The notes beneath the pieces are model-generated. The model did no database searches, was not told where the DNA came from, and saw nothing but the letters and a program-made list of their open reading frames with translations. The position numbers and the translations under genes are program-made. A DNA stretch of 63,987 bases, filler included, from Dirinaria sp. TL-2023a (taxonomy: Eukaryota): assembly GCA_051941275.1 (NCBI GenBank). It is 5 parts of 5 records of this genome, joined end to end, with 100 filler letters (N's around TTAATTAATTAA, not from the genome) between each part and the next. Parts side by side here need not be neighbours in the genome. Positions count along the whole stretch, not along the records: positions 51,313 to 63,987 come from JAVEBF010000748.1; 4 more parts are not named here. One strand, written 5' to 3'. Of the stretch, positions 1 to 63,987 are shown one piece after another; positions within the stretch are counted from its first letter, which is position 1; each line of letters begins with the position of its first letter.

Positions 1-2101
1 GATTAGAAGATGCAAGGCAGTGATTTCCTTGCATCCACAAAGCGAGGGGTCGATACCAGAGTCAAGAAGAATTTCCATCGTAGACATATTGCCACCTATA
101 CCAGCGGCGTGCAATGCATTGATTCGGCCCTCGTGAGCCTGAGAAGCTTCAGCAGTTGGGAGGAGCGGTGCCATGAGTTCATCCTCGCCTAGTAGTGCGG
201 TAATGACCAATATCGTCATATCAGCAAACCCGACAACATCTGGTCCAATCTTGTGAAAAATGAACCCGGTCGCCATCATCTCGACATGATTTACGTTGGA
301 CCGTGATTTACCCTCAAGCGTGGAGGCTCGAATCTGTTTATTTGCAGAGACGAATCGAGACTGAATTCTTCTCATCAAGTACAGCTCTGAGGAAGTACGG
401 TCTTCAATCTCACTTCCCTCCGGAACCGCTTTGAGCTGGTGTTTTTTAGAGTGTTCAGCAGGAAACCCTAGAGTCTCTGAAATTCTGCACAAGCCAAGGG
501 GGAGAGCGATGCTGTATGATTTTGCTACCTTCAGCCAGTGGAGAGCTTCTGCCGAATCATAGTCTGTGCCGAGCCCGATAAGATAGCACTCTGCCAAATA
601 TAAGGCGGCCCTCCGGCGGAGTTGGTCCAAGTCGTCAAACGGCGAGCGCGAAGTAGCGTACATCTTGAGTTCATCAAGAGCTTGCCGCTGCAAACTATCT
701 GGAAGGCGTAAGACCGTGTAGTCCAGAATCTGTAAGAGGAAGGTCAGCAGATCACGGTCAATCGCAAAGCAGATCATAATCGAGAAACGGCCAAACTGAA
801 AACAGACAACGTGGAGCGTAGGACCAACTTACTGCGTCTTTTGGGAAATATGTGCTCCATCTCTGAAGGCCTTCATACATGAGATCCGATAGAATTGTAT
901 TCTTTTCGACTTCATTATATTTAACGCTAAGAGCTGGCATCAGTATCATATTGCGGTATTGTAGATTTTTGATCTGACCTAGGCTTCTTTGCAGGGGCCA
1001 CGAGAATCTCCCAGACTTTTACCATTGGCTGCCTTTGTAGATGATCGTCTTGGAGTGACGCGTGAAAAGCTTGTAGAATTTGTTCGTGAAGTCCTCCGCC
1101 CAGACCTCGAACCGAGAGGAATTCCTCGCCGCGCATCAACAATCCGTTGAATGGAAGGTTCGATAGGAAGGTCATCTGCTCCTCCGTGCCTAGATCCATT
1201 TCCGGTGCTTGGGCAGTATCTAACCAAGCCATGTTGAAATAGGATTGTCCATTGTTGATAACTTCCCATAGTAAGAGGCCGAATGAAAACACGTCCGCTC
1301 TGATTGCGACAGCAATGTCGACCGATCTAGAGCTTAATACTCGGTTTCGAACCTCGGGTGCGTTCAATATCAGTGTCCCAGGCGGGAAGTATACGTCTCT
1401 TTCCGGTCGTTCGGGGAAATCGGTGGCACACAAATGTACACTGAGCCCAAAATCGGCCAGTTTGGCTATATAAGAGCCATTTCTGCAGGAAAGACCAATA
1501 TATTTTGAACCTTGAGGTCAGCATGGCAGATTTGCTCCGCATGTAGAACGAGAAGACCCTGGCTGACCTGCTGAGCCAGACCAATCTTCACCTTCGTATC
1601 CAGCTGTTGTCCCTTGGACCTAAGAAAAGACGCCATGTAACCAAGTTCTGAATACTCTAAAAGCAGGTGAAAGAGGCCGTCAGCATAGAGATCAGGACCA
1701 GTTATTGATTCCTCAAAACAAACACCGACAACCTTGACGAACCTGTACGGGGCCACCGGAGAAACCGCTTTGAGGATACGTAATTCAAGCATCACACGAG
1801 CCAAATTGTCATTAGTACGAGTGTTGCGGTTGCTGTCGCCATATCGAAAACGTCTCAAGCGCTTTATAACAACACCAGGGCGGCGTGACAATTCCACGAC
1901 AGCCTGTCCACCGGAACCCACTGTAGCAGGGCCATGGAGGAAGTCATCTACCAAGTCTCTGTAAGCAGAGACCTCCAGTTCGGCAGAATGTAACACCTGT
2001 ATGAAATCAAGGGCAGGCGTTGAGACTCGCGTCTCTCGACCAGCGTCCGAATAGGTCGAATTTTCAGCACCAATGCTATCCGGCCAGAGATAGAAGGACA
2101 T
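1..2101 (-). CDS. Protein kinase (non-RD, TKL-like) with Sel1-like and ankyrin repeats; 3' end runs off the window; apparent 1-nt frameshift at ~1480-1482
   Basis: Kinase motifs in order: GSGGQAVV, VIK, HADLKVQNILV, then (after the frameshift) AKLADFGLS, GTLILNAPE, ADVFSFGLLLWEV. Predicted introns 927-978 and 730-832. The downstream exon encodes Sel1-like YLAECYLIGLGTDYDSAEALHWLKVA (~530-610) and ankyrin-like NALHAAGIGGNMSTMEILLDSGIDP and ITALHLL (1-125). Confidence 0.8.
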
Positions 2102-2449
2102 GGTAGCTCGTGCTTTCGGCGCACGGCGACCAGGAGTGAAGACCTGCTCTTTGAAACGACCTTCTTTTCGTGGATTCGGGACTCGACATTGAAATCAATC
2201 AGCAGCCTGGTCTAAATATCAGCCGAGCGGCGCTCTCAGTCTAATGCAAAAAGTGCCACGTAAGGCGGCGCCCCAATCGAGGCCAGCTGAGAGATGAGGG
2301 ATGAGGGGTGAGAGGGGTGAGGCTGGGGCAGAATTTTGTCTTCTTGGCATTGCTGGATTCCCTGCAAGTGGCAGTAAAGCCCATTTATGAATAGGTAAGG
2401 TATCTACCCCTCGACCTTGGGAAATAGATTAGCCAAAGCTCACAATGGG

Positions 2450-4321
2450 TGATCTGCTCCCGAATCTCTCTGCCTCCTACCATCCGTTGTCCCTGTTGCC
2501 TCAAACGCAGGCGGTTGCTTTCCATAACTTCCCCCAGTTCTCATCATCCATCCAGGTCCCTCCACTTCTGAGCTTTGTATCTGTTGCATCCTCCACTTCT
2601 CCCGCAAAGGCCACCGCATTTATCGAGCCCTTCGCAGAGGAATGCCCTTGGCTCTGTACTTTCCACCTTTTGTTATCAAAGAATATGCTTGCTACGGGGA
2701 TCTTCTCGAGACCCTCTCTCGTACTTCTCGCTAATTCAGGAATCATGGAAACATTGTACGATTTGAAGCGTATTGCACGGGGCTTCTTTGGGAGCCTAGA
2801 AATGGAACTACTTGCTTTATGTCCATCCCAGCACATGCACAGGCTCATCTGAATCCTCTGGAGCGGGCTCGAAGAACTCGAGATTCAAAAAGCCGTGATC
2901 GAGTACGAGATGCTGTGATTAAAAATGAACTTGTAGACAACTACAATGAGAAAGACTAGACGAATAAAGAAGTCTACAATACGGCCAAGAAGACAAATGC
3001 GACTGACGACGATGAGAAATCATTCGTACTTCCAGTGTCAACGAATGAGCAAGGAGAGAGTCCGATGAATCACTGCCGATGATACGATGTCCTAACTCGA
3101 GCTCTTTCAGCGTGGGATCATGTTCTGCTCGAAGCGGAATTGGAAATTCTTCATCGGGAGTCCTATCGAGGGCAACTGCTTTGCGGCCAATAATGATAAG
3201 GCATTTCAAACTTTGGAGAGCGTCGAGGAAATTAAGACGCAAGCTGTTGATATATCCCCGAAACATTGGTGTCGTGTTGAGAGTCCTAAAATTAGGTTCA
3301 GCTATGCCTGTAGGACGAGGTGGAGGGGATATCGTTGCAGTTCCAGTGCAACAGAAGCATGCAAGTTCCGTACAGTTGAAGGCACACCATACACAAAGAA
3401 GGTATTTTGAGTTATTGCCCACGAAAATTCGTCCAACGTACCGTTTATCACTTCTATGTACCCCATAGATTTGAATTTTGAAAGATTCCAACCATTTCAG
3501 CCACTGAACCAGGTTAGCTGGTGATTTTATTTGGTTTGCAGGATTAGCCGTTTAGTATCAGAACCAAGATATCGAATAGCATGTATCATGGAACCATAGA
3601 GCCTTCAAGGTTTATAAAGAAAAGCAGATGAGGAGTGATGGAGTAAACGACACACATTTTCGGATCGCTCGTTGCGTAAGACCAAATTGGCTCTGGTTGG
3701 GTCATCTGTGAAAATAACTTCTCAAATACCATTGGAAGTCCTCACGGAAATTAGCATCACCAGTCTTCGTTACTGGCGCTTCCCCGCTTTCCTGTGCCTC
3801 TACGTTCTGAATGCATCCTGGTTCTCCTCGTGGCCTCCTATCATGGAGGCAAGCACGTCATCCCAGTGATTAGAAAGTGTCTTTCTTCCAGGCAGGAGTC
3901 ATAATCCACGATCAAAGTCTCAAGACTTAGGAATTAAGAGAGAGTTTGGTGAGGATAGTACGGAGCGTTGGTGGAAAGAACTATCAAATGGGCACGAATT
4001 CTTTTATTCCACTGCGTTGGCACTGTGCGCCGGAAATGTACAATCCTGCCGTGCGCAATTTGACTATTCGAATTGAGATATTGTACTGCTGCACTCGACT
4101 TCTCGGTCTTACAGAGTATGACAGATCAAAAGCGATCCTGGGTGAGAAATTTTCCAGAAGTAAGTGCAGGAGCGACTTAGATTGAATAGGATCTGCTGGC
4201 CAAAGGATGTAATTTTCGATACCTGTCTGTGACCTTCGTAATGAGGCTCTTGTTCCTGTGCAGTGTTTTTGCGGGACACATCACCAATGATGTTGTCATC
4301 TACATTGCTATCATTCTCCAT
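2450..4321 (-). pseudogene. Possible decayed gene (LRR/RNI-like fragments)
   Basis: Broken minus-strand ORFs (4109-4348, 2919-3491, 2501-2848) with Leu-patterned stretches such as FLDALQSLKCLII and HDPTLKELELGH. Many stops; no coherent gene model. Confidence 0.25.
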
Positions 4322-4694
4322 GTTCCCTTTGTAGGGCCTTGCAGTCAATTCAGAAATGAATCAGAAGCCACGCACCATTGGCTCGCAGAATAGGTATGCC
4401 AGCAAATGATGGATGTTAGCGTGGATCACCAGATGTCGCGTTGTAGAGTACTCCGTATGAGCTCATTAGATAAACCGCTGCCGGGCGAAATCTTGGCATA
4501 TCGCGCTAGCCCCGGACTTTTAATTTATCTCCGTACCTTTCTTCCCACACAGAATCTTTACAGGACCAATGCTTCCAGGTTGGGCAGTATGCCTTGTCGT
4601 GATGGTTCGATGATGTTATTATAGCGTTTCAATTCTTTGGCCTTGAGGTCGTCCCCTTACCCCTCTATCTATCAGTTTAAGACTACGCTGCATC

Positions 4695-5571
4695 ATGTCT
4701 CGCCCTGAAGAAACTCTGTATAGAATCGCTCCCCTCGCAATATTCGCATCAATACCATAGCTCACGAATCATTAGCCCACCAGACCTCTTCTACTCCGAC
4801 CTTGAGTCTCGGAAATATACCACCTCCAGCCGCATCCTCTCGATCCAATCCTCCATGACGCACCGCGCCCTCGAGCTCCTCGCCTTGACCACCCCCTCGC
4901 TAATCCTTGACATCGGCTGCGGCTCCGGGCTGTCAGGCGAAATCCTATCCTCGGTACCTCCGACCGAGGGTGGTCCTCATATCTGGATCGGCATGGATAT
5001 CTCTTCGTCGATGCTCGATATCGCCTTGCAACGAGACGTTGAAGGCGACCTCCTCCTCGCAGATATTGGACAAGGGGTCCCGCTTCGACCGGGGAGCATC
5101 GATGCTGCCATCAGCATCAGCGCCATTCAATGGCTGTGCAACGCCGACTCCTCCTCTGTCTCACCCGAAGGCCGGCTCTCCCGCTTTTTCTCCGGTTTGT
5201 ATGCCGCATTGAAGCGCGGTGGGAGGGCCGTCTGCCAGTTTTACCCTAAGAATGAGCTGCAAAGGAAAATGATCAGCGAAGCGGCGGTTAGAGCGGGGTT
5301 CAATGCGGGGATATTGGAAGATGAGCCGGGAACCAAGAACGCCAAGGTTTATCTGGTGTTGAATGTGGGAGGCGGAGAGATCACGCAGGTGGTAAAGGGC
5401 ATGGATGGGGTGGACGTGATGGATGCAAGAATAAGAAGAGGGAAGGTGGAGGGGGAGAAGAAGGGTGGGAAGAAGTGGGTAATGCGCAAGAAGGAGGCGA
5501 TGGAGAGGAGGGGTAAAGTGGTGAAGCGGGATTCGAAGTATACTGGCAGGAAGAGGAGGGTACATTTCTAG
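4695..5571 (+). CDS. BUD23: 18S rRNA (guanine-N7) methyltransferase Bud23/WBSCR22
   Basis: Exon 1 4695-4717 (MSRPEETL), intron 4718-4775, exon 2 PPDLFYSDLESRKYTTSSRI. SAM-binding motif ILDIGCGSGLSG, ISISAIQWLCNA, and basic C-terminus SKYTGRKRR. Confidence 0.96.
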
Positions 5572-8500
5572 AGTGTCGATATGTAGTGAGCTGAGCCTTG
5601 TTCATTGGTTCAAATGCTGCAGATTTAGCGAGGTGTTTAGGAGTCGCCCAATATAGATACCGATGACTTGTCATTGCGACCTATGCTCGACTTGACGAGA
5701 GCGAACCAAGTTGAGTTTTTACTTCTTGATATTTTGGGACTACCAGCAAGCCTTTAAATTTTCATGAGGCCATTCATATTGCGAACATTGGAGGGGCAGC
5801 GAGAACTCGTGTTTTTTTTTTCTTGGTCCCCTTTGGAAAAGCGTAGTGGCTGTCCTGGGAATGTAAGTAAAGTTTAGATACTGGGCACCCATGGCGATGG
5901 CGTGAGCCTCTCTAAGAGGCTTATAAGCTCAGAGAGCTGGGGCCATTTCGCGGCACCTGCATCCGGAGTTCTCGTTTCCCCGTCCACTCGCTTTTTTGGT
6001 AATGGTGCTTGCCGGGCAATCTGTGGGGTACCCGTGGTTAGTGAGTTGCTTTCCCCCTGGAGCTCCGGATTTGTATCAGCCTTGCCTGCGATAGCGTGCC
6101 ACTCACTCACTCACGTTACCTTAGTATGTAGCTGGAAAAACTAGCCATTTCGAGCGCTATTCATTCATAATTAGATCTATGAGTACGATTGTTTTCCCCA
6201 ATCTGCACTTTTTTAATCGAACGAAAGTACACGAAAAAGAAATACCTATTTTCAATTGAAAAGTACGATATCGTACGATGGAATTCAGTTTCAAGGTCCT
6301 GCTTGAGCTCAGCTGTTGCCTTGAAGATCATGATAGGGTTTCCATAGTCTCGGTAAACCCTAGGTAGATATGTATAAGGTATGTGCGTGCCGCGTGCCGC
6401 GTGCCATCAATCCCACTTCCGTCTTTGGAAAGGAAAATTTTGCCTGATTGAGTTTTGATTAAGATGGAGTCGGGGGCCATTACGATTGGAATTCCATTTT
6501 AGGTATTACTGTATTGGATTAATGATGGACTTGACCAGCAAATAGGTAGAACGGGCTGAATATAGTAACGTCGATCAGTGTGGCAAAACGTGCATACGCT
6601 CCCATGCACATCATAAGGTAGGTGTCCTGTCAACTTCGGCAGGCCCTTCTTATTCTGGACGTTGTCCCGTGCCTGGGTTTCGTGCTACTGCCAGACAGTC
6701 CATGCGAATGCTAGCTAGGCCGCGAAGCTCAAAGCATTCGATCGTTCTATGCGACTATGTCTCCAAGCACCCAACAGGTTCTTGGATAGGAGTTGCATAT
6801 GAGGCGACTCCAGAGGTTCTTGAGGGCAATCTTTGCTGTCGAAATCTTCCAGCACAGGTTTTGTTGTGGAGATATTCGGATTCATGGCAATTGTTCCCAG
6901 TATTCTCGATCTTGGGCGTCTTGGAAAAACCGGCTTGAGTCCGGGGTGGTAACAAGGTTTACCGTTCCCCAACAATGGGCTCCTTCTGCAGGACAATTGC
7001 TCGACCCTATTGGGCATGCTCATATCTGGCAGCACGCTAGCAGGAATGCCGGTTTGTCATTTTGAAACAAAGACGAGCGCTCAGCGATTGAGTGCCGCGG
7101 ATCGCAACACATCCGGGGCAGCGTAAATCAAATCGGTCCGAGGGAACATGTCTGCGTAACGAGTTATTTTTGTTTGTCGCCAGTTTCCTATCTATCGTCA
7201 GTCACCGTAACGGGATAGTTCCAGAAACTGCATGCTGATCGTCCGCGGCGGGACGGGAAGCACAGCCATTGCGTGCCGATCATGTGTACTAAGACGCTGA
7301 ATGGCGCCACGCTACGTTAGTAGAAACTTGAAGTATGCTAACAAGACATTTTGGGTGGAATTTTGACAGTCTTTTACACCGAGCAGCAACCAGTAGAATA
7401 GCCACCGACCAGCTTGAAAAATGGAAATTGTCACCGCTGCCTGGCTGCTTCATTCATGAAGCCAGGGCGTCACATATAGGGAATCCTCGGCCGAAAATGC
7501 ACCTTCATAGAAAACAGAGTCGAACGTCCTAGTAAAATATTTGTAGAGTCCTTCCAAGGCTCTCAAGGATCTGGCGAACAAATCCGAATTCGCAATAATC
7601 TGGAGATCTTGGAAGAAATTCCATATATCGCCGATAGATGGTCAATGCTTTTTCTTTGCTTTTTATTTTTCTCTTTTTTTCTTTTTTTCTTCTTCTTTCC
7701 CTTACCCCTCCTCCAAAAATGCAAGAGCCTCGGTTCAGATCTCGACTCTGCGTTCTGGGTTGTGAAGAGTGTGGCGAGACTGGTCTAGACTCGAAAAGTT
7801 TCGAGGCTTGAAATCGCGTGGCTTAGCTTACAGGGGTTTCAGTGGGTAAGCGCAGCGCAAGCGCGATATGACGTCGGGTTCGTGGAAAAAAAACCGTAAT
7901 GTCAACCATCCCACCAATTGTAAGCTCAATGGCGGTCATCGATGCCTGCTCTTTACATGTACGCCGTCCCAAGCGTGCCGGGAGCTTTTAGACCAACCTT
8001 CCAAATAGCACCAATTGATGCCGGTAGAGCCTAGTAGATTGGTTGATCTACTACGCTTGATTAAGGCAGTCAACGATCCCATGCCTTGCTGATCCTTTCC
8101 GCTTCTTGGGCATGGGTCTGCTATCTTTACCACATTCTGCACTTTTCATGCTCTTCTGCAGTCATCCAGATGGGGAAGATACTACTAGGATTGTGATGAT
8201 TCCAGATAGATAATGTATGCAACGTGGTTCTTCGGTAATCTGTCCACCGGTCAGAGAAGGAAAATCATCCGTTCCTGGCTTGAAGCCCGATCTTTTAATA
8301 GCCGCCACGTTTTCTCGGGTGACGATACTGCTGTTCAATGCGGTATACCATTCACGTGGATGCGTCAGAGATTCAGGAACAATCAATGCGTGAACGGGTA
8401 GCGCAGATTGGCGGAGGTTGCTCCGGAATGTTCGAGACGCAAAGAAAAGAGGTCTAAGCCACAGCCTATATCGCGTGCCATATCGTCGCGTTAAAGGTAG

Positions 8501-9828
8501 GTGGTCCATTATTTGCTGTCGGCACTGTGGACTCAAGTTTGAATACAAGCTTTGACTAAGGGCATTGGAAGGGTAGACGGAAGCCCTTGAGCCACTAAAG
8601 CCATGTCTCTGCCACTCTGGTCCAGTAGGATGTGGGCAAATACTAAGCTTCCCTGCAAGGGCCGGGGGGATGGCGTTTAAAAGCAGGGGTAATTTCCATG
8701 GTGTGTGCGCACTTCATCTCGATTTTCTCCCAAGGAGGGATTTAGATGGGCCCAGCCACACTCCCTCGGCTTTGCCACATGATACGATCAGTACCAGGGT
8801 TTCGTCATGGCATTGAGATCACCATCATACAGTCACCAGACTATGTGGTAATAGGTATCACTCGTGTGTGCCATCTGCTGCTTCGAAGGAAAAATGGCTA
8901 TTTCTACAAGGCAGGGACCACCGTTCTCTGTCCGCCTCTTCCATGTATTCCTAAACTGCCTCCCGTGCAGAATCCTGCCCTCTTGCCCGTTCGCCAAATC
9001 CAATGCTCACTGGCGAGGGTCTCCATTGTCCAATACATTCCCTTCAGCTAAGCATTCTCTTACGCGGGTAGCCAGCCTCCCGCTGTCTGCAGCGGGTGCA
9101 TGGGTTTCAGCTCTCCTTGAGTCGTCGAAATCAAGGAAAAACAAGGCTTCAAGCTCACTGATGCCCGTACCGGGTTGGAGCCAATAATAGCCAGCAGGTG
9201 GGCATTTGCGGCTTCGCCACCGCATATCCGAGCTCTAGTACAGAGGTACGTCTGGCGTTAGAAAAGGAACCTCCACAGGGCTTCCCCAAAGATGGGTAGT
9301 TCCCGCCATAAGGCCTATCATCTCGTCGATCACACAGGCTATTATTATTATACATCAGGATGTTTGGCCTTACATGTCTTCCTATTCGTCTGTGAAGTGT
9401 CGAGTACTTTCAACCTTCTCCCGTCAAGCGACGATATGTTCCACCGCCAGTTCATCTCCCTTCAAGTCAGTCCTAATACGGACAGCTGATCGCTTCTCAA
9501 GCCAATCTTCAAGCGAGCTGGCTATGCTGGCGCTCCGAATCGTTCAACGCATTGCCTGATCGAGGTGTTGCGCCTGCAAATCGTACCTATACGGACAGCA
9601 AAGCTTTCAAGAGCATCCTTTTCGGGTCGTCGAGCTTCCGGTAACTGCCCCTAGGAGAGCTTGTCTATATCTCAGGGTGACGGAGCGAACGGGTCTCTTA
9701 TCATAAGGTAGATTTCTGAGTGTCATACTATATCTTCCCAGTTCGATCAAGCAAAGATGTCGACTGACATGCCATTGCTCTGGGTGCAGTACTGGACGGC
9801 CCTACCGGTCCTTGTGGAAGACGGAGAA

Positions 9829-11980
9829 ATGAACGATGGCAACCACCTCGGCGGCAGATTGCCGCCAGGCACCTACCCTGTCGACCCATCGCTCCAGTAT
9901 CGCGTAGACGAGGACCCAAATCCTTCGCCAAACAGTACGTCGACGTACCGAGCATTTCTGAACGTCTCTGATTGCAATTCACAGGCTCTGTTGGCGCTTC
10001 CCATAATATCATCTCCCAAGCGCCAGCTTCGCAGCAGCACTACGGCCCCGATCAATCCTATACCACGTCTGAATACAGTGCCAACCAATTCGCAGGCCAA
10101 ATGCAGCCCCACGGTCCTTTCAGCATGCTGGGTATGGCTGGAGCATTACCAGAATACCAAGCTTCAAAACCTTCACACGCTCCCCAGCCTGGTCAGCAAC
10201 GGCAGCATCCAGCTCATACAGCCACGAACTTGGGCTACCAAGTCCATCAAATCCCTCATTATGCAGATCAAAATTCAGCAAACCCTTCAAGCCATGCATC
10301 ACTCCCTCCACAATACGCTACGCCATACCAGCAAGCCACCACGCAAGCTTTTGCTCAGCAACATCCTGGCCAAGCGCCTCACCTACGGTCCAATCCAGGT
10401 CCAGCTAACTTCTCCGGTGGCCCATACTTTACAAATCCGCAGCCGCAGGCCTTCTCATACTTCCCAGGACAATATGGGCAAACGGTTCAGCCTCAATCTG
10501 GTCCGTCAGGTCAACAAGGGATGTATCCCATACCGTTCGGTCGACCAGCGGGCCAAGCTTATGGTCAAGGTACACACTGGCCCGATTCTGGCGCACATCC
10601 ATCATTCTTCGAGGGACTTTGCTAAACTCGTTCACTCCCTAGGAATTCCAATGTCATACGGGCATGCGTCGACTGTGTCTCCTTTGAAGAGTGGCGGTGG
10701 ACCTCGTGAGCCTTCCACATTGCCTTGCAACGGACGATCGCTAACTTCGGAGAAGCTGGTAGAGCCCATCCAAATGTCAGCTCTGGCGTTATCCCATCTT
10801 CTCCCCGTGGTCCGCCTCGGAAACCCAAGCAATCCGGCCATGCGCTCTGGGTCGGCAATCTTCCTTCAGGGGCACTGGTCACCGACCTGAAGGACCATTT
10901 TTCAAAGGATGCTACGCTTGACATCGAGAGCGTTTTCCTTATTTCAAAGAGCAATTGCGCCTTTGTGAACTATCGGACTGATGCTGCTTGTGCAGCTGCG
11001 ATGACCCGATTTCACGACTCACGATTCCACAGCGTCCGTCTAGTATGTCGCCTTAGAAGAACCTCGACGGCTTCAGTGCAAGGGGGGGTTCCTCTGGGGC
11101 CAGCGGCTCTTATGCCCACTCTGGCACAGTCACAGACAGCTGCCGAAGCCATTGCTCAAAATCGCGAAGTCTCCTCCAGGGCAGAAGAGTTGGCAAAGGC
11201 TGAAATGCTAAGGGACGGCGAAGCTCCTCCGGCGAAACATGCCGATAAGTATTTTATCATGAAGAGCTTGACGGTGGAGGACATGGAGTTGAGTGTCCGC
11301 AACAGTATCTGGGCAACGCAAGGGCACAACGAGGATGCGCTGAACAAAGCTTTCGAGGTCAGTGATAGAACTATGAGTATGGAATTTTACTGACCCTGGG
11401 AAAGACCACTGAGAATGTCTATCTTGTCTTCTCCGCCAACAAGTCAGGCGAGTACTTCGGTTTCGCGCGCATGGCGTCGCCCATCAGTGAAGAAGCAGCC
11501 AAGGACCTTGACTGGGCCCCGAAGACCGAGGCCGTGGTCGATGACCCTGACCTACCTCGCTCGATAGTGACTCCAGCGACTGAGACGGCTCCGCGTGGTC
11601 GCATCATTGACGATTCTGCACGAGGCACTATCTTCTGGGAAGCCGACCCTGTGGACACAGACACGTCGCAAGACACTGAAAGCGAGCTTGAAGACCATGA
11701 AAGCGATGACGAGACAGAAGAGCAACAACCCTTGTCAGAAACCCAAGCGTACGGTAGACCCTTCAAGATCGAATGGCTATCTAACAATCGCCTTCCCTTC
11801 TACCGCACTCGTGGTTTAAGGAACCCTTGGAACGCCAACCGAGAAGTCAAAATCGCCCGGGATGGCACCGAGCTCGAGACCAGTGTTGGAAGACGGCTGA
11901 TCCAAATGTTTCAAAAGATGACTCCTATAGAATCGCCCGTCCAGCCACAGATGCCTTGGCCTCCTAGCCGTTCAGGTTAA
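9829..11980 (+). CDS. RRM + YTH (YT521-B-like) RNA-binding protein with Q/P/Y-rich N-terminus
   Basis: Spliced model with introns ~9934-9984, 10570-10642, 10706-10755 and 11358-11404. RRM: ALWVGNLP, SNCAFVNY. YTH: KYFIMKS, SIWATQGHNE, VYLVFSANKSGEYFGFARM, FKIEW, NPWNANREVKIARDGTELE. Start codon uncertain; a 5'UTR intron at ~9708-9789 is likely. Confidence 0.88.
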
Positions 11981-12347
11981 GGGGCTTGACATCTCAACTT
12001 GTCAGTAGTCCCCGGGTTCTAATGGACTTCACTCGGTATTCCTTGAAGCCCTGCCGGTCAGGCTTTAGCTTATACCTCGCCCCTCCCTATCGGTTTTAGA
12101 ATGTAACAAATGTTCTTGAATAGTACGACACCTTCCTTGACGATAGCACGACCCTTGTATTGTCCGCTACATTCACCAAGCAACGATATCAAATTTCTCA
12201 TCTAAGAAAGCGAAAGAGGAGGTGAAGACACGACCAAGAAAACAAAGACAAATCTTCATTTCCGATGTTTGTAACACCATTAGCATTGCGGCGACTTTGA
12301 GGCCTCTGTTGCGCTTAGCAAGCGGAATGTTGTAATACGAGTGATTG

Positions 12348-12371
12348 AGTGAGAGAGAGAGAGCGAGAGAG
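12348..12371. repeat. (GA)n microsatellite
   Basis: The sequence gtgagagagagagagcgagagagg is visible directly. Confidence 0.7.
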
Positions 12372-12751
12372 GCACTTCTTGATTACTACCCCGAGGTGAA
12401 GATGATGGATGGATACCTTAGGCTTCTATACATACACAGACATACACACATATACCAAGGTAGAAAGAAATGAGCAAGAGCTATTTCTCCCCAAAAAAAA
12501 AAAAAAAGGCCACCTCTCTCCCGCTTCGCACATTAAGTTAATATCCTGCGCGATGAACTAACTCCTTTTCCATCCGATCTATCCATCTACCCTCTTTTTT
12601 CCCCCATTTCATTCCCCAATACCCAGCCCGTTATGTTATCACAACACGTAAGGGAGTTTTAAAATAAAATAAAGTAAAACTCACCATTTGGGTGGGGGGA
12701 AAGCTCTTGCGGCCCCCTTGACAATATCCCCCCCCCCCCCAAGAATTGTAG

Positions 12752-12851
12752 NNNNNNNNNNNNNNNNNNNNNNNNNNNNNNNNNNNNNNNNNNNNTTAAT
12801 TAATTAANNNNNNNNNNNNNNNNNNNNNNNNNNNNNNNNNNNNNNNNNNNN
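12752..12851. other. Artificial contig-joining spacer (100 nt, N44-TTAATTAATTAA-N44)
   Basis: N run with a central six-frame stop linker; identical to the other three spacers. Confidence 0.98.
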
Positions 12852-13427
12852 ACTTAACAGTGCTTGGTGTTTGATGCTTGGTCCATAAACCCTGCTTTAA
12901 CCCTACTGTCTATACCCGCTTGGTGGACAGGTGGATACCTATCGATTAATGACTGCTCCTTTTTTCCCCTCTCTCTCTCTTCTGCAATTCCGAGTTTGTC
13001 TCCTACAAAGATTGGATTCTGGCGGCGAGGATGAACACTTCTTGATAATCGCTATAGAGTCTCAGCCGCTTTCTACGCTTTTGAACTGTTCGACCTATGA
13101 TTCCCGGCATTTTCCAAAAGTCGAATCAAGCTGTGTGGAAGTATCTGATTTCTTATCGTCACTTGGATGACGATTGAATCAGGTCATCATTTTGCTCAGA
13201 TCATCAGTAACCCGGATAAAAGTATCGTCGCTGAAAATACTGCATAGAAGGGAAAGCAGTGAAAAATAGCAAGTTCTATTGATAAGGTAGTGTTGGACGG
13301 TATTTTTGATGAGGGACATGGGGAGGTGAGGTGGTGGGAAGAATTGCTTAGCAACCCAACAAGCAGAGTTCGGTATTGGCGGAAAATTGACGCATTTCTT
13401 ATTAAGTGACCTCGAGCAAGCGTGGAA

Positions 13428-13477
13428 TCTTTGTGGTTGTGGTTGTGGTGTTGTAATTGTTGTTGCTGTTGTTTGTG
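13428..13477. repeat. Degenerate (GTT/GGT)n simple repeat
   Basis: ttgtggttgtggttgtggtgttgtaattgttgttgctgttgtttgtgg. Confidence 0.6.
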
Positions 13478-15941
13478 GAAACAGTAATCAATATTTTCGC
13501 AGACTAATAAGGCCTGCTAATTCCTACGCTAGCGCTCAGATCAAAAGCGTTCTGCCTTGTTGTCGTCTCTCTCTCTCTCTTTTTCCTCTCGCGATAGAAA
13601 GAAAGGGGCTCAAAAAGTTGTTAGCTATGGAACACCGCGGCATAAGTCCTGACTAGCGTCGTGTACGCCAAGACTAGCCGTTCAGGTGGCTACGGGTACT
13701 CCATAGTAGCAAAGTTGGTGCCTTCGGGTGATAATGTTGGGTGGTACCTGGAGCGACTTTCAGTTGACCCTAATACTAGTGGCATAGGATGTGCTAGCCA
13801 GGACTCACTACTCTATGGTGTGGTCTTGGTTGTGACACAGCCGGCTTAGAACCTTGTCTGCCACGTTCTTCTCCGGTAGACTACCTTGGGGTAGTGGAAA
13901 GTGCCAGGGTAGCAGGGTAGCCGAAACTCAGGTACCCGTCAAGGCTGACACCGCAACGCCATAGAAATCTTTTCTTCCCCCAACCTACCGAACCCAGGAA
14001 GAGAGGCGCCCAAGTAAGCCGGGAGGGCTCTTTTCGCCGGCAATTTTCCCCCCTCTGTCTGTGCTTCTCTGCAGTCAGCTGAGGTCATGGTGAACTAGTA
14101 CTGGCTCCCGTCTGCTTCGGGAAAACACTTTCGACCAAGGGACGGAAGCGTGGACCCAGCTGAAGTCCTTTATCGTCATCCTTCCTCAGTCGTGAAACAG
14201 AAGAGGAGTCGGGTAGGTGGATGATGATGAAGAGGGGGATTGGTTGGAGCGGTGTTTCTGTGCTAACATGCTGTTTACGGGCCCCGGCGCACTGGTTAGA
14301 GTTGTTGGCGCTTCTAGGGGGGGGCACGGTTCGCTTGCTCCCACTGAGCTGGAACAGCTACTAGCTAGCTGCGGGGATTACAGTCAGTCACACATGGTGT
14401 GCAACGATCTCGCTCGCGTGAGACGGGATTTGACACTTGGGATTACTCTATACGATCCAGCAAATCAATATTGTTGGTGCTTCGGACATATGAATTGACC
14501 GCGAATCCGTGGCGCTGGCGGTAGCACCAACCATCCTCTGAAGAAGCCGAGAGCCAATGAGATTCAGTTTGGTCTGCCTCAGGTATATAGGCCCCGACGT
14601 CTTGGAGAAAATCACGCATTGTGAGTCAAGTAAAGCAACGAATGTCGTACGCAAATCATAGATCTCCGGTGATCCAGAGAAGGTGCATTCACTTGCCATG
14701 ATATATTGCCACGCTCTTTGCACCAATGCAAACAGAAGTAAAGAATATAACCTATAGATATGACGCTGTTTTTGACAAAACCAATATCGGAGCCGTTGCC
14801 ATTGCTGAGTTTATTTTGGCGACATGTAGCAATTGAACGTAGTAGCCGCGATTGTATGCAGGTAGTCCATCGTTAGAGGCGTGCTGCTAGAGGCTGTTTT
14901 CGAGTACTCCGTAGATATGGGTCATCTGCAGCACGCACGTGTGTGGTCCTTGGAATCAGGATCGACTGACGAATTCCATATTCACGATCATCTTCCATAG
15001 AGACGCAAAGCAACGCGGTCTTGCTCGAAGTAGTTACGGGATGCTTCACTGCTTGTTCAAAGGCCCGATTGCTATATCTAAGGTGCTGTAGGTGATGCTA
15101 TTCCGGCATTCAGCCGCTCTGAATCAGCTGGAGTAGTCTGGATTACGGATCATGTTGGCAAACCATGCACGCTGAATATACAAATGATGACAATTACCGA
15201 ACGTTGACCACCTTATAATCATATTTTAAACCGAAATAGCTGTAGATATATCGAGAGCAGGATGATCAAAGGAGTAGCAACCCTTAGCAAACTTCATGCC
15301 TTTGCTTAGCATTGTGACAAGCGCTGAATGAAGCAGCGAGGGTCCTGAGATTGAAAGTTTAGCTCACTCATTAATGCGAACGAGAAACCGGCTCGAAAAG
15401 GTACTGGGACATTCGTGGACTTCCGTGGGATGAATTGGATGCGCAATGAGGCTCTATGAATATTCCATTCGGCTTTGCTTTGTGAAATGGTCTCGCTTCC
15501 CCTAATTTGGCGGTCCCGGCTCAGCAATGCACTGTTGCTAAATAATGTGAGGCTGTAGAGACACACTGACATTGCCGTATTCATGAGCATGTACTATCAC
15601 ACTTCCTAAAAAGATTGATGGTTCGACCTCTGAGCCAAGCCAGGCTAACGTGGATGATGGTCTTACAAGACGGACAAGAAGCCCCGAATGGGTCTTTCAA
15701 TGCTTGCTTGAGTGTCAGGTCAAGGAAAGGGAAGAAAATGTATCATCCTGTTTCCAACATGTTCTCGTAAAGACTTCGTTCTCGCAACAAGCGCCGAACG
15801 TGAAGACCGCGGTGCAAATCATAAGCAGAAACAACAGTGCAAGAGTCCAGAAATGTCACAAAGGCTTTGGAATGGAGCACCACGCGCCACGCCATGCTGA
15901 GAGGAAGTGCGCAAACAGAGGACGATGAGCAAGGCATGCGG

Positions 15942-16664
15942 TCAGCTGGCTTTTTGATGTATCCTTCGAACGTGGTCCCTCATATTGTCGACCCTGCTGA
16001 AAACTCGTTCGCACCCTTCCCATTGACAGGGTATGCCAGGTTTATGCTTATGTTCGTGGCGATCTCGATCCTTCTTGCTAGAGAAGCCACCTTCGGTGGA
16101 CTGAGGGCATTCTTCATGTCGGCAGAAGAGTGATTTCGTATGACGCCGATAATGCTTCCGTAGGTCACATCCTCGGGTGAAAACCAATGACGACGTACAC
16201 CCGGGGTGTTTACACCGCCAACTACGGCCGTCCGGAAGCGGATAGCCAAAGTTATGCAGTTCTGCTGGGTTAGGAGAAGACGAGCGCGAGTAGTCTGAGC
16301 CTGATGTTGCTCGAGAGCGTGACCCGTGGGGTTCTTCTGGATGGAGTGATCTCCAGGACTGACTGGGCCAATTATTCGTTCCTGAAGAGGGCGTGGCATA
16401 AGGCGACGACGGCAAGACTGGCGTATGCTGCATGTTCGCGTAAGGAGACATGGCCGCTGGAGCATAAGTTGATGACCACCCCGGCGGCTGGATGTAAGGC
16501 ACTCCAGCTCGATCCGGCAAAGGGTATCCACCGCTGGAAGTCTGCGGGTACCGTCGCCGAGCCTGCTGCTGATCGTGCATCATGGCCTCGTAGAAGAGTC
16601 TTTGCGCCTCAGCTTCTTCTCCTTCAAGAGCTCGTTCCGCCTCTGACGAAAGAAAACCCGACAT
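15942..16664 (-). CDS. C2H2 zinc-finger transcription factor (three fingers)
   Basis: 240-aa intronless ORF. Fingers: CKHPGC...FTRGCDLRKHYRRH, CRHEEC...FSSKKDRDRHEHKH, CQWEGCERVFSRVDNMRDHVRRIH. S/P-rich N-terminal region. Confidence 0.9.
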   Translation of the reverse strand: MSGFLSSEAERALEGEEAEAQRLFYEAMMHDQQQARRRYPQTSSGGYPLPDRAGVPYIQPPGWSSTYAPAAMSPYANMQHTPVLPSSPYATPSSGTNNWPSQSWRSLHPEEPHGSRSRATSGSDYSRSSSPNPAELHNFGYPLPDGRSWRCKHPGCTSSLVFTRGCDLRKHYRRHTKSLFCRHEECPQSTEGGFSSKKDRDRHEHKHKPGIPCQWEGCERVFSRVDNMRDHVRRIHQKAS

Positions 16665-18921
16665 ATTTGACTAGAGGAACCAGATCCGAAAGGTGGCAAA
16701 GGAATCTGAGGAACTCGGGTCGGACTAAATCGAAGGTTTGTTCAGCAGGCGGGGGCGCCGAACAGGGGTCCAAGTGTCGATTATGAGATGATGAGGAAGG
16801 CATAAGAAACATTATCAACCATCAGACTCTCGCAACAGACACGCCATGTGACTTATAGATATAGAAGAAAGATATGGCGCACAGTATCCTCTCACTCCAG
16901 GAGGATCACGGTGGAGTCTGGTGTAGCAACTTTGAGAAGGGTTGGAGTCATTCTCACCAACATGACGTCGGGCGTCCAACGAACCCTGTCTGCTGAATAG
17001 AACGTGCCACACCTATCATTTTGCTGCCGTTTGGCCTGGCCCGAGTATCAGAGCTGAAAAGCTCTGATCATCAACCCGACCAGATCCAATCAGAAAAAGC
17101 CAGCTTTGTTCTGGTGTCCTAACTCCGACTATGGGTGCCGTAAAGTAGCGATGTAGACTTCGACCGCGACGGCTAGTGAAGCTCACATAGCCTCAATATA
17201 CAAATGATGTTGAAATAACATTGACATTAACACTATGGAGGCTTGGTTCGATCTTGCAGAGGGCGCAGCCCGGTCTTGTTCTTCCTCAGGTACGGTAGGG
17301 CAGATGTGTTTCACGCGTGGATCAGCCGCTATACGAGGGACTACAGAGATAGTCTAAATGAGAGGCTAGTTTGTTAACACCAGGCTGACCACCTCTCGGT
17401 CCATTTACTCTTCGAGTTTGGGCGGCGAGAAAAGCAGTCGCAGTGAGGTACCTCCTGGATTGATGGTATACCTATTAGCAGCAGAGCGCTACAGACACGG
17501 CGGAATCTCGAAGGCGGCGGTCAAAAGACTATCGATCAGGAGTATATGAAGCGGTTTCCGCTGTCAGCATTGCATCCCCGGCACCAAGAGAACGATGATT
17601 CCACGCACAGAGCATGCAGCCCTGCGGTAGACTGGCAATACTAGCACTCCAAGATTATCTCCCTCCAATACCAATCCATAGACGGAACGTCAGGTCTAAC
17701 GTTAGCTATTGTGCACGTTGGCATATATGGCGGGCAATAAAATTGAGCCAGGCATCACCTGCATACCTCGGAGCCTTGCGTTCCCATGGCATGGTTGGAT
17801 TCGTGGCCATGGTCCCGATCTTCGACGTTCGCAACACGACATCAAACGTTAGCGAAGACGACGTTTTCGTCAGACCCACCAGTCAATGGCCCTTCGATGG
17901 GTTCTGGAAAGCCTTGAAAACAGCCGCAACGATGGCCAGATAGGAAGTTGAAGCCTGGCTCGCTTACCTGGCCATCTGAATGTAGCTTACTGGATGGTTG
18001 GGCCGTGGGGTCTAGGGAATCATATGGAAGGGAGACCAGGATAGGATACCTGACCTTTAGGTTGCTCGTCATATTTCCGATAGAATTGGCGCTAGTACTG
18101 GCGCGTCTAGGGATCTCGGCTTCCGCTCCCGCGGAGAGAGAGAGCTGAAGGGTCTCCGACCAATCAAACCAAAGGCATTCCCAAGTGGCCCTGCCTCAGG
18201 CGATGGTCGAGACAATAACGTTGCAATCTGCTTGGCCATGAGGAGTACAGTATTATTGATTGCAGAGGCTTAGCCGGCCAAGGGATCAATCCGATCGTTA
18301 TTATTATTGCAGAGGGTCCATTACTCCATTTCAACCTGACTCAGCTGCGGAGTACTAGAGCAATAGAATAATCCGTGCTACTACTGCGTGGCTCACCAGT
18401 CACCACTTTAGATTATTATTGCGGCTCCTGCTACTCTGCCTGACTTGACCTTTACTCAGCACCAAGCACTACTAGTCCTGTAGGCGGGAAAAGCAAGCGC
18501 CTCTTGGCTTCTTCTACCTTATCCGACATTCTTATCCAAGTTTTAATAATCTTGCGGGTACAATAATAATCATAATAATGTCACAATGGATTCAGATGGC
18601 AGCGCACTCTTCACTGGCTCGTAGTACTATACGTTCCTTCGACGTTGATTTTTGATTTCAAATAAATTCGGGTTCTGCATACCCTGGCAACGAAAAGTAA
18701 GATTGTCCGCTGCGCAATGGGAGGCCTTACAGAAGTGGCGTGGAAAAGCTGCGAGGCGTGGACTCATACAGTAGGGTGTCTCGGTGTCAATCGAGAGAAT
18801 TGCAGAAGCGCTTACGCTGCGGCCTACGAGTCTTCCCATGATTGACGTAGCCGGTCAGTCGTCGTCTTTTGCTGAGCGCGGCCTTTCCCCTTTCCCTGGC
18901 CACGTTGACTGGAATGACTCT

Positions 18922-21793
18922 TCACCCTTTCCCGACCCCCCACTTACCAACCTCGACGGGTGCTTCACTCAGTATCTCGATTTCGACGCTCTCATCGTCT
19001 GGCTGCAGTTCCGGCCGACCTAGTCTTGCTATCACAATCCAGAGTCCTCTTTGCCCACACATGCGGGGCTGGAGGTCCACGTCTTCGGTTCTGACCCCGG
19101 ATTGACCGTCGCGAAACTCATCGTTACCGCTGACTGAAAGCACTTGCTTCGTCGGTCCTTGGCCGTATTCCAAAGAGAGTTTGATGGGAGAACGAGAGCG
19201 AGGTCCCAAGCTGGTGCTGTTGTGATTCGATTTGGCAGTCATGCACAGTCGTGTGACTCGCCGAAGTGTCAACGGAGCCAACAGGCGATCGCTTTCGCGA
19301 GGGAAGAAAGCCAAGTCGAGTCTTGAAACAAGCCGTCCAGCTTCACGGGCTGGCACGCGATGAAGGACGACCTTGGACAGACTCGCGACACGAAGACTGA
19401 ACCTTCCAAATTGGCCGCTTTCAAAAGTCGAGCAAACAGCTGTGTAAGTCCCAGCGTCGACATTGGCCATCTCTGCGAAGGCATATCCGTTTCTGTATTC
19501 GCCGCTATCGCCCACAACGTCACGGCTTTTGATCGATGTTACTCCTTTCCCTTGGGACCAAACCAGATTGACATGTACCGCGTAATTGGCGTTTTCGGAT
19601 TCCAACAGCAGCGATATGTCTGATGTTTCCTGTAGCTGGATTCGGAATTGTGGATTGGTATGATAGATTGAGCTACTGGCATTGCCTCCAGCGCTCGAGT
19701 ATGTCCACGTGCCGCACTGGGAGACAACGTGAGGGTACGCTTCTATGGCTTGCTGGACTATTACTGGACTAATCGAAAATGCTGAGAGGGTGAAGTGGTA
19801 TACAGACCTCGCGAGGTCCTGCTCTGAGACCACGACGGTATACGCGGTGTTGCAAGGCATATCTAACTTTACAAGTGTGTTCGGTGAGTCAACGTACGGG
19901 CCACGCATCAACGCTCCATCACTCAGGACGACTCTCTCACCCTGGTTGGCATAGACGTATAGACCGATAAACCCACTTTCTTCTGGCTCATCTTGAACCT
20001 CTTTCTCGATATCGTTTCTTCGGTACTGCTTTCGAGACTTGAAATGCCTACTCAAAAGAAGCCACACCGTTCCCCCTGATTTACTCCTAACCTCGTACTG
20101 TGGATTAGACACGAAGGATCCTGCAGGACTGATCGATGCAGTAAGATTCCAGGCAAAATGGCTATCCTCTCTGTGGGGAAACAGTGCAGGGTTCCAATTC
20201 AGATATATAGATTCGAAGCTTTGAAAGACATCATTGAGATCCATCCAAAAGGTCCCTGGCAATAATGGATCGGGTTTTTCCGTTCTGACAGCGTCACCTC
20301 TCGTTGTCTGTTGACGATCTAGTGCTAAAGAACTTGAACCGTAATATGCACTTCCTTTCCATATAGTACCTTTTGACCAAGGGTTTTTGATGAGCAATAA
20401 TCGCTGTCGGCCGACTTCCTTCAAGGAGAGGACAGCATAGTCATGCTGTCCTATCAATCCCATCCCATCTTCCTCGTACTCCGTTAGCTTTCCAGTGCCC
20501 ATAGTGATAAGTAGATCTCCATAGTTAAAGGCTTTGAAAACCCTGTTCCAGAGCGCATCTCGGCAAATCTCATCACTGATGAAGGATTGTCAACGACCTC
20601 TTGCGTTACCGGTGTTTATTTGATTCCTCACGTACCTCTGGAGGAACAGTTGTTCTGGAATCCAGCTAGTTAGAATCCAGATGTCTGTTCCAGAATTGCT
20701 TCCAGGGAAATCATAGCCGCCTCTTACTTTGAGGTAGGCTTTTTCGATCAAGGCTGGCCAGAGCAATGCAGGATTATTTCGATCAATAACGTGCAATGAG
20801 CGTCCTGTACGCGAGCTCGGGAGCCGGTCATCAATAGTGACTTTGCGGTAGCAGCCATTAAAATATAGCCTAAAAACATACTTTCCGTTGCGCGATAAAC
20901 CGGGGCACTTTGCCTCTGTGTCGTACGGGTACATTATTGATGAGATCATCTGGCAATCTATAAGCAGTGAAGCAGCTCCACATGTTACAAGGCCTGTACT
21001 CTAGGATGCCCACGCTCGGCTCTGGCGGTACCAGCACAGAGACTTGCAACGACCGAACAATCGGTAGTGACGTCTTGAACCAGATCGACCGCTGCACAGG
21101 CACTCATTTGCGGTCCAAGTTGGGACGTGGTTTTAGAGGTTGGAGATACTGCCGATGAGAACATCTCGTTGGGCCGACGCCAGCCTTCCAAGATTTCTAG
21201 CTGTTGGTCAGATAGCCGGAATTCTGTATTATCGCTGAGATAGTCAATCGATGTAATGCAAATTTTCTACCATTATTTTCACTTACATGAACAAAGCCTG
21301 CCCATGGGGCATGTCGAACTCCAACGGGTCTGGAGGAGACGACCAAGGAGGGAAAATCGATCCATTTAGCCTTGACCCCTCGTATAAGATTATCTGCTCT
21401 CGCGTCGTGCAGGGACGATTTGGGGTAGGCTCTTTGAGTTTGTAAGGGTTGGCAATGGTGGTAGAGACATCTTTGTGTTGTTCCTGCCTTGGCGACGATT
21501 TGGCTTCGTTCCTCAGACTTTCTGCTCGCTCCAGCAGCGAACGACATTCTGAGCTAAGGCTTTTCTTTTCATCTTGTACGGTTGTTAAGTGTAGAGCTTG
21601 CATACATAGCTCTGCAGCAGTTACCGTTGCTGCGAGGGCGTCATTCTCGGACTGGGCTTGCGCCGCGCTTGACTTCGCTTCCTATTCAAATAACTGCCTT
21701 AAGCACAAGGTCACTGACTCAGCCTAAGATGGATACACTCACTTCTATTCGGCATTTCAAAAGTCGTAATTGGTCGGATTCCAGGAATGCCAT
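18922..21793 (-). CDS. palB: Calpain-like cysteine protease PalB/Rim13 (ambient pH signalling)
   Basis: Multi-exon; first exon MAFLESDQLRLLKCRIE, first intron 21682-21742. MIT-like N-terminus. Catalytic Cys in QDVTTDCSVVASL, His in HDYAVL, Asn in KNPW. Also LWPALIEKAYLKVRGGYDFPGSNS and calpain III-like repeats (SAGGN...NPQF). Confidence 0.93.
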
Positions 21794-22065
21794 AGCCCAT
21801 GATTTACTCCGCAGTCGGTTGGTTCTCTCGGCATTACATTGTTCCTTGCCAGACTTCAATATCCCGCCAAAAGTACTGTAGATACCTCGGCTGGAGCCGG
21901 AGCCGAGGCCGATCAAAGAATGATACTGTACTTCGGAAAAAATCAGCGCTGCTCTGGGTGTCTGTGGCTGTATTCCAACTCTCCTCACCTACCCAGATCT
22001 TTGCCGAGCCATCTATCTCAATCTTTGAGCTTCAAAACGATAGGTTGAAGTATTTCAATAATTCG

Positions 22066-23247
22066 ATGGCATCAAAAGCTGGTCAACCTCCTCTACCCCC
22101 TTCGGGATATGCTCTTGCTGGAGCAAGCGGGGCTTTTCTAGCCAACGCGATTGTATATCCCTTAGACATGTAGGTAAGCAAAACCTAGGTGCCCTTCCAA
22201 TCTGCTAAAACAAATGCAGAGTCAAGACTCGATTGCAAGTGCAAGTGAAGCGCGGGCCAGCAGACGAACCATTGTCTACTACCAACACACATTATGCATC
22301 CACTGTCGATGCAATACGCAAGATAGTCCAAGATGAAGGTTTACTAGGCTTGTATTCGGGAATCAATGGATCGTTGATCGGTGTCGTATCTACCAATTTT
22401 GCCTACTTCTACTGGTATTCTGTCGTCAGAGGTCTATATATTTCGTCACAAGATATAGCAAAGCCCCTAGGCACGGCGACAGAGCTATCTCTGGGTGCTG
22501 TGGCGGGTGCTGTTGCTCAAGTCTTCACCATACCTGTCTCCGTGATTACAACTCGCCAGCAGACGCAACCGAAAGGCGACAAGAAGGGTCTCATGGACAC
22601 TGGCCGGGAAGTAGTACACAGTGAGGATGGGTGGACCGGCCTTTGGAGAGGTTTGAAGGCTAGCTTGGTGCTGGTTGTCAACCCTTCGATTACCTACGGT
22701 GCATACCAGAGATTAAGGGTTGTGTTTTTTCCCAGGAAGGCCAGCCTCCGGCCATGGCAAGCATTCTGTGGGTTGCATAAGGTAACGTCCTCTTAGAACA
22801 TTGGCTTATGGATGCAGTCCTAGGTGCACTGTCTAAGGCCCTCGCGACAATTGTAACCCAACCTTTGATCGTCGCCAAAGTAGGTCTCCAGTCACGTCCG
22901 CCTCCAGCGAGACAAGGAAAGCCGTTTAAGAGCTTTGTGGAAGTCATGTCATACATATCTGAACATGAAGGTCCCCTGGCGCTCTTCAAGGGTATTATAC
23001 CGCAGATTACAAAGGGAATACTTGTCCAGGGAATACTGATGATGACAAAAGAAAGGTGTGGCTCCAGATACCCAAGCTAGTACCATATCTAACCGGTGAT
23101 AGGATGGAATTGCTGTTTGTCATTTTATTCGCCTATATGCGCAAAATGAAGTCCGAGAAGCTTCGAAAGGTCGCCGAGGCGGCTGCTGCGCAGGCCAAGC
23201 AAGTCACCGACCAAGCAAAGCAAACAGTGCCTATGCTTACCAAATAA
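22066..23247 (+). CDS. ANT1: Peroxisomal adenine nucleotide transporter (mitochondrial carrier family)
   Basis: Four exons with carrier signatures: YPLD-VKTRLQ, GLLGLYSG, TIPVSVITTRQQT, GWTGLWRGLKASLVLVVNPSITYG, TQPLIVAKVGLQS. Introns near 22170-22219, 22768-22817 and 23056-23102. Confidence 0.9.
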
Positions 23248-23716
23248 TGAATCACAAGATAGTAGGTTTTGAATATGTAGATATCGATATCTAAATTGTA
23301 CATATTTGGGACATTGATATATTTGTACGCAACGTTGCCCATGCGACTTTGGCGCCTTCGCTAGGTACCTTAGGCTCTTGATAGAAGTTCTTGATAAGTG
23401 AGGTTTGCGAGCTTGAATTGCCTCATGTTGGATCACAGCTGAGTACCAGCAGTGCTGGTGTGACGTCAAATTGCGAGTTTGATATGAGACTGTGAAGGTC
23501 CTTGGATCAGCGGTGCTTCGGCCCGGTAACCCTGGGCCCGGCGTTAACCCAAAATTTGGCGCTTACCTTAGTAGTTTAGCGCCTTGTGGCATCACCGAGT
23601 TCGCTTAGGAATTTTGAATTGAGCCTCAAACGCACAGCTGCGTATCTCCAATCCTCACACGAAATTCGGTTGCCCGCTTCACCTGACTCGACGGTCGCGA
23701 CGCCAAAACCTATAAA

Positions 23717-24150
23717 ATGGCCAGTACGTGCAGTTCAAGACTTGTTCTCTGTGTTGCGGATAGCCGGAGCTAACAACCTGCCTCCTCAGAATCAAAGAAC
23801 TCATCCCAACATAATCAGAACAAGAAGGCTCACCGAAATGGGTATGAAGACTATTCGCCCACTTTTCCGACGTTTATGCGCTTCTTAAAAAAGTCATGTC
23901 ACTAGGTTAGGATATACATGCTAATATCTTCTGCGCGTTGACAGCATCAAGAAGCCTAAAACCCATCGCTATCCCTCCCTCAAAGGCACCGATCCTAAAT
24001 TTCGAAGAAACCATAGGCATGCTCTACATGGGACGATGAAGGCTTTGGTACGTACCCTGCGCATCCTAGGATCAATGATTATCTCTAAAGTGCATGGGCT
24101 TATTTGGCAAATAGAAAGAGGTTGCGGAAGGGAAGAGAGATGCTGCATAG
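23717..24150 (+). CDS. RPL29: 60S ribosomal protein L29 (eL29)
   Basis: Four exons, with a 7-nt first coding exon (ATGGCCA|GTACGT). Spliced product [65 protein letters not shown]. Not recovered as a single ORF in the ORF track. Confidence 0.96.
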
Positions 24151-25582
24151 GAAGGATTACTGTACTGGATCAATTGCTCAATAGGAATCTGCTTCAGCTG
24201 GCAAGATAGCGAATCTATGTTCTGAAATCCACATGCAACCCGATCTTGAGTCTGTCCAACAGCGATTACAGAGCCAACATGGACATCAATACTATCATCG
24301 AGTGAATCTCGTCAACATTGGCTGTTGCTTATCAAAGTGGAAATCGAATGGCATTTGTGTGTACAGTCCCGGTTGCTCTTCTCATGCCCGGCTACTGAAG
24401 GATGATTTGAACATGCCAAGAGATACTACCAGACCTGTTTCATTACCAAACACCCTCTCTCTTATCTACCAATAGGCAGTGGGTGTATGGAGAAAGGGTT
24501 ACATATCTCAATTCGGAAAAATTCTGATACGATCCAATTACAAACAGCCATCTGAGCGACAAACCTTCCCAGTTCATGATTATCAAAAAGGTGAGTCAGC
24601 GTGGTGAGTTCTCATATGTTGATTCGCGGACCATTGCTCTTTCTCGATACTACTACCGACACACGCTCCCTCATCCATTCTGAGAAATGTGTCATACTAG
24701 ATACTGCTGCTGTATGCATCCAAGATACTGAATCCAGAACGCGGCTTAATGGCTGTTTCCTCAAGTATATCAGAACAGCAACAGATACAAATCCATACCC
24801 CCCAGTATATTTTTCGAACAACAAAAAAGCGTTTCAACACCCTAGGACCACGCATTTACTTATTATCAACACCCATCTCACTGATTTTTTCAGGCAATCA
24901 TCAAATGAATTATTTCATGAGGAACAGACGTCGCCAGCAGAAATGGCAAACAACGCCAGCGGAGGCACGATGCTTCTCAAAGTCGCCGAACTTTGATCAA
25001 GCTGGGAAGACTTCCTCTGAGCTTCCTTGTTGGTCTCCAGAGACGGGATTCCTATACCTAGACGCCACCAAGAACCAGGGAAAAAGAACGGCAGAACCTT
25101 TTTTTGCTCCAGATATTAAAACCACGGCGTAGGTGCATTTGGGATATGTGGCTTGCTCGGGGTTTGATATTGGGACGAATGAATGAATGAATGTTCGTTC
25201 TTTCAGAGAAGGGTCCATCGTTGCGGGAGCCTAAGTGGTTATGTTTGGCGTTATTGAAAATGAACGAATTCGCTAAACATGAAAGTCGTCGTTTATCATA
25301 CCAGTAGTGAAGTAGAGAGATACCTTAGTAAGGCAGAACAAATATTTAGGGCTAAAAGCTATTCAGCCCTAAGTTTTGCATCGTACCTGCATTAGGGGTA
25401 CGAGTACTCCGCAAAGGCGTACCTTAGCTTAGCACGCATCTCGAGTCAAACTCTGAAAATATATCAGAAAAGAGTGCCAATTGCAATCCAATCGTGTGAC
25501 AGGTTGCGTAAATTACCTTTTTCAAAGACAGCATTAGCAGCAGCAGCAAAAAAACCCACACACCCCTTTTTCAACCCACCCC

Positions 25583-25682
25583 NNNNNNNNNNNNNNNNNN
25601 NNNNNNNNNNNNNNNNNNNNNNNNNNTTAATTAATTAANNNNNNNNNNNNNNNNNNNNNNNNNNNNNNNNNNNNNNNNNNNN
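25583..25682. other. Artificial contig-joining spacer
   Basis: N run with TTAATTAATTAA. Confidence 0.98.
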
Positions 25683-27560
25683 TCTTCGAGTCGGAATCCA
25701 GACCTGACGCATGGAAAAATTGCTGTGGGTTGCTAGATATGGGATGATAGTATTAGATTCCGCGTTGAAATAGATGTAAATAGTTAAATACTTATGAACG
25801 ACGAAAAAGATGATTGACAACGAACTTTTACCGCTTGCTCAAAAATTTTGCCTTCTTGTCTGATTTCAGGGGAGTCGGGGGAGTGGCGACTTGTAAAAGA
25901 ACTATAATCGGTCTAAAAGAAAAAGAAACATACACCAACGTATTTAAAAAGCGTTGAAAACTTGAGATTCCTGATCTCAATCGAACGAAATCTGAGTTTA
26001 ATCGAACTCGGTTTTACGAGCGCGGACGTTCCAACTTCTGATTCCTCGACTTTGCGTCGTCTTTTGAAATTTGCGTGAGTTTACATACTGCTTGATTCAA
26101 CTTGAAAGTATACTGAACGCGACTGGGTCCCGGGAGATTCTGTCATTTCATTCGTTTCTTGAGTAAAACTCCGACTTTGTTGATTAAATAGTCGAAGTCT
26201 TTTTCGTGACCTTCTCGATTCGGAATTTTCTCAAAATCGTAGATAACTGTCTTACATATGTCTCAATTGCGAGATTGAAAGATTCGACGCTCTTGAAGCT
26301 CTTAGAGTTCGGAAATATGCTGAATTTTGTGTGGTTTCCAGCTTCGTCTCTTCAAAACAGTCTCTGCAGCTTTCTCAAATAGTTCGCTTGCTTCTTCCCG
26401 TTCACGGCCCCCACGCTGATTGCTAGAGAGAAAAGCTGATTTTTGCGAAAAGTAACGATAGAATTTTCGCTTTCTCATTTGCACGGGCTCTCAACGTTTT
26501 CGAAGTCTTTCGAATTCTTCTCATTGTCTCTACGAGCAAAATTCTTCTCAAAACTTAATTCACGTCCTCTCTCGTAAAAAAAAAAAAGTCATATACTCAC
26601 AGATACTGTTCTGAAAAATATCTGAGCATTCTAAGATATTAACAAAATTTTAGTGCTATAATGAGTCAATCTTGGATTCGAAGCTGTCTAAAGTATTCAA
26701 ATTCGACTCAACCAATTTCTTTGATTTAGAACTCTTCTTTGCTTTGCTTTTCTTGATCTTTTTGAATTGATCAACGTTTTTACTTGTCCATAGACTGAAC
26801 GTGCTACGTCGAGAATAGAAGAGTGGATATAAAGTATAATCTAATGTAATATAAAAAAAATAAAAAATAAAAAGTAAGGCGGACCCGAAACCTTTTACAC
26901 AAATTAGATCTTTATCTCTCAATGTATAAATGGTGTGAAAACTCTTTGAAATTCGTGTTCTGAAGCACTTCATGCTGCAAGCATCAAAGCCGAGGAGTAC
27001 CAAGTCAAGCTTGACCAGCCGTTTAGAGGAGCTCGAAGACCTGCCCCAAGGGACTTACAGGAGCAGCGCTAGTCTTTGTCCGTCATTATCTCTGGCCAAG
27101 CCATGGATGTTGAAAGTAGAAAGATACTGCTTAAAAAGTGGGGCTTAGTGAACATAAGATGTGAATTTCAGAATCATCATCAAAAATCTTGATACGCACC
27201 CAAACGCGTGTTTTTTTCGCTTGTCTAAGTCTTTCTCACTCGATCTGCACTGATTTCTCAAGTTCTCGTGTCTTCTGTGTTCTTAAAAGCTGTATTGATC
27301 TTTCATACTTTGCGAATTCAGCTTCGGAGAGCTGATGTCTTCGAGTAATTTTCGTTGTTACAAGGCGCGACGGTGGTTTAGATTTCTCTTTGCTGATTGA
27401 TGGGTTTTTGTAGACTTCGTGCTTTTTGGAAGCTTTCTGGTTTTTAAATTCCTTTCAGATAAAGTTGTAACAGTTTAGAAGAAGCCTTGGGAAAGTACAG
27501 AGTTGGGATGTGGGTGAAGTCGAAGAAGCACTTTGAGATAAATCTGATGATATGTATTGT
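25683..27560. repeat. AT-rich hypermutated relic (repeat or multicopy gene; family not recognised)
   Basis: Located at a contig edge. Raised AT, reduced CC/GG with CpG retained, and broken Lys/Ser/Phe-rich minus-strand ORFs (26302-26484, 26656-27003). Confidence 0.5.
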
Positions 27561-27682
27561 GTTGTTCGTTCCTCAGCTTCTTAAATAGAGGGAAGATAAA
27601 GGTGCGAATGGTGCGAATAGGGCGACCAGTATAGACCGTAGTTGATAGTCCTACCTTAGTACTAAGGAACTACATATTCTAT

Positions 27683-28072
27683 CTACTCATTCTTTCCTCC
27701 GGTCATTTTGAGCATCTCTTGATTCGCCTTGCTGACTTCGCGGGAATACTTCATTAGCTGTTGCTTAATTCCCGATAAATCCCTAATGGCGTCCTCGATG
27801 CGTGGGAGGCGTTGGGTGGCGCTCTTGACAGGTAGCATATCATCTTCTATCCCCATCACTCTTGAATTGGTGCTCATACATAAGTTCTTCAGGCACAACA
27901 GACGTAAGTGGGCATTGTCAAGACGGTCATTGGTATTTTTGCAGGTGGTTTCAAGCGTCTTCGGTCGTAGATCGATGGCGTTCATCCGCAGGTCAAGGCT
28001 GCCGAGACGAAGGTTCATGGTGTTGAGCAAACTAGGTAATTGGTGGAGGATTTGATCGGCGCTGAGTGGCAA
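27683..28072 (-). CDS. Hypothetical coiled-coil protein (possibly the 3' exon of a spliced gene)
   Basis: Heptad pattern in LNTMNLRLGSLDLRMNAIDLR, TNDRLDNAHLRL and LPRIEDAIRDLSGIKQQL. An upstream ctaat...aacag acceptor-like site lies at ~28077. Confidence 0.4.
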   Translation of the reverse strand: MPLSADQILHQLPSLLNTMNLRLGSLDLRMNAIDLRPKTLETTCKNTNDRLDNAHLRLLCLKNLCMSTNSRVMGIEDDMLPVKSATQRLPRIEDAIRDLSGIKQQLMKYSREVSKANQEMLKMTGGKNE

Positions 28073-28205
28073 AATCTGTTCAATCTATTAGAGTGCTCTC
28101 TTGTGAGATGAAGACATACTCACTGCTGTTACCGGCGCACAGCTGTTGGTTTCCGACCCGTGTTCGCTGTTATAAGCTTGAGTCTAATCACAGTTAGCAG
28201 AAGTG

Positions 28206-28268
28206 GGAGAGAGGGGAGAGAGAAGGGAGAGAGAAGGGAGAGAGAAGGGAAAGAGAGGGGGAGAGAGT
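28206..28268. repeat. Polypurine tandem repeat (GAGAGAAGGG)-like
   Basis: About five imperfect copies: gagaggggagagagaagggagagagaaggggagagagaagggaaagagagggggagagag. Confidence 0.7.
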
Positions 28269-30275
28269 GTTGGGTGAAAAGTGGGTGAGAGCTGCTCACT
28301 GCGAGTGGCGTATGGCCCGGTGAGGTGGACGTTTTGGGTAAATTTTGCTGAGAAGTGAGTGGTGTATCTCTTCGATTGGAGTTCTTGGAGGGAGGGACAA
28401 TTTTGGTCACTTAGAGTACAATGCTTGGAAAAAAATGGCTTGCAGTGTGAGAGTAGTGGATGATGCCAAAAAAGCTTGGGGATGAGGGCGAGAAGTGGAG
28501 GGAATCCGAGAGTTTCAAAGCCCAGTACTTGAATTACTCATTCACTCCTCAACAACTCAGATTAGGCAGGCGCCACTGAAAAGCAAGCCTGAAAGCTTCC
28601 ATCACTTGATGCACACGAACCCCAACCCCTGCCTGATCAGAGAGACAGGTATGGGCTCTCTGGAATGAACGATTGTAACATAGGAGTACCGGCTGAAGGT
28701 TGGATTTCTAAAGCGGACCGGATCAAAAATGAAATGGCCCGAAAGCGCTGTCTGTGGGGCGCCATACTGCTGCCGTACAAGATTCCCTCGGTCATCCTGA
28801 GGATGTTTTCCAAGTCAAAGCGGTACGATGAGGTGTTGAATAGCTGTCAAGATTTTGCCACCCGACTGGCGGCTTCAATCGATTTTGACACAGGAATATC
28901 GGAGAAGCGAACCAGGAAAATGTTAGGGAGAGAAGTACGAATCAACTATTACAATGCTAAATCATTACCGTTGTCGCTCTTTTAATTCATGAGCGAACCT
29001 ACGACCCTTTTTCGGTACAAGCTATGGTCTGTCTTGTTGTCGACCCGGAGAAGTTACCCTCCTCGTTGCCTTTACCATGCATTAAGGATTCTGATACCAT
29101 CTCTTGAGGGTCCAAACCAGAGGGGACTCTTTGCGACTGTGCCGACCAGCAGTTGTAATAATTGGGATTGAAACGCCAAACGCGACGACGATTTTGTCAA
29201 AGATTTTGAATGTAGAAAGGACGCAGGCAAAAATAGAAAGAGAAGCAAAGCGATGGGGGAATGAATCAGCTTGATTGAGCAAGAAGCGCGAGTAGTCTGA
29301 CGGGCTGTTCATGTCAAGTCTATCGGTGACTTATAGCACAAAGTCTTCAAGAAATGACAATGGACCAATTCCACCGTTGAGACGCCTTGCTCTAATAGTC
29401 AACTCATTCTTGGTGTTTCGGCACACTGGTAAGAGAACTTTAAAAAAGATTCACGAACACGGCACAGGAAAGACGTAATGCACTGATGGAACGAGCACCC
29501 ACTAATTGTTGCTGAAGTGTAAGGAATGTGCGAGCAATGAACTGCAATTGTGTTGAAGGGGTGAAGTGGGAAGCTTGGTCGAGCTCCATGTATGTATGAT
29601 GTTTATCGTAACGTATTTAGTAAACTTAGTGCCCGTACTTTGTGCTCACTTCACTCTTGCTTTGCGTATAGATGTACTATATGACAGATTCAAGTCCGTT
29701 AACAGGAATTCAAAATGCAGGTTATGTAACTTAGTCGCAACCCACCTTATAAAGCCACGATTCTTGACTGCTCTTCCACAGGTGCTATTCATTCAAATGT
29801 CTTGCAGGCTCTATCCGCTATCTAGTAGTTCCGTAGCATGCTGTCATAGTTCCACATATCTGGAGTTTGTTGTCAAGATAAGGTGCCCTAAAGATTGCTT
29901 CCGAGCTAGCAGTAGCAGGATCTAGTTATCGTACGCTGTGCATGGGTGCTGGCCAGATACTTCACCAAGCATTCTTAGTTTTGGTGTGATGTACAAGAGC
30001 CGACTGCGGGTATAGCCATGCGAAGCCCTTTTATGTACACCTACTTGATCGGTACAATATGCGAAGATAACGCGATTTAGACGACCCGATCTAGCATCCT
30101 GCCAAAACTCTAAAAATTCTGGATCTCCGACAGCTGCGCCAGAATGCATGTCTAGATGCGTCCTCGGGTGCGCATACGACAATCCTTCAACGACTTGCGT
30201 CCAATTCTTCAAACTGCCGTGACTTCTTCAAGACTGAGGTCCGCAATACGGAATCATCTTACTGTGAAACCAATT

Positions 30276-31151
30276 ATGCATTTCTCCATGACCTGCTCCA
30301 CGTGGCTCATTCTGTGCTGTCTGGCCCTATCCTCTAATGCTTTGCCATCTCTTCCTCTCTTCAACGCTTCGTCAAATGCGCTAAAAACCAAATGCTTCAA
30401 TGGAAAAGCGTGGACGAAACCACATTGGCCGGCGTCAGTCTTGATGAATTATCTGAGCATCCTTCGCCACCTTCTAGTAGGCTATTCACTACCGTTCCAT
30501 GGTCAAGTTTTCGAGTTCTTACCCGTCAATGTACCTCAAACAACCGCGGCTATACCGGCTGTGCGCACGCCGTTTAAATTGGTTCAAGGTATGTCATTCA
30601 CATTGTTCACATAAAGCACCCATTGCATCCCTCCGATTTCACTCACTCTGCCTGATCCCCAAAGGACGGAAGAACAGCAGAAAAGGGATGACCAAACGGC
30701 GTGTTTTCGGATAACAGTTAAGCTCTTCGTGATTCCTTTCTCACGTGTCTCTCATAGGAGAATGCACGCTCGCAATAACAACCATGGAGCCCTTCGTCCT
30801 TCGCGGCGGCCGCCATAACCTCCCCAGTCTACCACAGGGCCCATTTACCCCCTCTGTCTTCCTCTCTTGGGACTATATATATGGCATTGCTGCACAATTG
30901 CAAGATAAATGTATACCTGATGAGGATAACAACCCTTGGGCTGGAGCGAGCTATGAGAGTGGTATACAACCTTTCCCTTATATGAGTTGGTAGTCGAGGA
31001 AGGTTAGGGGGAAACGACGAACGCTGATGATACTTTCGTAGAAGGATTTCCGAGCTGGTTAATTATGGTCTACGCGACGGGCTCTGACGTTGATGACGAG
31101 GTCGGCCCGAGAGTGAATATCCTAAGCAGCAACAGCACTGCTGTGTTATAG
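30276..31151 (+). CDS. Small secreted Cys-containing protein (~210 aa), unknown function
   Basis: Signal-peptide-like MHFSMTCSTWLILCCLALSSNA-LP. Introns 30589-30757 and 30962-31041 splice in frame to give ...RTPFKLVQGECTLAI...WDYIYGIAAQLQDKC...GFPSWLIMVYATGSDVDDEVG...stop. Confidence 0.7.
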
Positions 31152-31507
31152 GACCTCGATGGATGCAGACGCTTTACAGGGATCTGCTAATAAGACATCC
31201 CAAGAGGAATTCTGTAATAAATCACAGCCCACCAAGCTCCACACCCATGCGCCGATCTTCAACGCCGAAAGGAAGCACAAAGCAAGTATGCGTCTAGCCA
31301 TGTAGGCAAGGAATAGGTATTTGGCAAATTAGCTTTCGGCAATTCGGCCATGAGAAGTTGATGGCCATATCGTCTTAGCCCGTGGTGTCGAGTCCGGCAA
31401 TGGTAGCCGTTTTAGGTTGGCAGGCTCTAGACCATAATAGCATATATCCACCTTTAAATAAGAGCAGTCAAGTGCCTCCCAAAGATATCAGGGGTCACAA
31501 GCTCGGC

Positions 31508-33666
31508 TCAGGATCCTGTTGTAGAGGTTTTTCCGTGCAGCTTGGCAATCAGTTTGGCCATGGCGGCCTTGACTTCTTCCATCATGTGCTTCCATTTACC
31601 CCACATGGAATCAGCCTTGTCTTGGTCTTGGTTATCAATTGGAGAAGTGCCATTGGCGGAGACGGAAATGTTCGGCGTCTTGTGCAGCTCAATGGTCTCC
31701 GTCTCGACCTCTACTGTAGCTGCAGCTTCAGCTTCAGATGGAAGATCCTCTGGCACGTTCTCTGGGGGAAATGGCCCATCCGAATGTAGCCCAATCGTCT
31801 TCAGAGGCAGGCGTAAGGTGCCGTTGTTTGGTTTTGGCTCAATGCCTAAGGAGTCGCAGACGATGTTGTAGACTTCAATGTTCTCTAGTGCGAAATTGAT
31901 ATCGATACAATCAGCAATCAGACAATCGCGTCTTGCTTGAAGGAAAAACTTACGGAAGGGGCGGAGTCTACTGTTCGGCTGATGACGGAAAGCCGGGCCC
32001 CGTGCTACGAATATAGCTCGCATGAGTGGATGCTCATGATCATAGCCATGGAGGCCTTTGGGATGGTAAATCGACCCTTTTGCCTTCGCTTTTTTCACGT
32101 CGAAGTCCTCCTTGTGCACAATGGCCCACCCAGTCTTAGGAATGACCCATAGCGGAGCAATGCGCTCATTCTTCGAGAAATGATAACGCTCCGGCATGTC
32201 CTCATCCCGAAGATAGACTTCGAAATTGGTGTTCGTCAGGGATTCTACCTTCAGTCGATCGTAAAGAGGACGGAGGTCTTTGGGGTCCTTTGGTCGAAGG
32301 CCATATAATGGCCACCCATCGATATGCTCGACCAAGTCCAGGTCAATGAGGTCGTCAAGCTGTATTAAACGATCGACAGATGTTGTTGCCATGCCGTGAT
32401 CGCTGACCACAACAATGTTGACTACGTCTGAGAGGTTTCGCTGGTTGATACCCATGAAGAGCTGGTGCAGCATGTCATCCGTCCTGGCAATCGTCTCTCG
32501 GATCTCGGTACTGTTTGGTCCGTACGTATGCCCATCGGCATCTACGACGGGGACATAGGCGGCAATGAGTTGTGGTCGGGATCTCTCGCCTCCTTCGCCA
32601 ACTTCCTCGGCACCGGGCATATCTAGAAACTCGAGGATACGGTCGACTTTTCGTGATAAAATTTCGGATCCATTGAATTTGTCTACGAATGTAGGCTCTA
32701 GCTGGATGTGCGCTTCACTACCAGGCCACATGTGGATAGCGGTTTTCAAATCTTGCTTTTCTGCAGTCACCCATAGCGGCTCACCACCGCTCCACCACTT
32801 CGGTTGCATGCTCCTGGCTGGGTCCGTGTAGTAGAACTCCTCCTGTATATCGGCATCCCAGAAACTGTTTCCGACAACGCCGTGGCTTTCTGGATACAGG
32901 CCAGTGACCATCGTGTAATGATTTGGGAATGTGACGCTTGGAAAGCTTGGTAGCATGTACCTCGGCGAAACACCATGGGCAATGAAGGAGTGCAGGGTAG
33001 GCGTAAGATTGCGCTGCAGAAAGTCCGCACGAAAGCCATCAAGCGAAATCAGGATTGTCGTAGGTGCAAATGTAGTACTACCGTTCGATAAGCTAGGAAA
33101 GATCAACCTTGTGTGAGGTATAGTAGAGGTTCTGTACGAGCCGAACGCAAGGAGTAGGAATAATACGGAGATGGCCACGACGATCGCGAGGTGCAAAATT
33201 CGGCGTCGGTACTGGAGACAAAAGATCAGCAGAAATACCTTCCCTTTGGAGGGACGCAGACCTTCAAATTTGACTGTTGCTTCAACATGTTCTGATCTAA
33301 TGAGCTCGGCGAACAGGGCCAACCCATATCATCTCTCACTTCCATGTCTTCCATCTCATACAATAGATGTCCTTCCTGATACTTTGCCCTTTTCATTTTT
33401 GGCTTTTGACCTTTGCGTTGCCGTCTCCGCGCTCCCCTAGGCTCCCGCCCATCTTTGGGGACATCTGTGTTGCTATGCGATTCGCTATGATCTCCAAACG
33501 ATTCGGTTGCCAGTAACCTTTCTCGCTGCTCTTCTTCCAGCAGGATCGCACGATCGCTCTCCGTTGGAGTTCCTGTATTTGAGGAGCTTGCATCAGAGTC
33601 GTAGTATTGGTTGTGACTCAAGCCGTATTTGGCATTGGTAGAACTGGCGTCCACGCCGTGAGCCAT
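31508..33666 (-). CDS. NPP1: Type I phosphodiesterase/nucleotide pyrophosphatase (ENPP family, type II membrane protein)
   Basis: ILISLDGFRADF, catalytic Thr in PSVTFPNHYTMVTGLYPESHGVV, VDADGH, VSDHGM, GLHGYD. One TM helix after the N-terminal exon. Introns ~33213-33261 and 31885-31953. Confidence 0.93.
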
Positions 33667-34950
33667 GGGACGAATAGGGCCCGACCAGGGAATCGATGTC
33701 TTTATAGGGATATTTATTGTGTCATTTCGTCAGGCTGCACAGCCATGGTTCCCATCTCATGATGAGCTTCGGTGAGCTAGACAGCGATGCTGCCCTTCTG
33801 AACAATTTCAATGCTAAGGTACGAAGCATAAGGTAGTAGTTGGCTTTAAGGCTCCTAACCTTACCTCGCTTACCGAATTCTACCTAGGGTCAACGAAACA
33901 TACCTTTAACCCTAAAGTAAACAGCCTGGTATTTTGTCAAGTGGTTAGGTACCTAGGTACTGTAAGGCCCCTTGTCTTGGATGAAGCACATTAGCCTTTT
34001 AAGCGTTAAAAAGAAGTTTGCATTGATAAATCACAGATACAATTTGGGTTAGAAAAAGCACGCCGGCCCCTTCGACGAGTTGAGATATGCCCAAGGTCGC
34101 ATATTCTATGATTCTGGCCTTGTCTCTCATACCCATTCCGTAAATGACCATTGAGCGACAGAGACTCCTTTCAATCAGACATTTCGCAATTAGTACTTCC
34201 AATGTTGAAACACGGTGGTCTGTAAGAGACTCGTGTTTCACCCATGAAGGTAGGTAATTGCAACGGTCATCTACACCATGCGAGTTGTTACATAAATATG
34301 TAAGGTACTCATCTAGGAAAGAATAGACTAGATTAGCTCAGGAGATCAGAACGTTCCACGTAACGTGATTTAACGACTCTCGGCTATGACGCGTAAGATA
34401 CATGTAGTTTGGCTGGATCTCGACCGAATATTCCGCACTTCTTTTTGCAAAAGATAAGTAGGTGTGGGGGAGGGGGGGAAGAGAGGAATCCTTTGATGAA
34501 TCCTTTGCGGGTTTGGGCCTTTGTTTAGAGGGCGCTGGTGCTTACTAGCAGGACGTGATGACAAAGTCTGGACCGAGCGAAGATCTTGTCCCACCCATCC
34601 TTTCAGATGCCGTTGCTATCACCGCATTCGTCCAGAAGACATCTCTGCCGCGCCCTTTCACTACTACACTGCCTTACACTGCCTAGAACAATGAAATGGC
34701 CCATCATTCTGCCAAGAAGAATGGCGGGGATTGGATGAAGGCAAACCACGATCCTCGTTCATTCTTAACACCCCCCAGCACTAACTATCATACTATGGCA
34801 GCTGACCCGTCCCCATTCACCCTCAAAGTGACCTTGAGCTACACCGCCCACCCGTCGAGACCCCTGCCTGATCGAGAGCTATAACAACAGCAGCAAAGAA
34901 CCCACACTCATCTCACCCAGAGGAATTGCTGTTGTTGACCACCAGCCCAC

Positions 34951-37659
34951 ATGGCGAGCACGGTACTCGCAACAGTCACCAAGACTGTTACCGCCAAGGC
35001 CGCTGCTGCAACGACCGCCGCTTCTCGAGCTGCAAAGCAGGGCGGCATTCTCGAGGGTGCCAACCCGAGCAAGTATGACTCGAAGAATCCGATAATCATC
35101 TTCATTATCCAGGTAGAGCATGCTCCTTGTGGCCCATGGAATGCTTGTTGATGCTTGCGACAGGCTGGCATTATTATCATTTTCTGCCGCCTCTTGCATT
35201 ACCCTCTGTCCAAGATCCGCCAACCACGAGTCATCGCTGAAATCATTGGCGGTATCCTGCTCGGGCCCTCCGTCTTCGGTCGTGTGCCAGGCTTCACCGA
35301 TGCCATTTTCCCGAAGGCTTCCATGCCCACACTCTCCTTAGCAGCCAATGTCGGACTGGTGCTTTTCCTCTTCTTGGTCGGGCTGGAGGTGGACTTGCGG
35401 CTTTTGATATCCAATTGGCGAATCGCTTTGAGCGTCGGAGCAGCTGGTATGGCATTGCCTTTTGGACTAGGATGCGCCATCGCATACGGCCTATATCATC
35501 AGTTTCGGAGCGACTCGGGGCTGGTACCGATCAGTTTTGGAACGTATATGCTGTTTGTCGGCGTGGCGATGGCTATTACCGCGTTCCCGGTCCTCTGCAG
35601 AATACTGACAGAACTTAAGCTGCTGCAAAATCAGGTCGGCGTTGTGGTGCTTTCGGCTGGTGTCGGTAACGACGTCACTGGCTGGATCCTGCTAGCGCTC
35701 TGCGTGGCTCTTGTCAACGCTGGATCTGGGATTACTGCGCTGTACGTCTTACTTACCTGCGTTGGCTATGTGCTTCTCCTAGTTTACGTGATTCGGCCTG
35801 CCTTTCTGTTCATCCTCAAGCGTACTGGTAGCCTACAGAATGGGCCAACGCAGTCAGTCGTAGCACTGACAGTCCTGATGACGCTTGCCTCGGCCTTCTT
35901 CACCGGCATTATCGGTGTACATCCCATATTTGGAGCTTTCTTGATAGGCCTCATCTGCCCGCACGATGGGGGTTTTGCGATCAAGCTTACTGAAAAGATC
36001 GAAGATCTTGTCACGGTCTTTTTTCTCCCCCTCTACTTTGCTTTATCTGGCTTGAGCACGAATATTGGTTTACTCGACAACGGTATTACCTGGGGATACG
36101 TGATTGGCGTCATCGCCGTGGCCTTTGTCGGTAAGGTGGTGGGCGGTACCATGGCAGCTCGCCTTTGCAAGCTTGTCTGGAGAGAGAGCTTAACGATTGG
36201 GGTTCTCATGAGCTGCAAAGGTCTGGTCGAGCTCATTGTCCTCAACATTGGATATCAAGCCAAGATCTTAAGCCAGCGCACTTTCACCATCTTTGTTGTC
36301 ATGGCCTTGGTCACGACGTTTGCCACGACCCCTCTGACAATAGCGCTCTATCCACCATGGTACCAGAAGAAGCTAGCGGCTTGGAAGCGTGGTGAGATCG
36401 ACTGGGACGGCAACCGCTTGGTGCATGAGGGCTCCCAAGATGATGATCCTGAGGAGAAACGTGACATGCATGAGACACAGAACGTACTGGTGTCTCTGCG
36501 ACTCGAGAGCTTATCCAGCGTGTTAAATTTTGTCTCCTTAATCAGTGGTGACAAAGGGGGCAGTGCAGATAGGATAGCCCATCCAAGATCAGAGGACAGT
36601 AAGGACGCGGCTCAACGCACATCGCTGATCTCGAAGCGGCTAAAGGTTCATGCTCTTCGGATTTTTGAGCTTAACGAACGCTTGTCTTCTGTGATGAAAG
36701 AATCCGAGGTCGAAGATTATTCGTCAAAAGATCCCGTGGTCAGTGCTTTCCGCACATTTGGGCAGCTCAACCGCATCGCCGTCTCCGGCGAGGTCCAGAT
36801 TGTCCCCGAGGAAGATTATGTAGAAACGCTTAATGCAAGCGCGAACGACAGAGGGTCTGATCTGGTATTGCTACCCTGGAGCAACGTAGGGACCGTTGGC
36901 GAGGCACCCTACTCAAGCTTCCTCGATACAACCTCAGAGTCTTTTGGCAGCGCTTCATATAACCAATTTGTTCGACAGATACTCGCCACTACACCGTGTA
37001 ATGCAGCCGTGCTCGTTGATAACCATGGAGAGAACATTGCACAACGTTCACTTTCGCCCAGGCGCATAAACACCACTCCCAGCACACTAAGCACTCAACA
37101 CCTCTCAGCAACGCCCATTTCAAATCAGTATCACCACATTCTATTTCCGTTCGTTGGTGGGCCCGACGACTACTTTGCTTTGCGTTTTGTTCTTCGCCTG
37201 GCTAGGAACACCAATGTTACCGCTACAATACTCTACCTTGAGACGGCTCCTTCCGAGACTCAAGCAGCAGAGTCTTCGGAGGAGTCTCAGCGTAAAGACG
37301 GTATAAAGGTTGATGCATCGCCCATCGACCCTACAGCCAATGACAGAGACCAAGCTTTCTTCAAGTCCATGAAGGACTCCGTCCCAGTAGAGCTAGAAGA
37401 TCGGGTGATCTTCGACACGACCGAGCAAGAGGCTCACACGGATGTAGTCCAGCTCGCCGACAGAGAATTTTCGCATTCCTCGACGAGTGTAAGTAATATC
37501 TGCGTCGTGGGCAGAGGCCACCACAGGCGAGCGGCGATGTCTCCAGGCCCTACGGAAATCAGCCATGCGTTGGGCGAGCTTGCTGCAGTACTCATTGGCA
37601 AGGTTAATGCTAGCGTGCTGGTCGTACAAGCGAACACGAGCGGCATCGAGGCTCAGTAG
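34951..37659 (+). CDS. KHA1: K+/H+ antiporter (CPA2 family, Kha1/CHX-like)
   Basis: Exon 1 34951-35112, intron 35113-35163. Motifs QPRVIAEIIGGILLGPS, AITAFPVLCRIL, SAGVGNDVTGW, MSCKGLVELIVLNIG. Many TM helices and a long C-terminal soluble tail. Confidence 0.93.
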
Positions 37660-38399
37660 AGAGGGCAGGCGGTGGCTTTTATGTGATTTAAGAATCTCGT
37701 TTGCTAATTGCGTATATCACTGTTTGACATCAAGAACATTCAACACCGATCTTCAGAGAATGGCTCCTGGTCTAAGCAAGCTGCGGTACCTCCTAGGCTT
37801 AGCTTTTTCATTGCGTGGATGAAAGTTTATAATGTCTCACAACATGAGAGAGAGCAGTGTTTCCTGATCCGAATCCGCTTTGACGGTAATGATCCAAGAG
37901 ACCCATTAAAGCAATAAGTAAGTATAATCAACATCGAAGTTCCCCCAACAGCTTACAGTACCAAACACCCCAACCCCTCCGGTTTCATAGCTCAGAAATC
38001 AATCTATACGCTCAAATCTTACCTTATCAAAGTTCCTCCCAAGCATTATATTCTACACTTCAAATATCGAACCACACTACTTAGAGACTCTCCCCTCTGA
38101 AACTTTTTCCCGAAAAATATCCATCACTGAAAAATTGACCCGCATTAACATTTCATCCCCTGATAAAACCGCCCAATATAAACTCACTTGCTTTTGAAAC
38201 CAAACATAATATAAAATATAAATTAAATTCTAAACTCGATCTTTAAATCTATAACCCCACTCTTTTTTTTCTCTTTTCGGTTGGTTTTCGGGTTTTTGTA
38301 TTTGGAGGGTAGGGAGCTGGTTTTCATCATTCATCCCGCTTCTTCATCATTACTTATCACTTAGATCTATCTTCAGATTTCGATCCTCTATCGAGAGAA

Positions 38400-38499
38400 N
38401 NNNNNNNNNNNNNNNNNNNNNNNNNNNNNNNNNNNNNNNNNNNTTAATTAATTAANNNNNNNNNNNNNNNNNNNNNNNNNNNNNNNNNNNNNNNNNNNN
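38400..38499. other. Artificial contig-joining spacer
   Basis: N run with TTAATTAATTAA. Confidence 0.98.
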
Positions 38500-38833
38500 G
38501 GAATCGAACTATCTTATATTACTGCTATCTTAACTAATCTATTTGCTCAAAACTAACCACTAAGCTAACTTACCAAGTATTTGTATGGTGACTTAATATT
38601 ACCCATAACCTTAAAAAACTCTTAAAACGTTTTTAATAAAGTAATCGTCTGTAGACTGTCCAGAAATTAAGAACGAACAAGCTTCATATATATTTACTAA
38701 TTTCATGATGCTTACATTTACAAGACAGTGTACAGACAGCTCATCAAGCATTGCACAGTCTACAGATAGTTAATTTCATAGACAGTTCTTGTACTGTCTA
38801 AAGACCGTCTTACACAACCTGTTTCTTCCCGTA
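38500..38833. mobile_element. Possible degenerate DNA-transposon end (TA-flanked TIR-like terminus)
   Basis: AT-rich contig edge with recurring TAGAC/AGACAG/CTGTCT subrepeats, ending ...ACACAACCTGTTTCTTCCCG-TA before ordinary promoter sequence. The partner TIR is not in the window. Confidence 0.25.
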
Positions 38834-39160
38834 AGGTACCTTAAGGTAATAGGTAAGGTACGATGCTGGCATCATGTTTCGATACATGTAATCCTGAGGT
38901 GCCTTACGTTATTACCTTACTGCCAAGAGGTAGATACGGCAAGGGATTCTACGGATGGCGGGATCTCTGTTCGGCTGCAAGTTCTTTCCAGTTCCATCTC
39001 CGACGCTAAAACTCTCGTTCCATCGTTTTTTCATCACTTCGAGATATTCCGCCCCTTCCCCATAACCTCACTCTCCTGCGCTCGCTGCATTCCCTTTTCT
39101 AAAGTCAGGCAAGACAGCACTGGGGATTATCTGTAGTGTATTAGCTGTCCCATTCCCAGA

Positions 39161-41391
39161 ATGCTGTCATCAAGGGTGGCCAGAGTGGTAAGCGTCCCAT
39201 TCAATATGGCTCACCTGCAAAGCTCATGCACAACAGCTTCCTCGCGCAACCCCTTCCCTCTTACGAGCACCTGCCTTTAGCAAAACCCCGGTCTCCTCCT
39301 TTCTAAGATATCAGTCCAATGGCGGCGAAGAAAAGGTTAAAGGTCAAGTGATTGGTATCGACTTGGGTAAGTCATGATTCGACGCGCAACTCTCGATCCC
39401 CATTTTAGGTACTAACCGCTATACCTAGGCACAACTAACTCAGCGGTGGCGGTGATGGAAGGCAAAACACCCAAAATAATAGAGAATTCCGAAGGTTAGA
39501 TCCAAGTATCTCCGGCGCCATCATGCCAATCCTAACTACCTCGTCAGGTGCACGAACAACCCCATCGGTAGTTGCATTCGCGCAGGACGGAGAACGATTA
39601 GTGGGTATTTCAGCAAAGCGCCAGGCTGTTGTCAACCCTGAAAATACTCTCTTTGCCACCAAGCGGCTTATTGGCCGCAAATACAGCGATCCTGAATGTC
39701 AGCGCGATATCAAAGAAGTTCCGTACAAAATTGTACAGCATACAAATGGTGATGCATGGGTTGAGGCGCGCGGTCAAAAGTATTCGCCGTCCCAGGTTGG
39801 AGGTTTCGTTCTGCAAAAAATGAAGGAGACAGCCGAATCATACTTAAATAAGGGAATCAAGAACGGTGTTGTCACAGTGCCGGCCTACTTCAATGATTCT
39901 CAGCGTCAAGCTACCAAGGATGCCGGCCAAATTGCCGGCCTGAATGTCCTCCGTGTTGTCAACGAGCCCACTGCTGCAGCGCTTGCGTACGGACTTGAAA
40001 AGGAGGCGGATCGCGTCATTGCTGTGTACGATCTCGGTGGTGGTACTTTTGATATTTCCATTCTCGAGATTCAAGGAGGGGTCTTCGAGGTCAAATCAAC
40101 AAACGGTGATACACATCTTGGTGGAGAGGATTTCGACATCAATCTTGTTCGCCACATAGTTCAGCAGTTCAAGAAGGACTCTGGTATGGATCTATCGAAC
40201 GACCGCATGGCTATCCAACGTATTCGAGAAGCTGCTGAGAAGGCGAAGATCGAGCTCTCATCGAGCTTGCAGACGGATATCAACCTTCCTTACATCACTG
40301 CTGACGCGTCGGGGCCCAAACACATCAACATGAAGATGTCCAGGTCTCAACTGGAGTCTCTTGTGGACCCGCTGATTGGTCGGACACTTGAACCCGTGCG
40401 GAAGGCTTTGAAAGATGCCAATCTTCAAGCAAAAGACATCCAGGAAGTGATTCTGGTCGGCGGTATGACTCGTATGCCCAAGGTTACAGATTCAGTAAAG
40501 AATATTTTCGGTCGTGATCCTGCGAAATCTGTCAATCCAGACGAAGCTGTGGCTATCGGTGCGGCTATTCAAGGCGCAGTTCTGACCGGTGGTGTTACTG
40601 ACGTACTCCTTCTCGACGTTACACCTCTATCCCTCGGCATTGAAACGCTCGGTGGTGTTTTCACTCGTCTCATTAACCGAAACACCACAATTCCAACAAA
40701 GAAATCACAGATTTTCTCTACGGCGGCTGACTTCCAGACCGCAGTGGAGATCAAAGTGTATCAGGGAGAGCGTGAGCTGGTACGCGATAATAAATTGCTT
40801 GGAAACTTCCAGCTCGTTGGCATCCCGCCTGCCCATCGTGGTGTTCCCCAGGTCGAGGTTACTTTCGATATCGACGCAGACTCAATAGTGCATGTACATG
40901 CAAAGGACAAAGCTACGAATAAAGATCAGTCAATTACCATTGCTTCTGGCTCAGGGCTTTCCGACTCGGAAATTCAGAATATGGTTGATGATGCCGAGAA
41001 GTACGGAGAGCAAGACAAGGAGCGGAAAGCTGCTATCGAATCCGCCAACCGCGCCGACAGCGTCGTAAATGACACTGAAAAGGCACTCAAAGACTTCGCT
41101 GAGAAGCTAGACAAGACAGAGGCAGATCAAATAAGAACAAAGATCGAGAACCTGCGGGAAATCATTGTGAAGAATCAGAGTGGAGAAGGCACCACTACTG
41201 CTGCAGAGCTGAAAGAAAAAACTGATGAGCTCCAGATGGCGAGCTTGAATCTTTTCGACAAGATGCACAAGGCCCGGTCTGAGGAGCAGCAGCCGCAAAC
41301 ACCACCATCAGGAGGTGACGCAGGAGCCTCAGAATCTTCAGGAGAGAATCCAAGCGAAGGACAACAGGGGCAAGGCGAGAAGAAGCCTTGA
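39161..41391 (+). CDS. SSC1: Mitochondrial Hsp70 chaperone
   Basis: Arg/Ser-rich presequence (MLSSRVARV). [18 protein letters not shown] is split across introns. Also [29 protein letters not shown] and DLGGGTFD; no C-terminal EEVD or HDEL. Confidence 0.96.
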
Positions 41392-41858
41392 ACCTCGATC
41401 CCGTTGTCATCTCCCATTCTCGTGGCGTACGCAGCATGCATACTTCAAAAGCCCTTTGCCGGTATTCCCTGTTTTGGCTGTGGGCGCTTCTCTACCTAAT
41501 GTATTTCATATCAGCGGGCAAAGGCACGAGTTCGTGCACGGGTAAAGCGCTTCTTGTAATTAAATAGGATCTGTGTACAACTCCTCTCAAAGAGTATTCG
41601 TTAGCTTTGATCAAAAACATCAAACAAAGTGGAAGATATACCTGTCGTCTTGTGCCTCCTTTTTGCTACTTATGAGCAGTCATTTTAGCCAAGATCTACA
41701 GTACGAGTACTCGTGCCTTATGATAGCTTAAACTTCTTGTAGCCCGGGCTGCGGAACACACCACCTCCACCTACGACGCCCATAGTATTTTGAAACTTGA
41801 ACAGACTTACTCTTGTACGAGAAACTGTTCCAACAACCGATATAATTGGTCGATAAAT

Positions 41859-43133
41859 ATGGACAAGTTTCAAGCATTCGGCAAGAACCTCACGTAACTC
41901 GTCATGGACTGCATACCACGCCAGCACCAGCTGACCTTGGGACTGTAGAGGCTCCATAGCTCCCTTCGCTGGTCGAACACAGCAGTATCTCAAGGAACAG
42001 TTCGGTCAGGCTGATGACAAGGTTCTCCACCTCTGCAGTGCGGCGCACGCCCCTTGGCTGACTGGTGACCACCACTAGACACAACTGCCTTCGGACTACA
42101 TCGAGCTGGAGAAACGTGTCGATGCACTGAAACAGGTCCATCAGAAGCTCCTTCAAGTCACGTATGCCCATTGGACCTTCTCAACCCTCCCTTCGCCTGT
42201 GTAGCTCCCTTGGCGCTGACCCAACCCTTTGCTTAGCTCCCAATACTCGAACGAAGCCTACGATTACCCTCCTAACATCCGCGAGTCATTCAACGATCTT
42301 GGTCGCACCATCACCGAGAAAGTCCACCTCCTTTCCAACGCTTCTTCGCCTGCGGATGTCCAAACTGCCTTCACGGCCCCTCCGTCTGCAAAACCACAAC
42401 CCAAAACCTTCAACCATGCCATCGCGCGCGCCTCCCTCGCAGGCAGCCAGCTCCTCAACCAGACTCACACTTCAGGTGGCGAAGACCCACTCGCTAGCGC
42501 GCTCGAGAAATACGCTCTGGCAGAGGAGAAGGTCGGAGAGGCAAGGCTGGCGCAAGATGCGCAAATCCAGTCTCGCTTTTTGGCAGGCTGGAGCACGACG
42601 CTGAACACCAATCTGATGTTCGCGACGAGGGCGCGGAAAGGCGTTGAAAATTCGCGATTGAGCCTGGATGCTACAAAGGCCAAGTCCAAGGGAGCTGCCG
42701 CGGGGAGGGGCATGAACCCGGATGAAGAGATGATGAGTGAGGAGGCCAGGCATGATATAGAGCAGAAGGAGGATGACTTTGTCGCGCAGACGGAGGAAGC
42801 TGTGGGAGTCATGAAGAATGTAAGTTCATACTACGAGGGTTTCGCGAATGCGAGCTGTTGCTGAATTCAAGAGTTAGGTGCTGGATACTCCAGAACCGCT
42901 TCGCAACTTGGCCGACTTGATCGCTGCGCAGCTTGAGTATCACAAGAAAGCGTATGAAATTTTAAGTGAGCTTGCGCCGGTCGTGGACGGTTTGCAAGTC
43001 GAGCAAGAGGTAAGTGCAATGAACCTCCAAACCCATAATTTAATCATATGAATTGCGTCTCGAGGCCTCCACTGACAAAACTGACAAACACTTCGTGTAG
43101 GCTAGCTACCGTAAGAACCGGGAAGGGGCTTGA
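41859..43133 (+). CDS. GVP36: BAR-domain Golgi vesicle protein Gvp36
   Basis: Six-exon model: MDKFQAFGKNL, TQQYLKEQFGQADDK, TQLPSDYIELEKRVDALKQVHQKLLQV, YDYPPNIRESF, EDDFVAQTEEAVGVMKN, VLDTPEPLRNLADLIAAQLEYHKKAYEILSEL; TGA at 43131-43133. Confidence 0.9.
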
Positions 43134-43634
43134 ATAGCTCAGTCGTTTCACTTCAACAGCCTTCAGTCCTACAGTGTGTCGAACACTGATCTGGCATGGC
43201 TGGGCTGAATGGCGTCTGAGCGTTTGTTAAAGTGTCTGTCCCAAGGGCTACACTTTAGCCGTCGTGGAATTTGTCTTTTCGGGCTTTATTATGCTTTTCT
43301 TCCACTGCTTCTAGCACAAGCCTAGTGATATCCAGCCACTTTCTCGACCTCACATTTCCAGGCCAACTTAACCTTTGGCTTTCTCGAATTTCTCACCAGT
43401 TCCTTCGCTGCTCATTCGCCCGGCTGAGACCATCACAACTCGTGCTGCGCCTAGCTACTTTCAAAGCAAGATCAATGAACCAACTCCATGCTACCCTCTC
43501 TTCATAGAAGCCTTTGATCTGGCTACGAACCTATTGCCACGCTATATCCTATGTTGACTGGCCTTTTTTGGGGCCCAAAAGGTTATTCAATGTCTACCTA
43601 CATTGTCTAAATGAAGCTCAAGTTTTCAGCCTCC

Positions 43635-44738
43635 TCACACTGCAGCACCTAATCCAACAACGCCGAGGGTCATAGCGGCAACGATCCATCTAGCCGCTGC
43701 TCCTGCAGCGACCAAGCCGACGGCACTCAGATACCCGCATCCCAGTAAAATCCTCAATGCTTCCAAGTTCTGCAAGGCAACCGCCCATTCTACGCCTCTA
43801 GCTACACTCCTGCCCACATTCCAGCCCTCACTATCATTCTTCGCGTCATCGTACTTCCAAACGACCATCAGAATAGGAAAAAGCTTCATGCATGAACTCA
43901 CAAACAACGCAGTCGTGATACCATTGGAGACCGCACGCGGACTGGTAGAGGTAGTAGTCTCAGGCGTGGATTGGCCGCTGCTGCCGACGCTATACGCACC
44001 ATCTTGATTGGAGGGTTGACGGCGATGCTGATGCTGCAAGATGCCCAATTCAAGCTGACGGGCTAGCCAGCGTATGGTGAGATGCTGAGCGGCAGTCTTG
44101 AGGGCGCATAGAAGGAGGTAAAAGGCGTACTGGAAGAGAATGGGGAGGTGTGGAACAGGGCTGCCCGATTCAAGGGATGCGGGCAGGGCCTCGATATATG
44201 TCCATGTCAGGTAGACGTCGAAAAGGAGGAGGAGCGTGCCCAGACGTAGGATAGACGGCTGGCAAAGGATGTCAAAAGTCAATGGACATTGGAAATCATG
44301 CAGGCGGAATAGCTCATACATCTAACTCGTCGTCATCTCGACCGAGGCGATTGAAGAGGAGATGCCGGTAAACCTTCGGTTGCCAAAAATCAGTTTGGGC
44401 CCAAAAGCAATTTAATCTCAATCAAATACAAAAGGACAGCGCCCTACTTGTGGCTTCACCAACACCAGATCGATAAAGAGCACGACGAAGTCATGTTCGA
44501 CGTACTTGTCGGCAAACCGCTTACAGCGCGGACACTGCGTCAATCGTACATCGCCCACGCCGGCAGAGGCAATCCCTGCGAAGCCATCGTTGCGCGTCTT
44601 AGGCGTGGCCGATGGAATAGAAGGCGTTGTTTTCTCAGAAGCCGCTGCGGAGGGAAGGGTTTTCTTCGATTGTTTACTACTATGCAGGACGTGGTAGAGT
44701 TGTGATACAGGAAAGCGGCATTCGATGCAGATGGGCAT
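43635..44738 (-). CDS. ARV1: Sterol homeostasis / GPI-related ER protein Arv1
   Basis: Arv1 homology domain MPICIEC...RLTQCPRCKRFADKYVEHDFVVLFIDLVLVKPQ, continuing VYRHLLFNRLG and PSILRLGTLLLLFDVYLTW. Introns ~44375-44447 and ~44259-44319. Confidence 0.93.
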
Positions 44739-47286
44739 GCTATGCCTTCAAACCTATTTCACAGCGGAAACAATCTAGTTGATGGAGGGAGAGGATCGTC
44801 ACGTCAAAATGTCGAATTCCTTATCGATAAGAGCTTCATCCAATGAACACTTCAAAGAGACTTACATAAGCCGAACTTGTTGGAGACTGACAGACGACTC
44901 TGAACATGAAAGATCGCACCCCCCAAGATTCGTTGGACTGACAATACAACGGTTTGATAGCAGCTCCGAGGCAAACTCTTCTCAATCATCTATCGAATGA
45001 ACAGCAAGCAAGGCGGTACTGAGGACTCAGCATCTGTCAGCATCTGCTCACGCTAGACTAGGTCACAGGCTCACAGCAAAGCACGATCTCATACAATGAA
45101 CAATATGCCAATCCGTAGATCTTGACTCGTGTGCCTAATGAGTTGAGTTTGCAGTGTACACGGTTGGACGACTGTCTTACAGCTCTCGTTTGTATGCTAT
45201 AAGGCTTCGCCAGTATGTCGTTTCTCGTGGCAGAGTGAGCATTTATTCGAAGTACTGGCAGCTTGTCCTTCAAATACATTATTCTCGTTTGGTGAGCCAT
45301 CTGCTATCGCGCTCTCTTGGAAATGTGATAGTCGGGGAGATCTATAGTACGTAGCTGCTCTTCATCAGAATCCCGAGAAACCTTACGAGCACAGATACGG
45401 TTTCTCCAACTGATAAATGTGCTATCTACGATGCTGATGATTCAGAATTCCGATCTCAATGAGCAGATGTCTCGAGTTTGGCTTGCGGTTTTTCAAAGGG
45501 ATTCTGTTATGAGACGATCAGAACTTTCAGATTTCATGATCGCCTTGAACATAGCAAATTATTACTCTAAAGGCGCCAACCTCAGCTAAAGGAATTTTAC
45601 AGCTTATCTAGGCCTAAGCAGCAGAGAAAATATACCAAGAAAGACCTTCCTTGTTCCAATCCTATCCACCGCTTCAGAGTTCTCTCAGAGGCTCTCCAAT
45701 CCTCTGATCCCCTTTAAGTGTGTTGAAAATGCAGATCTATGTAGGAATCATTGATTCTGCGTCACAGAAAAAGAATTGCAATCGAACATGGTTGGATTCA
45801 TGATATCCTATATTTCAACAAGTTTCGATGGCCCAATGACTGCGAATATGTAAACGAGCAAGATTTAAAAGTCCGTACCAGAATAGAGGCCCAAGGAGCG
45901 GGGAATACGGAAATGAAAATATACCTTCTCTTGTGAGTTCTTTTCCTTGTTCAAGCTTGGCTTCTACGTGTCCGGTCATGCCAAAAACCGAAACTAATTT
46001 GAAACTATCAGTTGTATCCTTCGGACATGTTGAAAGTGCTGGATGTTAGTGAGGTGTTGCTGCATGGTGTTGACGTTTCAGTCTTCTTCTCATCATTCCT
46101 AGTATTATTCAAGCCTCAATCTTCCTAGCGATTCCACCTTTGCTGTCATCAAAGCAGTGGATTTCCAACGAGATATTTCATGCCATGTATCGAAGATATA
46201 CGATATAACCTTTGCCAATAATTAGCACGAGAAGCTTGTAAAAGCTACTCAGTTCTTCCCTAGTTTATATAAATATCTTTAAAATTCTCTTCTACTTTAT
46301 TATACTTTTCTGCGAGATTTTGCTATCCGAGACAAGCACAGTATTGTCGATGGAAGATATTCAATCACCCAAAGCCACAAATTGATCTATATTTTTCAAA
46401 GCATGGCTCTGAGAAGGCGTAGTACAAGTTGTCAATTACCTCTACATTGCTGCAGATAGGCCTTTGGTCCCAGTTTACTCAAGATTTGGAATAACTTTGG
46501 AATGCAACAAAGCTCCTTTTAAGAGCTTCTGGAGATACAAAACTGTCTTGGTTAGTGAAATTTTGACTACATCAATACCTTATAATCCTTGATCCTATCT
46601 GCGATACTCCACTAATACTCCTCGACTCGTCCCAGAAAGCATAGCCTAGCCCATTGTCGCAGAGTCCGGTTCTCCCTCCTACATTCTTTATACGGGATCT
46701 CTGTTCAGATGACAGACTATGGTATGATGTCGTCGCCGAGCCTCTAGTGCGATGTTAGCCCACGATCCCATATTCATCCTTCCTTATTTCACTTTTAGCA
46801 TCCATATGCATCTTGAAAGTTTGAGCCCCAGTCCTCCTTGCTCTATACATTTTTAAGACTCTGCTTTGAAGCTCTTCTGCTCCTGGCTGTCATCAAATTA
46901 CGGTATGGTTCCTCAGCTAGTACATACCGCAAATTTAGATATGCTGACAACGTCCAGGAGAGTTTCGGTAGGAATTCATCCCTGCCATAGCAATTGCCAT
47001 ATCAGTTTCAGGAGGTCCACGAGCTTTCGTACTCCAAGCACAATTGCTTTAAGCACAACAGCAACAGAAATCCCAAGGTTAGCTTCTCCACACACAAGCA
47101 TCGTATCTGCCACAACTTCGGTGTCCTTGGAAGACTGTGCTTCCCTCGTTTGAGACGAACGTAAAGGAAATGTATCAAGAGAATTCGATGACCTCGCGCC
47201 GTTTCCGATATCATCTCCTCCGAACACTTATTCGCGCTGACAACAGCTTATAATCTAGCTTGCTCCCTCCCGATTCCAAGGGCTCC

Positions 47287-47585
47287 ATGGCAAATTTCAC
47301 CGATCTACCAGGAGAGCTTCGGAACATGATATACGCGAAATTGGTCACGATCACCGCCCATACCTACTTTGACGAAGACGATGAATGGTGGCCAAGTCGC
47401 TACGGATTACCCCGGACGACGACCGTATATGTGGCGCCTCGTCCCTTCATGTCTCGGTATAAGGGGTGCTTAGCGCGCTACCGGATGTCCGGCGCCGTTT
47501 TGCGCCTTAACCAAGCGATCAGGGCCTAGGCTCTCGCTTTCATGGAGGATACGAATCGAGAAGAGGTTTATGTCTTTTTGCCATG
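47287..47585 (+). pseudogene. F-box-like (F.DLP.E.R.MIY family) pseudogene
   Basis: MANFTDLPGELRNMIY...VLRLNQAIRA*ALAFMEDTN. The TAG at 47527-47529 sits where the neighbouring paralogue has Glu (LLRVSRRVREEAIESFYALN). Confidence 0.55.
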
Positions 47586-47960
47586 AACCGTGCGTGCGTT
47601 GCGACATAATCATGGGAAGCGATACATCAGTCGGGTGGAGAAAAGGAATAGGGTACTAGCGATGGGTACGGCATAAGCTTCGCGATCCAGAGGACTTAGT
47701 CAATGTTCCAGCAGTAGCAGTCAGAATGATTTGAATAGCTGTCTGCGGTGCAAGTCAAACGAGTTTCACGACGCGAGCAGAATAGCATGATTCTCTAGAT
47801 GCTTTGTCCGCATTGCTAAATTCAGCGGACATATCAATATTCTTTGCTACCGTGTTGATCTACTTTAGGAGCCATCCTCAACGCTCTGAAATCTCGAACC
47901 AGTGTGAGTCTGCGACCATAAGTTGTGGTTTGTTGCTCAGGGATCTTCACAGAGATCTTC

Positions 47961-48620
47961 TTAGACCTTCAAAGAGACCTTCATAAAGACCTTCTTGGAA
48001 CCCAGATCTTTCGAGACCTCGAAGACTGCTCGGTACTGAAAAGGTGCCAACAAACGTACATCTGAAGCTGTGAGCACGATAGTCATAAAAACTCCTTGCT
48101 CCTTCCGGTTTCCTAACGTTAGGCTTTTCAGCAGTTCCGGCTCAAGACGATCTGTTATCGCTCGTTGTACCATGTCGATTTTACTGCCGAGTTCCAGGCA
48201 GCCAACGATGTCTAAGTAAAGCCTTCTCAATTTAATCATTGGGGCCAGTACCCTGAGCCGCTCCTTCCAAAATTTAGCAATGTCATCTAGCCTCCAATCT
48301 TCGAAATCAAGATACTCTGCAAAGGCTTTGAAACTGAACCTAACCCTGACGGAGCGGAAGAGTGTAGCGTATTTGGTGAATACCGAAGGCGCTCCCAAGA
48401 GAGGAGAAAGTGATATCTTGAATGTATTGAGGGCGTAGAAGCTCTCGATGGCCTCCTCTCTCACTCTCCTGCTGACTCTTAGCAACGGTAATGGAAATTC
48501 ATGCTTAAGCCCGGGGCTTCCTGGGTATTCGCCTACGGCCACAAGGACGTGGTCGCTGGCTACCGCATAGGCATAGATCATATCCCTGATCTCACGGGAG
48601 AGATCCTCGAAATCAGGCAT
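47961..48620 (-). CDS. F-box-like domain hypothetical protein
   Basis: 219-aa ORF: MPDFEDLSREIRDMIYAYAV...LPLLRVSRRVREEAIESFYALNTF...LRRLYLDI, typical of the expanded fungal F-box-like families. Confidence 0.7.
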   Translation of the reverse strand: MPDFEDLSREIRDMIYAYAVASDHVLVAVGEYPGSPGLKHEFPLPLLRVSRRVREEAIESFYALNTFKISLSPLLGAPSVFTKYATLFRSVRVRFSFKAFAEYLDFEDWRLDDIAKFWKERLRVLAPMIKLRRLYLDIVGCLELGSKIDMVQRAITDRLEPELLKSLTLGNRKEQGVFMTIVLTASDVRLLAPFQYRAVFEVSKDLGSKKVFMKVSLKV

Positions 48621-50109
48621 GGTTGAGAGTCCCCAGGCTTTCTGCTGTTACTCAGAGAGATGGACTGCTTTGCAGTGGGTTAGTCGACATTTCACAACCC
48701 GAGATGAGGCATCATACGTACTGGTGAGATTGTTTGTGCAAGTTCTCACTTCAACAGGCCGCTTCCAGAACAGAGGTCTCACCGAAGACGCTTCGAGACA
48801 GAGGCACCGAGCACGATCTTTAGGTAACGATCGATGAAGCCACATGAGGTAAGGAATACTTGACTTAGGTAAGGGTGAATGAGATCGGAATGGACATATA
48901 CTTTATGTGGGGGAATTTGATGACGTTAGGTATTTTCATTCACTGAATGTGCAAGGAATATGTCAAGTGAATGCGAAAGATCATTCATTCACGAGAGAGC
49001 ATATTCAGAAGAAGAGAGTCTATTTGCACTCAGTCGAATTGAGGCTTACTCGTCTCAGGTGAGAACCTCACCCTCTTACTGAGTCTGACGCTTTCCGAGA
49101 ACACATAGGGGAGCTGTACCTACATGTGAGATGTGGCAAAGATCCTGCTGGAGAGTGAAGCTCAAGTACGTTACACTTTGGTTGAAGGGGATGTAGCAAC
49201 ACGCTATGTGCCTTTAGTCACAGCAATGTGGTCGTTACCTTGCGCACAGTATAATGTGATGATGAAGCAACACTTGTGGCTCTGTACTGGAAAATGAAAC
49301 ACTGCAACCAATGCACAAGATTCTAGACTAGCCTACAATGTAATCTTGAGGAATGATTATTAGTGGCTGTATACATGTATTTCGCAGCCCCTGTAGCACT
49401 AAGATCTAGAAGAGATACATACCTTGGTAGTTACATGGACCCTATCTCGTGGTGTATCCTGGTTGAAATATGCATAAAGCGAATAAAAGTATATATATTA
49501 TAATTGGAGCATGCAATCCTTAGAGGTTACCACGTAGACGGTGGTGGTGTAGCGGTAAAGTGTCCGCGAACAACTTTGGCTTTCCATCGTCCCACACCCA
49601 CCTTATATGGATGCACCATTTTTTTCTGGTTTCGAATCCTGATGTGGGCAAATTTCTTTTCTTTTTCTTTTCTCCTTTTTCTTTTTTTCTTCCCGATTAC
49701 ATCTGTGCTAATGACTTAACTTACCTTACTCATTAAGTTGAGACCCTTATAATATTCTTGCTCACCACTGCTTGTACTGAACATTATAGTACCTCCACCG
49801 TATTTTGTCGATAAGAGCTGCAACCTTTTCTTGAGATTGCTGTACATGGACTCTTTCATTTTATCCTATCATGATTGCCTTTCAATCTACCTGACAACCT
49901 CAACCTATACCTGAGCTCAAAGTGAGTACATCAACCCTCATCAAAAGCTATTAATAAGAGATAACTTTGCACGCCATTTAAGTGAGAACTGTATAGCGCC
50001 AGCCTCGCTACAGATTGCCCTTTGGAACGATGAAATTTCCCAATCTTTTCGAACAGTAAGACAACATCAAGACCCAGGGGTCCCGTCCGAGCAAACATAA
50101 GAGGAGCAG

Positions 50110-50504
50110 ACATACATATCTTTCCAGAACTCCTCATACAAGACATAATTTCCCCAACGAATAGTGTCCACATCCCGATTTGGCACACTCGCGCCGGCAT
50201 CCAAACCCATTGCCCTCCCCAGTAATGGAAAACCATGTTCCCAACGCCGCGGATGGGTTGAGGCGCCGTTAAAGTGACATTGGAAGGGTACTAGATGGAA
50301 GGGGCTATGGATATCATAGGCTCAGGCCTTTGCAATTGAACCTAGCCAGCTACAGTCTTACTTGCTACTCGGGGCGTAGTATACGTCTTCGGACGTAATG
50401 GAGGCATCAGCGCTAGTGGTGCCGAAATTGCCTGCTAGGATACGAAAATTTGCGAGAGCAGGCAATACAAAAGAGATGGCCAAGAGCGCAGAGGGCACAT
50501 GCAT
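50110..50504 (-). pseudogene. Decayed small secreted protein gene
   Basis: Good start context (aaagccATG) and signal peptide MHVPSALLAISFVLPALA-NFRILAG. Then YYAPSSK*DCSWLG with an in-frame stop, followed by frameshifted G/W-rich pieces. Confidence 0.35.
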
Positions 50505-51212
50505 GGCTTTGGCCCAGGAACTCCGGTATTAGGAGATTGCCAGAAGCTTACGGCGAATAGAGCAAGGGAGAGATATTTATTCAGTCGCCGCTACCGTTAG
50601 CCTGCCAATTCACCTCCCCACTAATACAATATGCGGCTGAGCAATTGACTCCAGCATGCACCAAGTCATTAGGAGGAGAGATACAGGAGGCCTACTTACT
50701 GCACCGAGTACCACTTAGGGAAAGATGGAATTGATAACTCCGGCATCGAGATGGTATAAAACCAGCCTTTCCAAAGACAGTCCAGCAATAACATTAGCAG
50801 AATATGCCGACAAGATTTACATTGTAAGCACCTATGCGTACGAGTACATGCGGTTTGGCCCCCAGACGGTATTGGTACGAATATTCGCGAACAGGTAGTT
50901 GAAAGGCACAGAATGACAGCAAATTCAAGGTCAGTATGGTGTTCGGTTTTGTCCTTGGTGAGAGGCGAAGTGCAGAAAGGGAGGACGAGCCCTTACCTAC
51001 GCTCCCCACATAGCCCTAATGCAAGCCTAACGAAAGATAAGATACGGTCTACCAATAGTAATCTACCTTATATAATGTAAGGGAGCTAAGGTAGGAGAGA
51101 GCGATGACGTCTCTTTCCTTACACTCTTTAGATCTTTGCAGCCGTTCACAATAAGGTATTTTACCGCCCGTAGCACGGTCAGTCTTGAAAGAAAAAAAAA
51201 AAGAAAAGAAGA

Positions 51213-51312
51213 NNNNNNNNNNNNNNNNNNNNNNNNNNNNNNNNNNNNNNNNNNNNTTAATTAATTAANNNNNNNNNNNNNNNNNNNNNNNNNNNNNNNN
51301 NNNNNNNNNNNN
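51213..51312. other. Artificial contig-joining spacer
   Basis: N run with TTAATTAATTAA. Confidence 0.98.
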
Positions 51313-52345
51313 GACTAATAGAGTTCTAAAATACTTAGCGCACACAAAGATCTATGTCATTGTCTTTGACGATCAGACAAGCAACATCGACACAATCTTT
51401 CTAGAGTCATCAGACGTCTCATTCGCCGATGATGTTGACACACGTCAAAACTCAAACGAGTATTGCTTCAAACTCTTTGATGACATGATCGACTGAAAAA
51501 CATTCAAACAGAAAACGATTATCACTAGCTCTATCGAAACAGAGCTGCTTGTCATGTCAATGTCAGAAAGCACTAAAACGTGATGAGACCGATTCTTTGA
51601 AACAATACAAATGAACATGAGAGAGTTTATTTATATACAATGCGATAACCGTCAAACGATAAAGATCTTCATCAAATCGAAGACACATATGATTACAAAA
51701 CTGCGTCATGTTGACATACATCGTCACTGACTGCGTCAAGAAATGCAAAAAGACAACATCAACATCGAATGAATTTCAACAACGAAAATCCTAGCGAACG
51801 ATCTCACAAAGACGTTGTCATCGCAACGGCATCAAAAATTTTTAAAGCTCATCGAATTACGAGTCATACAATCTGAGACACCTTCTAAAACAATAAAAGA
51901 GAAGAATAACAACATCGAAGACCATGTCAACAAGGGCATAAACAAAGATGCAAATGGCTCTGTGAATAAGAAGGCATAGGAGCACTCACTATGGTGATAT
52001 GCTCCTAAAGGGGTGTGTAAAATCGGGACCGAGTGGATCGATTCGCCACCAAATGTGAAAAGTTGACGAAAACGATTAGTCTTCGCAAGATGACAGTCCT
52101 CGAAAACGTTAGTGCTCAGATAATGAATAATAGATATAGGCAGTGACTCGGATAGTATACATGACAGTCCGCAGAATGGCAGTCCGCGGATAGGTAAACC
52201 GCAGGGCTCCGGGTAATAGTAATATCGGGTATATAGTAACCCACAATTCCTCGCTTTTCTTATAGAAGGGAGGCAATTAATCACACACATACAAACTGCC
52301 AAACATAGATACAATTGACCTCACAAACACCTCCTAAATCTGACA
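51313..52345 (+). mobile_element. Ty1/copia LTR retrotransposon 3' relic (RT end/RNase H, PPT, 3' LTR), heavily mutated
   Basis: Translation SDVSFADDVDTRQNS...ID*KTFKQKTIITSSIETELL...IQCDNRQTI...KLRHVDIHRH*LRQE...IE*ISTTKILANDLTKTL matches copia RNase H motifs (D.S.AD, S.EAE, CDN, KHID, ADGLTK). Confidence 0.88.
52016..52345 (+). repeat. Putative 3' LTR (~330 bp)
   Basis: Follows the purine tract AAAGGGGTG. Starts TGTAAAAT and ends ATCTGACA (TG...CA, imperfect inverted ends). Internal TATA-like CTTATAGAAGGG at ~52258. Confidence 0.6.
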
Positions 52346-52585
52346 TCTTGTTTCATAGCGGCCTTAAGCTGACCGCGCCGCTGGGCTTCCCGCCGATTGC
52401 ATGATGCCTTTCGGATCTCAATTGTCTGGATTCTTCGCTAGAATTTTCTCAATCTGAAAAATCCTCTCATAACGACTCGTGGAAGAAAAGACGATGACAC
52501 GATGAGCGAGGAATGAATGTGAAAAGCTACGCCCGCCTACGCAAAGCCTCATGTTGTATATTCGCCACTGACAAGACCTTCCCTA

Positions 52586-55500
52586 CTATTGAAATTGTTC
52601 TCTGGCAAGCAAATCACCATGTAGTATCCTACCAAAGTGAGACTTTTGGAAACTCTGCCCTTTCCTCCTCAGCGACATCAGCATTCTCAGAAACCCGACT
52701 GGACTGATTAAAAATGGACATTCTTTCTCCATGATTGCGTCAAACTGTAACCTGCTTTTTGGACTGACAAATCCGTCGCACGCGACCTGAATTTGCTCGC
52801 ACGGTGGACGAAAACACAGTCCCAAGAATCGACAGACTGAAAGATATTCTTCATAGCTTTTTAGATAGAGCTGACCGGCAAAAAGGTTGAGCTGCATGGT
52901 GAATGGGGGTGGAGGTGGAATATGCGGTACTGCAGTGATTGCGCAAAATGATAGATCCTCTAATGTACGCACAGACATACTGACTCGAGGTGAGTAGACA
53001 TGCAGGGTGACCTTCTTGTGCTGACGTATGGATGGCAATAATTCTTGAGCTTCATATGGGCTCAGCACCACATAGTCGACAGTGTTGTCATTCTTCCCGA
53101 TCGCAACCCAGTGGACAGGCCTGAGAAAGGAGTCCAAACGCTGGTTTTCTGAGGCGTGTACCGTCCGGGCAAAGTCGGCCGTGACCAGCAAATGGACCGG
53201 CCACATTTCCACTTCAAGATATTCAATGGCGCTTGTGTTGCGGAAAAGCTCGAAGGCACGCTGAAAGGCGTCCGAATTACGGTCAAGAATTCCCTGGTGA
53301 ACAAAGCGCTTCACGTCTCGATGGATTTTGTGAATGTATGGTATAAGTACCGGTGGGGCTTCAACTTGTCGCTCTTGCTCGTTCTCTGGTGATAGCTCGC
53401 GCTCCTGTTCCTCTTGGAGCGTTGCGCTACTGAACGATGCCAACTCGAAGTCTCGACACTTAGCCCGAATGGCGTCCAATTGCGTCTCACGTTCCAATAG
53501 TGATTCCTTCCCTACGTCATGAAACAGGACTTTTTCTTCTGGTGGTCCTCCAAATCCGTATCGATCCTGGAGAGTTTGTGCTTCACTTTCGAGAAATGAT
53601 TTTGCAATCTCCAAAGCGGCACCCTTGCTTCTACCATCGGAAAACCTTGACCAGGCTATATGACGATGTTGGTACCTTATTCCTTGTGTCGCCCACAATG
53701 GAATGCATCTTTTCATGTTGATGCAGGTTTCCGAAATGCACCATTGTAATACATCAGCTACTTCGATGGTATCGCGCTCGGTTTTCTGGCTCCGCCGGAG
53801 AATTTTGCGTTCAATTTCTGTTGGTCCGCAGAACATGACTGATTGGCCTTTCCCTAATTTTCGCATTCGCATGCATGCTGTCTAGGTTAGCGGTGGGGGA
53901 AGAGTTGATAAGATCAAGGCATACCTTGGACAAGTCGATCCTTGGTGAGGTCAGGCCCCAGCGTTACAGCGGCCCGGTACTTCGTCGGTAGCTTCAAGTC
54001 CGTCCCTCGTGTGTGAGCCTCATCGAGGTACACCAGACACTGGTCCATCTGCTTCGCAAAAGGCGAAATCATTAGCGATTCCGAGATGCCGTCACGGCTC
54101 AAAACCGACAGGTCGTTGCGATCATCGAAAAACACGACCGCCTGAGCTTCTGATGCCGGAACATGCAAGAGCCATATACGTGCGACTTCCTCGTTCTTCC
54201 ACTCCAAAACTTGAGCCCCCACATCCAGGATGACACGCACGGGTGGCTCTGATTCAATGACTATTCGCAGCAATGATTCTGCATCCAGGCGTTGTCTTCC
54301 ACATTCCTGTTTGGCATGCTTAAAAGTATTTTCCGGCTGGAGTAGACAACCGAGCACTGCGGCGTTGGTATGAAGCTGCGCTGGGAGATCGCACTGATCT
54401 ATGGATAATGGTAAGATATACCTGCTGTCATTTGTTCCACTGAAACCTGTTGTGGGGTGAACTTTCGCTCGTGCGATATCCCAGCCTGAGGAGGATAGCT
54501 TGTGTGGAAACTCCTTCATCTCCTTTGGAAAGATAACACGAGACATGTAATAATCGATTGCGCCTTTGGCGGCCCGCAATGGAGGGAAAACTATCTGAGA
54601 ACACTGCGCAGGATCGTTCAGGTTGATACTAGTTAGTTGCCGAAATGCAGACGGTAGCTCAGGCGCGTCTTGAACCCAGCGTTCATATTCTTCCTGGGCA
54701 TGATCAGACTGGAACAGCTTTTCGAAGGCGATATATAACTGTTTATCCGAAAGGCCTCCATAGTAGTAACTTAGACAAGTAAGTACTATGGCGGTATCCG
54801 GGTGGCTGAATTCAGCCCGCGTTGCTGGATTGTCTTTCGCACGATAAGGTACAGCAAGCATGGTGCGCGAGAGGTCAAGTCCGTAATTGACGCGCCATCG
54901 CTTCTGCTGCAGAGCAAATGCCAGGACCCCACCAGCAATCAGGCCTCTAAGAAGAAGCAAGCTTCGCCTCATCGATTCAACAGCTAAAACGTAATTCTGC
55001 AACGGCTTGGTTTCAATTTCGTTCATGTCGACATCAGTGAGGAACCTGAACAGGATAGCTCGGATGTGTTGGGGAAGATTCCATACGGGCACTCCCGGCA
55101 GACCTGCTTCACACACTTCTCTCGCCACCATCTCCAGAAGTTCATAAGAGGCGCAAGGCTGTAGAATCCGTATGCGAGGAAAGCTTCCAGGGTGCACAGG
55201 TCCTAACTCCAAACCTTCCGGGAAAATATCAAGGACTTGCGATGCAAAGCGGCTCATAAGTCCCAAAATATGCTCAATGATATTCCATCGCTCCGGGCCG
55301 AACTCAATTGCGCGCTGCATGCCCATAGTGTAAATAAGCTCGAAGCGGACACTCAGAATCTCGTCACTTTCGTCAAGAATATCTCGCGAATTGTCCTCCA
55401 GCCAATGTTGTGTCTCGATTAAGATGTTGCCCAGCTCCGGCTCGCCGGACAGAAGTCGTTCAACACCCATCAGCTCAAACGAGAGGAGGTGTTCCGGCTG

Positions 55501-58500
55501 GACGAGAAGTACCCCACTAGTGCGCATACATTCTTCACACATGGTTCGAATTTGTTGCGCCTTGTGCATGTCCAACCTGACCGACCGTGAGATGGGCATA
55601 TGGAAGATACGTCTACCCAGCATGCCGCCGAGCCTTTTCACTAGCACATGAAACATTTGGTTCGACAGAGGTTTGAGGACGACGACCCGCACAAGCTTCT
55701 TTCCATCTGCCAGAGCCGCGGCCACAGCAGGAACGATGACGGATGACTTTCCCTCGCCCATGTTCAGCTGTAAGATTGAGTTCGCACTAGACGACGGTGA
55801 AATCATTTCCCGAGCGATTTGAGCTTGTACCTGCCGGATCAAGATATTATTTTCGATTTCGAGAAGCAGCCAATCCGGATATTCTATGGGGTCCCATCCC
55901 TGACGGCCTGGGTTGATGAGTTCGCTCAGTATTTCTTCGCTGTTTCCAATACAGGCAAGAAGGCGCTCGGCCCGTTGCAGGGTCGATATGGCCACTCCGT
56001 ACTCGATCAAAGATCTTTTCCAGTCATCGCGCAACGCGGCTCTTTTACCATCTGCTAGCAGTTGAAGAAGCGAGGTAGTCGATACGCGAGGCCACATACA
56101 TGCACTACACGCCAGCCGTCGCGTGATCAACGTCTCTGTCTGGAGGCAACTATAAATTGTCTGGTACACGTCACTGACGTATTCCCTACATAGCGTCAGA
56201 TGCTCCTCTAAAAGGGGCTTGAGTGCCTTGAATGATCCCCTAAATTGCAATTCTGCATTGTCGTGAAGTGAGTCGAAGCTCTGGGACAAGTCAATCGCGT
56301 ATCGTAGCTCATGGCTGCCTGAGGAATTTGAGAAGAGACGCAATAGAAGTGACTTGAGTTCACCATGGCTTGCCCGATCCCCATCTTGCTCACCGAACCA
56401 GCAATCAAAATTTTCAAGGGGAGCCGGAGGAAGGCTGGGAGCAGACCTTCCCATGATGTCATTGAATTCGACATGACTCTGCTTTAGACGATAATGGTAG
56501 TCGGGCTGCTGATAGGAATATTTCTGCAGCTTCTGGTCTCCGGTATTTAAATTATCCAGTATGTCTTGCACACGGCTAATGATCTTTTTAAACTTGGCAT
56601 TACGATTCCAGCTTTGATACCAGCTCCGTGCGTCATCTGTGGCCTCGTTTACAGAAATGTACGTGTTGAAACGATTGCCTACGGGATCACAAACGTCCGC
56701 TCCGGGCCACTGGTAGATGAGAGCATCCACAAAATGGCCGACGCAATCTTCCACCGCCGCTTGGTGCTCGTCCCTTCGGCGCTCGTCAGCATCTGCGAAT
56801 GTTTCATTAGACAATTGCGGCAGGTTGGATTCTGGACACGAATAAAAGGGTCGGCTCCTATGTTTGGCCACGTTCACCAATCTCTCCTTACTTGGTTGAA
56901 AGCCATGCGATAGGTGAAACGACTCATAGTCCGGCAGTTCTATTGCTCGAAGTTCAGGGACCGTTGCGAAAGCTAGAAGCGTCTGGATCAGCTCGCCTTT
57001 TGCGTGCTGCGAGTAAGTCAAAGTGGACAGAAAAACCATGATTCTGTATTTATCTCTTTGGACCACACTATGAGATAAAGTGGCGTGCAGCGCACACCAA
57101 TGTGTTGGGAAAATCTCGGCGGGGGGTTCCAGCCATTTCGTATCATAGCCCAGAGGAAAGGAATCTCTGGGTTTCCAACCGCGGAGCGGCTCCCCCCAAG
57201 ACTCGATCTCATGGAGCAGCTGTGGACAGCCTCTCAAGTCAGCGGACCAGCAATCGATCAGCTTTGCAATTCGATAAACCTGGGACTCCCGTACGCTATT
57301 CGAGATATAGTCTCGGGCGACATATTCGATATCATGATCTGTCGTATGATTCTCTGCCCCGAATTCATGAACCCGATAAGCAGAATCCCGGATGGCCGCC
57401 CTCTCAAGTAAGTGCTGGTCGCCGCAGATTCCTGCATCTGGTAATTCTACGGGTTTATCATGAAATAGACTGGATGTTGCTGCTTGGTCGAAAATTGACC
57501 GCACAGATGTGGCAAAAGAATTATGCTGTGATAGTGGGGACAGAGTCTCCCACTCCACCTCTTGCATCACTCGTCGGTGCCGCGGATAATACTGACGATG
57601 TGGGGTCAGTCGTGCAAGAAGTACTAGCAGATCGATTTCCACTCTACCGAGGCTGTGAAAGGAACGGACGGAGGGCGATGCTAGTATCGAAAGGGCTTCC
57701 TCGGTGCCAGTCCGACCGGTGAGCTCATCGGTCAAACAGTGTGCAGTCACGGCGTGAAGATAACATTTGAACAGCTTGCTCCTGAGGCTGCCGTTGTCAA
57801 CAAGTCGCCCGATTTGACAGTCAATGTGATAAAGATGATAGGAAAGGTGTTGTGTTGACGCCTCAATATGTACACGTACGTGGTGGCCGCCTGGCTTGAA
57901 CAGAACGTTTCCATGAGGGATAATGACGCTGCGTGACGAATCATTAGTTCCCCGAAGGACGAGCTTGTTGACTAGTCCGGTCAGTGTGCCAAATGATTGG
58001 TTTGCATCCACGGCCATGCCACGGAACTGCCTCGATTCAAGCTTCGTAGCCCCATTTCTCAAGAGGAAATCAAGCTTTAATCGTGGTAAATGCACTTCCA
58101 ACGCTTCCGTCTCGCAATTGAATGTTACGTGTATATGGATCGCATTTTCTAACGGACGCAGGACTGTCGAAACCGCCTTCGCTGTCGGCGAATGAAGGTC
58201 AATTAATTTCGAGGAACCACAAAGCAATAAATTTTCGCCTCGGCTACCGGACTGCATCTGCCAGCTCTGTGATGTCGAAGTCCAAGCATTTAATAACGGT
58301 CGCCATTCAATAAAACCCGTGTCAAGGTCTAGCCAATGCACGAAATCGTTAACGAAGGCCTCTGGAAAGTCACCGTCCAGAGCATGCAATGGGAGCAGTT
58401 CGTAGACCTTTCCTTCCTTTTTGGCCCGGATAATGAGTTCCGAGCCGTGCATACCAAAGAATAGCTGACATAAATTTGGTTAGCAATAAAAGAATCTTCG

Positions 58501-61500
58501 TCATCACGTAGTTCCGTTCACAAAAAGGCAGAAGAGGAAAGGAAGACAATATTTACCTGGTGGCCAAAGAACTCATTCCGAGCTTCAAAAACCATCCCAT
58601 TCATCGTGGAAGGGACAACGTCGAGAACTTTCTGTTTCAAGCATTGATTAGTTAGCTCCCTTCTCGATGCTTCTACAGATGGAGCATTTTACCTCGCCAA
58701 ATAGTCGACGGAAAGTCGGATGCGATTCATAGGACTGGGGAAGCCTCGTAAGTGGCGATCCGTTAACGAGCAAACTTCCATTCAGTAAATTGTAGTGGAC
58801 CAGCATGGACGAATGACCATTTCCACCTGATGTTTCCGTCACGAGCCATCGCTCGCTAGGTTTTTTTAACGCGGTCCATGGGGATCCCGGCACATATCCT
58901 ATCCAGAGCCGGTTTATGGTGCTATCGAGACTATTGTGGACGTTAAGAATCCGCTTGCGCAGTAATGGTTCGAGAATGTATGATAGCCGCTGATACCGGC
59001 GTAGTAGGGTTTTGATCGTTGCAGGCAGATTGTTTGTTTCCACTGGACACCGATCGTGCACGATAATTGAGCATTCAATGACGATTGCAGTACCCTCGTC
59101 TGATCGGAGTATACCAGGAAGATGGTGCGGATCGACATCAAACGTCCCATGACAAGTCAAGGCCATTTCAAGCGTCTGTGCATTCAGGATTTTTAGCTCC
59201 TCCTCCTTCAGTGTTCCGTGCAACTTTTGCCCCAATTCGCGGGTCCAGCGCAATGAGATTGCTCGTGCTCGTTGCAGAAAACGGCAGCAACCCGCGCGCA
59301 CCACGTCGCAGGTAGAGAGGGAGAGCAGTCGAGTCGCAAGAGCGATAAAAGTACGTGCTGCCGTGGCACCCTGCCAATTACCTTCGATCGTTCCGACTGC
59401 ATCGTCCAAGGCGGACAACAATGACTTCCCAAAGTCCACCTCTTCAAGGTCGGCGTGAGATTCTCGACACACTTCTCCTTTACTGAGCGGGCCAACCTGC
59501 CACGCAGCATGGGTCAGCAAAGCGTGTGTTTCGTAGCAACGGAAATTGAGAACACGAGTAGTGAGTTCGCGAGCGATGTTCCGCCATTGCAGTCGATGAC
59601 CCGAACGCAAAGTTCCAAAGGCGTAAAATTCATGCATTGTCAGCGTCTCAGAGCACTCAGCTTGACTTGCAATTACCTCGTTGGAGGTGTGGATTGTGTT
59701 ATTTACGGCGTACTGCAGTCCCCTATACGGTCCTGCTGGGAGCTTCAATATGCACTTTTCATGCACATCGTAGTAACCGAGGAGCTCTTCAGTCCATCTC
59801 AGTTTCTCCGAATCGTAAAGAGCGTAGTCCATGCCATTGTTGACGCATACATTGGTCTCATTGGCCTGAGAGACTTTTTGATGTGAGTAGTGCGACACGA
59901 CAAAGGGCTTGGTTGTCGAGGTGAGCTGGAGTCGTGCTGCCTGCGATTTCACGAACTTTTGTAACCCAGTGTAGCTGCAGAGAGAGTATATCTTCTGCTG
60001 CTTGCCTTTGCCTTGGTATGGAGATTGACCGCCAGGTTCGACAGACAACATGTCCACAATGATGCTATATGTGGTGTCCCGCCATTTGGATACGATAGCC
60101 GGCACGTCGAGCTCGAACACCACCGCCTTCACCTGCAAGCCTCTCTCCGGAAGTGGCCACTCATGAACGTTGATTGTGAGCCCTTTGGCCTTTGACTTCA
60201 GCTGACATTTCTGACATGATTGGCTGTGCTTAGACTCTTGTTGACGCATTCGCCACCAAGAAATGTATTGGCAACTCATTCCATCCGACTGTTCCATCAA
60301 CTCTTTGTACTGTTGACGTTTCTCTGCCAGCTCAGATATTTTTCGAGACCGTTCATTCGTCGCTTCTGCCTCGATCTTTCGTTGCAGTTCCTGATGATGT
60401 GGCGATTGCAGGAAGTAGCGCACGGCAAAGCTCTTCGTTGCGTCGACAGACCGAAAGATGGATGGGAATCCTGGTATAGCTGCTGCTCTTCTTGTTGCAA
60501 GATGCTGCTCAACGCGGTATAACCGCTCCATCTGTGCCTTTTTGGGCAACAGCAATGGCTCGAATAACGATGGCGGGAACCCAGGGTCATACTCGTGTAG
60601 TAAAGGGTAATGGTGTAGCGCGCACTTGTCAAGCGCAACCCACAGTTCCATTACTGTGAGGAGCATCAAAGATATGTCTTCCGGCATACCTGTATAAGCC
60701 AAAGACGCTGCCGATGCGAAAGTTTCAATGAGTCTTGCGAGGGCCTCGCAGGCGCCTTTACCTTCTATGTTTGCTTGAAGCCAGTCGTCGAGCGAGTGCT
60801 GCACCCAGAGCTCCAAATCTGCCAGAGACAGCCAGGGTTGGCCTTCGTCCTCCGTCCTCAAAAGACTTAGGTCTGGCAAGCTTGAGCTGCCCTGCAAGAT
60901 GCGGCGATCGCAACTTGACGTAAAATGGTGGCAGGTTGAGGGCGAAGCCGGCCGCGCTGGCACCCTTGCAAGGTACGGCCTCAACCTTGAAAGTTTAAGT
61001 TCAGTATCCTTGAGAAAGAACAGCTGCGACGGGCACCAGTCCTGTTGCATCCCTAGGGGATCTGGATGCTTCTCTACGGACTTCCATCTGCGAAGCAATT
61101 CTTGCTGAACAGCCCCCATTGTCTTCTCCACATACTGCAAACATGCGGCTCCATTCGCCGCCCCAATTTTCAGCGCACGACGGCTAATCTTTGCCGTCAT
61201 AAGAAAGAGCGTATCGCTTGGCAAAGAAGCTTTCAAAGCACGTTCCAAGACATGGGCCATGAAGAAGAGCATGAATGACTTGTACCTCACATGTGGCTCC
61301 TGCTCATCGCTATGCATAAGTCCCGTTTGCAACGCAACGCGAAGCAAGAGCCACAAAGGGGAACGTCGCCACGGTTCAAGTGCATCTTTCCACAGGACGT
61401 CCTCACGAGTGTGTTTGTAGATGCGAGCAACATCGAGGGGCTGCCCGACAGCTCGTAAAATGCCGGTAAGCATCTCTGTGACGAACCTTGGGTGCACCGT

Positions 61501-62132
61501 GTCTCTGCTTTCCACGACCTTCGAATGCGCCTTCTTTGCAATTGGCAATACTTCTTGAGGTGTCTCTGCGTCGAGTTTTACGAGTAACTCTGTTAGTGGC
61601 TCGAGAAAGCTGGCGTTGGTGACTCGGTCTTGGCCGATGACTACGCCTGGACCAGGAAAGCATCGTCGCAGCCGACCCTTGCTCACGATAACGGCCTCGG
61701 CGGTTGGGGAGATTTCGAAAGACTCGAAGGACAATTGCTCTGAAGATTTCCGGACGATAAGTCCCGCGTTCTGGCTGCGGATGTGCAACGTGAGGGTATC
61801 TGAATCAACGCAAAAGATGTTATAACACTTGCTTTGTCACCAGAGAATGCTTTACTCCTACCTCCACTGATCATTTTTCTCAGCGTTGTTTGCAACTTTT
61901 CGACTGCCAGTCCTCCAACATGATCCCGTAGCTCGAGCATGTTGCTGACCATCTTGATGCAGGCGATCCATTCCGGACGCTCCTTCTCCGGAATTTGAGC
62001 TTGAAAAGATCTCAATGCCGCCAGGACTTGCCCTATCAAAGCAGCGCTCTTCGTATCATCGCTGTCATCTTTCTGTGGTAATTTGGGTGGGAAGAAGACA
62101 TGGTTAATAACATAATTCAAATCTTCCCGCAT
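52586..62132 (-). CDS. Giant DUF6606/DUF3638/DUF3645 P-loop (SF2-like) protein, ~3094 aa
   Basis: Five exons (62132-61862, 61799-58693, 58631-58557, 58464-53925, 53877-52586) total 9285 nt, in frame, with GT-AG introns. N-terminal YVINHVFFPPKLPQ (DUF6606); QLNMGEGKSSVI and ILDESDEIL (DUF3638); RWRVNYGL...AVPYRAKDNP...EFSHPD (DUF3645). Confidence 0.9.
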
Positions 62133-63184
62133 CTTGATGGGTTACTAGTCCTTGCTGTGAGGAACAAATGATTGATGATGGGTCGTATAGCGGTGGGGAA
62201 TACTTATTTGGAGCCGCGAAGATCTACTCGTCCACCTGCAGCTGCAGCAATCCAATTCTTGCCACCTGCAGATAGCCTAAAGCGTCACGAAGTAGGTTTT
62301 AGTTTCTCAATAATCTTTGTCCAACGCTGCGTTAGTGTGTCTCCACATGGTGTGATCTGTGAAGCAGCGTCTCCCTAGGATTCTCGACCGGTTTCGAACG
62401 ACATTCTCACTTGATATGAGTTTACCCTTTGAGTTTCTCTGTATTCTTATTGGGGGGCTGATATGGGATTTGCTGCATTCGTTTTTCATTCCTGCATTGG
62501 GGCGCTTTGCCACTGGATCAAGGTGGTCTGGGCAAGGCGGTCAGTCTCGAGCGGAATCTTCGACACATCAAGTCATCTGCAAACAATAATGACCGATGAC
62601 ACCCTTAAAAACCTCCTTCAGGTTTTGCAGCAAGGACAGGGTAGAGTTCTCAGTACGCCAGCTATCACAGCTGATGGTGAACGAAAGATTGCTTCTAAAT
62701 TCGTGTGCAAAGCGTATCATTTCGAAGATAACAGAACATGGCTTGGACCACTGTGCCATAGGCGGAAGTAATGCATGGGCGACATGTATAAAATGCTTTC
62801 CACAATAAGCTAGGTGCTTTCGGGGAACCAGACAAACATCCTCATTTCTGTGATGGATCGGCTATGCATAAATTTCGCGCTTTAGAAGTTGGGATGGCTC
62901 TAATATGTCTCCACAACCTCGGTCCCAAGCTTTTCTCGACCAATCGGAGCTTAACTGAGCTGTACTTCTCTTTACATTTCGATACTTAGGGGCATCTACT
63001 CTGTGGAATTGTCATTGCTCAGGATTCCGTTGACTAAGAAATCCATCTGGTGTGTTCGTGACTAGCCAAGAAATGCCGAGTTCGCTGTGCATAACCCTTC
63101 CATCGCAGCAAGCTGCAACGTGCTTCCGTCAGATGTTATGATAGGCTACATAAGATGCTGCCTTGGGAGCAAGAAATCTCTAAG

Positions 63185-63987
63185 AGTACTCTGCTAATGT
63201 AGCTCGAGGATCATCAAGCTCATCCAACCGGCTGCGGCAAGCGCTTGATTTGACTTCAATCTCATCAATCAAGCTGAGTAGCTTCGCAGCGATTTGCTCA
63301 AATAGGATCTTGCTGAGTCTGCTGCGTAATTTGTTAACGTCTAGAAGCGACCGAGACATGTCTTCTCATATCCCTTGAGAAAAGAATTCCTTTTTCTTAA
63401 CATCGCGATCCGTCAATGACCACTCTCCTGTTTCGGAGTTCATGTTTTTCAATACGTGCCACTCAAGACGGAACTCCACATTCTGATTTCCTGCGAGAGA
63501 CACGTACATGACTTCACTCTCGAAGCCTGCAAGCAAAGTATCAGATTTCGTAATGACACTCAGCGTTCGATTACTCTTCTTATTCGCTGCACGAGCGAGC
63601 TTCAACACGATTTGATTTGCATAATCGTTCTTCGCCGAGATCATCGTCAGAATGATACTTCTCGATTTCTTCATGTAGAATGAAACGACGTCTTGTACGA
63701 GCTCGACATCGAAAGCAGACTGCTGTTTCGTTTCAGAATGAATGAGTTCAGGTAAATCTACAATTGTCAAGTGAGATCGATCAGAATTCGAGATCTCAAC
63801 TCGAAGAAGATCTTTCGAGAAAGCTTTGTCATGAACTGAGATTCTCATAGTCGCTTTTGCTTTCTCAATCAGATCTGAGAGCTCTTCGAAGCTTTTTAGC
63901 TGTTCGTGAAAGCTGCTAAGAGTAAATCGTTCGATTTCAGTGCGAGCTTGATGCGAGACAATCGACACGTTTACACTCATTTGCGAC
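63185..63987 (-). pseudogene. Mx-like dynamin-family GTPase, inactivated by transitions; 5' part outside the window
   Basis: FSKDLLRVEISNSDRSHLTIVDLPELIH (consensus GPDRPHLTIVDLPGLIH), SAKNDYANQIV, RTLSVITKSD (consensus TLGVITKPD), LEWHVLKN. TGA replaces Trp at 63366-63368. Homology continues to ~63185 and then breaks off. Confidence 0.88.

Follow-up and report, generated by a model that had tools for sequence, protein, structure and literature searches.

Hypermutation following a CpC rule in a copia relic and a dynamin-family gene fragment of Dirinaria sp. TL-2023a, probably the work of a RIP-like defence

Two tracts of DNA in Dirinaria sp. TL-2023a, a copia relic and a fragment of a dynamin-family gene, have been densely mutated from C to T, the target being the 5' C of CC on both strands equally. 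The spectrum and context of these changes, their strand symmetry, the limits of the tracts, the recurrence of the same pattern elsewhere and the differences from a close relative lead us to favour, as the probable explanation, a RIP-like genome-defence hypermutation that acts on duplicated DNA with a CpC rule instead of CpA. The window, i.e. the whole stretch of DNA analysed, is 63,987 nt long and consists of five parts joined by linkers. The features on which the argument rests are the following.

51314..51930, + strand: hypermutated relic of the C-terminus of a Ty1/copia polyprotein (RNase H region), from homology to RVT_2 polyproteins
51494-96, 51581-83, 51584-86, 51728-30 and 51770-72, + strand: five in-frame TGA stops where the homologue consensus is Trp
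51931..51979, + strand: unmutated tail on the 3' side of the copia frame, with CC/GG back, ending at a TAG stop
51980..52345, + strand: flank with normal CC/GG; possible UTR and 3' LTR (52012-52345, TGT...ACA), a weak assignment
63189..63986, - strand: hypermutated, truncated fragment of a conserved dynamin-family GTPase gene (residues ~85-350 of ~640), from Pfam Dynamin_N and homology
63366..63368, - strand: in-frame TGA in the dynamin fragment, at a position that is Trp in 40/40 of the homologues used
25900..27350, no strand assigned: third CC/GG-poor patch, milder, where a contig begins, from composition

Two relics and a third patch

The copia relic, whose 5' side is cut by the contig end and a linker, corresponds to the last ~200 residues of homologous polyproteins (E 1e-64). 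Intact RVT_2 polyproteins of 1,450-1,560 aa are 55-63% identical to it and, in tblastn, residues 1324-1516 of P0001 align to 51314-51925 with 58% identity. A Pfam scan of the relic itself gave no hit; PF07727 is present in 48/48 of its protein hits, and the RNase H region ends in an ADxLTK-type motif, in agreement with a Ty1/copia identity. The sequence-only reading had proposed that the Trp codons of this region are written TGA, and this is borne out by the consensus of 10 intact homologues (threshold 0.8 or above), since all five in-frame stops fall at Trp columns and all are TGA, never TAG. Its observation that the ADGLTK motif had suffered GG>GA twice was equally accurate: the relic has the residues A-N-D-L-T-K, both Asp>Asn and Gly>Asp being products of GG>GA. 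On the 3' side, CC/GG return from 51922/51934 and family conservation drops from 0.82-0.97 to 0.27 across the 51931-51979 tail, the tract ending within about 40 nt of this collapse. The segment 52012-52345 beyond, in which CC and GG are at 1.00 and 1.13 of expectation (O/E), may be the 3' LTR of the element, its TGT/ACA ends being weak and the partner LTR being absent from the window. Upstream of 52346, the contig of the relative found in the public run X3 parts from the window.

The dynamin fragment is recognized by Dynamin_N (PF00350, 7e-16) and by ~80% identity to Lecanoromycete proteins with both PF00350 and PF01031 (Dynamin_M). Homology ends at 63189, the other side runs off the contig end, and the frame is open on either side of the TGA at 63366-63368. 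The family is multi-copy, with further dynamin contigs in run X3. As for the third patch, a six-frame Pfam scan of 25683-27400 revealed no convincing family, the sole hit at E<=1 being RMI1_N_C (E 0.24, 11.6 against a 23-bit cut-off), and its repeat structure was uninformative. Searches by tblastn and blastn found no second copy of either relic or of the third patch in the window, and no further copia copy spanning 51313-52158 at 80% likeness came from three public runs, a result not used as evidence.

Composition sets these regions apart. Window-wide, CC and GG both stand at O/E 0.94 and TC/GA are mildly favoured (O/E 1.13-1.15), while in 300-bp windows CC/GG fall below O/E 0.4 at three places only: the copia tract, 26451-26850 and 63401-63950. 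All three CC/GG-poor patches lie at contig ends (3 of the 10 ends in the window). The unique genes between the copia and dynamin tracts have a CC/GG O/E of 0.86-0.89; within the tracts CpG O/E is 1.4-1.5, against 0.87 elsewhere, and GC goes down to 37-43% from about 49%. Copia positions 51314-51900 hold five CC (O/E 0.19) and one GG (O/E 0.07), accompanied by an excess of TC (49, O/E 1.61) and GA (52, O/E 1.47), while CG (29, O/E 1.50), CA (61, O/E 1.26) and TG (31, O/E 1.40) are undepleted and TA stands at 28 (O/E 0.50). Over the full 617 nt of 51314-51930, six CC and one GG remain, that is seven, where 10,000 mononucleotide shuffles give 42.3 +/- 5.4 and never fewer than 23; the CC/GG depletion with CG, CA and TG kept, as originally described, is thus confirmed, and it reaches past the coordinates first noted (51313-51900). 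The third patch is milder (O/E for CC 0.59, GG 0.60, TC 1.43, GA 1.32, CG 1.27). A mild CC/GG dip at 44.8-45.6 kb was judged unconvincing as a further patch.

Spectrum and context of the changes

Ancestral states were read from a protein consensus rather than from progenitor DNA, a residue being accepted when 80% or more of the homologues shared it; 10 homologues were taken from the 48 copia hits and 40 from the 120 dynamin hits listed. On this basis, 80 of the 91 changes inferred in the two tracts are C>T or G>A, with four reverse transitions and seven transversions, as expected from the earlier proposal of derived C>T/G>A transitions in the copia relic; the copia relic contributes 43 changes (24 G>A and 13 C>T) and the dynamin fragment 48 (29 G>A and 14 C>T). 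When only sites where a change would show as an amino-acid change are considered, the proportion mutated in both tracts together is 63/87 for CpC, 13/88 for CpT, 3/110 for CpA and 0/87 for CpG. CpC conversion reaches 27/31 in copia and 36/56 in dynamin, and its excess over the other contexts is highly significant in each (Fisher, p=2e-16 and p=2e-21, respectively). The two strands are hit alike, the CpC sites that would show on the coding strand as C>T and as G>A being mutated at 9/11 vs 18/20 in copia (p=0.60) and 10/14 vs 26/42 in dynamin (p=0.75), which upholds the earlier claim of a 5' C target on both strands.

The codons affected tell the same story. Pro>Ser occurs eight times against a single Pro>Leu, which is CCC>CTC; Gly>Asp/Glu is frequent in the relics; 6/7 Gly>Ser/Arg changes are preceded by a G ending the previous codon (the seventh by an A); and Trp has become TGA in 6/6 cases across the relics. 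A synonymous test is in accord, with third-position pyrimidines of the relics being T in 36/43 cases before C and 77/178 before non-C (p=1e-6), where five control ORFs give 296/568 and 852/1873, respectively. Outer neighbours have little influence. The base 5' of CpC matters little (16/23, 16/17, 15/20 and 16/27 mutated), and by following base the mutated CpC sites are 16/20 for G, 27/32 for A and 18/25 for T. The suggestion that CCG is spared must therefore be abandoned, as CpC before G is mutated at 16/20 sites and Pro CCG>TCG is seen in both relics, even though the accompanying observation that most leftover CC/GG are CCG/CGG is correct (4/6 in 51314-51900).

Standard RIP indices are, as had been predicted, blind to this signature. 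TpA/ApT and (CpA+TpG)/(ApC+GpT) are 0.48 and 1.23 in the copia tract and 0.43 and 1.40 in the dynamin tract, so that both are RIP-negative by the thresholds quoted in a part of PMC3897900 (>0.89 and <1.03, respectively). By contrast, (CpC+GpG)/(TpC+GpA) is 0.065 and 0.13 in the two tracts and 0.27 in the third patch, against 0.74-0.87 elsewhere. Recognition of RIP in genomes relies almost wholly on a loss of CpA, a gain of TpA or a very low GC content.

Recurrence, recent differences and possible origins

The pattern recurs in other sequences. Changes of Gly/Pro codons at their CpC position were set against changes of His/Cys/Met codons, which are obligate CpA sites. In this test six database proteins, of which four are copia and two dynamin, deviate as the relics do, 5/6 at p<0.05, while intact relatives score 0-1/97 and 0/45; all six are predictions made on other source records (JGI, ENA).

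P0012: CpC 31/40, CpA 1/23, p<0.05
P0014: CpC 16/34, CpA 1/22, p<0.05
P0013: CpC 11/20, CpA 2/14, p=0.03
P0049: CpC 11/41, CpA 0/20, p<0.05
P0050: CpC 15/37, CpA 0/22, p<0.05
P0011: CpC 8/20, CpA 3/14, p=0.29, not significant

A single lineage may have supplied the whole sample of two tracts and six proteins. The relative's DNA lends support. A 13.4-kb contig of run X3 covers the dynamin tract collinearly, and a contig of run X2 does so in part; X3 differs from the window at 220 places over 11.5 kb (~98% identity). Among the differences listed (40 of 2,188, seven of them in 63221-63308), the X3 and X2 contigs keep C/G at 63277, 63284, 63298, 63302 and 63308, and these five sites match the protein-inferred events P>L, E>K, G>E, L>F and V>I.

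Identical spectrum, context, strand symmetry and locality would be produced if a MIP- or DIM-2-like methyltransferase preferring CpC marked repeats and 5-methylcytosine then slowly deaminated, with no active mutator, a scheme which explains the CpG signatures of some fungi (in the part of PMC4352252 cited here). We nevertheless find it unlikely, because 64-87% of CpC has been converted while flanks are only about 2% from X3 and no fewer than five conversions postdate the split, which is fast for spontaneous loss, and because strict-CpC non-CpG methylation was absent from the literature searched. Editing of retrotransposon cDNA by an APOBEC-like single-strand DNA cytidine deaminase, followed by integration of the edited copy, would suit a main tract that is a retroelement, and mutation does cease just before a putative polypurine tract and LTR, resembling the gradient of retroviral editing. 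However, such editing predicts plus-strand G>A only, which is difficult to reconcile with strands hit equally (copia 9/11 vs 18/20), and the context here is set by the 3' base whereas APOBEC-type enzymes use the 5' base. Moreover, the dynamin fragment, not a retroelement, bears the same signature, and five of its conversions are missing from the collinear X3 contig and thus arose in place. Taken together, these points make cDNA editing very unlikely.

The position of the tracts at contig ends in a metagenome-derived assembly could raise the suspicion of an assembly or DNA-damage artefact. This is highly improbable in view of the independent X3 contig that spans the dynamin tract collinearly (and X2 partly) and of the same signature in proteins from JGI and ENA records; damage, besides, would not keep to two gene-sized tracts or to a CpC rule on both strands. 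UV-type dipyrimidine damage was also rejected, the changes being limited to two tracts, 64-87% saturated, with adjoining genes about 98% identical to the relative. Finally, there might have been no hypermutation at all, the CC/GG-poor composition being ancestral or the result of pseudogene drift under AT-biased mutation. Neither sequence is functional and a slight preference for TC/GA exists window-wide (O/E 1.13-1.15), but this reading is scarcely credible given that intact family members show the usual Gly, Pro and Trp where the relics are altered, that reverse transitions are only 4/91, and that drift does not yield 72% versus 0-3% according to the neighbouring base. In addition, across 80 related metagenome copia loci (kept of 227 confirmed, at <=52% protein identity and none of the relic's own family), the lowest 600-bp CC/GG O/E is 0.55, against 0.2 in the relic.

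In the RIP-like hypermutation that we favour, the substrate would be duplicated DNA, here a copia element and an additional, truncated copy of a gene of the dynamin family, in which C on either strand would become T when its 3' base is C, with the preference CpC >> CpT > CpA > CpG. Repeated rounds would bring CpC sites near saturation, the outcome being Trp TGG>TGA stops, Gly>Asp/Glu, Pro>Ser, a fall in GC and a rise in TpC/GpA, with CpG and CpA untouched. The dependence on sequence duplication, the identity of the enzyme and the timing are what we infer here: the agent would most likely be a RID- or DIM-2-type cytosine-methyltransferase-like enzyme acting premeiotically, favoured since enzymes of this type recognize the base that follows the target C on its 3' side. 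Pfam scans revealed no RID/DIM-2-type gene within the window. Some considerations count against this explanation. If 51980-52345 is an LTR, a repeat-wide process ought to have mutated it. Furthermore, canonical CpA-type and very AT-rich RIP is described, in the parts of these sources cited here, in the Lecanoromycetes Cladonia (PMC12542154) and Xanthoria (bioRxiv 10.1101/2025.11.25.690456), as it is in Endocarpon, a eurotiomycete (PMC3897900), so that a differing rule in a related fungus needs explanation.

There is perhaps an even chance that the defence of a lichen-ascomycete lineage inverts the Neurospora rule (CpC >> CpT > CpA > CpG), has been recently active, is missed by TpA- or GC-based detectors and is under-counted in surveys. 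Recent activity is suggested because the ~98%-identical relative retains unmutated bases at several sites and, if the detectors are indeed escaped, surveys inferring a shared CpA preference would under-count such defences. An inverse rule would point to a retargeted RID/DIM-2-type enzyme or to an unrelated double-strand DNA cytosine deaminase. Were the CpC rule true, some fungi scored as having weak or no RIP may possess an efficient defence invisible to the indices, the changed base-reading part of the enzyme would be a natural experiment on RIP specificity, and hypermutated copies that are still open would be passing for ordinary proteins in annotation, six database entries of this kind having been found.

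Comparison with known systems

RIP of the Neurospora type acts premeiotically on duplications that are at least about 0.4-1 kb long and more than 80% identical, needs RID and/or DIM-2, and has CpC as its least favoured context. As in Neurospora and Pezizomycotina RIP, the changes reported here are almost only C:G>T:A, affect both strands and are dense enough to create stops, and spare the neighbouring genes, the tracts being the relic of a transposon and an additional fragment of a gene. Unlike in Neurospora, CpC is targeted, CpA is changed at only 3/110 sites, there is no TpA gain (O/E 0.5) and Margolin-type indices are negative. APOBEC3G works on the minus strand alone and, within CC, deaminates the 3' C (GG>AG, TGG>TAG). 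The likeness with the present tracts, where CC is targeted and Trp codons become stops, is therefore limited, since the 5' C is hit (GG>GA, TGG>TGA in 6/6), on both strands, with a non-retroelement fragment included.

The specificity of Neurospora RIP is described, in the part of bioRxiv 10.1101/344036 cited here, as a +1-base rule with minor outer-neighbour effects, and here too it comes mainly from the base 3' of C. The tracts fall only to 37-43% GC and thus differ from the RIP regions of Cladonia, at 10-20% GC in the portion of PMC12542154 concerned. In fungi, the dinucleotide rule varies by species and follows the Dnmt1-family genes present, with species-specific CpT/CpG RIP-like signatures in Magnaporthe, Botrytis, Sclerotinia and Tuber; the paper concerned gives CpA, CpT and CpG signatures only and its text never mentions CpC (Amselem et al. 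2015, PMC4352252). Compared with these signatures, CpT ranks second in Dirinaria (13/88), but CpC dominates and CpG is at 0/87. TpCpG hypermutation of transposon copies in Pucciniomycotina, which are basidiomycetes (Microbotryum; Horns et al. 2012, PMC3318451), is another non-CpA, context-specific C>T process on transposon copies inferred from sequence alone; it differs, as does a decay of CpG methylation with its loss of CpG, in that CpG is hit at 0/87 sites here and CpG O/E is 1.4-1.5, and the base 5' of the target has little effect here.

A 2025 survey of 1,239 fungal species has RIP-like defences sharing a CpA preference, according to the part of it cited here (PMC12543289), and our full-text literature search, which covered main texts, found no report of CpC-dominant RIP. 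The class itself has been provided for, since RIPCAL defines CpC>TpC / GpG>GpA and the index (CpC+GpG)/(TpC+GpA), as one of four bookkeeping classes, with no CpC-dominant organism reported in the sections cited here (Hane and Oliver 2008, PMC2621366). In the present data this index sets the tracts apart (0.065 and 0.13 vs 0.74-0.87), and together with RIPCAL-type alignments it makes the claim testable on existing lichen-fungus assemblies.

Two CC/GG-poor tracts on one contig

The pieces of the window, five of ~12.7 kb each linked by N44-TTAATTAATTAA-N44 spacers, are whole contigs of a lichen-forming Lecanoromycete, and the ORF at 31508-33328 (-) is 100% identical to an NCBI protein assigned to a metagenome-assembled genome of Dirinaria sp. 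(the next named relative, Physcia stellaris, is at 69%). Features touching linkers are cut because contigs end there and not for biological reasons, which includes the start of the copia tract at the very first base of the last contig.

Features discussed
12752-12851, 25583-25682, 38400-38499, 51213-51312: linker N runs inserted between contigs
25900-27350: third, milder CC/GG-poor patch, at a contig start
51314-51930 (+): copia relic
52012-52345: putative 3' LTR
53914-58452 (-): long, intact DUF3638/DUF3645 ORF with a weak DEAD-helicase match
58648-61788 (-): long, intact DUF6606 ORF
63189-63986 (-): dynamin fragment
63366-63368 (-): in-frame TGA in the dynamin fragment

The reading frame of the copia relic covers the RNase H region at the C-terminal end of a Ty1/copia polyprotein. 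RVT_2 is present in 48/48 of its database matches, the best of which are intact polyproteins of 1,450-1,560 aa with 55-63% identity, and residues 1324-1516 of one of them (P0001) correspond to 51314-51925. All five in-frame stops are TGA and fall at Trp-consensus columns of the homologues, while the ADGLTK motif reads ANDLTK as a result of two GG>GA changes. The sequence-only reading had described these codons and the dinucleotide composition accurately.

Dinucleotides in 51314-51900 (count; O/E)
CC: 5; 0.19
GG: 1; 0.07
TC: 49; 1.61
GA: 52; 1.47
CG: 29; 1.50
CA: 61; 1.26
TG: 31; 1.40
TA: 28; 0.50

Over the whole window O/E is 0.94 for CC and GG. The 51314-51930 tract has seven CC/GG, compared with 42.3 ± 5.4 in 10,000 shuffles (minimum 23), and when the whole window was scanned in 300-bp windows, CC/GG O/E fell below 0.4 only in this tract, at 26451-26850 and at 63401-63950. 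The last of these lies in the dynamin tract, which is as CC/GG-poor as the copia tract (O/E 0.33 and 0.21) and codes for residues ~85-350 of a dynamin-family GTPase of ~640 aa (Pfam Dynamin_N, 7e-16), ~80% identical to proteins from many Lecanoromycetes; homology ends at 63189. The 10.7-kb intact-gene stretch between both tracts, in which the DUF3638/DUF3645 and DUF6606 ORFs lie head to tail and may be a single large gene, has CC/GG O/E of 0.86-0.89. CpG O/E is 1.4-1.5 within 51314-51930 and 63189-63986 against 0.87 elsewhere, because C/G were lost at CpC sites while CpG was untouched, and could be an additional marker for CpC-hypermutated tracts.

Direction and context of the changes

The composition of the tracts is derived and reflects a context-specific, two-strand C>T hypermutation at the 5' C of CpC. 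Each tract was translated (stops as X) and aligned to homologues, and differences at columns conserved at ≥80% were converted into minimal codon changes. The copia reference was the last 300 residues of P0001-P0010 (10 of 48 matches, the remainder being more distant or mutated themselves), and the dynamin reference was P0049-P0088 (40 of 120 listed matches), two of which are mutated themselves, which the 80% rule tolerates. Since the dynamin family is nearly invariant across these many Lecanoromycetes, its ancestral residues can be reconstructed reliably. Five ambiguous positions (one dynamin, four copia) were dropped. Differences at 46/239 conserved dynamin columns correspond to 29 G>A, 14 C>T and 5 other changes, and those at 46/147 copia columns to 24 G>A, 13 C>T and 6 other.

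Context was scored at every C or G whose transition alters an amino acid, with strands pooled and sites classed by 3' base.

Mutated sites by context, both tracts
CpC: 63/87
CpT: 13/88
CpA: 3/110
CpG: 0/87

The bias is seen in each tract separately, with 36/56 CpC sites mutated vs 7/183 in other contexts for dynamin (p=2e-21) and 27/31 vs 9/102 for copia (p=2e-16). Both strands are mutated alike and the 5' C of CC is the target, as the sequence-only reading had proposed: Pro>Ser occurs eight times and Pro>Leu once (CCC>CTC), Gly>Asp/Glu is frequent, six of seven Gly>Ser/Arg changes are preceded by a 3' G in the previous codon, and Trp became TGA in 6/6 cases across both tracts. Mostly synonymous sites, checked independently, show the same bias: third-position pyrimidines of the relics are T in 36/43 cases before C vs 77/178 otherwise (p=1e-6), the corresponding figures for five intact window ORFs being 296/568 and 852/1873.

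The 5' neighbour of CpC has little effect (mutated: A 16/23, C 16/17, G 15/20, T 16/27). Sorted by the base two positions 3' of the target C, CpC sites are mutated at 27/32 for A, 16/20 for G, 18/25 for T and 2/10 for C, the last implying that the middle C of CCC runs is the one converted. In such runs only 2/10 first Cs are converted against 16/17 middle Cs, a skew greater than a random order of conversions would give. The proposed sparing of CCG is contradicted by the 16/20 before G and by Pro CCG>TCG in both tracts; the 4/6 share of CCG/CGG among the CC/GG left in 51314-51900 reflects small numbers.

Tract limits, related DNA and other copies

The end of the copia tract falls at about 51,880-51,935, where conservation in the intact family declines from 0.82-0.97 through 0.53 to 0.27, which would fit a process in which similarity to other copies directs the changes. 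The adjacent 366 bp (51980-52345) are normal in CC/GG; TGT...ACA ends hint that 52012-52345 might be a 3' LTR, in which case the LTR would have escaped conversion where a repeat-wide process should have reached it. In the dynamin fragment, CpC conversion in successive thirds toward the truncation point is 13/17, 14/20 and 9/19. The patch at 25900-27350 (CC 0.59, GG 0.60, TC 1.43, GA 1.32; CpG-rich), in which a six-frame Pfam scan found no convincing family and no informative repeats were found, could be a relic of the same process that is older or does not code for protein. Of the ten contig ends in the window, three are poor in CC/GG, a pattern that assembly breaks at repeats would produce. 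A mild CC/GG dip at 44800-45600 (O/E 0.25-0.79 in 200-bp windows, TC/GA raised) does not stand out enough to be called.

Sequence words of 51313-61312 also occur in three public runs. A 13.4-kb contig from run X3 follows the window over 52466-63987 with 220 differences (80% likeness threshold), and its earlier part matches a further 123 bases (52346-52468); pieces from run X2 are 90-95% alike. This X3 contig diverges from the window upstream of 52346, directly after the ...ACA end, and has about 330 additional bases near 52467; this relative may lack the copia insertion here. The listed differing sites, which favour X3/X2 agreement and from which no rates are derivable, include seven in 63221-63308. 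At five of these (63277, 63284, 63298, 63302 and 63308), A/T in the window stands against G/C in both X3 and X2, and the five correspond to the events P>L, E>K, G>E, L>F and V>I deduced from protein alone, which validates that deduction. Because X3 keeps G/C there, some conversions must postdate the divergence from this ~98%-identical relative.

At least two unrelated sequences in this genome carry CpC hypermutation, and other records echo it. Six database proteins (four copia, two dynamin) look hypermutated when Gly/Pro codons changed at the CpC position are compared with obligate CpA sites (His, Cys, Met).

Changed sites in database proteins (CpC position; CpA sites)
P0012, copia: 31/40; 1/23
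P0014, copia: 16/34; 1/22
P0013, copia: 11/20; 2/14
P0011, copia: 8/20; 3/14 (not significant)
P0049, dynamin: 11/41; 0/20
P0050, dynamin: 15/37; 0/22
Intact relatives, both families: CpC position 0-1/97 and 0/45

Some mutated columns are common to P0049, P0050 and the window fragment and others differ (six in all three, 19 window-private), and P0050, being full-length, is a copy distinct from the fragment. All six proteins keep their frame open, with Gly>Asp/Glu and Pro>Ser replacements in columns that do not otherwise vary, and are filed in public collections as ordinary predicted proteins.

Comparison with known systems

Neurospora RIP follows the context order CpA>CpT>CpG>CpC, and APOBEC3G prefers the 3' C. 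Among papers reached by full-text search, neither a CpC-dominant case nor an alignment-based RIP analysis of Lecanoromycetes turned up. It had been predicted that standard indices would miss this signal, and both tracts indeed score negative (TpA/ApT 0.48 for copia and 0.43 for dynamin; (CpA+TpG)/(ApC+GpT) 1.23 and 1.40), while the RIPCAL CpC index is 0.065 and 0.13, vs 0.74-0.87 elsewhere (definitions from passages of PMC2621366). Fungal signatures described in portions of the literature are CpA, CpT and CpG (PMC4352252) and TpCpG (PMC3318451), and excerpts on lichen fungi describe canonical, very AT-rich RIP in Cladonia (PMC12542154), Xanthoria (preprint 10.1101/2025.11.25.690456) and Endocarpon (PMC3897900). 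RIP-like defences are reported, in sections of PMC12543289, to share the CpA preference. Dependence on duplication, the enzyme and the timing of CpC hypermutation are matters that we infer, and the phenomenon is worth genome-wide testing. It works like RIP, but by RIP's CpA criterion it falls outside it.
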